DNA of 64,000 bases from an uncultured Dehalococcoidia bacterium (GTDB lineage Bacteria; Chloroflexota; Dehalococcoidia; Dehalococcoidales; UBA1222). Position 1 is the stretch's first letter. Every line of letters begins with the position of its first letter. The notes beneath the pieces were generated by a model. It ran no database searches. It was not told where the DNA came from and saw nothing but the letters and a program-made list of their open reading frames with translations. Shown piece after piece: positions 1 through 64,000 of this stretch. The stretch covers positions 8,204-72,203 of the forward strand of contig CAIMVG010000009.1 of NCBI GenBank assembly GCA_903844845.1. Direction: 5' to 3'. A program made the translations under genes and the position numbers.

Positions 1-271
1 AATGGCGCGGAAGACAGGATATCGTCAAAAAGTAGTGGGGAGGGGGCAGTGTTTCCTTGCTGGTCAAGATTTCAATCGGGTCTCCGATGACATTGAAGGA
101 GGCTATAAAAACTTGGATCTAATGTTGGTCTAACAAAAATTGCTAATTTTAATTTGGCTCATTTGAAATGCAAACGGTAAAAACGAATCACCCATCATTC
201 GCCGATTGTTACTAAACGAGTGGTATTACCTGAACAGGATATGTCTATTCGGGTATTTACTAGATAAACCA

Positions 272-862
272 TCAGATTTTAGTTATATCAATCCTATTAG
301 CAATCGAAGCTTTTGAGAGATCTATTGCAAAATCGTCAATGGTCCTTAAAAATAGTTTGCCGTTTAAGTTTGTTACCGCTTTAGAAGATACACTGAGCTT
401 ATTATAGAGAGGTTGCGGCATATAAATAGCGGTGAAAGCTCTGAAAACGTACGACTTAGTCCTAACATCACCCCACTCTTTGGGGTCATTAAATAGTCCC
501 CAACCTATAGTTGGGGACAGAATGTGACCGCTTCCGCTGCTGATTAAGCGTTCCTTCGCTTTGAAACTTTTTACGGATACAATGACGTTAAATGGCTTAC
601 CAGCAATTGAGAAATCACCAATCCATTTCCATTTTTGGCCCATTGTTTCGTATGAATCTTTGCCCAGTGCACTTTCTAGGGCTAATTCACATAGTCTTTC
701 TGAAATAGTTCCGGTAGTTTTGCCATTAATTTTCTGGTTTATATTGAGTTTCCCGAGTTCATCAACGATATCGTTTATCCGTTGATATTTTTGGGCTTTG
801 TTCAGGTTGGCAATACCTAGTGAATTGTATACTGTATCTAATAATCTATCCGCTTCACTCAT
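272..862 (-). CDS. Putative type II restriction endonuclease-like PD-(D/E)xK nuclease
   Basis: E...GDF...VSVKSFKAKER resembles the SxKxxxRER catalytic/recognition motif of EcoRII-C/SsoII/NgoMIV-type enzymes; AT-rich DNA; ATG (MSEAD) at 862 preferred over the TTG at 928. Confidence 0.55.
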   Translation of the reverse strand: MSEADRLLDTVYNSLGIANLNKAQKYQRINDIVDELGKLNINQKINGKTTGTISERLCELALESALGKDSYETMGQKWKWIGDFSIAGKPFNVIVSVKSFKAKERLISSGSGHILSPTIGWGLFNDPKEWGDVRTKSYVFRAFTAIYMPQPLYNKLSVSSKAVTNLNGKLFLRTIDDFAIDLSKASIANRIDITKI

Positions 863-1314
863 CGTCGTAACCTTAAAAACATTGACGTTAGATGTATGTA
901 TTTTAACAATTATTGGTCGCCCGGGCAAAATTGGTCTTGAAATGGCTTGGATGCACAGTCTTGCTTGCCCGCTAAAATATCATTTAGTATCATTACGATA
1001 TTTATTGTGTGTATGAGTGCATTTCGTTATTTAAAAAAGGCTTACTCACTTAGATTACCTAGATGGATTTAAGTTCAAACCAAAGCCTATCTTGCTAATG
1101 GGTGATTGCACAAAAATTTGGATCGACAAACGGGCGCCAATTCTGAATTAAAAATTGAAAAAGGCTACCTTTGTATGTTTTTAACAAAGCAAGAATTCCA
1201 GTCTTTTTAGTATCCTGGGAACAGACGACAATGTTCGGTACATATTCTCATATTAGCCGTATTTTTATCAGAGGATAGCGAAATTAGCTTAAGGACTTTC
1301 TCATTGGCCTTCAA

Positions 1315-2022
1315 TCAACAACTCGGATTTAGTTCCTTGAATTGATTCCCCCAGTGTTTATCATTTAGGAGTGACCAAACACGTTCATTGATAAATACAT
1401 CATGCTTGGGGTGGATGATAAAGAAGAAATCCCGAATCGGATTAGTTTTCGCGCGGTAACCTCTAATTTCACAATTAAGGTCTCTTGTTAATGGCGTAAA
1501 TCTATGTAAATATTCCGGTTCCTTTTCACGACTACGTTGACTGTAAACAATGATAGTTTTTCCTTGACGGTAGTAATCTTCAATCTCGTCTCTAAAAGCA
1601 TATTTTTGCCCCGTTGTAGTCCCATATTCAACCTTTGGGGATTGAACGCTGTTGTCAGGGTCGAGAAAAACCAAGGAGCAATCCTTTAAACGCGTTAGTG
1701 CTTGTTGATGCCACTGGTTTCGCGCATCGAATCCGCCAGGAATTTCCTTCCTAAAGAAAACTGTCTTTCGAGGTAAGATTCCAATTTGCTCTATCTCCGA
1801 GACCGAACGATTTGGATGTCGAACGGTTTTCAATAGTTGGTTTAGAGTTGGGTCACAAACTGGCAATATGTTCCCAAAATCCGTTAGGTTGCCATGAGTT
1901 TTAGAATCCGGGCCAGTAAGGTACCAGTTTACCCCGAGTTGTTCATTAGCACTTTTAAATATGAACCTGAGCAACCCAAATTTGTAGAAATCTCCAATAT
2001 CGCCAACATATTGATTTTTCAT
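1315..2022 (-). CDS. Conserved hypothetical protein, possible RlmJ-like/amino-methyltransferase fold
   Basis: Starts MKNQYVGDIGDFYKFGLLR; VNWYLT and LVFLDPDN (DPPY-like) motifs; AT-rich. Confidence 0.5.
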   Translation of the reverse strand: MKNQYVGDIGDFYKFGLLRFIFKSANEQLGVNWYLTGPDSKTHGNLTDFGNILPVCDPTLNQLLKTVRHPNRSVSEIEQIGILPRKTVFFRKEIPGGFDARNQWHQQALTRLKDCSLVFLDPDNSVQSPKVEYGTTTGQKYAFRDEIEDYYRQGKTIIVYSQRSREKEPEYLHRFTPLTRDLNCEIRGYRAKTNPIRDFFFIIHPKHDVFINERVWSLLNDKHWGNQFKELNPSC

Positions 2023-2240
2023 TTTATAACATCCATTGCATGAGTGTAATTGGATAAGAACATTTACACAATCCCCCCTGTCACCCGCGCACTTAATGCT
2101 ATTTGCCAGATGTTTGTAGGTGCAATTTTCTATTCGGGTTTGCCAAGTGAAGTTCGGCTGAATTTGCATAATAAGAACAAATGTGCTACTTTGTATTTAT
2201 ACCCCATCGGCACTTATTTCTGGGCCGATTAACAATATGA

Positions 2241-2565
2241 GCTATCAGCTGTCAGCACTCAGCGGTCAGCTTATTAAATAATATAAAGAACAACTTGGGA
2301 AAACCCCTTTAACCCGCCGGAAAAAACCGATTTGTTTTGTTAGAACGAAAAACGAATACCATGCCTGAACCCATTTTACTCACGCACGAGAAATTGATTC
2401 GTTTCCTTAAAAAGACGCTTTGATTGTGCTTACATAACGTGACTACAATTCGACTGTCGATTTGACCCAAACGATTCACGGCGATCAGCTTTCAGCTATC
2501 AGCGCTCAGCGCTCAGTAACCAGGAAATGGATCCCGGATACTGCAGTTCCGGGATGACAGGTGTG
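2241..2565. repeat. Heptamer tandems (TCAGCnn)n plus GGATCCCGG...CCGGGATGAC hairpin repeat
   Basis: gctatcagctgtcagcactcagcggtcagc 2241-2270; similar tandem about 2483-2516; hairpin module 2524-2561 recurs at about 3884 and 11893. Confidence 0.8.
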
Positions 2566-2959
2566 AGTAGGAGTAAGTTCGAATATCGTGCCTGACCGAG
2601 ACCTCAGAACAGCAAAATCGTTTCCTCAGATAAATCTCGCGATTTCCTCCCGCAAGGGACACCGATCGGGACGTTTAGATGACACCGGCGATCAGCTGCC
2701 TGACCCGCCAGAGGCGGACCTAAGGGCATGTAGGGAGGGCACGGACGAGCTATCAGCGTGCAGCATTGAGATGTGCGACATTCGTGCCTAAAATATTGAC
2801 AATCATTGGCATAAAGTCTATGTTTATTGATATTAATCACGATGAAGACAGGCGACATAGGGTTTTGTATCTATGAAGTCCCTCTTCTTGTTGACATCTG
2901 CTATATAATTCATGTTAGGCAGGTATACCTGATCTGGCAGGGACACCGGGAGGCGCCAA

Positions 2960-3274
2960 GTGGAGAAAATCAACCCCTACTTTGAATTGACTTACAACGT
3001 AAAAAAAGAGGGTAAAAATTGGCTGGCTTCATGTGTAGAGCTTGGGACTTCTGTGTACGGCAAATCAGCCAAAGACGCAAAGAACAAACTGCAGGAAGCT
3101 ATTTCTTGCCATATTGAAACACTCCGAGATGTCGGTGAATTGGATAGGTTTTTCAAAGAAAACGGAATAGTCATTCACCCCGGTGATGCCGGTAAGATTT
3201 CTAAAACCAAGGACTTTACACCGATCGATGGCCCCGAGACCACCCAGCGTGTGAAAGTTTACGCTGGCTGTTAG
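2960..3274 (+). CDS. hicB: HicB family antitoxin
   Basis: KEGKNWLASCVELGTSVYGKSAKDAKNKLQEAI = HicB N-terminal partial RNase H fold; GGAGG RBS, GTG start. Confidence 0.8.
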   Translation: MEKINPYFELTYNVKKEGKNWLASCVELGTSVYGKSAKDAKNKLQEAISCHIETLRDVGELDRFFKENGIVIHPGDAGKISKTKDFTPIDGPETTQRVKVYAGC

Positions 3275-3277
3275 GGG

Positions 3278-3541
3278 TTGTATAACAGCATTCCCCCTAT
3301 CAGCGGCGACCAACTCATTGCTTTGCTCAAGTTAGATGGCTGGGCTTCCGGCCGCAAGACAAGGCATGGAATTTCTCTTACAAAATACCTGGAAGCCGAA
3401 AAACGCACTCTAGTCACGTTTGTTCCATCGGATAATAAACCACTCCCGATTGGCACTTTACATGATATTCTGAGCATGAAACAAACCAGAGTCGGATCCA
3501 GCGGCTTAGTCGATCTGCTCAATACATTTGGTATTCCGTAG
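3278..3541 (+). CDS. hicA: HicA family toxin (mRNA interferase)
   Basis: PPISGDQLIALLKLDGW...VP...LPIGTLHDIL is the HicA pattern; 3 nt after hicB. Confidence 0.75.
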   Translation: MYNSIPPISGDQLIALLKLDGWASGRKTRHGISLTKYLEAEKRTLVTFVPSDNKPLPIGTLHDILSMKQTRVGSSGLVDLLNTFGIP

Positions 3542-3549
3542 GCCCTCTT

Positions 3550-4400
3550 TATCCTGGATCCCTAGAGGACACGCTCGAGGACAAGAACACCCGAGCCTCG
3601 GGTGCCCCCCAGGTTCGATTCGATATATTGGGGCATGATTGACAAGCCGTTTGTAGGGGCACGGCGCGCCGTGCCCCTACCCTGACAATCAAAAAGAGCC
3701 CCGACAATACAGACACCAGCGTTCGAAATACTTTATTCTGGATTCCCGAGGCTGCGGCTCGGGAATGACACCGCCCCATCGTTGTTCCGCCTAGGCGGAT
3801 CGGGCTCGACCCGACAATTCATTGTTCCGAGCAACGACATTTAGTATTGTCTTTCTGTGCTCGATCCGCCTAGGCGGACAGAGGAAATGGATCCCGGATA
3901 CTGCGGTTCCGGGATGACAGGGGGGAGTTGGGGCGGTCAGCCTTCAGAACAAATTTTCCGTTGGTAGGAAATAGTCGTGAATGGTCGTGAAATGCGCCCC
4001 TGTTCCGCCTGGGCGGATCGGGCTCGCCTCGGGATGTTCCCCGAGGTCCCGAGGCTGCGGCTCGGGAATGACCGGGGCTTTTTCGTGCCCCAACCCCACC
4101 AATCGACTCTGGATTCCGGCTGTCGCGCCGGAATGACAAAAGCGCTCCCCGGCATGACAGGCGGGAGTAGGGGCCGGGCACGAGATTGCCGCGTCGCTGC
4201 GCTCCTCGCAATGACACATCCCATACCCCGTCATTGTCGGGTTTGACCCGACAATCCAATTCTCCGTCCGATGACATTTAGTATTGTCTCGCTGCGCTCG
4301 ACAAGGAAGCGGAAATGGATCCCCGGGTCTGCGGCCCGAGGATGACAGAACGATACGGGAGGAGAAAACCGCCCACCCACACCCTGGTTGTGGGGAAGAA
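3550..4400. repeat. Composite cluster of REP-like palindromic modules
   Basis: GTAG-type tgtaggggcacggcgcgccgtgcccctac 3652-3680; TCCGCCTAGGCGGA 3786 and 3865; gagattgccgcgtcgctgcgctcctcgcaatgac 4182-4215; gtcattgtcgggtttgacccgacaatcca 4230-4258; catttagtattgtctcgctgcgctcga 4275. Confidence 0.85.
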
Positions 4401-4452
4401 AACACAACATAGGCTATAATCAACCTGAATATTCAGGAGGGTTTTCCCTGTA

Positions 4453-6237
4453 ATGGCATTTCTTAACCTGCAAGGCGTCAGCCTGGCCTTTAACGGCACC
4501 GTCATTTTCGACGACATCCGCCTGACCGTCGAGGCTGGTGAAAAGGTCGCCCTGGTGGGACGCAACGGGTCCGGCAAGTCGACTCTGCTCAAACTGATCG
4601 CGGGCGGCGTCCGGCCTGATTTCGGCACCATCGCCATCCAGAAAGGCATCCGCGCCGCCTATTTGGACCAGGAAGTTCCTTGCGAGATGCCGGGCACGGT
4701 TTTCGAAGCCGTAAGGGGCGGGTTGAAGGCGCATCCCCATGAACACGAAGCCGCCCTCGACCAGCGCGCCGAGAAAGCCATCTCGCAACTGGGGCTGAAT
4801 GGTGAATGGGTCAATAACGGCCTTTCCGCAGGCACCAAACGCAAGGTACTGCTGGCCAAAGCTCTGGCCACCGAACCGGACATACTCCTGCTCGACGAGC
4901 CCACCAACCACCTGGATATAGAATCCATCGGCCGCCTGGAAGAATTGATAATCAAGTTCAAGGGCGCCCTGGTATTCGTCACCCATGACCGCATGTTCCT
5001 CCAGAACATCGCCACGCGCATCGTTGAGATAGACCGCGGCAGGCTGTTCGACCAGGTTTGCGACTACAGGACTTTCCTCGAACGGCGCACCGCCGACAGG
5101 GAGATAGAGCTGACACAGAATGCCCTGTTCGACAAAAAGCTGGTTAAAGAGGAAGCCTGGAGGCGCAAAGGCGTACAGGCGCGCGGCACGCGCAATGAAG
5201 GCCGCGTCCGTGAACTGGAAAAATTGCGGAACATCCGAGGGGAGCGACGGGAGGCTCCCGGGACCGTCAAGCTGGAAGCCCGGGACGCCGAACGCTCCGG
5301 CAAGCTGGTCGCCGAGGCCGCCGATGTCAGTTTCAACTACGCCGGCAAACCCATCATCTCGCACCTTTCCACGGTTATCATGAAAGGCGACAGGGTCGGC
5401 ATCCTGGGGCTGAACGGCAGCGGCAAGACTACACTACTCAAATTGCTCCTCGGGCAGCTCAAGCCCGATTCAGGGAGCATCAAACTGGGCACCAATCTCC
5501 AGATCAGCTATTTCGACCAGCTGCGCGAACAGCTGGATGAGAACAAGACCGTCCAGGAAAATGTGGTGGAGAATAAGCGGGACACCGTGACCGTCAACGG
5601 GCAAGACCGGCACATCATCGGCTATATGCAAGATTTTCTTTTTTCCCCTGAACAGGTGAGGTCTTATGTTTCGACGCTGTCGGGAGGGGAACGCAACCGC
5701 CTTCTGCTGGCCCGGCTGTTTACAAGGCCTTCCAATCTGCTGGTCATGGACGAACCGACCAACGACCTGGACATAGAGACGATAGAAGTGCTGGAAGATT
5801 ATTTGATGACCTATACGGGGACGGTGCTGCTGGTCAGCCATGATAGGGCGTTCCTGAACAACGTCGTCACCGGCACGCTGGTTTTCGAAGGCGCGGGTGC
5901 GGTCAACAGGTATGTCGGCGGATATGACGATTGGCTCGCCCAGCGCCCCGCCGAAGCTAAACCCGTGAAGGCCCCGAAGCCGCCCCCGCAGGTAAAGGTC
6001 CTTACTCCGAAAGTGAAATTCGGGCCTCGCCAGCAGAAAGAACTGGACGCTCTGACGCTGAGCATCCAGGCGCTGGAAAAAGAGCAGGAGACACTGTACA
6101 AAGAGATGGGCGAGCCTGAGCTGTACAAAAATGATAAAGCCGCTATCCTCGGCAAACAGGAACGGCTCGAAGAAGTTATTGCGGCGCTCAATGAGGCTTA
6201 TACACGCTGGGAGGGGTTGGAGGAGTTGAGGGGGTAG
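4453..6237 (+). CDS. uup: ABC-F family ATPase (Uup type)
   Basis: Two NBDs (GRNGSGKS, GLNGSGKT; LLLDEPTNHLD, LSGGE..MDEPTNDLD), linker KGVQARGTRNEGRVREL, C-terminal coiled coil. Confidence 0.9.
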   Translation: MAFLNLQGVSLAFNGTVIFDDIRLTVEAGEKVALVGRNGSGKSTLLKLIAGGVRPDFGTIAIQKGIRAAYLDQEVPCEMPGTVFEAVRGGLKAHPHEHEAALDQRAEKAISQLGLNGEWVNNGLSAGTKRKVLLAKALATEPDILLLDEPTNHLDIESIGRLEELIIKFKGALVFVTHDRMFLQNIATRIVEIDRGRLFDQVCDYRTFLERRTADREIELTQNALFDKKLVKEEAWRRKGVQARGTRNEGRVRELEKLRNIRGERREAPGTVKLEARDAERSGKLVAEAADVSFNYAGKPIISHLSTVIMKGDRVGILGLNGSGKTTLLKLLLGQLKPDSGSIKLGTNLQISYFDQLREQLDENKTVQENVVENKRDTVTVNGQDRHIIGYMQDFLFSPEQVRSYVSTLSGGERNRLLLARLFTRPSNLLVMDEPTNDLDIETIEVLEDYLMTYTGTVLLVSHDRAFLNNVVTGTLVFEGAGAVNRYVGGYDDWLAQRPAEAKPVKAPKPPPQVKVLTPKVKFGPRQQKELDALTLSIQALEKEQETLYKEMGEPELYKNDKAAILGKQERLEEVIAALNEAYTRWEGLEELRG

Positions 6238-6239
6238 GA

Positions 6240-6890
6240 AGCTTTCAGCTATCAGCTATCAGCGGTCAGCTCCTCGTTGTTCCGCCTAGGCGGATCGAGC
6301 TTGCCTCGACAATCCATTCGTCCGAGTGACGACATTTAGTATTGTCTCGCTGCGCTCGACAAGGAAGCGGTAATGGATCCCCGGGTCTGCGGCCCGAGGA
6401 TGACAATAATGTTTAATGACAGCGAAGCACAATTGTCTGTCGATCAAAAAATCCCCGATCATTGTCGGGCTCGACCCGACAATCCATTTCCATTACTTTG
6501 TCGCGCCGACAAACACTATTGTCATGCCGGAAGGGCATCCGGCATCCAGCTCCATTACTTTGGAGGGCTCGTGAGCCCGTAAAAGCAACAGATAACGTTC
6601 CATCGTTTCCCTTCCCCCGCATTGCCTCGCGTTGTCATTGTCGAGCTTGACTCGACAATCCAGGCACCAGGTGCGACGGCATTTAGTATTATCTCGCTGC
6701 GCTCGATTAACTAATGGAGTGGACCCCTCGAGTAGCCGCTCGAGGGCAAGAACCTCGGGGAAGACGCCCGAGGCCCGGATACCGCGATTCCGGGATGACA
6801 GGGGGGAGTAGGGTAGGGTAACCATGGTCCCACACCACCCCACCGGTAGTTCCGCCTAGGCGGATCGGACTAGATCCGACAATCCAGATG
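6240..6890. repeat. Composite cluster of REP-like palindromic modules
   Basis: Heptamer tandem 6241-6270; TCCGCCTAGGCGGA 6281 and 6851; 6331-6405 nearly identical to 4273-4348; 6521-6565 is the reverse complement of about 11598-11642. Confidence 0.85.
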
Positions 6891-6963
6891 CAAACGTGTG
6901 AGGTTGACTGTTTATCGGCAAGCCGTTATTGTATATAAAACCATATATAAAGCAATAATTGTT

Positions 6964-7458
6964 ATGAAACTTTCCGCAGTGACTGCAACCATCGCCTCGA
7001 TAATCGTTTTATCGGCCCTTTTGCAAACCTCATGTTCCGCGCAAAAGCAGCCAACGCCCGGCGACCAGTATATCCCTCCGGGTTATTACAATTGCACCGT
7101 GACCACACCGGTAAATCTTTGCAAAGCGTATTTTGAAAGCTCTCATAATATAACCGCCGGGTTGGAATATACTAACCAGGTTTTTGTCTTCAAGGACATG
7201 GTTATCACCGGCGATGAGCTTAAGTCGGCTACAGATGGATACCTGTGGCTGGAAAACCTGGTCCAGTGCTATTTTCTGATCGGCGGAACTCTGCAGCGAT
7301 TGAAGGCCGGGGAAAAGGTCGATGTAGTTGGGGTGGATGCGGGGCCTTCCAAGGAATTCCCGAATTTGCTGGTTTTCAGCGGGTGTATCTTCCTGCCTGC
7401 GGGCTCGGTGCAGATACCGGCGCCGGGTTCATCGGGGCTGGTTTTTCCGTCGTATTGA
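6964..7458 (+). CDS. Lipoprotein, possible OB-fold (tRNA_anti-like) domain
   Basis: Signal peptide ending LLQTSC; VQCYF...LKAGEKVDVVG...FSGC resembles OB-fold lipoproteins. Confidence 0.6.
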   Translation: MKLSAVTATIASIIVLSALLQTSCSAQKQPTPGDQYIPPGYYNCTVTTPVNLCKAYFESSHNITAGLEYTNQVFVFKDMVITGDELKSATDGYLWLENLVQCYFLIGGTLQRLKAGEKVDVVGVDAGPSKEFPNLLVFSGCIFLPAGSVQIPAPGSSGLVFPSY

Positions 7459-7484
7459 AGGGGGGCTGATACCGCCCATCATGC

Positions 7485-7685
7485 TCCCGTTCCGCCTAGG
7501 CGGATCGAGCTCGCCTTGGGATGTTCCCCGAGGTTCTTGCACTCGAGGCTCGAGTGCCTCGACAATCCAGACACCAGAGTTCAGGCTATCTTATTCTGGC
7601 CCGGGTCACGGCCCGGGATGACAGTGGGGAGTAGGGGAGGGGAACGAGATTGCCGCGTCGCAATGCTCCTCGCAAAGACAACGAG
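7485..7685. repeat. Composite REP-like repeat cluster
   Basis: TCCGCCTAGGCGGA 7491; gctcgccttgggatgttccccgagg; actcgaggctcgagtg; gagattgccgcgtcgc..ctcctcgcaa. Confidence 0.8.
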
Positions 7686-7698
7686 AGCACCTGCTCGT

Positions 7699-9507
7699 TT
7701 AAATCACCAGCGGATCGGCGTCCGCCGGCCGGTTCGAACCTTCGAAAGCCGATATGCGAGCGGGTTTTTCAACCACGCTCAACGTCACCGAATTCTTGCG
7801 CAGCCGGATTTTCCCGGCTTTGGCCAGCACCTGCTCGGAATACTGCCGGGGTATATCCACCGTGGTATTTTTGTCGCCTATCCTGATGGCGCCGATGGAA
7901 CTGCCGGGGATGTCCGCGAAACGGGCGATGGTCCCCACCACATCGGCGGGCGTAATGCCGTGGGCTTTCCCCGCGTTGATGGTCATCCGCACCATCCCGG
8001 CTTCATGGGAAGTATGCGACGATTCCCTGCGCCCTGTAGCCCCCTCCCTGGCTTCATGAGGGGTGCGGGTACTGCTGCGGACAGCATCTCTCTGACCAAT
8101 TTCATGAGAAATACGCGATAACGGGCGCCCGGCATCCCTCGCGGGCCGTTTGAACTCGGGCGCGGGCCTTGTCCTGCGTTCTTCCGTAAACTCCTTGACG
8201 GGCGGGATCTCCCGGTTGATCTCCTGCCCGCGGGCTACTTTCAAGGCCATGGCCGCGATTTGAAGCGGGTCGTGGCCTTTTTCTACGAGTTTGTTGACGA
8301 ATTTAAGCTCTTTCTCGCAATCGCCGAGCTTCAACAATTCTATCATCTGGTCCAAAAGCTTCGCTTCGCGGTGTTTCTCGATATCCTCCGGTTTCGGGAT
8401 GGGGATGCGGGTGATGGCCTGTTTCGTAAAGCGTTCTATCTGCTGGAGGTGCCACTTGTCCTGCCCCGTTAGCAGGGAGATGGCGACCCCTTTTTTACCC
8501 GCTCTTCCGGTGCGCCCGACACGGTGCACGTATAATTCGGGGTCGTCGGGCAGGTCGAAGTTGAAGACATGCGAGATGTCTTCGATGTCCAGCCCGCGGG
8601 CCGCCACGTCCGTGGCTACCAGTATCTTTATCTGATTGTTGCGGAAGCGCTTCAGTACCTGTTCCCGTGTTTGCTGGCTCAGGTCGCCGCTCAGGGCTTC
8701 GGCGGGAAAACCGTGGGCCACAAGCTGGGTCACGAGGTCGCCCGTGCCGGCGCGCGTCCTTACGAAGATGATGGCGCTGGGGATGTCTTCGAGCTCGAAG
8801 ATGCGGGTGAGGACGGCGATTTTCTCATCCCTTTTGTTGACCATACAGTAGCGGTGGTCGATGGCGTCGACGGTCAGGTGGTCGCTTTTGATGCTGACCG
8901 ATTTCGGGGCTTTCATGAATTTTTTGGCGACTGTGCCGAGCCTCGGCGGGATGGTGGCCGAAAAGAGGGCGGTTTGATGAGCTGCGGGGACGGTGGCGAG
9001 TATCTCTTCGATGTCCTCGATGAAACCCATGCTGAGCATCTCGTCGGCTTCGTCGAGCACCACGGTTTTCACGTGGCTGAGGTCGAGTTCCCTTTTGGCT
9101 ATGAGGTCTTTCAACCGACCCGGGGTGCCGATGACGATATCCACGCCCTGCCTGAGGCGGTTGATCTGGGGGCTGTAAGGCTGGCCTCCGTATACCGCCA
9201 GGACGCGTACAGCCAGGCCTTTGCCCAGTTCGTTCGAGGCATCCGCAACCTGAAGTGCCAGTTCCCGCGTGGGGGCCAGGACGAGGGCTTTGATGCCCCG
9301 CTGGGCTTTGTCCATCGTTTGCAGGATGGGCAGGATGAAAGCCGCGGTTTTCCCCGTGCCTGTCTGGGCCTGGCCGATGACGTCATGCCCTTCGAGCATC
9401 AGCGGGATGACCTGTGTCTGGATGGGGGTGGGGGCGGTGTAGCCGAGGTCGGTTACGGACTGTTCAAGCTGGGGGATGAGGCCTAATTGTGAAAATTCGG
9501 TTGTCAT
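7699..9507 (-). CDS. deaD: DEAD-box RNA helicase with DbpA-type C-terminal RNA-binding domain
   Basis: Q motif, AQTGTGKT, PTRELA, LDEADEM, SAT, TDVAARGLD, HRVGRTGRAG; C-terminal GKAHGITPADVVGTI. Confidence 0.92.
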   Translation of the reverse strand: MTTEFSQLGLIPQLEQSVTDLGYTAPTPIQTQVIPLMLEGHDVIGQAQTGTGKTAAFILPILQTMDKAQRGIKALVLAPTRELALQVADASNELGKGLAVRVLAVYGGQPYSPQINRLRQGVDIVIGTPGRLKDLIAKRELDLSHVKTVVLDEADEMLSMGFIEDIEEILATVPAAHQTALFSATIPPRLGTVAKKFMKAPKSVSIKSDHLTVDAIDHRYCMVNKRDEKIAVLTRIFELEDIPSAIIFVRTRAGTGDLVTQLVAHGFPAEALSGDLSQQTREQVLKRFRNNQIKILVATDVAARGLDIEDISHVFNFDLPDDPELYVHRVGRTGRAGKKGVAISLLTGQDKWHLQQIERFTKQAITRIPIPKPEDIEKHREAKLLDQMIELLKLGDCEKELKFVNKLVEKGHDPLQIAAMALKVARGQEINREIPPVKEFTEERRTRPAPEFKRPARDAGRPLSRISHEIGQRDAVRSSTRTPHEAREGATGRRESSHTSHEAGMVRMTINAGKAHGITPADVVGTIARFADIPGSSIGAIRIGDKNTTVDIPRQYSEQVLAKAGKIRLRKNSVTLSVVEKPARISAFEGSNRPADADPLVI

Positions 9508-9649
9508 AATGTTTCCTGTTTAAATGCCTTAAAGTCCACGCGGGCCTGGTTTCATCGTTGGTTTCAACGGGTTGACCCTGGAGGGGAGTTGAGGGACCTG
9601 TTCTCAATTCACGTGGCCTTTATTAGTTTAACATAAATTGGACGGGGGC

Positions 9650-9915
9650 ATTGCTTTAGCATTCAGCTGTCGGCGGTCAGCTTTCAGAACCGGGAAATGG
9701 ACCCCGGGTCTCGGCCCGGGGTGACAGGGGGGAGTAGGGGAGGGGCCCCATGGCCTCACACGGTACTACGGTTGTTCTTGTACTCGAGGCTCGAGTGACC
9801 CGACAATCCAGATACCAGCGTTAGGGTTACCTTATTCTGGATTCCCGGGTCTCGACGCCCGGGAATGACCCCAAACCACCCACGATCCGCCAAGGCGGAC
9901 TGCGCTCATCGCAAA
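9650..9915. repeat. Composite REP-like repeat cluster
   Basis: Heptamer tandem; ggaccccgggtctcggcccggggtgac; actcgaggctcgagtgacccgacaatcca; ggattcccgggtctcgacgcccgggaatgac; tccgccaaggcgga 9886. Confidence 0.8.
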
Positions 9916-9964
9916 TAACAACGAGGGACGCGAGGTCAAATTGAAAGCAGAATAGGGACGCTTG

Positions 9965-10846
9965 TTACCAGCCCCGGCTGGCCCCGCCGCCCCCGGAAGA
10001 ACCTCCGCTGAACCCGCCGAAACTACCGCCTCCGCCGCTGAAGCCTCCTCCTGAAGAGAACCACCCGGTCCCCATGCCCTTTCCTGCCCTCTCTTTGTAG
10101 TTGCGGGAGAGTATGAAATCAAGCAGGGCCCCCAGCCCGCCGCAAGCGCCGGCCAGCAGCAGGGTGGACCCCGGGTTTCCCATTGTTAGACCGAGGATCG
10201 TCCCCACGACAACCCCCCAGATTCCGCCCAGCCAGATACTTTTGCTCCTGGCCATAAAACCCATGAGATATATGGTGATAATACCCAGCCAGGTCAGCAA
10301 AGGCATATTATCGCCGAGAGCGCTCCGTACGGGGTTGTCTTCCAGCGGCCCGGGGGGAGTGCCGGCGCGGATGTATTCTTCGATCGCGGCAGCGCCCTGC
10401 AATATACCGGTACTGTAGTCCCCGTTCTTGAACTCCGGGATCACCTTTTCATCGAGTATGCGCCCGGCGCGGGCATCGGTGATGATGGGTTCAAGCCCAT
10501 AGCCTACCTCGATGCGCGCTTTATGCTCGGCCAAAGAAACAATGAATAGCACGCCGTTGTCCTGGTCCTTTTTACCGATGCCCCAGGCTTCGAAAAGCTG
10601 GGAAGCATAATCCTCGATGGTGGTGCCGCCCAAATCCGAAACTGTGACGACGGCCACCTCGGCGGAGGTTTCTTTCTCCAGCGTCGACAGCCTGTCTTCC
10701 AGAGCAGCCCTGTCCGCGGGCGCGATGAGGCCCGCAAAGTCGCTGACAAATCCCTGCGCCTTGGGGAAAGTTATCGCCGAAACAGGCCAGGCAGGCAACA
10801 GGACAAGCACAAGGACAAGGAAGACCGCGGATAGAGAACGTTTCAT
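9965..10846 (-). CDS. TPM domain membrane protein (YgcG-like)
   Basis: VSDFAG, WGIGKKDQDNGVL, IEVGYGLE, Gly-rich tail GGSSGGGGASRGW. Confidence 0.9.
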   Translation of the reverse strand: MKRSLSAVFLVLVLVLLPAWPVSAITFPKAQGFVSDFAGLIAPADRAALEDRLSTLEKETSAEVAVVTVSDLGGTTIEDYASQLFEAWGIGKKDQDNGVLFIVSLAEHKARIEVGYGLEPIITDARAGRILDEKVIPEFKNGDYSTGILQGAAAIEEYIRAGTPPGPLEDNPVRSALGDNMPLLTWLGIITIYLMGFMARSKSIWLGGIWGVVVGTILGLTMGNPGSTLLLAGACGGLGALLDFILSRNYKERAGKGMGTGWFSSGGGFSGGGGSFGGFSGGSSGGGGASRGW

Positions 10847-11415
10847 TAAAATTCCACAACAGGGGGCGTGTCGGCTCCTGAGACGCTGGTAAAGTAATCA
10901 CGTTCTTCAAAATTGAACATGCCTGCGAGGATGTTCGAGGGGAAGCTTTTTACCGCCGAGTTATATTCGCGGACAGTGTCGTTGTAACGTTTGCGTTCCA
11001 CGCTGATGCGGTTCTCGGTACCGGCGAGTTCATCCATCAACCCGATCATGACTTTGTCGGATTTTATCTCAGGGTTGTTTTCCACGATAACTATGAGTTT
11101 ACCCAGGGCTGTTTCCAGGTCCCCGGCTGCGACGGCCTTTTCATTGGTCGTCTGGGCAGCGCCGTAGCTGGCGCGCGCCTGGGTTATCTCGCTGAATATG
11201 GTTTGTTCCTGTGTTAGATAACCTTTGGCGGTGTTGACAAGGTTCGGGATGAGATCATAACGGCGCTGGTATTGAGTTTCAACCTGCGCCCATTGCGAGT
11301 CAACCGCCTGGGATTTTTTGACCAGACCGTTGTAACTTCCGGCGATCCCCAAGACTATCGCCAGCACTATCACCAGAACTACTCCGATGGCGATCAAACA
11401 GCTGAAACGTTTCAT
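10846..11415 (-). CDS. lemA: LemA family protein
   Basis: YNGLV..W.QVETQYQRRYDLIPNLV, LAGTENRISVERKRYN, FPSNILAGMF. Confidence 0.93.
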   Translation of the reverse strand: MKRFSCLIAIGVVLVIVLAIVLGIAGSYNGLVKKSQAVDSQWAQVETQYQRRYDLIPNLVNTAKGYLTQEQTIFSEITQARASYGAAQTTNEKAVAAGDLETALGKLIVIVENNPEIKSDKVMIGLMDELAGTENRISVERKRYNDTVREYNSAVKSFPSNILAGMFNFEERDYFTSVSGADTPPVVEF

Positions 11416-11479
11416 ATTCCCTCCTGTGCCTTATGCGTGGTTACAAGGTTATTATATACGGCAGGAACGAACAAGGGAA

Positions 11480-11940
11480 TCCCGAATCGCCGCCCGGGAT
11501 GTAGGGGCAGGGTACGAGATTGCCGCGTCGCTGCGCTCCTCGCAATGACAGCGAGCGAGAGATCGATCAAATCCATTGCTTTTACGTGCACACCGCACTC
11601 CAAAGTGATGGAGCTGGATGCCGGAGGCCCCTCCGGCATGACACATTTTCTTCGGCCCGTCATTGTCGGGCTTGCCCCGGCAATCCAGATACAACGAACG
11701 AGACTCTGGATCCCGGGTCGCCGCCCGGGATGACCCCACCCCACACCACCGGTTGTTCCGCCTAGTCGGATCGGACTCGCCTCGGGGAACCTTCCGAGGT
11801 CCGGCTATCGCGCCGGGATGACACACGTGGGGGGCACCCGAGGGATATTTAGTATTGTCTCGCTGCGCTCGATCCGCCTAGGCGGACAGTTGAAGTGGAT
11901 CCCGGATACTCGGTTCCGGGATGACAGGGGGGAGTAGGGG
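11480..11940. repeat. Composite REP-like repeat cluster
   Basis: Same modules as 3550-4400 and 6240-6890; TCCGCCTAGGCGGA 11873, variant 11757. Confidence 0.85.
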
Positions 11941-11943
11941 GAC

Positions 11944-11972
11944 TTGACAATAGAACAAATGTTCTTTATATT
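11944..11972 (+). promoter_or_regulatory. Sigma70 promoter with a LexA (SOS) box in the spacer
   Basis: TTGACA 11944-49, 17 nt, TATATT 11967-72; AGAAC-AAAT-GTTCT at 11952-11965 matches the GAAC-N4-GTTC Gram-positive/Chloroflexi LexA box. Confidence 0.85.
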
Positions 11973-12003
11973 TAGAGGGACTGGTAAGCAAAGGAGCAAT
12001 AAA

Positions 12004-12258
12004 ATGGTTATCGATTACAAATCAGGACAAAAATCCGCCGCCGGGACCGGCGAAACCCTCCAGCCCATCGACGTGCACGAAACACGCTTCGGTTTCCCGC
12101 TGAAGATGAATAATCAGACGATCAATCTTATCAAGGACGCATGGAAGCCAAAGCAATTCCTGCGAAATTACTGGTGTGTCGTCCTGGAATCCGGGCAGGC
12201 TTTCGTGATATACAAAGATATCCTCGAGAACAAGTGGTACCGGCAAGGGTATGCCTGA
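12004..12258 (+). CDS. Small protein resembling the ImuB C-terminal domain/DUF6504, paralog 1
   Basis: AAGGAG RBS then ATG 12004; RNYWCVVLESGQAFVIYKDILENKWYRQ. Confidence 0.65.
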   Translation: MVIDYKSGQKSAAGTGETLQPIDVHETRFGFPLKMNNQTINLIKDAWKPKQFLRNYWCVVLESGQAFVIYKDILENKWYRQGYA

Positions 12259-12274
12259 ATGAAAAGCGGCATAT

Positions 12275-12550
12275 ATGGACCAGTATCCCGCTAAGATATT
12301 CAAACCGGTCGCCTTCAAACCCCTCAACGTTCCTGTGCCCATCTCCGTCAAGGAAAACCAATCCGGCTGCCCGTTATACGTGATCGGCCAGAAGGTCGCT
12401 TCCATCGAGGATTGCTGGCGCATCGACGACGAGTGGTGGCGGCCGGTACGCATAGAAAGGATGTACTGGTCGGTGATGCTGGAGTCCGGGCAGGGGATGA
12501 CAATATTCAGGGACGGGGTCGAGAACAAGTGGTACAAGCAGAGGTATTAG
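12275..12550 (+). CDS. Small protein resembling the ImuB C-terminal domain/DUF6504, paralog 2
   Basis: KPLNVPVPISV...IEDCWRIDDEWWR...RMYWSVMLESG...IFRD...WYKQRY. Confidence 0.75.
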   Translation: MDQYPAKIFKPVAFKPLNVPVPISVKENQSGCPLYVIGQKVASIEDCWRIDDEWWRPVRIERMYWSVMLESGQGMTIFRDGVENKWYKQRY

Positions 12551-12646
12551 CGAACGGATTTCAGCGCCTGTTTATAACTTAACCGCGGTTGATGCGTTAT
12601 TATGATAGAGACCAATCGAGGTTGGTTCCGTTCAGGAGCTTTAATC

Positions 12647-13579
12647 ATGCCGAATGTAAATATCAAAATACTGCTTGCCCTTGCCATGGCATCTATCATA
12701 CTTCCGGCCGCCTGCTCATCAGTTGCGACAACGTCAACATCCACAATAACAACCACCGTCATCCCTCCCGTAACAACAACCACGGCCGCGGCTTATACCG
12801 TGCCTGACCTGGAATACCGCCTTTTTGCGCAGTTCGACGTATTCTGGTGCGACCCTGATTTTTACCCGGTAGCACGGCCCGGGGCCGAATCGGGAAATGC
12901 CGTCGCCCAATTTCCCGCTATCCAGGCCAACACGGACGAATTTGATGCGATCCTGAAGTATCTCAGCTTGGAGAATAAAACAAGTTATTCCGATGATGAA
13001 AAACTGCTGGTCTACCGCCAGCATAAAAAACTGGCATACGGGGCGCAGATAACACCGTCGGGGAATGTTTACAGCTTCAGCCTGCGGACAGGCGAAGGAC
13101 AGGGCTGGCGTTACGAGGGAACCATCACGCCGGCAGGGGTCATCTCCGTTACATCGAAAGTGGCGAGTTTCAATACCTGCCCCATCTGCCTTACGAAAGG
13201 CACCCTGATCGATACGCCTTCCGGGGCGGTCCCTGTAGAACAGCTGCGCCGGGGGATGACTGTTTGGACGGTGGACCCCACGGGCAGCCGTGTAGCCGTG
13301 CCGATAATATCAACGGCGGCAACACCGGTGCCTTCGCCGTTCATGGTGGTACAAATAACACTTGCAGACGGGCGCACGGTCAGCGTTTCACCAGGGCACC
13401 CTTCCGCTGCGAAAACAGCCCTCGGTGATTACAAGGTTGGGGATATCCTGGATGGATCACCTGTCGCGGCCGCAGTACGCGTCGCATATTCCGAAGGGGC
13501 GACTTACGACATCCTGCCGGGCGGGGGAACCGGCCTTTACTGGGCCAACGGCATCTTGCTGCTCAGCACGCTGGCATAA
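12647..13579 (+). CDS. Lipoprotein with C-terminal Hint (Hedgehog/BIL-type) domain
   Basis: AGGAG RBS; lipobox LPAAC; Thr-rich linker; Hint block A CLTKGTLIDTPSGAVPVEQLRRG from 13187, block B SPGHP, block F TYDIL...YWANGIL. Confidence 0.85.
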   Translation: MPNVNIKILLALAMASIILPAACSSVATTSTSTITTTVIPPVTTTTAAAYTVPDLEYRLFAQFDVFWCDPDFYPVARPGAESGNAVAQFPAIQANTDEFDAILKYLSLENKTSYSDDEKLLVYRQHKKLAYGAQITPSGNVYSFSLRTGEGQGWRYEGTITPAGVISVTSKVASFNTCPICLTKGTLIDTPSGAVPVEQLRRGMTVWTVDPTGSRVAVPIISTAATPVPSPFMVVQITLADGRTVSVSPGHPSAAKTALGDYKVGDILDGSPVAAAVRVAYSEGATYDILPGGGTGLYWANGILLLSTLA

Positions 13580-13616
13580 AGCCAAATGAAATACGCGGGC
13601 GCGAGGCCCGTTGACA

Positions 13617-13680
13617 CCGGATCCCCGCCTGCGCGGGGATGACAATAATAGGTCATCCCGGGCCGCGACCCGGGATCCAG
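13617..13680. repeat. Inverted pair of REP-like hairpins between convergent genes
   Basis: ggatccccgcctgcgcggggatgac followed by gtcatcccgggccgcgacccgggatcca. Confidence 0.75.
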
Positions 13681-13704
13681 AACATAACGAAGCGCACCCA
13701 CCGG

Positions 13705-14970
13705 TTAGCCCGTCTTCTTGTTGTAGCGCCGGTCGGCAAAGTACCCGAAGGAAGCGGCCGCCAGGCACACGGCGCCCCCGGCCAGTATGGGCGCCCGTCC
13801 TCCGAGCGTATCTGCCATCCAGCCCAGGACGGGCCCGCCGATAACCGCCGTGCCGTTCATAACCACCGTTTGCAGGGCCAGCACGCGCCCGCACATCTCG
13901 GGCTTGCCCTCGAGCTGAACGATGGAGGTGGAGGCGGTCAGGAATATGATGGCCGAGGCCCCCACGAAAAATACCGCCGCAACAGATAAGGCCACACCCG
14001 GCATGAGCGCCAGTATGATCATGAACACGCCCATAGCGAAGGCGCTGGAGATGATGTGCCGCAGCTGCACCATCCTCCGCCGCGCTACTACCAGACCGCT
14101 GACCACAGCTCCCAGGCCGAAAGTCGAGTACAGGAGGGTGAATACGCTATCAGAACGGTGCAGGGACCTGGTGACGAAAAGGGGCAACGTCGTGATGAAG
14201 TTGTATGAAAGCAGGAAGATGGCGGTCAGCATAACCAGGCTTATCCACAGCGAAGGCATGGATGCAACATAACGCACCCCGGCGCGCACCGCGCCTTTGA
14301 CATGGGGCAGGCGGGCGTGCCTGAGGAGTTCTTCCGGGCGCATCAGGTAGATGCAGTACAGGACGGCCAGGAAGGTGGCCGCATCGATGGCGAAACACCA
14401 GCCATAACCGACCGTTATAACCAGCAGCCCCGCCAGGGCCGGGCCGAAGATGCGCGACGTATTGAAGAGAACGGAATATATCACCACGGCATTGGGCAGG
14501 TCTTCTGGCTTTACCATTTCGCTGATGAAAGCGCGCCTGAGGGGGTTGTCGAAAGCCGCCTGGACGCCACCCACCACAGCCAGGACGTACAAGGCGACCA
14601 GAGAGGGATGCGGCAGAAACGCGATGACGGCCAGCGCGACGGATATGAACATCGCCACGCTTTGCGTAAAGAGCAAAAAACGCCGTTTGTCGACACGGTC
14701 GACGATGGCGCCGCCCCAGGCCGAAAGCAGCAGCAAGGGAACGCACTGGAAAGCCGTTATCGCGCCGACGGCCACACCGCTCCCGGTGATATGAAGCACC
14801 AGCAGAACCATGGCCACGTTGGTCAGCCAGTTGCCGGTGTTGGAAACGAACTGCCCGATAAAATACAGCCTGAAGTTGCGGTTCCTGAGCGAGATGAAGG
14901 TCTGTCCCACTATGCGGCGCAGGCGTCCCTCAGGGGCAGCGGGGGAGCCGGTTCGGGTATCGTTTTCCAT
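13705..14970 (-). CDS. MFS transporter (MFS_3/EntS-like)
   Basis: SLRNRNFRLYFIGQ, GGAIVDRVDKRR motif A, about 12 hydrophobic segments. Confidence 0.88.
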   Translation of the reverse strand: MENDTRTGSPAAPEGRLRRIVGQTFISLRNRNFRLYFIGQFVSNTGNWLTNVAMVLLVLHITGSGVAVGAITAFQCVPLLLLSAWGGAIVDRVDKRRFLLFTQSVAMFISVALAVIAFLPHPSLVALYVLAVVGGVQAAFDNPLRRAFISEMVKPEDLPNAVVIYSVLFNTSRIFGPALAGLLVITVGYGWCFAIDAATFLAVLYCIYLMRPEELLRHARLPHVKGAVRAGVRYVASMPSLWISLVMLTAIFLLSYNFITTLPLFVTRSLHRSDSVFTLLYSTFGLGAVVSGLVVARRRMVQLRHIISSAFAMGVFMIILALMPGVALSVAAVFFVGASAIIFLTASTSIVQLEGKPEMCGRVLALQTVVMNGTAVIGGPVLGWMADTLGGRAPILAGGAVCLAAASFGYFADRRYNKKTG

Positions 14971-15085
14971 CAAATCCTATTCTAGCCGGGCTTTGGAGGG
15001 CCCGTGAACAACAAAGGTTGATTATACGCCTACATCAAAGATGCCGCAATTTACCCGCCTGTGAGTCTGCCTGTCGATCATATAT

Positions 15086-15114
15086 AAAAAAGGGCCGGTT
15101 CAACACCGGCCCTT
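15086..15114 (-). terminator. Intrinsic terminator
   Basis: agggccggt/accggccct stem with a U-tract on the minus strand. Confidence 0.7.
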
Positions 15115-15133
15115 GGCATCAGAGACGAATTTA

Positions 15134-15274
15134 TCAGGCTTTCCCTATCCTGAACATCTTGGTGCCGCAAGTCTTGCAGGTTCCGCTGGTAGCGGGTTTG
15201 CCATTTTTCATGATTATCGCTTTAGGCGCTTTGATCTCTTTCTTTGCTTTGCATTTTACGCAATATCCTTCCAT
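15134..15274 (-). CDS. 46-aa basic zinc-ribbon protein (DUF5679-like); not in the ORF track
   Basis: MEGYCVKCKAKKEIKAPKAIIMKNGKPATSGTCKTCGTKMFRIGKA; strong AAGGAGGTGA RBS; followed by a terminator. Confidence 0.85.
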   Translation of the reverse strand: MEGYCVKCKAKKEIKAPKAIIMKNGKPATSGTCKTCGTKMFRIGKA

Positions 15275-15435
15275 TTGAATTCACCTCCTTTTTCCATGGA
15301 TAATATGATTTTATTGTTGATATGTCAAAATCCCTTGAAATTTCAGGCGCGGCGTTTCGTATTGCCGTGCCTCGCAGAGTATGCAATACTAACTTTTTAA
15401 AATATCCGACGTTAATCTGATGGAAGGAGCAACCC

Positions 15436-15816
15436 GTGAAAAATTATCTGATATGCCTGGTCCTGGTACTTCTCACAGCCGGAATCTTTTCCGGATGTTC
15501 AAGTAAAGATACCCCCGCGGCTTCTACGGATAAGGGACAGGTTATCCATGCCGGCGTGGGGCAGGAATTCACGATTGAACTTACCTCAAACCCGACCACC
15601 GGCTATGACTGGGAATATGCCGGTACCAGTGCGTTGATCCAGTCGATGGGGAAGAAGTACGCGGCCGCCAGCACCGGGCTGATAGGGTCCGGCGGCACCG
15701 ACACATTTACTTTCAAAGCACTAGGCGCAGGTACGGCGTCTCTTCTATTCAACTACAAACGTTCGTGGGAAACGACTGTCGCCGATCAGAAGACTTTTAC
15801 CGTCGAGGTGAAGTAG
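15436..15816 (+). CDS. Chagasin/I42 cysteine protease inhibitor lipoprotein
   Basis: Lipobox FSGC; NPTTGYDW, GSGG and YKRSWE motifs. Confidence 0.88.
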   Translation: MKNYLICLVLVLLTAGIFSGCSSKDTPAASTDKGQVIHAGVGQEFTIELTSNPTTGYDWEYAGTSALIQSMGKKYAAASTGLIGSGGTDTFTFKALGAGTASLLFNYKRSWETTVADQKTFTVEVK

Positions 15817-15865
15817 GATTTCCTGCCCGGATGCCCTGATTTGAGAGTTTCAGCAAGTCAGGGTT

Positions 15866-17572
15866 TTAAACCAGTTTGCCTTTTTGAGCTTTAAACGTCG
15901 CAATCCCGCCGGAGATGCTCCTGGCCGAGAACCCGTTGAGGCGCAGGATACGGGCCGCATAATATGACCTTTGCCCCGCCGCGCAGTAAACCAGTATCTC
16001 TTTATCTCTCGGCAGTTCATCCATCCTATTTCTAACCATAGGCAAAGGGATGTTTACCGCGCCTGCGAAATGGCCCGAGTCGAATTCAAACGGTTCGCGG
16101 ACATCCAGGATGAATGACGGTGTTATGCCGGCATCGGTCCAGTGGGCAACGGGGCTGTCGCCCCGGAGGGCATTCGCCGCGACCATGCCTGCCAGGTTTA
16201 CGGGGTCCCTGGCGGTGCCGAACTGGGGCGCGTAACACAATTCCGCTTCCTCCAGGTCAAAGACCGTAGAACCGCTCTGCATCGCCATCGCGATGACATC
16301 GATGCGTTTCTCGGTTCCCTCTTCGCCGACAGCCTGGGCCCCGAATATCCTGCCGTCTGCGGGGGAATAGAGCAGTTTCATCGCGATCTGCTTCGCCCCA
16401 GGGTAATATGTGGCGTGGTGGTACGGGTGCAGATAGACCTTTTCAAACGGGATATCTTTTCCGTTGAGCCTATGGCGCAGGAGTGTTTTTTCGCTTACTC
16501 CCGTCGATGCTACGGTGACATCGAACACTTTGCAAACCATGGTGCCCTGGACCCCCCTGAAACTCGAATCGCATCCCATGATAACGTCGGCTGCTATACG
16601 GCCCTGCCTGTTGGCCGGGCCTGCCAGCGGCAGGAGTGTCCATTCCCCGGTGACGAAATCGCGTACTTCGACGGCATCGCCGACCGCCCAGATATTTGCG
16701 TCACCGGTGCGCATGTGTTCTGTTACCCGGATGCCGCCCAGGCTCCCGATCTCCAGCCCCGCCTGTTTCGCCAGCGCAGTTTCAGGACGAACTCCGACTG
16801 CCAGAATAACCATTTGGCTTTCAAACCCGGCACCTGACTTCGTGGTCGCAACGATGGTGTTTTCAACGGAGCCGCGTTCGAATCCCGTCACACTGTCGCC
16901 GAGGTGAAGTTTAATCCCTTTGGCTACGAGGTGCTCCTGGAGGGCGGCGGCTATCTCGGGGTCCAGTGGCGGCATCACCTGGGGCAGCATTTCTATCACG
17001 GTGACGGCAATGCCCAGCCTGGCCAGGTTTTCGGCTGTTTCAAGCCCCACAAAACCGGCGCCCACGACGACCGCCCGTTTTACGTTGTTGGAAGATATCC
17101 AATTTTTCATGAGCCGGCTGTCAGGTATCGTTCTCAGGGTAAATATGCCGGGCATTTCTATACCTTTGAGCGGGGGCCTGACGGCGGACGCGCCGGGCGC
17201 CAGCACCAGCGCGTCGTAACCCTCCGCGCCGGTTTCACCGGTCAAAACGTTCCGCACCTGTATCTGGCGATTCTCCCTGTCGATGGAAAGGACTTCATTT
17301 TGTGTCCTGACATCGATGTTGAATCTCTTTTTGAAAATCTCAGGCGTAGCGACGAGGAGGCTTTTTTCGCTTGTGATAACGTCCCCCACGAAGTATGGCA
17401 AGCCGCAATTGGCAAAGGAGACGTATGGGCCCCGTTCAAATATGATGATTTCGGCATCTTCCGAAAGCCTTCGGGCCCTGGCCGCGCAGGATGCGCCGCC
17501 TGCGACTCCGCCGACTATCAAAATACGCGGTTTTTTAGGATGTTCTTTTGTGTTCAAGTCGGTGGCTGCCAT
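15866..17572 (-). CDS. CoA-disulfide reductase-rhodanese fusion (FAD-dependent oxidoreductase)
   Basis: GGVAGGASCAARARR, SFANCGLPY, GAGFVGLE, YAPQF, rhodanese YCAAGQRS. Confidence 0.9.
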   Translation of the reverse strand: MAATDLNTKEHPKKPRILIVGGVAGGASCAARARRLSEDAEIIIFERGPYVSFANCGLPYFVGDVITSEKSLLVATPEIFKKRFNIDVRTQNEVLSIDRENRQIQVRNVLTGETGAEGYDALVLAPGASAVRPPLKGIEMPGIFTLRTIPDSRLMKNWISSNNVKRAVVVGAGFVGLETAENLARLGIAVTVIEMLPQVMPPLDPEIAAALQEHLVAKGIKLHLGDSVTGFERGSVENTIVATTKSGAGFESQMVILAVGVRPETALAKQAGLEIGSLGGIRVTEHMRTGDANIWAVGDAVEVRDFVTGEWTLLPLAGPANRQGRIAADVIMGCDSSFRGVQGTMVCKVFDVTVASTGVSEKTLLRHRLNGKDIPFEKVYLHPYHHATYYPGAKQIAMKLLYSPADGRIFGAQAVGEEGTEKRIDVIAMAMQSGSTVFDLEEAELCYAPQFGTARDPVNLAGMVAANALRGDSPVAHWTDAGITPSFILDVREPFEFDSGHFAGAVNIPLPMVRNRMDELPRDKEILVYCAAGQRSYYAARILRLNGFSARSISGGIATFKAQKGKLV

Positions 17573-17662
17573 ATCTTTCTTCCTACCGTCAGGGTAAACA
17601 TCGAACGACAATCATACCATGCGGGCCGGTATGTCCCCAGCAGGCATAACAGGGCTGCGCCG

Positions 17663-17842
17663 CTATTCGTCTTTGATAGCGCCCATGGGGCAATAGCTGG
17701 TACAGGTTAAACATAGGGTGCATTTTTCCGGGTCGACTTCGGGCAACCCGTTGCCCTTCTGGGTTATGGCATCGAACGGGCAAACCCGTATGGCCGGGCA
17801 GCGATGATTCTGGGGGCAGCGTCTCGCATCGATCTTGATCAT
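17663..17842 (-). CDS. 59-aa 4Fe-4S ferredoxin; not in the ORF track
   Basis: MIKIDARRCPQNHRCPAIRVCPFDAI...KCTLCLTCTSYCPMGAIKDE (CxxCxxCxxxCP). Confidence 0.85.
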   Translation of the reverse strand: MIKIDARRCPQNHRCPAIRVCPFDAITQKGNGLPEVDPEKCTLCLTCTSYCPMGAIKDE

Positions 17843-17952
17843 GGTAATCGGTCACTTTCTTCTTACGATAATATTAATATATTAGCACTTATGCATATAA
17901 CCGGACAACTTAAAAACAGGCAGGAAATCCGTCCTCTACTGAAACGGGATAC

Positions 17953-18001
17953 GTAACAATTACGAAACATGAATTTAATGTGCTGTAAACACAGCGGTAA
18001 C
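17953..18001 (+). promoter_or_regulatory. Array of GlnR/OmpR-type direct-repeat boxes upstream of the amt operon
   Basis: GTAAC(17953)-N6-GAAAC(17964)-N6-TTAAT-N6-TAAAC-N6-GTAAC(17997); strict 11-bp period. Confidence 0.65.
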
Positions 18002-18062
18002 CCTGCCGACATATCTCCATGAGAGAATTTGTTTCATCAATTCAAGAAAGGAGGATATCCAA

Positions 18063-18248
18063 ATGGCAGTCAAGGAAGCTACCCGTCACATCCTTTGCAA
18101 GGACGCCGGCTACCAGTGCGAAGCCTGCTTCAAGGGCAAGAACGACGACAGGCTGGTCATCAAAGCCGTAGAACACATGGCCCAGTATCACGGGGCGTCC
18201 CTGTCTCCCGAACTGGCAGCCCAGGTTCGCCGGTCGATCAAAACCTGA
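18063..18248 (+). CDS. DUF1059-like small metal-binding protein
   Basis: CKDAGYQC...AVEHMAQYHG; AGGAGG RBS. Confidence 0.75.
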   Translation: MAVKEATRHILCKDAGYQCEACFKGKNDDRLVIKAVEHMAQYHGASLSPELAAQVRRSIKT

Positions 18249-18319
18249 GATTTAATAGTTAACCGAACACCCGGTTTTTCGGTTCCATAGTGAAGGAACC
18301 TTTCCAAAGGAGGGAAAGA

Positions 18320-18937
18320 ATGCCGATAAATTCTTCTGCCCGTTATTGCCCGTTTTGCGGAGAACCCGCACCTGCGGTCTGGGTTCATTGCGCCGCTTGC
18401 GGCAAGCAGTTGCCCGAACGGGATTTAGCACGGATCTCGGCCGCGTCCTCAGGCACCGCCAACCCCTCCCGTGACGGGAAATGGAGCAAGGCAATCGACC
18501 TCGTGCGCGATGGTGAACTGGACCAAGCTTCCGGGTGCCTGGCGGGGCTTATCGAGTCTTTCCCTCAAGACGCCGAAGCTATGGCGCTGATGGGTTCGAT
18601 ATACCTGCGCAAATACCAGGTTGACAAGGCCGCCCTTCTCCTGGAAAACGCCGTGGCGGCATCGCCAGGTTCCATCTTCGTGCGGGTCAAGACGGCTGAA
18701 TACTGGCTCGCATTGGGCGTGCCCGCCCGCGCCCTTGAAGAACTGGCCAGGGCGGAAACCCTCGCGGAGGGAGACCATGCGCTCCGCCGCGAGCTCAAAT
18801 TGTATTCCCTTAAAGTGAAGGCTTCCCAGGCGGGCAAAATAACGCACCAGGCGCCATCGATGCCCGGTTTCGGGCTTCCGGGTTTTCTCAAGAAAAAGCC
18901 TGCGCCGGAGTGCGAACTGCGGCCCAGAGTGAGGTGA
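18320..18937 (+). CDS. Zinc-ribbon + TPR protein
   Basis: CPFCG...CAACG followed by TPR-like helices; AAGGAGG RBS. Confidence 0.75.
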   Translation: MPINSSARYCPFCGEPAPAVWVHCAACGKQLPERDLARISAASSGTANPSRDGKWSKAIDLVRDGELDQASGCLAGLIESFPQDAEAMALMGSIYLRKYQVDKAALLLENAVAASPGSIFVRVKTAEYWLALGVPARALEELARAETLAEGDHALRRELKLYSLKVKASQAGKITHQAPSMPGFGLPGFLKKKPAPECELRPRVR

Positions 18938-18941
18938 AGAA

Positions 18942-19469
18942 TTGAATTACGGCATCGTGCCTATAGCCCTTTTATTCTGCATGCTAATAATCATGCTGAT
19001 GGGAATCATGCTGCCCATCGGAGCCAAAATCACGGGCAAATCGATTAAGGAGATCAGGCTTAATTTCCGAGAGCGCCTGCTGAAGCAGCGCATGAACGTT
19101 TACGCCATCGGGGCCGTTCTGCTGTTGACCGCGGTGACCCAGGTGGTTGCCATGTTCTGGGAACTGCTGGTGGTACTGGTCGTGATGATGCTGCTCATGA
19201 TGCGCGCCCGTTATCTCATCACCACCGAGGGCATCGCCATGAATAACGTAGTTTTCCGCCCATGGAAAGACTTCACCGGTTTTGAAATCAACAGCCGGGG
19301 CGTGAAACTGCTTCCCAAGGCCGGAATGCGGCCTTTCAACATCCGCCTCATCGGCGAACACAAGAAAGAGATCGTGGTTATGCTCAGACGCTATCTGCCG
19401 GCCCCTTATGCCGCGCCAACTGCCGGGGATCCCATGCTTAACAGGGTCCTCGCCAGGGTCATCGATTGA
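18942..19469 (+). CDS. Membrane protein (DUF5673/PH-like C-terminus)
   Basis: 3 hydrophobic segments then ITTEGI...PWKDFTGF; GAGGTG RBS, TTG start. Confidence 0.65.
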   Translation: MNYGIVPIALLFCMLIIMLMGIMLPIGAKITGKSIKEIRLNFRERLLKQRMNVYAIGAVLLLTAVTQVVAMFWELLVVLVVMMLLMMRARYLITTEGIAMNNVVFRPWKDFTGFEINSRGVKLLPKAGMRPFNIRLIGEHKKEIVVMLRRYLPAPYAAPTAGDPMLNRVLARVID

Positions 19470-19501
19470 GTGTTTATAACAAATAACGAAGGAGGAACAA
19501 G

Positions 19502-21082
19502 GTGAAATCTACCAAGGCAGGGCACTGGATCTTCTGGCTGTCGATAATCGGCATCGTCGCCGTTGCCATTATCGGCCTGACAGCCATGAAAACGCCCAGC
19601 GACCAAATACAAGGCGATACTACGGGCAATGCGACGGGCAGTGCGGAGAACCTGGTAGGCCTGGCTCCCGCCGATATCTCGCAAAGCCAGCTCGATAAAG
19701 CCGCCACGAACGAACCGTTCGCTTACCAATTGGCCACGGCCGTGAACGAGAACCGCCTGGCGTCCAACTTTATCTGGACGCTGATCTGCGGCTTTCTGGT
19801 CATGTTCATGCAGGCCGGGTTCGCCCTGGCGGAAACCGGCTTCTGCCGCGCCAAACACGCGGGCCATACCATGTTTATGAACTTCATGATCTATGCGCTC
19901 GGCATGCTGGGTTTCTATATCTGCGGTTTCGCCCTCATGATGGGAGGCGTCGGGTTGGTTGGCGTCTCCAACCTGGGCGGGCTGGCCCAGCTTAACAAGG
20001 AATTCACCATCGGCGGATGGGGCCTCTTCGGATACAAGGGCTTCTTCCTGTCCGGCAGCTCATATGACGTAAGCGTTGCCGTAATGTTCCTTTTCCAGAT
20101 GGTTTTCATGGACACGACCGCCACCGTTCCCACGGGTGCCATGGCCGAACGCTGGAAGACACTGCCCTTCATCATCTATGGTCTTTTCGTTGGGGCTATC
20201 ATATATCCTATCTTCGGCAACTGGGTCTGGGGCGGCGGCTGGCTGTCGCAGCTCGGGACCAAGGCCGGCCTCGGTGTGGGATACGTGGACTTTGCCGGCT
20301 CGGGCGTCGTCCATGCTATCGGAGGCTGGACAGCACTGGCCGGGGCCATCGTCCTGGGGCCCCGCCTGGGCAAGTTCAACAAAGACAAAACGCCTAACGC
20401 CATCCCCGGCCACAGCCTTATCCTGGGGGCCCTGGGCGTCTTTATCCTGGCTTTCGGCTGGTTCGGTTTCAACCCCGGAAGCACCCTCGGCGCATCGTTC
20501 TCGGGCAACCTGCGCATCGGCATGGTGGCCCTCACCACGATGCTTTCCTGCGCGGCATCCTCTTTGACATCCATGGCTTATACCTGGATGAAGAACGGCA
20601 AGCCTGATTTCGGCATGACCCTCAACGGCATGCTGGCCGGCCTGGTGGCCATCACCGCCCCCAGCGGCTTCGTCAGCCCGCAATGGGCCATTGTAATCGG
20701 CGGTGTGGCAGGCGTCTGGGTCTGCTTCGCCGTATGGTTCGTCGAAAACAAACTGCACGTCGATGACCCTGTCGGCGCTATCGCCGTACATGGTTTCAAC
20801 GGAGCTTTAGGCCAGCTGTGCGTCGGCCTGTTTGCCGACGGCACCATGAACTACAACGGCCTGGTAGTTAAAGGTCTGTTCTACGGCGACGCCAAACAGC
20901 TCCTGGCCCAGGTCATCGGGATGGTGGTGGCCTTCGTGTGGGCCTTCGGTATAGGCTTTGTTTTCTTCAAGATCCTGGACAAGACGATCGGTATGCGCGT
21001 ATCCCCCGAAGCGGAACTCGCCGGTTTGGACATCCCTGAAATAGGGGCGCCCGGCTACGGCCAGGAACTGATGCCCGCGTAA
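19502..21082 (+). CDS. amtB: Ammonium transporter (Amt)
   Basis: FMQAGFALAE, GAMAER, DFAGSGVVH, FGWFGFNPGS, DDPVGAIAVHG (twin His retained). Confidence 0.96.
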   Translation: MKSTKAGHWIFWLSIIGIVAVAIIGLTAMKTPSDQIQGDTTGNATGSAENLVGLAPADISQSQLDKAATNEPFAYQLATAVNENRLASNFIWTLICGFLVMFMQAGFALAETGFCRAKHAGHTMFMNFMIYALGMLGFYICGFALMMGGVGLVGVSNLGGLAQLNKEFTIGGWGLFGYKGFFLSGSSYDVSVAVMFLFQMVFMDTTATVPTGAMAERWKTLPFIIYGLFVGAIIYPIFGNWVWGGGWLSQLGTKAGLGVGYVDFAGSGVVHAIGGWTALAGAIVLGPRLGKFNKDKTPNAIPGHSLILGALGVFILAFGWFGFNPGSTLGASFSGNLRIGMVALTTMLSCAASSLTSMAYTWMKNGKPDFGMTLNGMLAGLVAITAPSGFVSPQWAIVIGGVAGVWVCFAVWFVENKLHVDDPVGAIAVHGFNGALGQLCVGLFADGTMNYNGLVVKGLFYGDAKQLLAQVIGMVVAFVWAFGIGFVFFKILDKTIGMRVSPEAELAGLDIPEIGAPGYGQELMPA

Positions 21083-21113
21083 CCTTATCGAAAGCGGAAT
21101 GTAAGGAGGAAAA

Positions 21114-21452
21114 GTGAAAAAAGTAGAAGCGATAATCCGTCCCGATAAACTGGGGTCGGTCAAAGCCGCCATCGCCGCGGTAGGCTACGGCGGGCTGACC
21201 ATCACCCAGGTGCAGGGGCATGGCAAACAGAAAGGTGTCAAAGAGATGTACCGCGGGGTCGAGTACACCGTGGACGTTCTCCAGAAGGTCAAGATAGAGA
21301 TCGTCGTCCCTGACGCCGACGTCGAAAAGATCATAGACGCAGTCGTGGGCGCGGGGCGCACCGGCTCCGTCGGCGACGGCAAGATCTTCATCTCCGACAT
21401 CCGGGACGCGGTAAGGGTCCGCACCGGCGAACGCGGCGACAAAGCGCTCTAG
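21114..21452 (+). CDS. glnK: Nitrogen regulatory protein P-II
   Basis: MKKVEAIIRP, GHGKQKG..EMYRGVEY, GDGKIFI, VRTGERG; directly after amt. Confidence 0.93.
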   Translation: MKKVEAIIRPDKLGSVKAAIAAVGYGGLTITQVQGHGKQKGVKEMYRGVEYTVDVLQKVKIEIVVPDADVEKIIDAVVGAGRTGSVGDGKIFISDIRDAVRVRTGERGDKAL

Positions 21453-21492
21453 CTACAGAGTAAAACGGTCCCGCGCGAGCGGGAATGGAGGT

Positions 21493-21528
21493 GCCGGGTG
21501 GGGCAGGGATGCTCCGCCCGGCCTTTTT
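21493..21528 (+). terminator. Intrinsic terminator after glnK
   Basis: gccgggtggggca/tgctccgcccggc stem followed by ttttt. Confidence 0.65.
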
Positions 21529-21947
21529 ATGCGCGGAGGATGGGACGGGGCGGCCCAGTGATAGTTCTTTTGCAGAAGGATGCGCCGGCGAGGCCCTGCC
21601 GATAGCCCTGGTGTAGCTGGTTTGGGTGAAGTTGTCCCTGCTTATGACAGGGATTCTTACGGGGAGGGGCTGGTTATTCCTCATCGGCCCGGCGGCAGCA
21701 GTCCTTTTCGCCAGGCGCGATTATGCGGACAGTTAGACGATTTGAGATGTTGAATGTACCCGGATATGCCGCATGCACAAGGCAGAGACAGGATACAGGG
21801 CCGTACAGGGCGGTTTTCGAAGGCTCGGGTTGGTACGGGCACGGCGGACTGCCGGAAGCGGGCAGTCTACGCGCATCTAAACTCCAACCACAGCGGCGCG
21901 GCGATGCCGGGCGGTCCGGGGTTTCGCGGGTCAGCCCCGGTCCCGCC

Positions 21948-23300
21948 TTATCCGTACCTCAGGATCAGGAGCAGCCAGCAGACGCCGACCACCAGTATCA
22001 TGGCCGGCACGGCAACTTTGCAGTACCGCCCCCAGCTGACCTTGTAACCTTCTTTTTCGGCGATAGACAGGCCCACAACGTTGGCCGAAGCCCCGATGGG
22101 CGTGCCGCTGCCGCCGATGTCCGTGCCAAGCGCCAGGGTCCATGCCAGTGCGGGCAGCGGCATGCCGGAAGCCGCCAGCCCCTTGATCACCGGAATCATG
22201 GTGGCCGCGAAGGGGATGTTGTCCACAACGGCGGAGGCGAAAGCGGATAACCACAAGATGATGGTCACCACCACTATGAACCTGCCGCCGGAGATTCGGC
22301 TGATGGAAGATGCCAGTGTTTTCAGCGCGCCGGTCTGTTCCAGGCCGGAAACGCAGATGAACAGCCCGAAGAAAAAGAGCAGGGTCTGCCAATCCACCTT
22401 TTTAAGGATATGAGAGGCGTCCTGACGCCCGAAGAACAGGGTCAGGACAGCGGCGATGACACCGATGAGAGCCACCGAGATGCCTGTCTGGGCATGGGTA
22501 ATGAGGAGTGCGACCACAAGCAGGAAAATGGCGATGAAGGTCGCGAAAACGCGGCGGTTTGATATGGCCGAGGAAGCCGCGGGGCAGGCGATCGGGGCGG
22601 CGTCCCCCCGGTCACGCGGGGTTTGCAGCTTCTTCCTGAAAACCAGGAAGAAGAAGCCCAGGGCTACGAAGAGCCCTATCCAGGCGATAAGGCCTGTGTT
22701 GACGACGAAATCGGAGAAGGAATACCCCAGGGCCGTGCCGATGATGATGTTGGGAGGGTCTCCCGCCATGGTGGCGCTGCCGCCGATGTTGGCGGCGAAG
22801 ATCTCGGAGATGATGACCGGCACGGGGTCGAATTTCATGAGGCGCGATAGCTCGATGGTGACGGTCGCGAAAAAGAGCAGCACTGTGATGCTGTCCATGA
22901 ACATCGAGAGGAAGCCCGAGAGCAGGGTGAAGGCCACCAATATCGAGACTGCCTTGTAATTTACGACGCGCGCCACCCAGAGGCACAACCAGCGGAAGAA
23001 GCCGCATTTGCCCAGACCCTCCACCATTATCATCATGCCGGCGATGAAGATGATGGTTTGCCAGTTGACGCCTGAAGACTCAAGGGGATGGTGCCCGGGG
23101 AGCCAGAAGGCCGCCTGGAAGAGCTGGCGGAAGTTGAGGACGGTGATAACCGTAGCCGGGCTCTGCATGGCCAGCAGGAAAACAATAAGGATGGTGAGGG
23201 CCCCGCCGGCGAGAGCGGGAAGGTGGCGGGGCACCTTGTTAAGGATGATGGCGGCGAACATCAGCAGGAAGATGACGACGGCGAAAATCTGTGCGTGCAT
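21948..23300 (-). CDS. ArsB/NhaD (SLC13-like, IT superfamily) permease
   Basis: ANIGGSATMAGDPPNIIIG, VDNIPF, GGSGTPIGASANVV. Confidence 0.88.
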   Translation of the reverse strand: MHAQIFAVVIFLLMFAAIILNKVPRHLPALAGGALTILIVFLLAMQSPATVITVLNFRQLFQAAFWLPGHHPLESSGVNWQTIIFIAGMMIMVEGLGKCGFFRWLCLWVARVVNYKAVSILVAFTLLSGFLSMFMDSITVLLFFATVTIELSRLMKFDPVPVIISEIFAANIGGSATMAGDPPNIIIGTALGYSFSDFVVNTGLIAWIGLFVALGFFFLVFRKKLQTPRDRGDAAPIACPAASSAISNRRVFATFIAIFLLVVALLITHAQTGISVALIGVIAAVLTLFFGRQDASHILKKVDWQTLLFFFGLFICVSGLEQTGALKTLASSISRISGGRFIVVVTIILWLSAFASAVVDNIPFAATMIPVIKGLAASGMPLPALAWTLALGTDIGGSGTPIGASANVVGLSIAEKEGYKVSWGRYCKVAVPAMILVVGVCWLLLILRYG

Positions 23301-23429
23301 AGGTGCAAATACTCACTTTCGGCAGGTTATTATCCGGGTACGGCAGTTTCCGCTCTACCCGGCCGCGCGAGAATTTATTATACCTGATTTCGGGGTATAC
23401 CGGCATGTGAAAATACAATATCAGCGGTG

Positions 23430-23759
23430 CTAGCCTTTGAACCTGTAACCGATTTTAGTTAAAGTAACGATCCGCTGCGGGCCATTCGGGTCCGCCCCGA
23501 TCTTTTTCCTGAGGCGGCATACATGGATGTCCACGGTGCGGTCAGTCTCCAGGGGGTCGTTTGCCCAGACTTCTTTTATTATCTGTGAGCGGCTGACGGC
23601 CCTGTTTCGATTATTTGTAAAGAACAGAAGAAGATCGAATTCTTTTAACGTGAGGTATACTTCCCTATCACCCAGGGTGACCTGGTGGGCGGAGATATCC
23701 AGTGTGAGTTTTTCGGATGCGGGATTGTTCCCTGCTTTTTCCAAGTTCGGGATCAACAT
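23430..23759 (-). CDS. Stand-alone OmpR/PhoB-type winged-helix DNA-binding protein (no receiver domain)
   Basis: LTLKEFDLL...SRSQIIKEVW...RTVDIHVCRLRKKI...GYRF. Confidence 0.85.
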   Translation of the reverse strand: MLIPNLEKAGNNPASEKLTLDISAHQVTLGDREVYLTLKEFDLLLFFTNNRNRAVSRSQIIKEVWANDPLETDRTVDIHVCRLRKKIGADPNGPQRIVTLTKIGYRFKG

Positions 23760-23814
23760 ATCGATTCCTCATAAGAGATCAGTCAACCTTATGCTCAAAT
23801 AATATAAGACGCGT

Positions 23815-23852
23815 GTTTCAGGCGCGTTACGTTCATGTGTCGCGTATGTTAA
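23815..23852 (-). promoter_or_regulatory. Array of GlnR/OmpR-type boxes upstream of the wHTH-permease genes
   Basis: Minus strand TTAAC-N6-GACAC-N6-GTAAC-N6-GAAAC; 11-bp period (23848, 23837, 23826, 23815). Confidence 0.65.
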
Positions 23853-23911
23853 TTGTTTCGCGGCCCGGGAATCTCTGCAATGACAACCAAAGCGCAACGG
23901 TTCATTCTAGA

Positions 23912-26098
<2,187 letters not shown>

Positions 26099-26113
26099 AA
26101 AGTTAGAGGGCAT

Positions 26114-27418
<1,305 letters not shown>

Positions 27419-27453
27419 GATTCCGATATATTTCCCCAACCGGCAGGAAGAAT

Positions 27454-27490
27454 AAAAAGCGAGGGGCGGCAATCAGCCGCCCCTCGCTTT
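27454..27490. terminator. Bidirectional intrinsic terminator
   Basis: aaagcgaggggcggc/gccgcccctcgcttt between convergent genes. Confidence 0.8.
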
Positions 27491-27508
27491 ATTTTAAACG
27501 GAATAAAT

Positions 27509-28384
27509 CTATTGTCCGGGGATAGAGATCAACTGGGCATCCGCGGGCAAAGTAAACGTGGAATCGGGGATCGTAGCGAAACTATAGTTGGTGTAGTCCA
27601 TCTGGCTTGTGCCCGACACTACCCTGATAGTCATGCCGTTCGCATTCGATATCCACATCTTAGAAACGACGCCTGAAGATGTGTATTGATAGATCGAACA
27701 AGCGACTCCGTTGACAGTTTCCGAGCCAACGTAGACCGGGGTGAAACTATTTATCGAAGTCGAATTGCTGGATGATGATGAATAAGACGACGCCATGGCT
27801 GCCGACATCTTATACGCCATTTTGCTTACCGGGTCGTAAAAGTAGTTTTATGTCCCGTCGAATATGATGACAGACGACCCTGTAGAGGCGATGATTTCCA
27901 TCCTGTATTTGGAAGGGTTGCCGCCTTTAATCCATTCTTTCATATTCTGGGTACCGTCCGGGGAGGTTATCTTGATTTCGACATAAAAATTTGCCGCCGC
28001 TTTGCCGAGAAGCGTAGACAGGTCATTCCCGGAAGCTGAAGTGGTCGGCGCCGCCGAGGTTGTGGCAGGCTTGGTTGTTGTCGATGCCGCTGCAGTAGTG
28101 GTTGGGGCAGTGGTGGTCGGGGCCGAAGTCGTCGAAGTGGTTGGAGGCTTCGAAGTTGTAGAAGGCGGCGTGCTGACCACCGAGGTAGTGGGTGCGCTGC
28201 TCGTCGTAGCGGCCGGTGTTGTAGTGGCCGGCTTGGAGGAAGTGGCTGCGGGGGTCGAAGCCATGGGTGCAGTGGTAGTGGGTTGGGATTGGGTGGTTGT
28301 GGTAGCGGATTTGCTTCCACCGCAGCCGATGAACAATGAAAAAATAACAACAAGAGCCAGAGGGATTCCAATCAGCTTTTTCAA
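27509..28384 (-). pseudogene. Thr/Ser-rich lipoprotein (DUF4412/LolA-like C-terminal domain) split by an in-frame TAA at 27848-27850
   Basis: Reads ...IIFDGT*NYFYDPVSKMAYK... in one frame; lipobox FIGC; C-terminal GSETVNGVAC..Y...PDSTFTLP. Confidence 0.7.
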
Positions 28385-28509
28385 ATTTCGTTCCTTTTTT
28401 CCGGCAGTTTCGGTTTTAATACCGGAATGAGTTATTGTAACATCTATTGGGTTAAAAGACTTGTATTCGACCGGTAAAAAGACAGAATAATTTCACGGCT
28501 GGATATATT

Positions 28510-28995
28510 TCACCCAATCGTTATATCAGCCGTTTTGTTGATATCGAGTCCCCCCTGGATATCGAGTTTTGCCTGCAGAAACCACCTTATTTGCCGGTTC
28601 GGGATGGCACCCGCCATCGCGGCTATCCCGGCGGCGATCTTGAGCCCCTGCGCCAGGCCGCTCCCCATCTCCGGCATCTGCGGTACACTGCCCAGGATGT
28701 TGGCAGGTATCTTTATCTCAAAGTGATAGTTCGCTTCCCCGCTGTACTCTTTTTCCTGGTCCAGCTGCTGTTTGAAGTCATAGATGCGGACGACCTGGGT
28801 TGTCTGCTGCATCCCCGTGCTGCCGGACACATGCTGCATGCTGGTAGTTTTTTGCTCCCCGACCAGGGATATGCTCATTTCCTTGGCTGTTACGGGTTTC
28901 TTTACCGAGAGTGAGATATCTCCAGCGATCATGTCCCCGGGGGCATAATTGGTCTTCTGTATCGAGATGTTGATTTTCCCTTTATCAAAAAACAA
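28510..28995 (-). CDS. Arrestin-N/SpoOM-like protein
   Basis: YAPGDMIAGDISL...YHFEIKIP...WFLQAKLDI; GGAGG RBS. Confidence 0.65.
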   Translation of the reverse strand: MFFDKGKINISIQKTNYAPGDMIAGDISLSVKKPVTAKEMSISLVGEQKTTSMQHVSGSTGMQQTTQVVRIYDFKQQLDQEKEYSGEANYHFEIKIPANILGSVPQMPEMGSGLAQGLKIAAGIAAMAGAIPNRQIRWFLQAKLDIQGGLDINKTADITIG

Positions 28996-29076
28996 TGTCG
29001 CCTCCTGCTAAAATAATGCTTTAAATATAGCACTACTTACGTATAAAACAAGACATATTTGTCGCGGATGAAATCG

Positions 29077-29295
29077 TTATTTCTGTTTATCGATGGCTTT
29101 TTGCAGGTCCTCGGACAATTCGATAAGCTTGTTGCGCATCTTTATTTTGCCGTTTCTGTCAGGCGGAGTGTAAAGCACGTTATACCATGCGTTGCCGGCC
29201 CAGCCGACCATCGCCCAGTATTCCATCTTGTCTTTAGTTTTGTCTTCGTAGTCGATCGCCACGTTCGAGATAGGCGTCTTTATTGTTTCAACCAT
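29077..29295 (-). CDS. Hypothetical protein
   Basis: 72-aa ORF with GAGGGG RBS and protein-like composition. Confidence 0.55.
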   Translation of the reverse strand: MVETIKTPISNVAIDYEDKTKDKMEYWAMVGWAGNAWYNVLYTPPDRNGKIKMRNKLIELSEDLQKAIDKQK

Positions 29296-29484
29296 GCAAC
29301 CCCCCTCTTAGATTTATCTGTGGAAATTATACAACACTGAACAATCCCTGTATCTAGGTTCCGCGGAATATGAAAAAAGTAACAAAAATGTCATCTTTTC
29401 AAGGGTATTGTTACAACTTCTTGATATCACCCGGATATTGTTTTCATAAACATTGCGATGAAATATATCATGGAGGACGCTGGA

Positions 29485-30033
29485 ATGAAGAACAAATCGT
29501 TGAAAGAGCCTTTCGGCCCTATCTCATGGTACGGTCTTGGCGTATCGCTCATGTTATTCGCTTTGGTCTCCGGGGGGTGCTCCAATACCGGAAAAGGCGC
29601 AACCACTTCAAGCCCCCCGCCCCAGACTTCGATTTCTTCCAGTGTGCCGGCGACATCCGGCACGTTCCCGCCGTCAACAAGTCCGGTGACTACAACCAGC
29701 CCGGTTACGACAACCAGTCCTGTATCGACAACCACTAAACCTCCGACGACGAGCACAGGCACGACACCGACCCCGAGCGGTTATGTGATCAATATCTATT
29801 GGGACATGGTCTACATTCCGTCCGGCATTACCGTCCCGGTTGGCAGCACCGTTACTTTAATCCTGGTCAATGGACCCGATTCGAGCCATCCGCTCGGATA
29901 CGATCCTCCTATCTCCTGGACGACTACTACTTCAGGGAAAGATACGTGGTTGACTTATACTTTCAATAAAGCCGGCACATACACATTCTTCTGCACCATT
30001 CACGGCGCTACCGGTTCGATACTGGTTGTCTAA
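29485..30033 (+). CDS. Cupredoxin-domain lipoprotein with Thr/Pro/Ser linker
   Basis: Lipobox SGGC; PSGITVPVGSTV, SSHP, FNKAGTYTFFCTIH. Confidence 0.8.
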   Translation: MKNKSLKEPFGPISWYGLGVSLMLFALVSGGCSNTGKGATTSSPPPQTSISSSVPATSGTFPPSTSPVTTTSPVTTTSPVSTTTKPPTTSTGTTPTPSGYVINIYWDMVYIPSGITVPVGSTVTLILVNGPDSSHPLGYDPPISWTTTTSGKDTWLTYTFNKAGTYTFFCTIHGATGSILVV

Positions 30034-30084
30034 CAGCCGGGGCCCGTCAGAGTCAAAGAAGAATTGAGGGATTTCGTAATAATG

Positions 30085-30119
30085 GCGAGGGGCTGTTCAC
30101 AAAGTGAACAGCCCCTCGC
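30085..30119. terminator. Hairpin between convergent genes
   Basis: gcgaggggctgttcac/gtgaacagcccctcgc perfect inverted repeat. Confidence 0.7.
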
Positions 30120-30140
30120 GCGATGTCGGAAAACAAACTG

Positions 30141-30557
30141 TTAATGAATCATGAAAGTACAAACCAGCGCGTTGTCCGTAGTTCCTGTGACAGTGGCAGC
30201 CTCTATTCCATCGACAAGAACCACGAGTTTGGAATCATAGGCGACTTTAGTTTTTATCTGGGCGGTAACCTCTACTTCGGTATTATTACCTGTTGAGAGC
30301 TTTACTTTTCCCGCGTGATCAGACGATATCACTGAACTCGGAAGACCTTCGGGGACGACAACATAAATCTTTATTTTTCCATTGATGTCGTGCGGATCTC
30401 CCTGTATCGAAGTCATGATGCTTACGGTGTGAGTGCCGATGCTCACGATGGGATCGACGTCACACCAATCCCAAATGGCCATTGCAGGAGCCGCGATCAA
30501 CAGAGTCGAAATCAATATAGCAAGGATGGCCGCGCCCCTTAATATCCAGTTCTTCAT
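30141..30557 (-). CDS. Secreted hypothetical protein
   Basis: Signal peptide ending APAMA; mature N-terminus IWDWCDVDP; beta-rich. Confidence 0.65.
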   Translation of the reverse strand: MKNWILRGAAILAILISTLLIAAPAMAIWDWCDVDPIVSIGTHTVSIMTSIQGDPHDINGKIKIYVVVPEGLPSSVISSDHAGKVKLSTGNNTEVEVTAQIKTKVAYDSKLVVLVDGIEAATVTGTTDNALVCTFMIH

Positions 30558-30776
30558 GTTATGACTCCTATATTAAAAACCCTACTTTAAGAGTAACGGA
30601 GGTTCCTGGACTAAACAATAGCCCGTTTGGGGCAGGCCCAAACAATCAGGCACGAACGATATAACTAGTTTGGTTTGTTTTTGGTAATCCCTGTGTTTGA
30701 TTGCCGGACAGAACCGAATAAACCGAGAGTGCTATTTAGAGATTTAAGGCCATCCCCGGCCTGAAATATAGATGAT

Positions 30777-31253
30777 TCAAATATTCCCGGGTTCTGACAG
30801 CGCCCTCCCGAAAATCCTTCCATATTCTTGGCAGGCTTTTATCCCTTCGCCGGTTTCAACGATATCCTCCCGGAGTGCCATGGGGCCCAGTTCGAAGGGT
30901 ATCATCCCCTTTGAGTCCTGGAGGGACTTGAACATTATCGCAGGGGCAAGGGTATCGTGGCTGTAGGAAACGTCGTGCGCGAAAGGCCCGAAGGCGCCGG
31001 CAAGCTTGTTTTTCAGATAAGGTTTCGGCAGGCCGGACAAGAAATTTTTCATCGGTTCCGGCACATCCGAGGAATATGTCGGAGCCCCGAATATATATCC
31101 GTCATATCCCGAGAAGTCTTCAGATACCTGAATATCAGCGATTTCCATAATAGCCGGCTCTCCGCCGGTGAAACGGATACCTTCGCCGATGTAAGCAGCC
31201 ATCTTTTGAGCCTCCCCCCCGGGGCTGAAATATGCGATGAGAACTTTAGTCAT
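30777..31253 (-). CDS. Flavodoxin-domain protein
   Basis: KVLIAYFS...YDGYIFGAPTY...LAGAFG...CQEYGR. Confidence 0.8.
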   Translation of the reverse strand: MTKVLIAYFSPGGEAQKMAAYIGEGIRFTGGEPAIMEIADIQVSEDFSGYDGYIFGAPTYSSDVPEPMKNFLSGLPKPYLKNKLAGAFGPFAHDVSYSHDTLAPAIMFKSLQDSKGMIPFELGPMALREDIVETGEGIKACQEYGRIFGRALSEPGNI

Positions 31254-31336
31254 TCCTGCCTCCTGACAACAATTTTGGTATCTCTTCACCGTTGACGTTC
31301 TCTGAAGAAAATCCCGAGAGATGACTGGAATCTTCG

Positions 31337-32206
31337 TTATCGGCCCGGGCCCGCGGACCGCAGTGCCGCCTGAAATTCAGGATCTTTTTCGGCTTCTTGC
31401 TTCAGCTTCTCGAGGCCTGGCACCCTGGACATAGCCAGATACCCTTCCTGAAGCAGGGAATATACTAAAAACGGCATGCTGGAAAATACGCAATCGCTGG
31501 TGATTTTCTCAAAATACGGCATGTCTTTTTCGAATTGCATCTGGGCTTTGAGGTGAATAGCTTCGCGCTGGCGGGGGTGCCCAGCGCGGCACCACTCCGC
31601 AGGGGTGATCGCCACGATCCTGGCGCAGACATACGGCCTTACTTCATAAACAGCGCAGGCGTTATCCACTAAGAAAGGACAGGGAATATCCGCGGCTGCA
31701 TATGTGTCGCACTCCAGGTCGAATCGTTTTACCTCTTCTTCGGAGGCGTCGCCGGAAGAAATGCGGGCGTGCAGTTCATTCATGCGGCGAAATGAGCCTT
31801 CTATCCGTAGTATGCGCTCGTTCCAGCGGGGGAAGTTCTTGAGGAACTGCTTCATGGCCGATTCATTGTTATAGAGGTGATAGACAATGGCTTCGCATTC
31901 CTGCAGTGAGGCTACCACGAACATCTTGCAGCAATGAGAGCAGCCCTTTCCGCAGGAGATGGTTTTTCCCGTGTCCGCAGCTTCCTGCCTCAGCCTGTCC
32001 GCGACGGCGACAAGTGTGTTTATTTTAGAGGCCGAGTATTCCCTGCAGAATATTTCACGGCGCTTGCCAATGGTTCCCTTGTAGGCGGTCAGCCGGTTGA
32101 GGACGATGGGGTCGGGTTTAGGAGCCGGTTGAGCTTCAAGCCCGTGGCATTTCTTGTATTTTTTACCGCTGCCGCAGGGGCACTGGGCATTTCTATCGGG
32201 GTTCAA
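31337..32206 (-). CDS. SEC-C motif + YkgJ (CxxCxxCC) Fe-S/Zn protein
   Basis: RNAQCPCGSGKKYKKCH; CGKGCSHCC; CPFL...CAVYEVRPYVC; TTG start after AGGAGG. Confidence 0.85.
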   Translation of the reverse strand: MNPDRNAQCPCGSGKKYKKCHGLEAQPAPKPDPIVLNRLTAYKGTIGKRREIFCREYSASKINTLVAVADRLRQEAADTGKTISCGKGCSHCCKMFVVASLQECEAIVYHLYNNESAMKQFLKNFPRWNERILRIEGSFRRMNELHARISSGDASEEEVKRFDLECDTYAAADIPCPFLVDNACAVYEVRPYVCARIVAITPAEWCRAGHPRQREAIHLKAQMQFEKDMPYFEKITSDCVFSSMPFLVYSLLQEGYLAMSRVPGLEKLKQEAEKDPEFQAALRSAGPGR

Positions 32207-32219
32207 ATCAACCCTCCTG

Positions 32220-32651
32220 TCATAATCCTTCGAGGATGGATACTGCGTCCGCAACCAGCCCGGGGCAGACGCTGTTAGTCAGTTTCTGATCTTTTACGGA
32301 AGCCCTCCCTTCGGGGGTCCCCAGGTTGCAGCCGAGGAGTTCGCTGCAGCCGAGGAATCTGTGAAGCGCCTTGAAACGCCGGTTAAATTCCCCGACGAGC
32401 GCGAAAACCTTTTCCTTCTTTTCAACAGGAGTGAGACCTTCATAGGACCGGAGCCCCAGCACCATGTAGGCGCCCGCTACTGCGCCGCACACGCCGTCCG
32501 TGCGGCCCATCCCCGCACCGAAAGGCAGCGCGATTTTCAAAGCAGTCGATTTTTCCAATCCCAGTTCCTCGTTAAAAGCTGTCAGGACCGCCTGTGCACA
32601 ATTCATCTGCGATGAGGCGATTTTCTCGGCGGCTTCGTCGGCGCGGGTCAT
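32220..32651 (-). CDS. C-GCAxxG-C-C family redox protein
   Basis: NCAQAV, FGAGMG, VCGAVAG, CSELLG, C-terminal C. Confidence 0.88.
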   Translation of the reverse strand: MTRADEAAEKIASSQMNCAQAVLTAFNEELGLEKSTALKIALPFGAGMGRTDGVCGAVAGAYMVLGLRSYEGLTPVEKKEKVFALVGEFNRRFKALHRFLGCSELLGCNLGTPEGRASVKDQKLTNSVCPGLVADAVSILEGL

Positions 32652-33241
32652 CTCGCTATTTCCTTTTTTGACGCTCTGACCATTTTAAGAAAATACTCGT
32701 GGAGGCGCGTATCATGGCCGAGTTCCGGGTGGAATGCCAGTGCCAGCAGGTTGCCTTTACGGACCGCAACCACAGTACCGTCATCCAGACGGGCAAGTGT
32801 TTCCACTCCCGCACCCAGGTGCTTGATATATGGAGCGCGTATGAAAACCGCGTGAAACGGCTCACCCCCGATATCCGGGATGGCAAGGTCGGTTTCAAAG
32901 CTGTCCACCTGCCGGCCCGAGGCGTTGCGCCTGACTTCGATGTCCATCAGGCAAAGAGTCTGAAGGTCGCTTTCGGTGACTTTATTGGCGAGAAGAACCA
33001 TTCCAGCGCACGTACCCATTATCGGGATCCCCGCTTTCGCCATCTCCTGGAGGGGTTTTATCATATGGTAATGGCGGGCGAGTTTGAGGATCGCCGTGCT
33101 TTCGCCGCCCGGGATTATCAAGCCGTCGAGCCCCGTGAGTTCAGTCGTGGTGCGCACTTCAACCGCCTCGACACCCAGACTGCGCAGGGTGTGGAGATGC
33201 TCGATAAAAGCCCCCTGGAGTGCCAGAATTCCTATTTTCAT
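32648..33241 (-). CDS. pdxT: PLP synthase glutaminase subunit
   Basis: ILALQGAF.EH, PGGEST, GTCAGM, FIRAP, FHPEL. Confidence 0.95.
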   Translation of the reverse strand: MKIGILALQGAFIEHLHTLRSLGVEAVEVRTTTELTGLDGLIIPGGESTAILKLARHYHMIKPLQEMAKAGIPIMGTCAGMVLLANKVTESDLQTLCLMDIEVRRNASGRQVDSFETDLAIPDIGGEPFHAVFIRAPYIKHLGAGVETLARLDDGTVVAVRKGNLLALAFHPELGHDTRLHEYFLKMVRASKKEIAR

Positions 33242-33257
33242 ACCTGTCACCTGTAAT

Positions 33258-33290
33258 TAAGAGAGGGGCTTCTAGCCCCTCTCTTATTTT
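33258..33290. terminator. Intrinsic terminator-like hairpin after serA
   Basis: taagagaggggct/agcccctctctta. Confidence 0.7.
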
Positions 33291-33314
33291 ATTCAATTAT
33301 AGCAAAGAAATGGT

Positions 33315-34895
33315 TTATATTTTGACCACTTTGGCGGTTGTGACGTCCTTGAGCGCCAGGATTTCTTTGCGTTGAGCCTCGGGAAGGGGTTCGTCAAGAG
33401 CCAGTATCATCAGCGCCTCGCCACGAGCCTTAAGTCGCGAGAGGTGCATGTAGCTGATGTTGATATCGGCGTCGCCTGTAATCTTGCCCACGGCTCCGAT
33501 GAGGCCGGGCCGGTCACGGTGGTCGGAGAACAGGAAGTAGCCGCCCGTCGGAATGATATCTATCCAGAACTGGTTTACCTGGACGATATGCGTTTCGTCC
33601 CTCATCACCGAACCGGAAACGACGGTGGTGCCTTCGCTGGTGACCGCTTCCATGGTGATCAGGTTGGCGTAGTTGTCGCAGGTGGCCTGTTTTTCCTCAG
33701 TGACCTTGATGCCGCGCTTTGTGGCTTCTATGCTGGCGTTGACCATGTTGACACGCTCTTCAGTGAGCCTGCCGAGCAGAGAGCCGAGGAGAACTGCCTT
33801 GAGAGCATTGCTGTCGAATGCGGCGACCTCGCCCTGGTATTTGATGTGGATACTTTTAATCTGGCCTTCTCCGAGGTAGCTCAGGAGATTGCCGACCGAG
33901 TTCGCGAGCTTCATATAAGGGACCAGCACCGGCATGACCTCCGCCGATACGAGGGGGGCGTTGACGGCGTACTTGGCCGGCTGGCCGTTGAAAACGTCTA
34001 TGATCTGCTGTACCACTTCGGTGGCTGCCAGCGTCTGGGCTTCATTGGTGGAGGCACCCAGGTGGGGGGTGACGATTATCTTGCCGGAGCTGAAGAGGAC
34101 GCTCTTGGTGCAGGGTTCCTCGATGAATACGTCGATAGCGGCCCCGCCGAGCTTCGCTGCGTTGATGGCGGCAACCAGCGCTTCTTCATCTATAAGGCCG
34201 CCGCGGGCGGCGTTGATGATGCGGGCGGTGGGTTTCATCATGGCGAGCTGTTTGGCCCCTATCATGTTCTTGGTCGCTTCGATCAGGGGCACGTGCAGGG
34301 TGATGAAATCAGCTTCTTTCCAGATCTCTTCGAGCGTCTTGATCTCGACGTTCATCTTTTTAGCGCGTTCTGCGGTGACGAAGGGGTCGTAGCCTATGAG
34401 TTTCATTTCGAGGCCCTGGGCGCGGCGGGCGACTTCACTTCCGACATTGCCAAGGCCGACGATGCCCAGGGTCTTGCCGCGGACTTCTGTCCCCATGAAC
34501 TCATTGCGTTTCCATTCGCCATTTTTGAGGGAGGCGTTGGCCTGGGGGATGTTGCGGGCAAGGGACATCATCAGGGCAACGGCATGTTCCGCGGCCGAGA
34601 TGGTGTTACCCGTGGGTGCGTTGACGACGATGATGCCGTGCCTGGTGGCTGCCTGGGTGTCGATGTTGTCCACGCCCACACCGGCGCGGCCGATGACGAT
34701 GAGTTTAACACCGGCCTCGATGATGTCGGCCGTAACGCGCGTTTGGCTTCGTACCACCAGCGCTTCATAGCCGCCTATTATGGCTTTCAGTTCTTCGGGT
34801 TTCAGCTTGGTATTTACGTCTACATTGGCATACTGCTTGAGTATGTCGACGCCTTCCTGTGCCAAGGGGTCAGCAACAAGTACGTTCATCTTCAT
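33315..34895 (-). CDS. serA: D-3-phosphoglycerate dehydrogenase (with ASB and ACT domains)
   Basis: RAGVGVDNID, GLGNVG, NAARGG, TPHLGAST, DRPGLIG. Confidence 0.95.
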   Translation of the reverse strand: MKMNVLVADPLAQEGVDILKQYANVDVNTKLKPEELKAIIGGYEALVVRSQTRVTADIIEAGVKLIVIGRAGVGVDNIDTQAATRHGIIVVNAPTGNTISAAEHAVALMMSLARNIPQANASLKNGEWKRNEFMGTEVRGKTLGIVGLGNVGSEVARRAQGLEMKLIGYDPFVTAERAKKMNVEIKTLEEIWKEADFITLHVPLIEATKNMIGAKQLAMMKPTARIINAARGGLIDEEALVAAINAAKLGGAAIDVFIEEPCTKSVLFSSGKIIVTPHLGASTNEAQTLAATEVVQQIIDVFNGQPAKYAVNAPLVSAEVMPVLVPYMKLANSVGNLLSYLGEGQIKSIHIKYQGEVAAFDSNALKAVLLGSLLGRLTEERVNMVNASIEATKRGIKVTEEKQATCDNYANLITMEAVTSEGTTVVSGSVMRDETHIVQVNQFWIDIIPTGGYFLFSDHRDRPGLIGAVGKITGDADINISYMHLSRLKARGEALMILALDEPLPEAQRKEILALKDVTTAKVVKI

Positions 34896-34896
34896 A

Positions 34897-35991
34897 TCAG
34901 GCCTTCTTAAAACCGGCCTTGGGCAGTGCGGTCTTGAGGGCGTCGAGAACGGCTTTGATGTCTTTCTCGTTGACCCAGCCCAGGTGCCCGATGCGGAATA
35001 TCTTGCCTTCCAGCTCCATCTGGCCGCCGGAAAGGACTATATCGTATTCGTCGCGCATGACTTTGTTGAGCAATTTAGCGTCCAGCCCGTCAGTACCGAG
35101 AATCGCGGTGACGGTGTCCGACGCATGTGCTTCGTCCGCGAAGAGTTTCAAGCCGAGTGCTTTGACTCCGTCGCGTGTCATCTTGCCCAACTTGTGATGG
35201 CGAGCCTGAATATTGGGAAGGCCCTCCTTCAACATCATATCGAGTGCCACGTTCAGGGCGAAAACGATGGAAACAGCCGGAGTCCAGGGTGTCTGGCCGC
35301 CTTTTTCAAAGTATTTCTTGGCTTTGCCGAAATCCCAGTAGAAGCGCGGAATCTTGGCTGCCGCATTGGCTTTCCAGCCCTTTTCCGATATGGCCACCAT
35401 GGCCATGCCAGGAGGGACCATCCAGCTTTTTTGTGAACCGGTGACCATGACGTCCACGCCCCATTCGTCTACGGGAAGTTCTATCGAGCCGATGCTGGAA
35501 ATGGCGTCGACGATGAAAAGCTTATCATAAGGCTTTACGGTTTGTGCGATAGTCGTGAGATCGTTGGTTACGCCGGTCGACGTCTCATTATGGGTGACCA
35601 TAACAGCCTTGATCGCAGGGTCTTTGTCGAGAGCAGCTTTGATGAGTTTCGTATCGGCGGCTTTGCCCCACTCGGATTTGATTACAGTAACGTCGGCGCC
35701 GTATGTCCTGGCGATAGTAGCCAGCCGGTCGCCGAAAACACCAATGGAAACGGCTAAGACTTTGTCACCCGGCGAGAAGGAGTTCACGACGGCGGCTTCA
35801 AGACCCCCGGTGCCCGAACCCGTAAGCAGGAACACGTCATTTTTAGTAAGGAACAGTTTTTTAAGCTTGTCGGTGACATCCAGGACCATTCTCTGGAATT
35901 CCGCCCCGCGGTGATTTATCATCTGGCGACCCATCGCTTCCAGAACTTCGGGAGGGCAGGGCGTCGGGCCCGGGATTCTCAGGTTCGTCAT
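34897..35991 (-). CDS. Class V aminotransferase (serine-pyruvate/phosphoserine aminotransferase-like)
   Basis: IPGPTP, GSGTGG, HNETSTG, VDAISS, GSQK, FRIGHLG; coupled to serA. Confidence 0.9.
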   Translation of the reverse strand: MTNLRIPGPTPCPPEVLEAMGRQMINHRGAEFQRMVLDVTDKLKKLFLTKNDVFLLTGSGTGGLEAAVVNSFSPGDKVLAVSIGVFGDRLATIARTYGADVTVIKSEWGKAADTKLIKAALDKDPAIKAVMVTHNETSTGVTNDLTTIAQTVKPYDKLFIVDAISSIGSIELPVDEWGVDVMVTGSQKSWMVPPGMAMVAISEKGWKANAAAKIPRFYWDFGKAKKYFEKGGQTPWTPAVSIVFALNVALDMMLKEGLPNIQARHHKLGKMTRDGVKALGLKLFADEAHASDTVTAILGTDGLDAKLLNKVMRDEYDIVLSGGQMELEGKIFRIGHLGWVNEKDIKAVLDALKTALPKAGFKKA

Positions 35992-36120
35992 ATAATCTCT
36001 CCTTCAAAGCTATAATCTTGTCTGAGATTTCAGATTATATCTCAATACCTGCTAAATAGACAACTGGAAGAGGGCTTCGAAATGATTCGTTGTTGTACAC
36101 TTTTCCGCCAAAATAAGAGA

Positions 36121-36143
36121 GGCCGAGGTCATTGACCTCGGCC
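36121..36143 (-). terminator. Hairpin downstream of the SPFH gene
   Basis: ggccgaggtca/tgacctcggcc. Confidence 0.5.
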
Positions 36144-36168
36144 CGTTACTTCATAGCGTTGTGACAGC

Positions 36169-36996
36169 CTAGGGGTTGACGACTATGCCGCCAGAAAAGC
36201 CAGTGTTGGGAACGATGATTATCTTGTCGTTGGGGCCGATCTTCCCATAGAGCATTGCAGCGAGGATTTCGGGCGACAGCGACTGGGCAACGATCTGGTT
36301 GGCCTGGGCCTGGCCCTGCGCGGCCGCGATTGCAGCATTGGCCTGCCCGGTAGCTACCACAACGGCCTGTTCGGCTTCAACCCGCATGCGCTCCAGCGTG
36401 TTTTGGGCAGTTTCGATTTGCTGCTGCGCGACGACTTTGGCTTCGATGGCTGCTGTAAACTCGGGGCTGAACTGGAAATCGGTGATGTTTACAGATTCTG
36501 TGATGATGCCTCTTATACTCAGTCTGGCCACGAGGGCATTGGTTATCGCGTCTTTAACTTGTGCACGGTTTGTGATGCATTCTTCTGCATTGTACTTTGC
36601 GGTAATCTCTTTTACAGTTTCCTGGATGGCGGGGTGGGCGATAACTTCCATATAATCCGGTCCTATGTTCCTGTAAACCGTGCTGGCTTCTGTCGTATCC
36701 AGCTTGAAGTTTATGGCGATATTCGTGGTGACGTTCTGGAGGTCTTTGGAGGCCGCGGTCAAGCCGTCAGCAGTGTATTTTTGAGTACGGATGTCCATCT
36801 TGACTATGCTTTGCACGAACGGAATCTTGACATGCAGCCCCTGCTGCATGGTGGTCCCTGTGACCGCACCGAACTGTATCACTATTCCCTCGCTGCCGGC
36901 AGGGATAACCACTATGGAGCTGACCACCAGCAGGAAACCCAATAATAGTACCACTGCCCATACAATCCATGATTTTTTCATTACGCTATTTAACAT
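36169..36996 (-). CDS. Prohibitin/SPFH (band 7) family protein
   Basis: N-terminal TM, GLHVKIPF, SKDLQ, FSPEFTAAIEAKVVAQQ. Confidence 0.92.
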   Translation of the reverse strand: MLNSVMKKSWIVWAVVLLLGFLLVVSSIVVIPAGSEGIVIQFGAVTGTTMQQGLHVKIPFVQSIVKMDIRTQKYTADGLTAASKDLQNVTTNIAINFKLDTTEASTVYRNIGPDYMEVIAHPAIQETVKEITAKYNAEECITNRAQVKDAITNALVARLSIRGIITESVNITDFQFSPEFTAAIEAKVVAQQQIETAQNTLERMRVEAEQAVVVATGQANAAIAAAQGQAQANQIVAQSLSPEILAAMLYGKIGPNDKIIIVPNTGFSGGIVVNP

Positions 36997-37023
36997 AAAT
37001 ACCTCCTTTTTCTATATTATTTA

Positions 37024-37222
37024 CTGGCAGCGTGTTGGTGGCGAACGAACCGAATGCCGGGTGGGTTTGGGAGGCTCTCGGGTCAATCCTGCAACTTAAC
37101 GGGGTCACATTAAATCAGGTTTGGAAAAACCTTATCCCTGTCCCGTCAATGCAAAGAAGCGTGACCCTGCCTTGCCGGAGGATGGCCGCCGGTTCGAAGG
37201 CCGAAATGACAGGCGGGAATGG
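37024..37222 (+). ncRNA. Candidate structured ncRNA (6S RNA-like size and long-range pairing)
   Basis: Nested pairings 37046-52/37190-96 and 37102-08/37161-67; GGAA-tetraloop hairpin 37117-32; upstream TTAACA-N17-TATATT (36990-37018). Confidence 0.4.
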
Positions 37223-37229
37223 TGGATAG

Positions 37230-38417
37230 CTACTCTGCGACCAGCCTGAGGAAACGCCGTTTACCGACTTTAAGCACCACTCCGCTGCGAACTTCGCAAT
37301 TGGCGGCTTCCAGCCTCACCCCGTCTAGTTCAACCCCTCCCTGTTCGATAAGGCGCGAGCCCTCGCCTTTGCTCTTAACCAGCCCTGCGTCCAGCATCAC
37401 CTGGGGGATGGACAACATCCCGCAGGTGACTTTGAAATCGACTATTTCACCCGGGGCTTCCTTGTTTTGCACCACCCTGACAAAGGAGTCTTCCGCTTCC
37501 TGTGCGGTTGCTTTGTCGTAAAGCTGGGTGACTATTTCTCTCCCGAGCCTCTTCTTCAACGGCATGGGGTTAGCCCCGTTTTCGATCTCTTTGCAAAGGC
37601 CCAAGAGTTCGGCGTCGGGGATATCGGTTACCAACATGAAATAAGAGAGAATCAGGTTGTCCGGGATTGACATAACTTTGCCATATATCTGCGCCGGGGG
37701 TTCGGCAACCCCGATGTAATTCCCGAGGCTTTTGCTCATCTTGTGAGTGCCGTCCGTACCGACCAGCAGAGGGGTCATCAGCACCTGCTGGGGCCATTGG
37801 CCCATGGCGGTCTGGAGCTCTCGCCCTACCAGGAGGTTGAACTTCTGGTCCGTTCCGCCGAATTCCATGTCGGATTGGACCATAACCGAGTCATACGCCT
37901 GTAAAAGGGGATAAAGGAGCTCTGTGAGGGTGATGGGGCGGCCGGCGGCGTAACGCTTGCTGAAGTCTTCCCTGGCGAGGAACTGGGCGATGGTGAAGCG
38001 GCTTGTGAGTTTAAGGACATCCGCAAGCGAGAACTTGCCGAACCATTCGGTTTGCCAGCGGACCTCTGTGCGTTCTTTGTCCACTATTTTAAAGAATTGC
38101 TGCATATATGTCTCGGCGTTTTCCTTAACCTGGTTGTGAGTGAGCATCGGGCGAGTGACGCTGACGCCGGTGGGGTCGCCGATCTGGGCTGTCCAATCCC
38201 CGACGATGAGCACCACCTGGTGCCCGAGGTCCTGGAACTGGCGCAGTTTGCGCAGCCCAACCATGTGTCCAAGGTGGATATCCGGCGATGAAGGGTCAAA
38301 CCCTTCTTTAAGCCGCAGGACGTCGCCCTTTTTAAGGCGCGCTATGAGGTCGTCCTTAACTATAATCTCGGCCACGCCGCGGTTTAAAAGGCGATTGAAA
38401 TCTATATTTTGCTGCAT
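37230..38417 (-). CDS. tyrS: Tyrosine--tRNA ligase
   Basis: GFDPSSPDIHLGH, YPLLQAYD, GGTDQKFN, KMSKS, C-terminal S4 domain. Confidence 0.97.
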   Translation of the reverse strand: MQQNIDFNRLLNRGVAEIIVKDDLIARLKKGDVLRLKEGFDPSSPDIHLGHMVGLRKLRQFQDLGHQVVLIVGDWTAQIGDPTGVSVTRPMLTHNQVKENAETYMQQFFKIVDKERTEVRWQTEWFGKFSLADVLKLTSRFTIAQFLAREDFSKRYAAGRPITLTELLYPLLQAYDSVMVQSDMEFGGTDQKFNLLVGRELQTAMGQWPQQVLMTPLLVGTDGTHKMSKSLGNYIGVAEPPAQIYGKVMSIPDNLILSYFMLVTDIPDAELLGLCKEIENGANPMPLKKRLGREIVTQLYDKATAQEAEDSFVRVVQNKEAPGEIVDFKVTCGMLSIPQVMLDAGLVKSKGEGSRLIEQGGVELDGVRLEAANCEVRSGVVLKVGKRRFLRLVAE

Positions 38418-38449
38418 TTTGTTACTCCGATTAAAGAATCCCTTAGGCC

Positions 38450-39379
38450 TTAACTGCAGGCACTCGCCTTTTCCCTGACTATCTGAATATCTTTTTCTAT
38501 CTGTGCTATGAGCGATTCGGCGTCGTTGAACTTCTGTTCACCGCGGATGCGCTCTATTATATCAATCTTGAAGTCCCGGCGGTAAAGGTCGCCTTTGAAA
38601 TCTATCACGTGAACTTCCAGTATGCGTTCAACACCGTCAAAGGTTGGACGTCGGCCGATGAATACGGCCGCGAGGTATGACGTGCCTTCCACGATGGTTT
38701 TGGCCGCATATACCCCATCCAGCGGGAGGGCTTGTACAGGGTCTAGGTCGAGGTTAGCCGTTGGAAAGCCGAGCCTGGTTCCGCGCCCTTCCCCCTCGAT
38801 GACCCTGCCTTCAAGACTGAAACACCTTCCCAGCATGGCGTTGGCCCTCGCGATGTCTCCGTCCGCCAGCGCTTTGCGAATCTCCGTGCTGGAGATGATG
38901 GCTTCTCCATATTTTATTGGGCCCAGGACTTCAGTACTGAACCCGAGTTTAGTACCCAGGTCGTGCAGGGTTTCGAGCGAGCCTTCGCGGTGGTGTCCGA
39001 GTGCGAAATCCCACCCGAGTATCATACCTTTCATCTTGAGATAGTGCTGTAAAAGTAGCACGAATGGCTGGGCTCCGAGGTCAGCGAGTTCTTTTGAAAA
39101 CGTTAGAGTGACCACGATGTCGACGCCCGTTGATTTGATGAGACGGATCCGCTCGGTAAGGCTGGTGAGGGATGGGATGGTTTCGCCGGGTTCCAATAGA
39201 GCCATGGGGTGCCTTTTAAACGTGACTACTGCGCTGAGTAACTTTTTAGCGCGTGCCTGTGCCACAAGCTCCCGCAACAGGGTCTGATGCCCGGCGTGCA
39301 GGCCGTCGAAAACCCCTATCGAAACAAGCGTTTCCTTGGTCGGGGTAAGGCCGCTGAGTTCTTTTTCCAATGTCGTCAT
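38450..39379 (-). CDS. ribF: Bifunctional riboflavin kinase/FAD synthetase
   Basis: IGVFDGLHAGHQ, ISSTEIR, LGFPTAN, LEVH. Confidence 0.96.
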   Translation of the reverse strand: MTTLEKELSGLTPTKETLVSIGVFDGLHAGHQTLLRELVAQARAKKLLSAVVTFKRHPMALLEPGETIPSLTSLTERIRLIKSTGVDIVVTLTFSKELADLGAQPFVLLLQHYLKMKGMILGWDFALGHHREGSLETLHDLGTKLGFSTEVLGPIKYGEAIISSTEIRKALADGDIARANAMLGRCFSLEGRVIEGEGRGTRLGFPTANLDLDPVQALPLDGVYAAKTIVEGTSYLAAVFIGRRPTFDGVERILEVHVIDFKGDLYRRDFKIDIIERIRGEQKFNDAESLIAQIEKDIQIVREKASACS

Positions 39380-39701
39380 CTTGTGGTCCTAGTATCCTAA
39401 TTTATAGAGTTCGATTTTTGGTAAATGGCGATTATTATAGCCCCGTTATATATTAAGAGTAAAGAATTTGCCAAACTTGTTTCTATAACCCGCGGGTTAA
39501 TCCGCGGTTTGGCGATGCCCGGATGATTTTTAAAACATGCCTGTTACCGAAAGTAGCGCCCTTTCCGGTAAAATGTTATAATGCATATACATAAAGGTAT
39601 TAAACCACAAAAACGGGCTAGAAAGGGCTAGCCCATCCACCACAAAATAAACGACCCCATCTCAGCCGAACGTTGTATTTCCGTCCGGGAGCGAAGCTTT
39701 G

Positions 39702-39730
39702 TTGACAAACATTAATTGTTATGGTATGAT
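39702..39730 (+). promoter_or_regulatory. Sigma70 promoter of rpoBC
   Basis: TTGACA 39702-07, 17 nt, TGn-TATGAT 39725-30. Confidence 0.7.
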
Positions 39731-39855
39731 TCTAGTTTGCTTATGACTTCTGTCTATTCGTCTTTTCATTTTCATTTTCCGCACACAGTTATTTGGTTGT
39801 AAAACCACGGCCAAAAATTGGCCATTTTCCCCCGCAGGTCTATTTTAAGGAGTGA

Positions 39856-42800
39856 GTGTCTTTGGAACTAGCAATTTTCCCCGTCGGAACTAGAGAACCT
39901 GTACCCCACAATTCTTACGCCCATATCCCTTCCGTGGTCGAAGTTCCCAACCTTATCGATCTCCAGTTAGCCTCTTTCCAGTGGCTGCAGGAGGACGGCA
40001 TCAAGCAATTGTTAGAGGAACTCTCACCCATAAAGGATTTCACCGGCAACCGTCTGGAGCTCAGTTTTGTTGATTACGAGTTCAGAGAACCCCGTCTGTC
40101 CGAACAGGAGTGTACAAACCGTGATCAGACCTATTCTATTACCCTGTATGTAAAGGCCCGACTGCTGGTAAAGGGCACGGGCGAAATTAAGGAACCATTT
40201 GACCTATTCTTCGGCGATATGCCCATGATGACAGCCCAGGGCACTTATATAACAAGCGGCACGGAGCGTGTTATAGTCAGCCAACTGCTGCGCTCCCCCG
40301 GCGTTTATTTTACTGTGGCCGAAGATGCCGTCAGCGGCCGTCGTATGTGCAATGCCAACCTTATCCCCAGCCGGGGTGCCTGGCTGGATTTTGAGACGAG
40401 CACCCGCGACGTCATTTCCGTCAAGATCGACGGCAAGCGCAAGATCCCGATAACCACCCTTCTACGCGCTATTGGATTCGCGTCCGACAGCGACCTGCTC
40501 AAGATGTTCTCGGGAGAGGACAACGATCCAGACCATCAGTTCATCAAGTCCACCATGGACCGTGATCCTTCTATTCATGACGAGAATACCGCGTTAATGG
40601 ATATCTACCGCAAGGTACGCCCGGGTGACCCCCCGAACCTTGAGAATGCCAAGAAACTGCTTCAGAATATGTTCTTCAACCCTGAGCATTATGACCTGGG
40701 TTTGGTGGGGCGTTACAAGCTTAACCGCAGGCTGGGATTGCAACCACAGGCCGAAGGCGAAGGCCGAGCCCTCACCCGCGAGGACATGGCAGAGATAGTC
40801 CGCCATATCCTTATGGTTAATAACGGTCAGGACCACCATGATGATATAGACCATCTTGGTAACCGCCGTATCCGAACCGTAGGCGAACTGATTCAAAACC
40901 AGTTCCGCCTTGGCCTTATGAGACTGGAGAGGGTTGCCCGTGAACGTATGAGCATCCTTTCCGCAGAGGCGCTAACCCCCGGGGCTCTGGTAAACATCCG
41001 CCCCGTGGTATCCGCCGTACGCGAATTCTTCGGCGGATCCCAACTCTCACAATTCATGGACCAGACCAATCCACTGGCCGAACTCACTCATAAACGCCGC
41101 CTTTCGGCCATGGGCCCTGGTGGTCTTTCCCGCGAACGCGCCGGATTTGATGTCCGCGATGTCCATTTTTCACATTACGGCCGCATTTGCCCCATCGAGA
41201 CGCCCGAAGGCCCAAACATCGGTCTTATCGGATCCCTGGCAACTTATGGTCGCATCAACCGTTATGGTTTCATCGAAACCCCCTATCGTAAGGTCAAGAC
41301 AGAACTTGACACTCACAGCGCCGAGATGGTAGGACGCAAGCCCCTAGAGGACGTAAAAGACAGCAAAGGCAAGATCCTGCTTGAAGCCGGCGTAGAAGTT
41401 ACCAAAGAGATGCTTGCCAAACTGGCGAAGCAGTCGGCACACTCAATAAAAATCACCCCTTTTGTGTCGCTCGAATCAGAATACATGCAGGCTGATACCG
41501 AAGATAAATTGGTAGTTGGTCAGGCTAACGCCAAATTGAATGCACTTGGCGAGTTCACCGAAGAGCACGTTGAAGCCCGTTTCGCAGACCAGTACCTGTT
41601 CATGCCTCCCGCGAAGATTGAGTATATGGACGTATCCCCGAAACAGATATTCAGCGTCGCCGCGTCGCTCATCCCCTTTTTGGAGCACGACGATGCCAAC
41701 CGCGCACTGATGGGTGCGAACATGCAGCGCCAGGGTGTTCCCCTGGTGCTGCCTGAAGCGCCTCTTGTGGCCACCGGGATGGAAACCGAGGCTGCCAAAT
41801 ACAGTGGGCAGGTGCTTTTCAGCAAAGCTGACGGAGCCATCACTTCTGTGACCAGTTCCGAGATTGTCGTTACCACGCCCGACGGGCGCAGCGAGACCTA
41901 TCCCTTGAAGAAGTTCGTGCGCACTAACCAGGGGACGTGCATCAACCAACGGCCGATGGTGAGCAAGGGAGACCATGTCTCTGCCGGGCAGGTTCTGGCC
42001 GATAGTTCAGCCACCGAGCGCGGAGAACTAGCCCTGGGTCAGAATGTTGTTGCTGCCTTCATGAGCTGGAACGGTTATAACTACGAAGACGCTATTATCG
42101 TTAGCGACCGGCTGATTGAACGGGACAAATTCACCTCGATCCATATCTCCAAACATGAAGTAGAAGCCCGCGATACAAAGTTAGGGCCTGAAGAAATAAC
42201 CCGCGACATACCCAACGTGGGCGAAGAAAACCTGCGTGAGCTGGACGAATTCGGAATTATCAGGGTTGGCGCCGAGGTCGAACCCGGCGATATCCTGGTC
42301 GGTAAAATCACACCCAAGGGCGAAACCGAACTTTCTGCGGAAGAAAAATTACTTCGAGCCATTTTCGGCGAAAAGGCTCGTGAGGTAAAGGATACTTCAC
42401 TGAGGGTACCCCACGGTGAGTCCGGAAAGGTCATCAACGTTCGGATTTTCTCACGCGATGATGGCGACGAACTACCTGTCCGTGTGAATAAATGGGTACA
42501 GGTCTGGGTTGCCCAGAAACGCAAGATTTCAGTTGGCGACAAGCTGGCCGGGCGCCATGGAAACAAGGGCGTTATCTCTATCATCTGCCCTGTAGAGGAC
42601 ATGCCTTACCTTCCCGACGGCACACCGGTGGATGTTGTGCTAAATCCTATCGGAGTACCTTCCAGAATGAACCTGGGGCAGATCCTTGAAACTCACCTTG
42701 GCTGGGTAGGCCAGATGCTGGGTTTTAAAGCAGTGACCCCAGTATTCGACGGTGCCACCGATGTTGATATCGAAGATGGGCTTGCCCGTGTCTGGATGGC

Positions 42801-43598
42801 CCAGCAGGCCAAAGCCCTTTCCATTGACCCTGATAATCAGCATTCTTCTTTCGATCTCGCGAAAACTAAGTCCTGGATAAAAGGGCGTGGCTATGACGCG
42901 GAAAAAGCTTTCGATAGGGAGCACCGAGGAGAGGGGCGGCTGATATGCCTGAAGCTCTGGCTCGAGGATCAGGGAGTCGCCAGTCATAAACTAGGAGTAA
43001 AAGAAGTTGAGAAGCAGGTACGCCAGCTCGCCGAGGAACGGAACCTTCCTTCACCTATCGGTGGAAAAGTACAACTTCGCGACGGCCGGACCGGGGAGTT
43101 GTTCGACCAGCCCGTGACCGTAGGCAATATATACATAATGAAACTGATCCACCTTGTGGAAGACAAGGTCCATGCTCGCGCCACCGGTCCCTATTCGCTG
43201 ATTTCACAACAGCCTCTGGGGGGCAAGGCCCAGTTCGGAGGACAACGCTTCGGCGAAATGGAAGTCTGGTCCCTAGAAGCCTATGGGGCCGCTCATAACC
43301 TCCAGGAGATGCTGACGACCAAGTCTGACGACGTTACCGGCCGGTCCAAGACCTATGAAGCCATCGTGAAGGGCGACGACATCATGCCTCCCGGTGTACC
43401 TGAATCCTTCAAGGTACTTGTGAAAGAGCTTCAAAGCCTCGGCCTTTCTGTCGAGGTCTTGAATGAGGAAGAAAAAGCTGTTTCTGCCGATAAGGTAAAA
43501 GAAGCTGGAGACACCGACAGGGAAATGCCTGTGCTGGGAACTGCCGCGTCGCTCATGGTTGATGACACCGCGGAAGCTAACGAGGGAGAAGTAAAATA

Positions 43599-43599
<1 letters not shown>
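39856..43599 (+). CDS. rpoB: DNA-directed RNA polymerase beta subunit
   Basis: [46 protein letters not shown]; start may be the TTG at 39862. Confidence 0.99.
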
Positions 43600-47537
<3,938 letters not shown>

Positions 47538-47552
47538 TATCACGGAAAAAAT

Positions 47553-47589
47553 AAAAAAAGGGAAAGGCCCTTGGGCCTTTCCCTTTTTT
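47553..47589. terminator. Bidirectional intrinsic terminator after rpoC
   Basis: aaaaaagggaaaggccc/gggcctttccctttttt. Confidence 0.85.
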
Positions 47590-47606
47590 GTTTCTCGAAA
47601 AGACAG

Positions 47607-48023
47607 CTAAAATAACAACCTGCCACTGTTGGCGGAAACAGAGACTGCTGAAGATGTGGTGGTTGTGGTGAGAGCAAATATCAAAAAAATGATTATTAGG
47701 CATATATAGATAACTAAGGCCATTGATCCGCCTATCAAACCCGCCGTCGCCATACCCCTACCTTCGAGAGTTGGCTCTTTTTTAATGTGATTCAGGGAAA
47801 CTGCGCCCATGACTATAGCCGGGATCGAACAAACAACAAAAGGGGGCAGAAAACTCACGATTCCAAGGACCATCGACACAATCGCGAGTCCGTCTATCTT
47901 GCGGGCTGGTCCTATAGGCACTCCGGGCTGAACGGACGGATTTTGACCGGTCAGACTACTGCCGCACTTGTTGCAGAACGAACTGCTTTCAGGATTTTGA
48001 GCCTCGCAGTTATTACAATACAT
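47607..48023 (-). CDS. Zinc-ribbon + DUF4190 membrane protein
   Basis: YCNNC...FCNKCG; LAIVSMVLGI...GRGMATAGLI. Confidence 0.85.
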   Translation of the reverse strand: MYCNNCEAQNPESSSFCNKCGSSLTGQNPSVQPGVPIGPARKIDGLAIVSMVLGIVSFLPPFVVCSIPAIVMGAVSLNHIKKEPTLEGRGMATAGLIGGSMALVIYICLIIIFLIFALTTTTTSSAVSVSANSGRLLF

Positions 48024-48232
48024 CGTCAATTTTCTCCAAAGGAACGCCTAGCATAGCTACTTTAGTTTATCGAACATAAAACGTCAATGGAATGCGATGT
48101 TTAACGACAATAATATCATTTTACTAGATAGGAGATATTAAAGCTGGACTTTTTTAAGCATGCCAGACTCCAATCAGTGCAAAACAACAAATCAAAATCA
48201 TGGAAATTGATGTGCTATAATAGCCTCAAAAT

Positions 48233-49273
48233 TTGGGTAAGGAGCACGCTATAGCCCGTATCATCACCGGTAAGCCGCTCGCCGAGGACATTTCGTTGGA
48301 TTCCAACCTGCGCCCTAGGAGTTTGTCCGAGTTCATCGGGCAGGCAAAAATCAAAGAGAACCTGGGCATATCCATCGCGGCCGCCCGGGCGCGTGGTGAA
48401 GCCTTGGATCATGTACTGCTTTACGGCCCCCCAGGTCTTGGGAAAACGACACTAGCGAATATCATCGCAGTGGAGATGGGTGTTAGCATCCGCATCACCT
48501 CCGGTCCGGCGATCGAACGCAGCGGTGACTTGGCGGCAATCCTGACTAACCTTCATGCGCAGGATATACTTTTTATCGACGAGATCCACCGGCTTGGCCG
48601 CGACGTTGAAGAAGTACTTTACCCTGCCATGGAAGAACGAGCGCTAGACATTGTTATCGGCAAGGGGCCCACGGCGAAAAGTCTGCGCCTCAAGCTCCCC
48701 GCTTTTACACTCATCGGGGCGACCACGCGTTTTGCGTCACTCAGCGCTCCCCTGAGGGACAGATTCGGCTCCGTTTACCGCATGGATTATTACGACGTGC
48801 ATTCCATGGAAGCTATAGTAAAACGTTCCGCACACCTTCTAGGCGTAAAGGCTGAGGATACAGGGTTACACGAGATAGCCTGCCGCTCCCGGGGGACACC
48901 AAGAGTGGCGAACCGATTGTTAAAAAGGGTTCGCGATTACACCCAGGTGAAAGCCGATGGCGAGATCACACACGATATAGCACTCACGGCCTTGGGACGT
49001 CTGGAAGTCGACCCCATCGGATTGGACGAGATAGACCACAGACTGTTACGAAGCATCATCGAGAAGTTTAACGGAGGGCCTGTTGGACTGGAAACTATCG
49101 CAGCTTCGATAAGCGAGGAAGCCGACACAATAATGGATGTTTACGAGCCATATCTACTGCAACTCGGGTTTCTCGACCGTACCCCGCGGGGCAGGCAGGT
49201 AACGCCGCTGGCATACAAGCACCTCGGTTTGGCATACAACAAAGACAAGAATGTCCAACCTGGGTTGTTGTGA
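48233..49273 (+). CDS. ruvB: Holliday junction branch migration helicase RuvB
   Basis: [39 protein letters not shown]; start uncertain (TTG 48233 or ATA 48251). Confidence 0.97.
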
Positions 49274-49833
49274 GCCTGGTGCCTGATTCCGTCCTCGTCC
49301 ACACCTGCTGTGCGCATTGCAGCGCATATACAGTAGCATACTGGCGCACACTGGGCTACAGTGTTACGGGGTTCTGGTACAATCCAAATATCCACCCCTT
49401 CACTGAACATAACCTGCGTCTTGAAGCTGTTAAAAAACTGTCTGAGACGATGGATTTCCCGTTGAAAGTTGAAGAAGGGTATGATTTCAGGGAATATTTT
49501 CGAATGGTAGCCTGGCGTGAGGATTCCCGATGCGCTCCCTGTTTCGAATTACGGCTGGGGAAAACGTCCCGAAAAGCCAGGGAACTTGGCATCGGTTCGT
49601 TTACCTCGAGCCTGCTAATCAGCCCCCATCAAAATCATGAGTTGGCCAGGAATACAGGAGTGAAGGCTGCGGCCGAAAACGGTGTGGGTTTTCTTTACGC
49701 TGATCTGCGGAAGCGATATTCGGACAGCCGTCACATAACCAAGCCGATGGAACTTTATCGGCAACAGTATTGCGGTTGCATATACAGCGAATTCGAACGA
49801 TATTCAGCGACCGAACAAGGATCGAAGGCGTAG
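49270..49833 (+). CDS. queH: Epoxyqueuosine reductase QueH (DUF208)
   Basis: [31 protein letters not shown]. Confidence 0.9.
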
Positions 49834-49839
49834 ACGTAA

Positions 49840-50463
49840 ATGTGCCACTCCGAACACAGCGGCGACAGCCTTCACGACCGGAATCCCGGCACAATCGGTT
49901 ACCGCGTACGCAAGATGTTGTGGGATGATGTCGAGCAGGTTCGAGGCATTGATCTCTTCTGCTTTCCGACCATGCTTCCACCTACCAATTACAAGACAGA
50001 GTTTATCAACCCGATGGCCCATTACCTCGTGGCTTACACGGGCCCCTCCTATGATACAGTTGCCGACACAGAAAACCCGAAAACATTAATACTTGGATTC
50101 ATAGGACTTTGGTATCTAGCAGGCGAGATCCACGTTATTAACTTGGCGGTCCATCCTGACTTCAGGAGTATAGGTGTGGGAGAACTGCTTCTGATAAGAG
50201 GCATCGAGGTGGCAATACGACTACGGGCTATACTGGTAACTCTGGAGGTTCGGGTTTCAAACATCGAAGCCAAGGCGCTTTATTCGAAATACGGCTTTTC
50301 AGAAAGGGGTATCCGCCGGGCATATTACCTGGATAACCGCGAAGATGCAGCGATAATGACGCTCGAACAAATGGAATCGCCAGCCTACATTAAAAAGTTG
50401 CAACAACTCTACCGGACTTGGTCGGAAAAAACCGGGATTTCTTCTGAAACGAACGAAGATTAG
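49840..50463 (+). CDS. rimI: RimI-like GNAT N-acetyltransferase
   Basis: EIHVINLAVHPDFR..GVG, TLEVRVSN..A..LY, RRAYYLDNREDA. Confidence 0.85.
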   Translation: MCHSEHSGDSLHDRNPGTIGYRVRKMLWDDVEQVRGIDLFCFPTMLPPTNYKTEFINPMAHYLVAYTGPSYDTVADTENPKTLILGFIGLWYLAGEIHVINLAVHPDFRSIGVGELLLIRGIEVAIRLRAILVTLEVRVSNIEAKALYSKYGFSERGIRRAYYLDNREDAAIMTLEQMESPAYIKKLQQLYRTWSEKTGISSETNED

Positions 50464-50645
50464 GTCATATCGGAAGAAAGCTTGCCACCCTCGGCCCAGT
50501 TAAACTTGGGGTTGTCTTTGAGGATGATAGTAACTTTCTCTTTGGGCGTCCCAAGCTTCACGAAGGCATCTGTGATACCTTCAATCAAAATCCTTTTCTG
50601 GTCGGTGGAACGCCCCAACCACATCTCAACTGTAACGATAGGCAT
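50460..50645 (-). CDS. 4-oxalocrotonate tautomerase family protein
   Basis: N-terminal Pro (MPIVTV), GRSTDQK, NWAEGG. Confidence 0.88.
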   Translation of the reverse strand: MPIVTVEMWLGRSTDQKRILIEGITDAFVKLGTPKEKVTIILKDNPKFNWAEGGKLSSDMT

Positions 50646-50672
50646 AATTGCTCCTGAATGCGGTTTTCAGAG

Positions 50673-50900
50673 TTAGTCCGCTCCACCCTTCATTCTGTCG
50701 CGTTGTTTCTTCAGTTCACGTTGTCGCTCGAATTCTTCCTGGCTCATAGGAGTGCAGCTTTTAACTGCGTTGCTGTCCATAACCAGCAGAAAATTCTCGT
50801 GGCATTTCCAGCAGCGATAAGGTCCCTCATATCTGGAATCCAGAAGAGACATCTGGCCGTCAACATTACATTTCGGACAGGTAATTTTGACCATGCTCAT
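50673..50900 (-). CDS. Small CxxC...CxxC zinc/iron-ribbon protein
   Basis: ITCPKC...YRCWKC; GGAGG RBS 8-9 nt upstream of ATG 50900. Confidence 0.75.
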   Translation of the reverse strand: MSMVKITCPKCNVDGQMSLLDSRYEGPYRCWKCHENFLLVMDSNAVKSCTPMSQEEFERQRELKKQRDRMKGGAD

Positions 50901-50978
50901 TGGCTGGGCCCCCTCCACATTTTCTCGTTCCCGGCATATATCTATTACCGGAACCTTTAAGTTTTCAAATAGACTACT

Positions 50979-51662
50979 CTAGTTTGTTTTTTTTAGCAAG
51001 AGACATATATTGCGTGAAAAAGAGCGCATGGGGCAACTATAACGGCTTTCTGGGAAGGATTTCATGACTTCGAAACCCGTTTGCCGCGCCATGTGTTTTA
51101 ACTCTCCGAAAGTGAAGAGATAATAGTAGCGCTCCACGATTTCCTTTCCCACCTTGAAAGGAACAATGACCTCTTTGGACTTCATCAGGAAACGCGGTTG
51201 GCACTTGTTCCAGACGGTGACGAAAGCTTCGGCGCCGGGTTTGAGTACCCGTTTCAATTCAGACAATGCTTTCATCTGATCCTCGTGCCCCTTGAGATGG
51301 TGCAGCGAAGCGACTGAAACCGCAAAATCAAAACTGTCTGAACCAAACGGCAGGCGCCGCATGTCCGCTTGGATAAAGCGTGCCGAGAAACCATGCTTTT
51401 TTGAGAATTTATCGGCTAGCTTGAGCATACCGGCAGAATAGTCTACCCCTACCATTTCGAAACCTTCTTTGAAAGGCAAGAAATCCGCTCCGTGACCACA
51501 CCCAAGGTTAAGGAGTTTGCCTTTTTGCCAACGCGAGGCCAGTTCTTCGAGTTCTGTTTTAAAAATTGTGTAGTGGCGGAAGTTGTACCAGGCGGGCGCG
51601 ATGGCGTCGAATGTGGAGGAAGGGGATTCCGGGTTGTCTTTTGATTTACTCATATCACCCAT
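50979..51662 (-). CDS. Class I SAM methyltransferase, Trm9/ALKBH8-MT-like
   Basis: FDAIAPAWYNFR, NLGCGHG, FDFAVSVASLHHL, VLKPG..VTVW, VPF...RYYYLF..GEL. Confidence 0.75.
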   Translation of the reverse strand: MGDMSKSKDNPESPSSTFDAIAPAWYNFRHYTIFKTELEELASRWQKGKLLNLGCGHGADFLPFKEGFEMVGVDYSAGMLKLADKFSKKHGFSARFIQADMRRLPFGSDSFDFAVSVASLHHLKGHEDQMKALSELKRVLKPGAEAFVTVWNKCQPRFLMKSKEVIVPFKVGKEIVERYYYLFTFGELKHMARQTGFEVMKSFPESRYSCPMRSFSRNICLLLKKTN

Positions 51663-51741
51663 CGGAGGCAGCCTGAATTTAACGCAACCGGTTTGTAGCT
51701 ATTTTCCTAAACTGATAGACTTACAAGAAGGTATATATTAC

Positions 51742-53130
51742 ATGAGAAAATTATCGCGCACAATATCAGGTGTGACCCCTGTGGCGGTGATGGCCAAAGC
51801 CTGCGGCTGCCCGGGACATTGCATATATTGTCCCACCTATAGTGCTACTCCGCAGAGTTATACTCCGGAATCGCCTTCAGTAATACGCGCGAGAGCCTGC
51901 GATTATGATGCCTACCGGCAGGTTGACCGGCGCATATTCGTCCTTTCCGATATGGGTCATCCGACCGACAAAATCGAAATAATAGTCATGGGGGGCACAT
52001 TTTTAGCCACCTCAGTCGATTATCAATACCAGTTTATCAAGGATTGTTATGATGCTGTCAACGGTACACCTTCTTCCTCACTGGCCGAAGCGCAAAAGAT
52101 AAATGAGACCGCTGCGCGACGTTGCGTGGGGCTCTGTATCGAAACACGGCCTGATGTTTGCGGCGAAGTCGAAGTAGCACGCATGGTTGATTTTGGCACC
52201 ACGCGTGTTGAGCTTGGCGTACAGGTTTTGGATGACCGTATATACGAAGAGGTGAGAAGGGGGCATTCGGTGGCCGATGTGGTGCGCGCCACTGCTATCC
52301 TCAAGCGCGCCGGTTTGAAGGTCCATTATCATATGATGCAGGGGCTCCCTGGTTCTACTGCTGAACACGACCTGGAAATGTCGCGTGAACTTTACGAAAA
52401 CTCCGATTACAGGCCGGATGGCCTCAAGATATACCCGACAATGGTCGTCGAGGGAACTGTGCTTGAACAATGGTTCAAACAGGGTAAATACCGCCCTTAC
52501 CCGGCCGACGTCATGATAAATCTGATGGCCGAGATTAAGGCGATAGTACCCCCATACGTGAGGATATCACGCGTCCTGAGGGACATACCGCCCCAATATA
52601 TCGTGGGCGGGCTCAAGGAGTCGGTTCGTTCCACCGTCAAAGAAGTGATGAGTGCCAACGGAACTGCCTGCCGCTGCATCCGTTGCCGGGAATATGGGCA
52701 CCGCCTGAAAGCAGGCTGGAAGCCCGAGGAACCAAAGCTTTTAAGACTGGATTATGAGGCCTCGGGGGGGCATGAGATATTCCTGTCTTTCGAAGATGAA
52801 AACAGGATACTTTTCGGGCTTTTGCGCCTGAGGATTGAAGAACATGCGATCCAGCCGCCGGGCTTCGTTTCGCCTTTGGCTTTCGTGAGAGAATTGCACG
52901 TGTATGGCGGGGAATTGGCATTGGGGGAACGTGTGGAAAAGGCGGCGCAGCATCACGGATTTGGAAAAGCGCTACTGGCAGAAGCTGAAAGGATTTCTTC
53001 AGAAGAGTTTGGGGCGGGTTCAATTGCGATACTTAGTGGTGTCGGGGCGAGGCGGTACTATTCCGACCAGGGTTACCGGTTAGAGTTTGGTTATATGATA
53101 AAGGATTTGCGCCTAGGTCGTCCCATCTAG
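51742..53130 (+). CDS. elp3: Elongator Elp3-like radical SAM/KAT tRNA U34 carboxymethyltransferase
   Basis: SGVTPVAVM, CPGHCIYCP, PQSY, MGGTF, ETRPD, ELGVQ, CRCIRCRE, VRELHVYG, QHHGFG, SGVGARRYY. Confidence 0.95.
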   Translation: MRKLSRTISGVTPVAVMAKACGCPGHCIYCPTYSATPQSYTPESPSVIRARACDYDAYRQVDRRIFVLSDMGHPTDKIEIIVMGGTFLATSVDYQYQFIKDCYDAVNGTPSSSLAEAQKINETAARRCVGLCIETRPDVCGEVEVARMVDFGTTRVELGVQVLDDRIYEEVRRGHSVADVVRATAILKRAGLKVHYHMMQGLPGSTAEHDLEMSRELYENSDYRPDGLKIYPTMVVEGTVLEQWFKQGKYRPYPADVMINLMAEIKAIVPPYVRISRVLRDIPPQYIVGGLKESVRSTVKEVMSANGTACRCIRCREYGHRLKAGWKPEEPKLLRLDYEASGGHEIFLSFEDENRILFGLLRLRIEEHAIQPPGFVSPLAFVRELHVYGGELALGERVEKAAQHHGFGKALLAEAERISSEEFGAGSIAILSGVGARRYYSDQGYRLEFGYMIKDLRLGRPI

Positions 53131-53768
53131 CCTGACCGGGTTACCTGTTTATAGATAATATACGAATAAATCAATGTCACAAAGGTCACCGTTAAAATTG
53201 GCAACATAATGAATATGATGGCGTACTTCGGCCATATTGCTCCCAGGGACGACAACACACCGGCTGCAATGAATAACTTGCCCCCCAAGGAATGTGTTCT
53301 ATTCCAGACTTCGTCGTTCGCCAGCGTCCATGGGGTGCGTATGCCAATCATGTAATTCCGTTTGGCATTCCTTATCATGATGCCGATATAAATGAACAGT
53401 ATCCCCATTGCTGGCATCAGTGCCTGGGTGAAATCGAATACAACGTTCTTGTTCCATAGGATTGTCAAAATATAAAGGTATTCGAAAAACAAGAGAAAAA
53501 GAACGATGAACCAGTCAAAGTAAAGGCGGAATTTCGCTATGTTGGCCTTGAGAGGGTCGATTACAGGGATAGCCAGAAAAAGCGCCGTCAATGTAGTGGC
53601 GATGAACGGCAACAGGAACAAACCTAAAAATCTCGAAGTGTACCCATTGACTGCTCCAGATGAATCCCAGTGAGAGGCCATGCGAGCCGGCATCTGCTGG
53701 TAAAAGACTAAAGCGGTAACATAAAACGAAAGCAGAAGGACAAGGCTTATCCATTTGCTAGCTTTCAA
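53127..53768 (-). CDS. SdpI/YhfL family membrane protein (DUF1648 N-terminus)
   Basis: MPARMASHW...NGY, NYMIGIRTPWTL...W..TH..GG. Confidence 0.88.
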   Translation of the reverse strand: MKASKWISLVLLLSFYVTALVFYQQMPARMASHWDSSGAVNGYTSRFLGLFLLPFIATTLTALFLAIPVIDPLKANIAKFRLYFDWFIVLFLLFFEYLYILTILWNKNVVFDFTQALMPAMGILFIYIGIMIRNAKRNYMIGIRTPWTLANDEVWNRTHSLGGKLFIAAGVLSSLGAIWPKYAIIFIMLPILTVTFVTLIYSYIIYKQVTRSG

Positions 53769-53807
53769 AGCGGCCTCCGTTTCTTGATATTTATATTTCT
53801 TTAGAGA

Positions 53808-54326
53808 TCAGGTTATCTTGTTGATTGCGTTTTGAAATTCGGACAGGTTAGAAAACGCACCGAGCTTGACGTACTGGATCGTGCCGGTTCTGGAGATAAA
53901 AAAGGTCATCGGAATACCCGATACCCCGTAATTCAGCGCAGCCGACGAACCATTTAGAAGCACTGTGAAATCATAGATATTGGACTGCATAAAAGTTTTT
54001 AGAACCTGCGCTGTTTCGCCGGTATCAAGGGTCAGAAGAACCACCCCATCAGCTTTCGGCGCTTCCCGGGTGTATATTTGCTGAATTAGAGGAGACTCCT
54101 CTACGCAGTAATGTCAGGTAGTAGACCAGAAGTGCACTATCACCGGCCTGCCGAGGAAACCGGATAACGAAACGGTGTTGCCAACTAGGTCTTTAAGGAC
54201 GAAATCCTGGGCGAGATTGCCTACCCGGTTTCCATAAGCGGTGCTCGAACCTGTCGCCTGGCAGCCAGGAACAATACTGAGCAATATGATACCAGCGAAA
54301 AATATGACCCAGAATTTCTTTAACAT
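53808..54326 (-). CDS. TlpA/redoxin-family lipoprotein, predicted selenoprotein (UxxC; UGA at 54114-54116)
   Basis: Two track ORFs join in frame: PVIVHFWSTT-UGA-HYCVEESP; lipobox VPGC; cis-Pro GIPMTFFI; hairpin 10 nt after the UGA. Confidence 0.85.
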
Positions 54327-54343
54327 AAACAGTATCTCTCTCG

Positions 54344-55030
54344 CTACCTGATATACAGGAGGCTTAATTTTCCGAATAATATGAGTATACCAGCAATCAA
54401 TAGGAGTGCTCCACTGGCGAAATACACCCATCGGCTGAATCCGCCTACACGTTTTAGAACGGGAGCGAGCGGAGTAAAAAATGCTCCCATTAAAAGAAAC
54501 GGGAGACCGAGGCCGGACGAATACGCGGCGAGCAAAATCGCTCCTTTCCCGGCAGTTTCCGAATTGAGTGCGATGGTCAAAACGCTTGCCAATATGGGGC
54601 TGAGACAGGGGGTCCATGCAACGGTAAATGATGCGCCGATCACGAAAGAAGCTAGATAACCTCTTGTACGCACTATTTTTGGAGAGAATCGTTTTTCGAA
54701 ATTCAGACTCGGGATGAAACCCGCACCCAGCATAAAGAGGCCGAGAAAGATTAGCAGTCCGCCTGATACCCGGCGGACCAGTGGTGAGGCAGGGTTGATA
54801 TTAATGCCTATAAGACCTGCCAGCGTCCCAGTGAGAGTAAAGATTGTAGCCATTCCCGCAACGAAACTGAGTGAATGCAGAAAGAGCGACCAACGGCCAC
54901 CACGACCTTTTTCAAGTATTTCCGGCCCGGCAAGGCTTGCCATATAGATCGGCACCATGGGGAGAACGCACGGAGTGAAGAAAGAAGCGATTCCAGCCAC
55001 AAAAGCCGCCCAGACGCTGACATCACTCAT
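54344..55030 (-). CDS. ccdA: Cytochrome c biogenesis/DsbD-like CcdA
   Basis: AGIASFFTPCVLPMVPIY and WTPCLSPIL, YSSGLGLPF. Confidence 0.9.
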   Translation of the reverse strand: MSDVSVWAAFVAGIASFFTPCVLPMVPIYMASLAGPEILEKGRGGRWSLFLHSLSFVAGMATIFTLTGTLAGLIGININPASPLVRRVSGGLLIFLGLFMLGAGFIPSLNFEKRFSPKIVRTRGYLASFVIGASFTVAWTPCLSPILASVLTIALNSETAGKGAILLAAYSSGLGLPFLLMGAFFTPLAPVLKRVGGFSRWVYFASGALLLIAGILILFGKLSLLYIR

Positions 55031-55164
55031 AACGAGGTTAATTATAACAGGAGAAAGGCGATGGGTGCAGTACGATGAAACAGGCAAACATTGGCACGAA
55101 TACATCTAGATTCTTCTGGTTGACATGGTCTTTTGTTTTGTAGTAGTCTGATTGAAATTGAATA

Positions 55165-55305
55165 GGCAACCCGAAACCCGCCGAACATCGGACGTATATG
55201 TTCAGGCAGGTCAGTCTGGAAGGCAAGTCGGTGAAATCCCGACACAGTACCGCCTGCTGTAATCCCGGTATAACCGGGCGAGTCAGAACGCCAGAACTTC
55301 GGGTT
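55165..55305 (+). promoter_or_regulatory. Cobalamin riboswitch
   Basis: aaggcaa-gtcggtgaaatcccgac-acagtaccgcctgctgtaa...gagtcagaacgcc core; upstream of btuFCD. Confidence 0.8.
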
Positions 55306-55351
55306 CGTCTCCGCGGGACCAGGAGGTTAAGGCATGTTTATTTGACAGAGC

Positions 55352-55380
55352 AATCCCCTGCCCACGAGCAGGGGATTTTT
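55352..55380 (+). terminator. Riboswitch expression-platform terminator
   Basis: aatcccctgc/gcaggggatt followed by a T-tract. Confidence 0.75.
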
Positions 55381-55419
55381 ATTTCCCCAGGCTTACATAA
55401 ATTATGAGGAGTTGATACT

Positions 55420-56472
55420 TTGCGTAGAATCCGCTGTTTAGGACGAGTAAATGGCCGAGCGCTTATATTGAAACCGCTCGGCCTGTTGACTGTCATTATC
55501 CTGATAGCATCTATTCTCTTGGGTACAGCTTGTACCAGAGCCACCGGAACAACCGGGCCTGCCCCTATCAGCACTACCTTTCCAATGGCCGTAATCGATG
55601 ACCTTGGGCAGACAATAAATCTTGACAAGGTCCCGCAGAGGATAATCTCTCTTTCCCCGAGCAATACCGAAATATTATTTGCCCTGGGTTTGGGAGACAA
55701 GGTTGTTGGGGACACTATTTACGATGATTATCCCGCGGCTGCGGTTGACAAGCCCCATGTCGGAGGTTATGCGGACATCGACCTTGAAAAAGTCGTCAGC
55801 CTTGTACCCGACCTTATTCTGGCTGAAGATATCGATAAGTCGGACATTACTCCGGCGCTGGAGAAGATGGGGTATCAAGTTTATACCCTGGTGCCGCACA
55901 ATCTGGACGAGATCGTTGAATCTGTTTTAACAATCGGACGGCTCACGGGAACTAGCAGTCAGGCTAAAAGCATAGCCAGCGACATGCAAGCACGAATCAA
56001 AGTAGTGACTGACAAAACAGCCGGCCTCAAGGACAATCAGAAACCGAGAGTGCTCTTTATCATCTGGCATGACCCCATCATGTCTTCGGGTACTGATACC
56101 CCTAGCTTCGACTTGATCGAAAAAGCCGGAGGTATCAGTGTTGCCCCTGAGGAGACTGGTTTCCCTACGATTTCATTGGAGTCAGTCCTTGCAGCGAACC
56201 CGCAGGTCGTCATCTGTAACGTAGACCCGGCATATGACGGCGGCGATGCCCCGTTGATTTTCTTTCAAACCGAGCCTCGTTTACGGGGAATAGCGGCGGC
56301 GATGTCCGGCAAGATTTATGGCATCAACGCCTCCCTTGTTAACAGGCCGGTGCCGCGTATAATCCAGGGTCTGGAATGGATGGCGGCTATGATTCATCCC
56401 GAGTTGTTCCCCCAGTTTGTGACCCAATATATGGGTATGATAATTTCGACTGCGACGACCACGGCTAGATAA
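55420..56472 (+). CDS. btuF: Corrinoid ABC transporter substrate-binding lipoprotein
   Basis: PQRIISLSPSNTEILFALGL, EKVVSLVPDLIL, RPVPR; B12 riboswitch upstream. Confidence 0.85.
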   Translation: MRRIRCLGRVNGRALILKPLGLLTVIILIASILLGTACTRATGTTGPAPISTTFPMAVIDDLGQTINLDKVPQRIISLSPSNTEILFALGLGDKVVGDTIYDDYPAAAVDKPHVGGYADIDLEKVVSLVPDLILAEDIDKSDITPALEKMGYQVYTLVPHNLDEIVESVLTIGRLTGTSSQAKSIASDMQARIKVVTDKTAGLKDNQKPRVLFIIWHDPIMSSGTDTPSFDLIEKAGGISVAPEETGFPTISLESVLAANPQVVICNVDPAYDGGDAPLIFFQTEPRLRGIAAAMSGKIYGINASLVNRPVPRIIQGLEWMAAMIHPELFPQFVTQYMGMIISTATTTAR

Positions 56473-56485
56473 GTCCGAGAGAAGT

Positions 56486-57571
56486 TTGTTGAAATACAGA
56501 CATAAAATGGGATCCGAAAACAACCGAATGGCAGCTGCAGTGCAACACCGGTTTCGGCTGGCTTCTTTTATCGGGTTGTTTCTGCTGTTAGCGCTGGTCA
56601 TCGTTATGGCTACGTCTGTCGGCAGTGTCAAAATACCGCTAGGTGAAACCTATCGCATACTTGTCGACCATTTGCCATTCATCCACCTTGGAGCCGAAAG
56701 GTCAAGTGCCGCAGGGATCATCATCTGGGACATCCGCCTGCCACGAGTGCTGCTGGCGGGGACAGTCGGAATGGGGTTGGCCGTCGCGGGAGCAACATAC
56801 CAGGGTCTGTTTCGCAATCCCCTTGCCGACCCTTATCTTATCGGCGTGGCACAGGGAGCAGCTCTGGGTGCAGTTATCGGCTTCCTGATGCCCGTTGCGG
56901 GGCTGGGAGCGACGTATGGTCTAATACCAGCCCTTGCTTTCGCAGGAGCCCTGGCGAGCGTTATGATGGTTTACAGCCTGGCTCGTGTGGGGAAGATGCT
57001 GCCTGTATCGACCCTTATCCTGGCAGGAGTTGCGCTCGGGGCGCTGCTGGGGGCCATCGTGGCTTACCTTACTATAACCTCGGGATCGGTCATGCGCAGT
57101 ATCGTTTTCTGGCTGTCGGGTAGTTTTGCCCTTAGCCAATGGTCGGAACTGCAAGTGGTCCTGCCGATAGTTCTTGCCGGTTCAATGTTTATAATGGCGT
57201 TCGGAAGGCCCCTCAACATCATGCAGTTGGATGAGGAGCAGGCCCAGCAATTGGGTGTTAACGTCGAAAGGCTCAAGGTGGTGCTTCTAATAGTTTCAAC
57301 TCTTATCACCGCGGCGGCCGTATCTTTCGTCGGAATCATAGGTTTCGTCGGCATAATCGTACCGCACGCCGTGCGCCTTATCTGGGGGCCTGACCACCGT
57401 TTCCTGCTGCCTCTTTCGATGCTCTGCGGAGCCATATTTTTGATACTCGGCGATCTATTGGCGCGAACACTGATGGCTCCGACCGAAATACCCATCGGCG
57501 TGATCACGGCCATGGCCGGAGCGCCATTTTTCCTGTACCTGCTCAGGCGCAAAGCCAGGATGCTTTTCTGA
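56486..57571 (+). CDS. btuC: Corrinoid ABC transporter permease (FecCD family)
   Basis: IRLPRVL, FRNPLADPY, GIIGFVGIIVPH, EIPIG..TA..GAPFF; start uncertain. Confidence 0.87.
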   Translation: MLKYRHKMGSENNRMAAAVQHRFRLASFIGLFLLLALVIVMATSVGSVKIPLGETYRILVDHLPFIHLGAERSSAAGIIIWDIRLPRVLLAGTVGMGLAVAGATYQGLFRNPLADPYLIGVAQGAALGAVIGFLMPVAGLGATYGLIPALAFAGALASVMMVYSLARVGKMLPVSTLILAGVALGALLGAIVAYLTITSGSVMRSIVFWLSGSFALSQWSELQVVLPIVLAGSMFIMAFGRPLNIMQLDEEQAQQLGVNVERLKVVLLIVSTLITAAAVSFVGIIGFVGIIVPHAVRLIWGPDHRFLLPLSMLCGAIFLILGDLLARTLMAPTEIPIGVITAMAGAPFFLYLLRRKARMLF

Positions 57572-57578
57572 GAACCCT

Positions 57579-58370
57579 ATGCTGAAGATAGAAGTCGATC
57601 GACTAACACTGAATTACGGTCGAAACACCGTCGTTCGCGATATCAGCTTCGCGTTGGAACCCGGGTGCATGTTGGGGATGGTTGGGCCGAACGGCTGCGG
57701 AAAATCGACCGTCATCAAGGCGATAAGCCGCGTAAAGGCACCAGACTCAGGGAGCATCGTGTTCAACGGAAGGGATGTATCCAAAATTTCCCATATGGAC
57801 CTGGCGCGCCTCGTAGGGGTGGTCCCGCAGATACCGCTTCTGCCCAGCACCTTTACCGCATTCGAAGTGGTGTTGATGGGTCGCAACCCCCACTTGGGCC
57901 TTTTCCAGACCGAAGGCCCGAACGATATGGAAATCGCCCGCGTGGCGATGGAATCCACGCGTACCTCGCACCTAGCCTCGCGGAGGATAGGCGAACTCTC
58001 CGGCGGCGAGATACAGAGCGTTGTGATCGCGAGGGTGCTGGCGCAGAGGACCGAAGCGATCCTGCTCGATGAACCAACTTCCAACCTGGATGTTGGAAGG
58101 CAGATAGAGGTGCTCGATCTTGTCAAGGATTTGTGCCGGAAACAGGGATTGACCGTAGGTGTGGCACTGCATGACCTGAACCTCGCTGTCCAGTATTGCG
58201 ACAAGCTGATCCTGCTGCATGACGGTTCGATCAGGGCCGAAGGCACCCCTGCGCAGGTGGTTACGCAGGCGAACGTATCGGCTGTTTACGGGGCGGGCAG
58301 CCATGTCTACAACATCGACGGCGCCCCGGCTATCCTGCCCAGGGCAGGAGGACGACTGTATCCCCTTTAA
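57579..58370 (+). CDS. btuD: Corrinoid ABC transporter ATPase
   Basis: GPNGCGKS, LSGGE, LLDEPT, HDLNLA. Confidence 0.85.
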   Translation: MLKIEVDRLTLNYGRNTVVRDISFALEPGCMLGMVGPNGCGKSTVIKAISRVKAPDSGSIVFNGRDVSKISHMDLARLVGVVPQIPLLPSTFTAFEVVLMGRNPHLGLFQTEGPNDMEIARVAMESTRTSHLASRRIGELSGGEIQSVVIARVLAQRTEAILLDEPTSNLDVGRQIEVLDLVKDLCRKQGLTVGVALHDLNLAVQYCDKLILLHDGSIRAEGTPAQVVTQANVSAVYGAGSHVYNIDGAPAILPRAGGRLYPL

Positions 58371-58404
58371 AATGAAAAGGGGGCTTTAAGCCCCCTTTTC
58401 ATTT
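58370..58404. terminator. Bidirectional intrinsic terminator
   Basis: aaatgaaaagggggctt/aagcccccttttcattt. Confidence 0.85.
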
Positions 58405-58418
58405 ATAAAATGGATGAT

Positions 58419-58745
58419 TTATGGTGCTGCGATAAGGCCGTCAACCTTGGCCTGGAGTGCGCTCTCGGACGCTGCGCCGACTACAGTGTCAAACACTTTA
58501 CCGTTCTTGATAAATAACATGTTCGGGATCGACATCACACGGTACTGCGAAGGTGTTTTCTGGTTTTCATCCACATTCATGCGGCAGAATTTTACTTTGC
58601 CCTGGTATTTGTCAGATAGTTTTTTAAGTATCGGCTCGACCATGCGGCAAGGCCCGCACCAGGGAGCCCACATGTCTATCAAAACCGGAATATTCGCCTT
58701 CATGACCTCCGCGTCAAACGTCTGATCCGTTACATCAATCAACAT
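58419..58745 (-). CDS. trxA: Thioredoxin
   Basis: WAPWCGPC, MSIP. Confidence 0.95.
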   Translation of the reverse strand: MLIDVTDQTFDAEVMKANIPVLIDMWAPWCGPCRMVEPILKKLSDKYQGKVKFCRMNVDENQKTPSQYRVMSIPNMLFIKNGKVFDTVVGAASESALQAKVDGLIAAP

Positions 58746-59175
58746 TATTTATCTCCTATAAGTTCGATGATTCAATCGTATAGAATTGCATTTTCAGTGT
58801 CAAATATTGAGAGTGAAATTGCAGGCCAGAGAAAACACACGGCAGTTGAAGTCCCGATTTGTTAATGTTGAAGCGACAAGCGCCAATATCATTCCGACAC
58901 TATAAAAAGGGACGGCGTCCAGTGAACACCCCTTCGCTTTCAGCTTTCCGCCGATTTTTACAGGGTGTCCAATACCGGAAATACTCTCCGCAACTCATGC
59001 CCGGATGCGGTGATCCGATAATCGGCGTTCAGGCACAAAACAGGTTTGACTTAGCCGTCAATTGGTGTTAGAGTGAGGGTACAGGGCTGAAATTCCGCGA
59101 GGGCTTCAGACTTTTTTATTTTCAAGCGATATCGCTCGTTTACTCCATGATTTCATCAGTTGTCGTGCATCAGAC

Positions 59176-59817
59176 CTACCGGCTAAGCTTCCAGGCCAAA
59201 ATCTCACACAGGACTGTAATATCTTCGGTGGACAGATAACCGGTGACGCTACTATCGAAAAGGATATTTCCTTCCGCGGGGAGTTCTTCATCCCCCAGCC
59301 ACAAAGTTACTGTGACGGGCACGCGGGGAAAGGCTAAAATCCTGAAGGAAAAATCCCCCGTTTCCGCTTTCAGACCTCCGATGGATTCCGCAGTTGCCAC
59401 GAGAGCCTCCGGCCTGTCCGCGAACCTGTCGAGAAGGGGCTTGACGCTTCGTTTGACGAATGTCGGATAATAAATGCCGCCTTCGGGCAGTTCCCTGAAA
59501 GTGACAGGTTTCCCGGTAAGAGGCGAACCATCGGCCGTCACGAGGTAATGCAGGATGAGTAACATGTCCCGCGGGGATAGCGGTTCGCCGCTTGCGGATG
59601 ACACTATGATATCCGGAAGTTGAACCCGGCATTCGCGCCCTAGGTAGCTCAGAGAGATCGACTGACGGCCGTTTTCGTTGCGCAGGGCAGCAGCGCTTCT
59701 CCGACATAACTGCGCCAGTTCAGCCCCCAAAAGTTTGCGGCTTGCGATTGCGAACGCCTGTCGATGGGCCTCATCGAAACCATGCCGCGACATGCCGCCA
59801 AGGGCGGTTTCACTCAT
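59176..59817 (-). CDS. DUF3786 family protein
   Basis: LLILHYL, FRELPEG..Y, GDFSF...FPRVP...GDEELPAEGNILFD...EDI. Confidence 0.85.
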   Translation of the reverse strand: MSETALGGMSRHGFDEAHRQAFAIASRKLLGAELAQLCRRSAAALRNENGRQSISLSYLGRECRVQLPDIIVSSASGEPLSPRDMLLILHYLVTADGSPLTGKPVTFRELPEGGIYYPTFVKRSVKPLLDRFADRPEALVATAESIGGLKAETGDFSFRILAFPRVPVTVTLWLGDEELPAEGNILFDSSVTGYLSTEDITVLCEILAWKLSR

Positions 59818-59908
59818 GTTTTACCTGCTTGATAACACCCGTGGCGTTCTCATCTGTCCGCATAGTCTTTTGAAACCCGCCGGTTCGATTTAATGTTAAT
59901 GTTTTCGA

Positions 59909-62900
59909 TTAAGGCACCAGTTCAACGGCATCAGCATAAACCAACCGGCGCCTTACTATCGGAATCTCACCGGGTTCGTTGTAGTGTTCGAATTCTTTGA
60001 CGAGCAGCCGGTAGGTATGTGTCCCATCTGGCAAAGTGATATCCCCCGTCCAAGTGGTATTACCGGTTTTATCCGTTTCAACCAGATTATGACCGAGCGT
60101 AACTGCGCTTGATTTATCGGATAATGTTACCGGTTCCCAGACCAATTCTCCGGCTTCTTCTGGTTTTAATCCGGCACGCTGTTTTTCCAGGCTAATCTCT
60201 ACCACGCCGGGGCCGGATTGCCCGTTGAACATCTGGTAACTTCTGCCTGTGACTGAAACATGGCGCAGCAGCGGATTCGAATCGTTTCGACTGATGCTGG
60301 CATAGCGGTTTGGAGTAAGTTGGACGAAATCGGCCAGGACAACCCGTGACAGGTGTACGTTGTCGCTGCCCGGAAGGATTATCGTGCCGGTCCCCGTAAT
60401 AGCGCCGGAGAGAGAGTTAGGCTGGTAAGCAGCCAGGGCTAAACGCACGAATGGGAAATAGCTCTGTCCCGCATCGATATCCATGTCACAGTACCACAGG
60501 CGGCGCTCGCTGTTATAAGCTACCGCATGGCCGGCCACATTTACCTTCACTTTTTCATCCGGCACCTCTTCGAGTACCAGCCCGGCGGCCTGGTACTCCG
60601 GCTTCGAAAGCGGGAATGCCGCAAGGCTCGGGCTTGCATCGGCCGCCTGTGATTGGAAAACGGGATCCAGACCCCACTGCGTAATATATGGTTTGACCCT
60701 CTCCGGCGGGAACTGGTTTATCAGAAAATTACTGGTGGAGCCAGGCCAGATAATGGCACCCAGCAGTTGACCGTCTCCAGACGTATACCAGGGCCTGTCC
60801 AGATAGATGCGGATGCCGCCGGTACGCTGGCTGCTGACAACCTTTTTATCCGTGCTTCCAGTGTTCATTTGCCAGGTGAAAGTCGGCACGATGTAAAGCA
60901 CCCTGGGCGCTGCCGGACGCGCCGCACTCAGGATATTCAAGGTTTTCGGCTGTGTCATTTCGCGGGTGATGGGAGGCACCAGGTAGGTTACTTCAAGGTA
61001 TACGTTTTCCGGGATAGCGCTTGCAGATTCGGAAGGATCCGTGCGACGGATGGTTCCGTTGACATAATCTACGACATAATCACCTGTTTTATGGGTGGAA
61101 TCATAGCATTTGTAGTTTGCGGTGTTGTCCGCCAGCCGCACTGCCTCGGAACCTACCACCACACCTTTGGCATCAAGAGTGAAAGTATCCTTGCCCTTGA
61201 GCCGGACATCTTTTCTGCGCTGCAGGAAATACTCGCTGAAACGGGTGGTGGCAATAGCGGAATAGGTCACATCCCGGTGTTTGGTGTCACCGAATTCGTG
61301 ATTGCCATGGACATACAGGCTTTGTTCTTCAGCCGGTTCGCCGGGCAGGGGCACCGGGAACTCGTAAGGCCGGGCTTTGCCGTGTATCACCCTAGGCGCT
61401 GCCTCTCCCAGCGGATCTATAGTTTCGTCCCAGGAAGCCGTGATATCCAGTTTTATCGTACTCTTGCGGTGTACGGTCATCTGCCGATCGTAAATCTCGG
61501 CGAAAGTCTGGCCGACGCCACGAACCCTTCCCAATTGGGCGCTGAACTCGGGTGTAATCAACGGCTGGCGCACGGCATGCACCAGCGTCAACACCCGGTA
61601 GGGCGTCAACATCCAGTGCAGACCCTGGGCGGCCAATGTACGGACGGCAGCTTCGGATAGGCCTGATTCGATTATCCACTGGATAAGACCCATTTGCATG
61701 GCGCCGTCTTTGGTCATGAACGAACTCAGCCGCACCTGTACCAACTCAGCCTTGGGCAACAGCACCTGAAGAATATGCTTGGAGCTGTCGGGCTTAACCG
61801 ATGCCGTATCGGATTCCCCCAGCACCAGTCTGAACGGCAGTGCATCCGGCCACCTGGCACCCGCAGAATAACCGAAATCGAACAGGTACGGCGCGCTGGT
61901 CCCGGGAAGGTTGCGCAGTGCTGCACCGCGGGAGAGGACGTCGGGCAGATAGGGCAGTTCCAGGTTATCCGCATTTACATACGGCCGGTTATAGTTGTCA
62001 GGATCGGGTTGACCCGTTATGGTGCCGTCCTCTTTGGAGATGATCAATTTATACGCGTTTGCATCCACCTGACTATTCGCGGTGTTATCAAACAGCTGGT
62101 GCTCTTCCCCCTGCGTCTGGGAAGTCTTGGGCGGGACGATATGGCGCTCCGTCACCGCCTCGATGGCCTGGTTGTAATTGCTGCGTATTACAAGACGCTC
62201 TACGGATTCACCCTCGGTACGGCGGTTACGCATCACCACTGCGGGCGGCGGCACCGGTTCGAAGCGCCCGTAAACCAGAGGTTTGGTAGCATGGGAATCA
62301 CTTCCCAGTGCTTTATCATCTATCGCCAAACGGTTTCCTGCCAGATCGACAGCCCGTGCCCGCATGCGGTAAGTTACACCAAAACGCAATCTGGGCAGGG
62401 AAGTTGCCTTTGGCTTGAAATGGACCGCCAGTTTGAAATCGGGGTCTATTTCCGTTCCCGGGGGCGCAGGATTGCCATCGGCATCGATGGTCTTGCCGGG
62501 CCTAGGCGCGGCAAGGCTCCACCCACACCAGCGAAAAAGTGATTCACCCTGACGTAAAATATCAGAAGAGCCGTCGGCTGCAGAGGTCATACCTGCGGAT
62601 ACCCAGCCTTCATCGTCCGCCTTTTCAAGGATAGAGGGTGTTGTCCTGGTAAACTCGTAAGTACCGGTCCGCTGGCACAAAGAGTGCCATCTGGAGCTTA
62701 AAGAATCCCACACGTCTATGGTGAAGCCCCGGGTGATGTCTTCGGCATCCAGTGTGATGTTAGTGTTATTTGTCATATTCAGGTTGAGCACGTCCTGGCG
62801 GACGAAAGTTGCGTGGCTCTGCTGGGCCCGGTTGACCCGGGCTACCGACAAACCTCCCGAACGCAACGACGGCACCGATGAAGTTTCCGGCGTGTCGTCG

Positions 62901-63937
62901 GTCTTGCGCAAGGTCCTGGCCATGCCCAGGTTGCTGGCGAAGGCCAGTGTCTTGAGGGCTGCGCCATCGGGGTCGATGCGCACCACCTCATATCGATCTG
63001 TATCTTCGAAAGGCAACATGCCATCCGCCAGTTCCGGGCTGTTTGCCCGCGGCAATGCATAGAAAGCACTCGTCGAAATACGGCAACGAGTATCGAGCCG
63101 CTGGTTGTCGTTGGGGGTATTGACCGTGGTTACGCTTGAATCCCGCGACTTCCAGTTAACGATGACCTGCACGGTGGTATCTCCGACAATTTGCAGCGGT
63201 ACTTCCAGATCAAACACCAGCCCCAGGCTTTTCAGCAGAACGGGATAATCTCCCAGTGATGAGATCATTCGATGGAAATCGATGGAAGGGCTGGATATCT
63301 TTACCATCGTCGCGCTAAACGGTTGGTGGAAGAGCTTGGCCTGGATGAATGATTTTGCGAGCGCACTGGGGTCGGCGATGTTTCCCTGTGTCAGGTATTT
63401 GTTCTTGTCCAGTTCCTGCATGAGGCTCGAGGTTAACGACTTTTCGTTGCTGTCACGCAATGAGAAGGCCAGGGGGTTAAAAGGAGCGCCGGTATCCTTG
63501 ACCAGCGCATCTGCCGACGGAAATTCCTGGCCCGAGGTAGCAGCAAGCGATACATACTGCTGTTTTAGAAAGGACTGTATGTTCTTTGCCGGGTAGGACT
63601 GTATCGCCTTGTTTTTATAACTCACAGGTGCATACGATTCTACCAGAGAGGTATCGGGGAAAAGGGCTTTCCAGAGGTCCGACCGGGGCGACGGGCTTGT
63701 TCTCGTAGCCGGAACAGCTTTTAGGGTGCCGAATTGAACCGAGAAAGATGCCCCGGCGGCGGCGGAGAAAAGGGTTCCCGGCCAATCCAGAAAGTCGGTG
63801 AACAAAGATAGAGTGGGAGATGTTTTATCGGTCTGCAAGCGCGGCGAAACAAAGACGGACAACTTGAGTATCGTGCCGGCCCGGGTCACGGTGACTCCGT
63901 TGGGCAAAGCTGTCCACATAACCGTCTGATTTTTCAT
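59909..63937 (-). CDS. Large (1342 aa) uncharacterised beta/Pro-rich protein
   Basis: Uninterrupted ORF with a GGAG RBS; FN3/Ig-like YRMRARAVDLAGN motif; no signal peptide evident. Confidence 0.85.
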   Translation of the reverse strand: MKNQTVMWTALPNGVTVTRAGTILKLSVFVSPRLQTDKTSPTLSLFTDFLDWPGTLFSAAAGASFSVQFGTLKAVPATRTSPSPRSDLWKALFPDTSLVESYAPVSYKNKAIQSYPAKNIQSFLKQQYVSLAATSGQEFPSADALVKDTGAPFNPLAFSLRDSNEKSLTSSLMQELDKNKYLTQGNIADPSALAKSFIQAKLFHQPFSATMVKISSPSIDFHRMISSLGDYPVLLKSLGLVFDLEVPLQIVGDTTVQVIVNWKSRDSSVTTVNTPNDNQRLDTRCRISTSAFYALPRANSPELADGMLPFEDTDRYEVVRIDPDGAALKTLAFASNLGMARTLRKTDDTPETSSVPSLRSGGLSVARVNRAQQSHATFVRQDVLNLNMTNNTNITLDAEDITRGFTIDVWDSLSSRWHSLCQRTGTYEFTRTTPSILEKADDEGWVSAGMTSAADGSSDILRQGESLFRWCGWSLAAPRPGKTIDADGNPAPPGTEIDPDFKLAVHFKPKATSLPRLRFGVTYRMRARAVDLAGNRLAIDDKALGSDSHATKPLVYGRFEPVPPPAVVMRNRRTEGESVERLVIRSNYNQAIEAVTERHIVPPKTSQTQGEEHQLFDNTANSQVDANAYKLIISKEDGTITGQPDPDNYNRPYVNADNLELPYLPDVLSRGAALRNLPGTSAPYLFDFGYSAGARWPDALPFRLVLGESDTASVKPDSSKHILQVLLPKAELVQVRLSSFMTKDGAMQMGLIQWIIESGLSEAAVRTLAAQGLHWMLTPYRVLTLVHAVRQPLITPEFSAQLGRVRGVGQTFAEIYDRQMTVHRKSTIKLDITASWDETIDPLGEAAPRVIHGKARPYEFPVPLPGEPAEEQSLYVHGNHEFGDTKHRDVTYSAIATTRFSEYFLQRRKDVRLKGKDTFTLDAKGVVVGSEAVRLADNTANYKCYDSTHKTGDYVVDYVNGTIRRTDPSESASAIPENVYLEVTYLVPPITREMTQPKTLNILSAARPAAPRVLYIVPTFTWQMNTGSTDKKVVSSQRTGGIRIYLDRPWYTSGDGQLLGAIIWPGSTSNFLINQFPPERVKPYITQWGLDPVFQSQAADASPSLAAFPLSKPEYQAAGLVLEEVPDEKVKVNVAGHAVAYNSERRLWYCDMDIDAGQSYFPFVRLALAAYQPNSLSGAITGTGTIILPGSDNVHLSRVVLADFVQLTPNRYASISRNDSNPLLRHVSVTGRSYQMFNGQSGPGVVEISLEKQRAGLKPEEAGELVWEPVTLSDKSSAVTLGHNLVETDKTGNTTWTGDITLPDGTHTYRLLVKEFEHYNEPGEIPIVRRRLVYADAVELVP

Positions 63938-63961
63938 ATCTTATCTCTCTCCTCTCTCCAG

Positions 63962-64000
63962 CTATCCCGAAAGCGGAGCGAAAGCCCCTGCGTAAGTAGT
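63962..64000 (-). CDS. Probable C-terminus of an upstream co-oriented gene (…TTYAGAFAPLSG*), truncated by the window edge
   Basis: Open frame from the window end to TAG at 63962-64, 24 nt before the next ATG. Confidence 0.45.
   Translation of the reverse strand, partial: TTYAGAFAPLSG

Follow-up and report, generated by a model that had tools for sequence, protein, structure and literature searches.

We found that, in the 64,000-nucleotide stretch of DNA analysed here (the window), which comes from an uncultured Dehalococcoidia bacterium, the gene for Elp3 is divergently paired with a gene for a Trm9-like class I SAM methyltransferase, and that a gene for a small zinc-ribbon protein follows the latter (Table 1). 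The locus is probably a bacterial copy of the wobble-uridine pathway of archaea and eukaryotes, with a zinc-ribbon helper. The chemistry of Elp3, formation of cm5U at U34, is established. In the proposed pathway, Elp3 would use SAM-derived radical chemistry and acetyl-CoA to carboxymethylate U34 at C5 (cm5U), the Trm9-family methyltransferase would methyl-esterify the carboxyl with SAM to give mcm5U, and MnmA would add the 2-thio group on tRNA-Glu(UUC) and tRNA-Gln(UUG) as well as on tRNA-Lys(UUU) to give mcm5s2U. The Elp3-Trm9 pathway would thereby replace MnmE/MnmG, which is missing from the genome. As the least certain step, the zinc-ribbon protein would probably bind the β3 edge of the methyltransferase, as Trm112 does on Trm9, and would serve as an activating or stabilising subunit in an order where stand-alone Trm112 is mostly not found. 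A compact bacterial Elongator-Trm9 pathway had been proposed in an earlier note on this DNA, and all computational tests (lid, residues, co-occurrence, gene order and the lack of MnmE/MnmG) agree with it.

Table 1. Features of the Elp3-methyltransferase locus and its surroundings (positions in the window)
Feature	Position	Strand	Description
Elp3	51742..53130	+	Radical-SAM + GNAT enzyme, 462 aa; predicted to make cm5U at tRNA U34
Divergent spacer	51663..51741		79 bp between the Elp3 and methyltransferase start codons
Trm9-like class I SAM methyltransferase	50979..51662	-	227 aa; predicted methyl esterification of cm5U34 to mcm5U34
Zinc-ribbon protein	50673..50900	-	75 aa; CPKC-x18-CWKC and charged C-terminal helix; candidate Trm112-like partner
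queH	49270-49833		PF02677, E 1.4e-52

All three open reading frames were found where the earlier note had placed them, the divergent spacer that it put at roughly 80 bp measures 79 bp, and the peptide strings that it quoted (TFDAIAPAWYNFR, FDFAVSVASLHHL, VTVW, VPF...RYYYLFTFGEL and CPKC...CWKC) are all present in the translations. The Elp3 reading frame extends back to a TTG at 51583, and its start is the ATG at 51742, with a GAAGG ribosome-binding site about 10 nt upstream and the stop at 53130. The zinc-ribbon reading frame reaches up to a GTG at 50918 (50673-50918, 81 aa). A GGAGG precedes its ATG at 50900, which aligned with the starts of the homologues and gives the 75-aa form that had been described behind the methyltransferase. 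The zinc-ribbon gene lies 78 bp downstream of the methyltransferase gene and is co-directional with it, not with Elp3. The spacer presumably holds the promoters of both Elp3 and the methyltransferase. A single weak sigma-70-like match was found in it (51712-51739, + strand); since the region holds 6 such sites against 3.4 expected, this match is not evidence.

Elp3 scored 557.6 bits against TIGR01211 (cut-off 350) and has the Pfam domains Radical_SAM, Radical_SAM_C and Acetyltransf_1, the last being the C-terminal GNAT domain. It is a close full-length homologue of Dehalococcoides mccartyi Elp3 (DmcElp3; 5L7J, 5L7L, 6IA6), matching 5l7j with an E-value of 3.2e-198 over residues 1-456, and is 55-67% identical to the Elp3 proteins of the sampled genomes of the class. 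In the DmcElp3 literature considered, which excludes the original 2016 paper, a neighbouring methyltransferase or a downstream pathway is not mentioned. Formation of cm5U34 by archaeal Elp3 has been reported (cited in PMC5372719). The in vitro activity of DmcElp3 has been described as very weak, and the same source, a review from the laboratory of the Elp3 structures, states that xcm5U has no direct evidence in these bacteria (PMC7663514).

The methyltransferase, judged by its sequence, belongs to the Trm9 family. Its Pfam matches are generic (Methyltransf_11, E 1.8e-22, and Methyltransf_25), as are its NCBIfam families, and matches to UbiE/MenG were weak and below threshold. The AF2 model (pLDDT 90.9) has the class I fold, with many class I methyltransferases at Z of about 21 in VIA, Trm9 tied among them; the lowest rmsd was to Trm9 (1.8 Å over 172 residues, Z 21.1), and Foldseek placed Trm9 at rank 11. 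When the whole protein was searched against the PDB with phmmer, the best matches were uncharacterised methyltransferases and Trm9 came at rank 7 (E 2.6e-9). The family profile placed Yarrowia Trm9 (5cm2_Z) third in the PDB (E 6.8e-18, positions 44-199; top match 3.1e-19). Among the top profile matches, 5cm2_Z alone aligned past the SAM-binding core and across the HH, VW..Q, VPW and RYYxLY..GE motifs, whereas the chains that outscored it end at about 141-153. The lid specific to Trm9 is a two-stranded sheet after β5. When a profile of the C-terminal 87 positions, the lid half, was searched against 177,635 PDB sequences, 5cm2_Z was the sole significant chain (E 2.8e-5), the next (0.18) being noise. 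The methyltransferase of locus L120 bridges the two, because it matches the window enzyme with an E-value of 8e-19 and has Trm9 as its best PDB match over the full length (E 2.8e-17; next 7.1e-13). The nearest named relatives outside Chloroflexota are from DPANN archaea. The JGI/IMG automatic names read 'tRNA (uracil-5-)-methyltransferase TRM9' for 30 and UbiE for 18 of the 120 homologues listed. Four Trm9 motifs had been compared in the earlier note: three of them are in register with 5cm2_Z (FDFAISIAVIHHF, IYVW..Q and VPW...RYYHLYREGEI), and the N-terminal one, which lies mostly outside the 5cm2_Z crystal construct, is supported indirectly.

Mutagenesis of yeast Trm9 identified R29, D72, H116, W145, W168, R241, Y243 and N271, as well as H115 and Q149, as required residues (PMC4678810). 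By our own mapping through alignments, their equivalents are R29, D74, H122, W151, F169, R178, Y180, N218, H121 and Q155, respectively; that of N218 is based on an N-x5-K pattern, one alignment being off by one column. R29, D74, H121, H122, W151, Q155, R178 and N218 are invariant across 27 homologues and Y180 is nearly so. F169 replaces the functionally important W168 in the window copy, and most homologues have tryptophan there. Conserved among these are the residues that have been proposed to hold the cm5U carboxylate in place (R29, H121/H122 and R178) and to recognise the uracil (N218). Because of the lid-specific similarity to Trm9 and the conserved catalytic residues, the enzyme appears to be of the Trm9 type rather than generic.

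Elp3 was found in 37 of 251 sampled genomes of the class Dehalococcoidia. The methyltransferase was present in 36 of these 37 and in none of the 214 genomes lacking Elp3. In 32 of the 37, the methyltransferase gene is the adjacent, divergent neighbour of Elp3, and in three the genes lie on separate contigs. Among 80 related loci picked by methyltransferase similarity alone, 71 have at least 600 bp of upstream sequence; a divergent Elp3 was found at 67 of these informative loci and no upstream Elp3 at four. The median start-to-start distance was 108 bp (69 of the 80 loci, where Elp3 was found). The adjacency to Elp3, which the earlier note had named as a check, is conserved, with the caveat that relatives are not independent samples and that gene order is strongly conserved in the class: a tautomerase gene, rimI and queH are likewise syntenic around the pair. 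For this reason the tRNA-modification context that had been read into queH is weak, since queH, rimI and the tautomerase gene simply belong to a conserved neighbourhood, although the queH gene itself is confirmed by PF02677. A further 80 metagenome loci were fished with an archaeal-type relative. A divergent Elp3 was found at 14 of the 30 lid-reaching matches with informative flanks, compared with 1 of 22 core-only matches. The Elp3 genes at the metagenome loci are 39-49% identical to the window Elp3, and one is nearer to archaeal MinElp3.

The earlier note had also called for a check of the genome for mnmE and mnmG, and both are lacking. In the organism's own genome, which is 97.9% complete, no match to mnmG was found, and matches to mnmE were below the cut-off and confined to the GTPase domain. 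Among the 251 sampled genomes, mnmG was found in 84, and in none of the 37 with Elp3. The genome retains MnmA (322.9 bits, cut-off 237), and its U34 tRNAs include Glu-UUC, Gln-UUG, Lys-UUU, Arg-UCU and Gly-UCC. Since mnmG and mnmE are missing and mnmA is kept, mcm5U and mcm5s2U are the likely products at U34.

The methyltransferase could instead be a generic Methyltransf_11 enzyme, either small-molecule or UbiE-like, which stays beside Elp3 through conserved gene order and has no role on tRNA. The generic Pfam and NCBIfam assignments with their sub-threshold UbiE/MenG signals, the uncharacterised enzymes among the best whole-protein PDB matches, the fold searches, which do not discriminate, and the equally syntenic tautomerase, rimI and queH genes are consistent with this. 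However, co-occurrence with Elp3 in 36 of 37 genomes and in none of the others, recurrence of the divergent pairing beside Elp3 genes of such low identity, the match of the lid half to Trm9 alone and the invariant Trm9 catalytic residues argue against it, and we regard such an enzyme as very improbable. It is less far-fetched, though still unlikely, that the pair acts on U34 and the end product is not mcm5U, either because another atom or intermediate is methylated or because cm5U or ncm5U is final and the ester transient. Yeast trm9 mutants reportedly accumulate ncm5U, a hint at a branch that is incompletely understood. In addition, ncm5U has been reported in Thermoplasma tRNA (PMC5372719), and the phenylalanine at the W168 position and the very weak in vitro activity of DmcElp3 (PMC7663514) could be read in the same way. 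Against this stand the conserved residues for the carboxylate and the uracil, and the biochemical function of Haloferax Trm9-Trm112, which is reported as demonstrated (PMC6144793).

The zinc-ribbon protein has four conserved cysteines, and members of its family are 72-75 aa long. Its AF2 model (pLDDT 84) has five strands and a helix at 54-71. No Pfam or NCBIfam family exceeded its cut-off, Zn_ribbon_10 being sub-threshold, and none of 1478 homologues is named or has a Pfam family above threshold. The Trm112 profile PF03966 had no match reaching the cut-off in the organism's own genome, and the zinc-ribbon gene was unmatched in a six-frame search of that genome with this profile at E up to 0.1. 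The zinc-ribbon family profile matched no sequence in the PDB, Trm112 chains included. Foldseek gave nothing at E ≤0.001, with Archaeoglobus fulgidus Trm112 (6zxw_H) at rank 21 (E 2.2), and in the wide VIA search LysW was best (Z 4.4) and Trm112 was not among the best 50. An hhalign comparison with 16 Trm112 proteins of the class placed the cysteines in register, at a probability of 46.9% over 36 columns. The zinc-knuckle signature of short Trm112 proteins is [C/D]PX[C/D]X19-36CX2C in 60-80 aa (PMC5372719), so the x18 spacing here is one residue below the published range.

In complex modelling, a check which the earlier note had recommended, the zinc-ribbon protein and the methyltransferase gave ipSAE values of 0.70, 0.60 and 0.72 (median 0.70), compared with 0.00 for the best control. 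The runs agreed in at least 92% of contacts, with partner pLDDT of at least 80. Of 157 solved complexes, 116 reach the mark used, as do 2 of 215 mismatched pairs. The predicted interface on the methyltransferase comprises residues 93-100 and 103-110 at the β3 edge. In our mapping, interface positions 49, 95, 97, 105 and 107 correspond to V59, E100, V102, A110 and P112 of Yarrowia Trm9, which are listed at its interface with Trm112 (PMC4678810). Because Trm112-methyltransferase complexes have already been solved, this result may reflect a likeness learned by the model and not real binding.

The zinc-ribbon gene was found in 14 of the 37 Elp3 genomes and also in six genomes without Elp3 or the methyltransferase. 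Of 74 related loci whose downstream sequence is long enough, 26 have it, and in some genomes a permease-like gene lies between it and the methyltransferase gene. Elsewhere it stands beside nadD/RNase J-like, pyruvate:ferredoxin oxidoreductase or shikimate genes. Stand-alone Trm112 was found in 3 of the 14 Elp3 genomes with the zinc-ribbon gene, compared with 19 of the 23 without it. In one genome (G226), a zinc-ribbon homologue lies upstream of another Methyltransf_11 enzyme, at a distance of 123 bp, a position that hints at service to other enzymes of this family.

We give about an even chance to the zinc-ribbon protein being a partner of the methyltransferase in a Trm112-like mode, as modelled. 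The predicted complex on the Trm112-equivalent surface and the partly complementary distribution speak for the Trm112-like partner that had been suggested, while the failure to match any Trm112 model and the six Elp3-less genomes speak against it. Since the protein is not a detectable member of Trm112 and is not strictly tied to Elp3, the partner role is tentative. The chance falls a little short of even that it is an independent small protein in a conserved neighbourhood and that the methyltransferase acts by itself or with a different protein. Its patchy presence among Elp3 genomes and related loci, its occurrence without Elp3 or the methyltransferase, the permease-like insert, the lack of a Trm112 family or fold match and the unrelated neighbours elsewhere would fit such a protein. 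On the other hand, the complex prediction passes on the Trm112-equivalent edge with controls at 0.00, stand-alone Trm112 is rarer where the zinc-ribbon gene is present, the G226 homologue lies near a different Methyltransf_11, as a hub serving several methyltransferases would, and the cysteine spacing and length are close to the short Trm112 signature (PMC5372719). It is also possible, if somewhat doubtful, that the 72-75 aa family is a non-canonical Trm112-type subunit, so far unrecognised, which binds and activates the Trm9-like methyltransferase, and perhaps other Methyltransf_11 enzymes, and has replaced stand-alone Trm112 in the order. Eukaryotic Elongator is served by Kti11, and a small protein with four conserved cysteines near Elp3 might likewise be a metal-binding electron carrier of the Kti11/Dph3 type, reducing the iron-sulfur cluster of Elp3. 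This alternative, raised in the earlier note, found no zf-CSL/Kti11 family match in Pfam at E up to 0.01; moreover, the gene is co-directional with that of the methyltransferase and not with Elp3, it is missing in 23 of the 37 Elp3 genomes, and the model places the protein confidently on the methyltransferase. A role of this kind is highly improbable.

The methyltransferase shares the lid type, the catalytic residues and a predicted role downstream of Elp3 with Trm9-Trm112 (Saccharomyces cerevisiae; Yarrowia lipolytica, 5CM2) and ALKBH8-TRMT112, and its β3 edge is the predicted docking site of a small zinc protein, as in Trm9. However, it is bacterial, has only 227 aa without eukaryotic insertions or AlkB/RRM domains, has F in place of W168, and its candidate partner is not recognisable as Trm112. 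That partner resembles the short form of Trm112/YcaR (PF03966) in size (about 60-80 aa), in the CPxC...CxxC order and in the predicted β3 contact, but it has an x18 spacer instead of 19-36, lacks the YPIxDGIPxLL strand motif seen in the Trm112 proteins of the class and has an additional charged C-terminal helix. A stand-alone Elp3 without Elp1/2/4/5/6 and the clustering of Elp3 with a Trm9-type gene are shared with the minimal pathway of archaea, where stand-alone Elp3 and Trm9-Trm112 occur in Haloferax volcanii and an Elp3-Trm9 cluster in Sulfolobus solfataricus (PMC6144793, PMC5372719). Here, in contrast, the host is bacterial and 2-thiolation would proceed via MnmA, not Ncs6/Tuc1. The cited part of one review places close Trm9 orthologues in Sulfolobales and Halobacteriales only, and none in bacteria (PMC5372719). 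The MnmE-MnmG (with MnmC) and MnmA route to (c)mnm5(s2)U34 serves the same tRNA position and decoding purpose and has MnmA in common, whereas the side-chain chemistry and enzymes at C5 differ, and mnmG (84) and Elp3 (37) never occur together in the 251 genomes. Many homologues already carry the TRM9 label in the IMG annotation. The new element here is the candidate zinc-ribbon partner.

The Elongator-Trm9 pathway is linked to human disease, and Elp3 from this group of bacteria serves as the structural model of Elongator's catalytic subunit. Since a Trm9-type enzyme is strictly co-inherited with Elp3 and MnmE/MnmG is lacking, mcm5U and mcm5s2U are expected in the tRNA of cultivable Dehalococcoidia. 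For studies of the pathway, the locus may also provide a bacterial system of three proteins that is minimal and soluble. Should the candidate partner prove real, more kinds of small zinc protein would be known to activate methyltransferases. If this reading of the zinc-ribbon protein is true, these bacteria would have a complete three-protein mcm5(s2)U pathway, which reviews do not credit to bacteria.

The three genes that the earlier note had claimed for this locus, an Elp3 gene, a divergent neighbor encoding a Trm9-like class I SAM methyltransferase and a downstream gene for a small zinc protein with a CPKC..CWKC signature (the zinc-ribbon protein), were all present as described when the ORFs of the window were checked. 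The translation start of the zinc-ribbon protein is likely the ATG at 50900, which would give 75 aa, judging from a GGAGG upstream of it and the agreeing starts of homologues. By Pfam, the neighbors of the locus are queH, rimI and a 4-oxalocrotonate-tautomerase-family gene at one end and an SdpI/DUF1648 membrane protein gene at the other. The rimI ORF is long, and the RimI match spans residues 82-173 only. The tautomerase-family gene is convergent with it, the two ends overlapping by 4 bp. Many relatives keep both of them in synteny with the methyltransferase. The GC content of positions 1-2000 is 0.389, versus 0.48-0.60 over the remaining window.

Positions of the genes at the locus and of related features in other Dehalococcoidia genomes (L, extracted locus; G, sampled genome)
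Feature	Position	Strand	Size	Remark
Elp3	51742-53130	+	462 aa	ATG start at 51742
Spacer between Elp3 and methyltransferase start codons			79 bp	
Methyltransferase	50979-51662	-	227 aa	
Zinc-ribbon ORF	50673-50918	-		78 bp past the methyltransferase stop, same strand
Tautomerase-family gene	50460-50645		61 aa	
rimI ORF	49840-50463		207 aa	
Trm112-methyltransferase fusion, G116	L198:787-1677			N-terminal zinc-knuckle and class I domain
Trm112-methyltransferase fusion, G167	L199:844-1653			N-terminal zinc-knuckle and class I domain
Zinc-ribbon homologue, G226	L095:4009-4230			
Different Methyltransf_11 gene, G226	L095:4353-5036			
Second locus of the G226 observation	L096:3996-4649			
ArsP_1-like insert, G014	L099:3302-3841			content confirmed by Pfam in G014 only

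Elp3 of Dehalococcoides has been described in the literature (PMC7663514). The Elp3 in the window scores 557.6 bits against a cut-off of 350 for the curated model, and over its full length it is closely homologous to the solved Elp3 of Dehalococcoides mccartyi (E 3.2e-198). In the sample of Dehalococcoidia genomes, a single in-frame stop was seen within the Elp3 match of several genomes, namely TAG in G149, G011, G078 and G241, TGA in G226 and G104, and TAA in G213. These may be alignments running on into the terminal stop.

The curated libraries give only the generic Methyltransf_11 family for the methyltransferase, and when its sequence alone was searched against the PDB, Yarrowia Trm9 (5cm2_Z) came no higher than seventh. 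Three further sequence-based tests point to a Trm9-type enzyme. When a profile of 27 homologues was compared with the PDB, Trm9 was matched with an E-value of 6.8e-18 and, alone among the top matches, was aligned beyond the SAM-binding core, through the HH, VW..Q, VPW and RYYxLY..GE motifs; the alignments of two PDB chains that scored slightly above it end near positions 141-153. A profile of the C-terminal 87 positions, the substrate lid, built from 16 sequences, found one significant sequence among 177,635 distinct PDB sequences, which was Trm9 (E 2.8e-5), and the runner-up was noise (0.18). The C-terminal 88 residues of the window copy, searched as a single sequence, had no match in the PDB. 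Mutagenesis of Trm9 showed that R29, D72, H116, W145, W168, R241, Y243 and N271 are needed for function, and H115 and Q149 face the active site (PMC4678810). By alignment, R29, D72, H116, W145 and W168 correspond to R29, D74, H122, W151 and F169 of the methyltransferase, and R241, Y243, N271, H115 and Q149 to R178, Y180, N218, H121 and Q155. All of these except F169 are invariant or nearly so across the 27 homologues; at the position of F169, the residue in most homologues is W. The lid-specific match and the conserved residues support the Trm9 assignment of the earlier note.

The fold itself does not discriminate. The AF2 model of the methyltransferase (pLDDT 90.9) had Trm9 at Foldseek rank 11, and in a VIA fold comparison Trm9 was undistinguished among about 50 methyltransferases tied at Z 19.5-21.7; so many class I enzymes share a Z of about 21 that Trm9 is not singled out. 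Of the fold matches, Trm9 superposed with the smallest rmsd (1.8 A over 172 residues) and was the most similar in sequence (26% identity). Of the 120 homologues listed with JGI automatic names, 30 are called TRM9 and 18 UbiE. The named close homologues are from Dehalococcoidia, and the nearest named relatives outside Chloroflexota are DPANN archaea, the cluster look-up giving Micrarchaeia, Pacearchaeota, Woesearchaeota, Diapherotrites and Nanoarchaeota. By language-model features, the nearest clusters include a Nucleocytoviricota (giant virus) methyltransferase cluster (2388 members, score 0.98) as well as clusters of DPANN archaea, Thermoplasmatota and candidate-phyla-radiation bacteria. A word-limited search for longer fused forms (ALKBH8-like, Elp3 fusions) returned two weak unrelated matches only.

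The earlier note had made its reading depend on the gene pair being conserved, and it is. Each protein was used to search the same 251 genomes, a fixed sample of the class, with a threshold of E 1e-25 for the methyltransferase. Elp3 was found in 37 genomes and the methyltransferase in 36, all of them within the 37; at E <=1e-25 it was found in none of the 214 Elp3-less genomes. The sole Elp3 genome without a methyltransferase match, G130, is 84% complete. In 32 of the 37, the genes are divergent neighbors on a single contig; they are on separate contigs in G054, G173 and G226, and a contig end cuts the methyltransferase in G112. In 80 further loci from other genomes, selected by methyltransferase similarity alone, a divergent Elp3 was present in 67 of the 71 that had at least 600 bp upstream of the methyltransferase, and the median start-to-start distance was 108 bp.

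Since gene order is conserved among kin genomes, the pairing was sought farther afield, in 80 metagenome loci fished with an archaeal-type relative of the methyltransferase. The window methyltransferase matched 68 of these. A divergent upstream Elp3 was found in 14 of the 30 loci with a lid-reaching match and informative flanks, and in only 1 of the 22 core-only matches. The Elp3s of the metagenome loci are 39-49% identical to the window Elp3, while those of the class sample are all at least 55% identical. One of them, from locus L120, is nearer to the archaeal M. infernus enzyme than to the Dehalococcoides one. The methyltransferase beside it has Trm9 as its clear best PDB match over the full length (E 2.8e-17), and the alignment takes in the TRY..WP motif near the N-terminus and the N-x5-K motif near the C-terminus. 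A second group of divergent pairs, more distantly related (L117, L118, L120, L122, L123, L126, L129, L130, L133, L162, L167 and L175) has methyltransferases 24-37% and Elp3s 39-46% identical to those of the window, with a constant gap of about 320-460 bp. Because the pair recurs beside distant Elp3s, with Trm9 as the best match of the L120 enzyme, the divergent pairing of Elp3 with a Trm9-type enzyme is both old and widely distributed, and the window methyltransferase is part of it.

The earlier note had also proposed looking for mnmE and mnmG in the genome that holds the window (1.91 Mb, 97.9% complete), and neither was found over cut-off: mnmG had no match, and mnmE had only GTPase-domain matches below the cut-off. 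In the class sample, mnmG is present in 84 of the 251 genomes and in 0 of the 37 that carry Elp3. Both Elp3 and mnmG are missing from 130 of the 251; these include whole families with near-complete genomes, f11, f20 and f27, in each of which the count is 0/13 for both genes. The genome encodes MnmA (322.9 bits, cut-off 237) and 47 tRNAs, with U34 species for Glu, Gln, Lys, Arg, Gly and Leu. Because mnmG and mnmE were not found and MnmA and U34 tRNAs are present, the products would probably be mcm5U and, on the Glu, Gln and Lys tRNAs, mcm5s2U, with archaeal-type and bacterial-type enzymes combined in one hybrid route. According to a review from the Elp3 field, no such nucleoside has been measured directly in these bacteria (PMC7663514). 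The tRNA scan also showed tRNA-SeC(UCA), another tRNA with U34. Mammalian tRNA-Sec has a wobble uridine on which ALKBH8, a Trm9 homologue, acts.

The zinc-ribbon family consists of proteins of about 72 aa in which the CPxC and CWKC pairs are invariant; they also share a GPYRCWKC motif and end in a charged helix. Its 1478 homologues include none with a name and none with a Pfam family. The earlier note had suggested a Trm112-like partner, an idea that found some support but stays tentative. The complex of the zinc-ribbon protein and the methyltransferase was predicted with ipSAE of 0.70, 0.60 and 0.72 (median 0.70; best control 0.00), the runs sharing at least 92% of contacts with partner pLDDT of at least 80. 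The prediction passed a mark that 116 of 157 solved complexes reach, as do 2 of 215 mismatched pairs. The predicted interface on the methyltransferase comprises residues 93-100 (strand beta-3) and 103-110, and its positions 49, 95, 97, 105 and 107 align with V59, E100, V102, A110 and P112 of Yarrowia Trm9, which belong to the Trm112 interface, a beta-zipper on beta-3 (PMC4678810). Trm112-methyltransferase complexes have already been solved; therefore, the pass shows likeness and may reflect model memory. Against a Trm112 identity, Trm112 models and PDB sequences had no match to the zinc-ribbon protein, no curated family matched it, and fold searches gave no significant match. An hhalign comparison with the class's own Trm112 proteins reached only 46.9% probability, and the cysteine spacing of x18 is one short of the published Trm112 signature (PMC5372719). 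Overall, the chance that the zinc-ribbon protein is a partner of the methyltransferase seems about even.

The distribution of the two zinc proteins bears on the same point. By its family profile, the zinc-ribbon protein occurs in 20 of the 251 genomes: 14 of the 37 that carry Elp3 and 6 of the 214 that lack it. For 11 of these 14, its gene lies on the methyltransferase strand, at most about 900 bp downstream of the methyltransferase gene. Canonical Trm112 (PF03966), common in the class, is found in 205 of the 251 genomes, a count that takes in one genome flagged unpublished, and it had no match over cut-off in the window's own genome. Where Elp3 and the zinc-ribbon protein occur together (14 genomes), stand-alone Trm112 is present in 3; where Elp3 occurs without the zinc-ribbon protein (23 genomes), Trm112 is present in 19, the four exceptions being at most 90% complete. 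Another three of the 14 (G116, G133 and G167) have weaker PF03966 matches. All lie inside longer ORFs, and none is the gene of the zinc-ribbon protein. Two are fusions of a Trm112-like domain with a methyltransferase (296 and 269 aa), in G116 and G167, which are without stand-alone Trm112, and the others are in ORFs of about 820 aa. Such fusions are known from archaea and 'some bacteria' (PMC5372719). No alternative small CxxC ORF was seen 3' of the methyltransferase among the ORFs listed for 49 related loci that lack the zinc-ribbon gene and have at least 300 bp of downstream sequence.

In G226, a zinc-ribbon homologue is followed, after 123 bp, by a different Methyltransf_11 gene. The product of this gene is 32% identical to the window enzyme in an alignment confined to the core, and the window's own genome holds no orthologue of it; G226 has its Trm9-like gene on a separate contig. 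In some relatives, an ArsP_1 permease-like ORF of about 179 aa lies between the methyltransferase and zinc-ribbon genes, and gaps of about 600-670 bp separate them in L032, L069, L071, L077 and L086.

Clustering of Elp3 with Trm9 in Sulfolobus and a working Trm9-Trm112 in Haloferax have been reported (PMC6144793, PMC5372719), and a 2017 review of Trm112 states that relatives of the eukaryotic Trm112-dependent methyltransferases were undetected in bacteria (PMC5372719). Among the papers searched, none reports a bacterial Trm9 next to Elp3, and none deals with Trm9 together with Chloroflex*. In conclusion, the sequence, linkage and genome-content evidence supports the overall reading of the earlier note, a bacterial Elp3-Trm9 wobble-uridine pathway. 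The zinc-ribbon protein is, on the predicted complex, a new and unproven candidate for the role of Trm112. The locus is supported, as a predicted function, as a bacterial member of the Elp3-Trm9 wobble-uridine pathway that replaces MnmEG.
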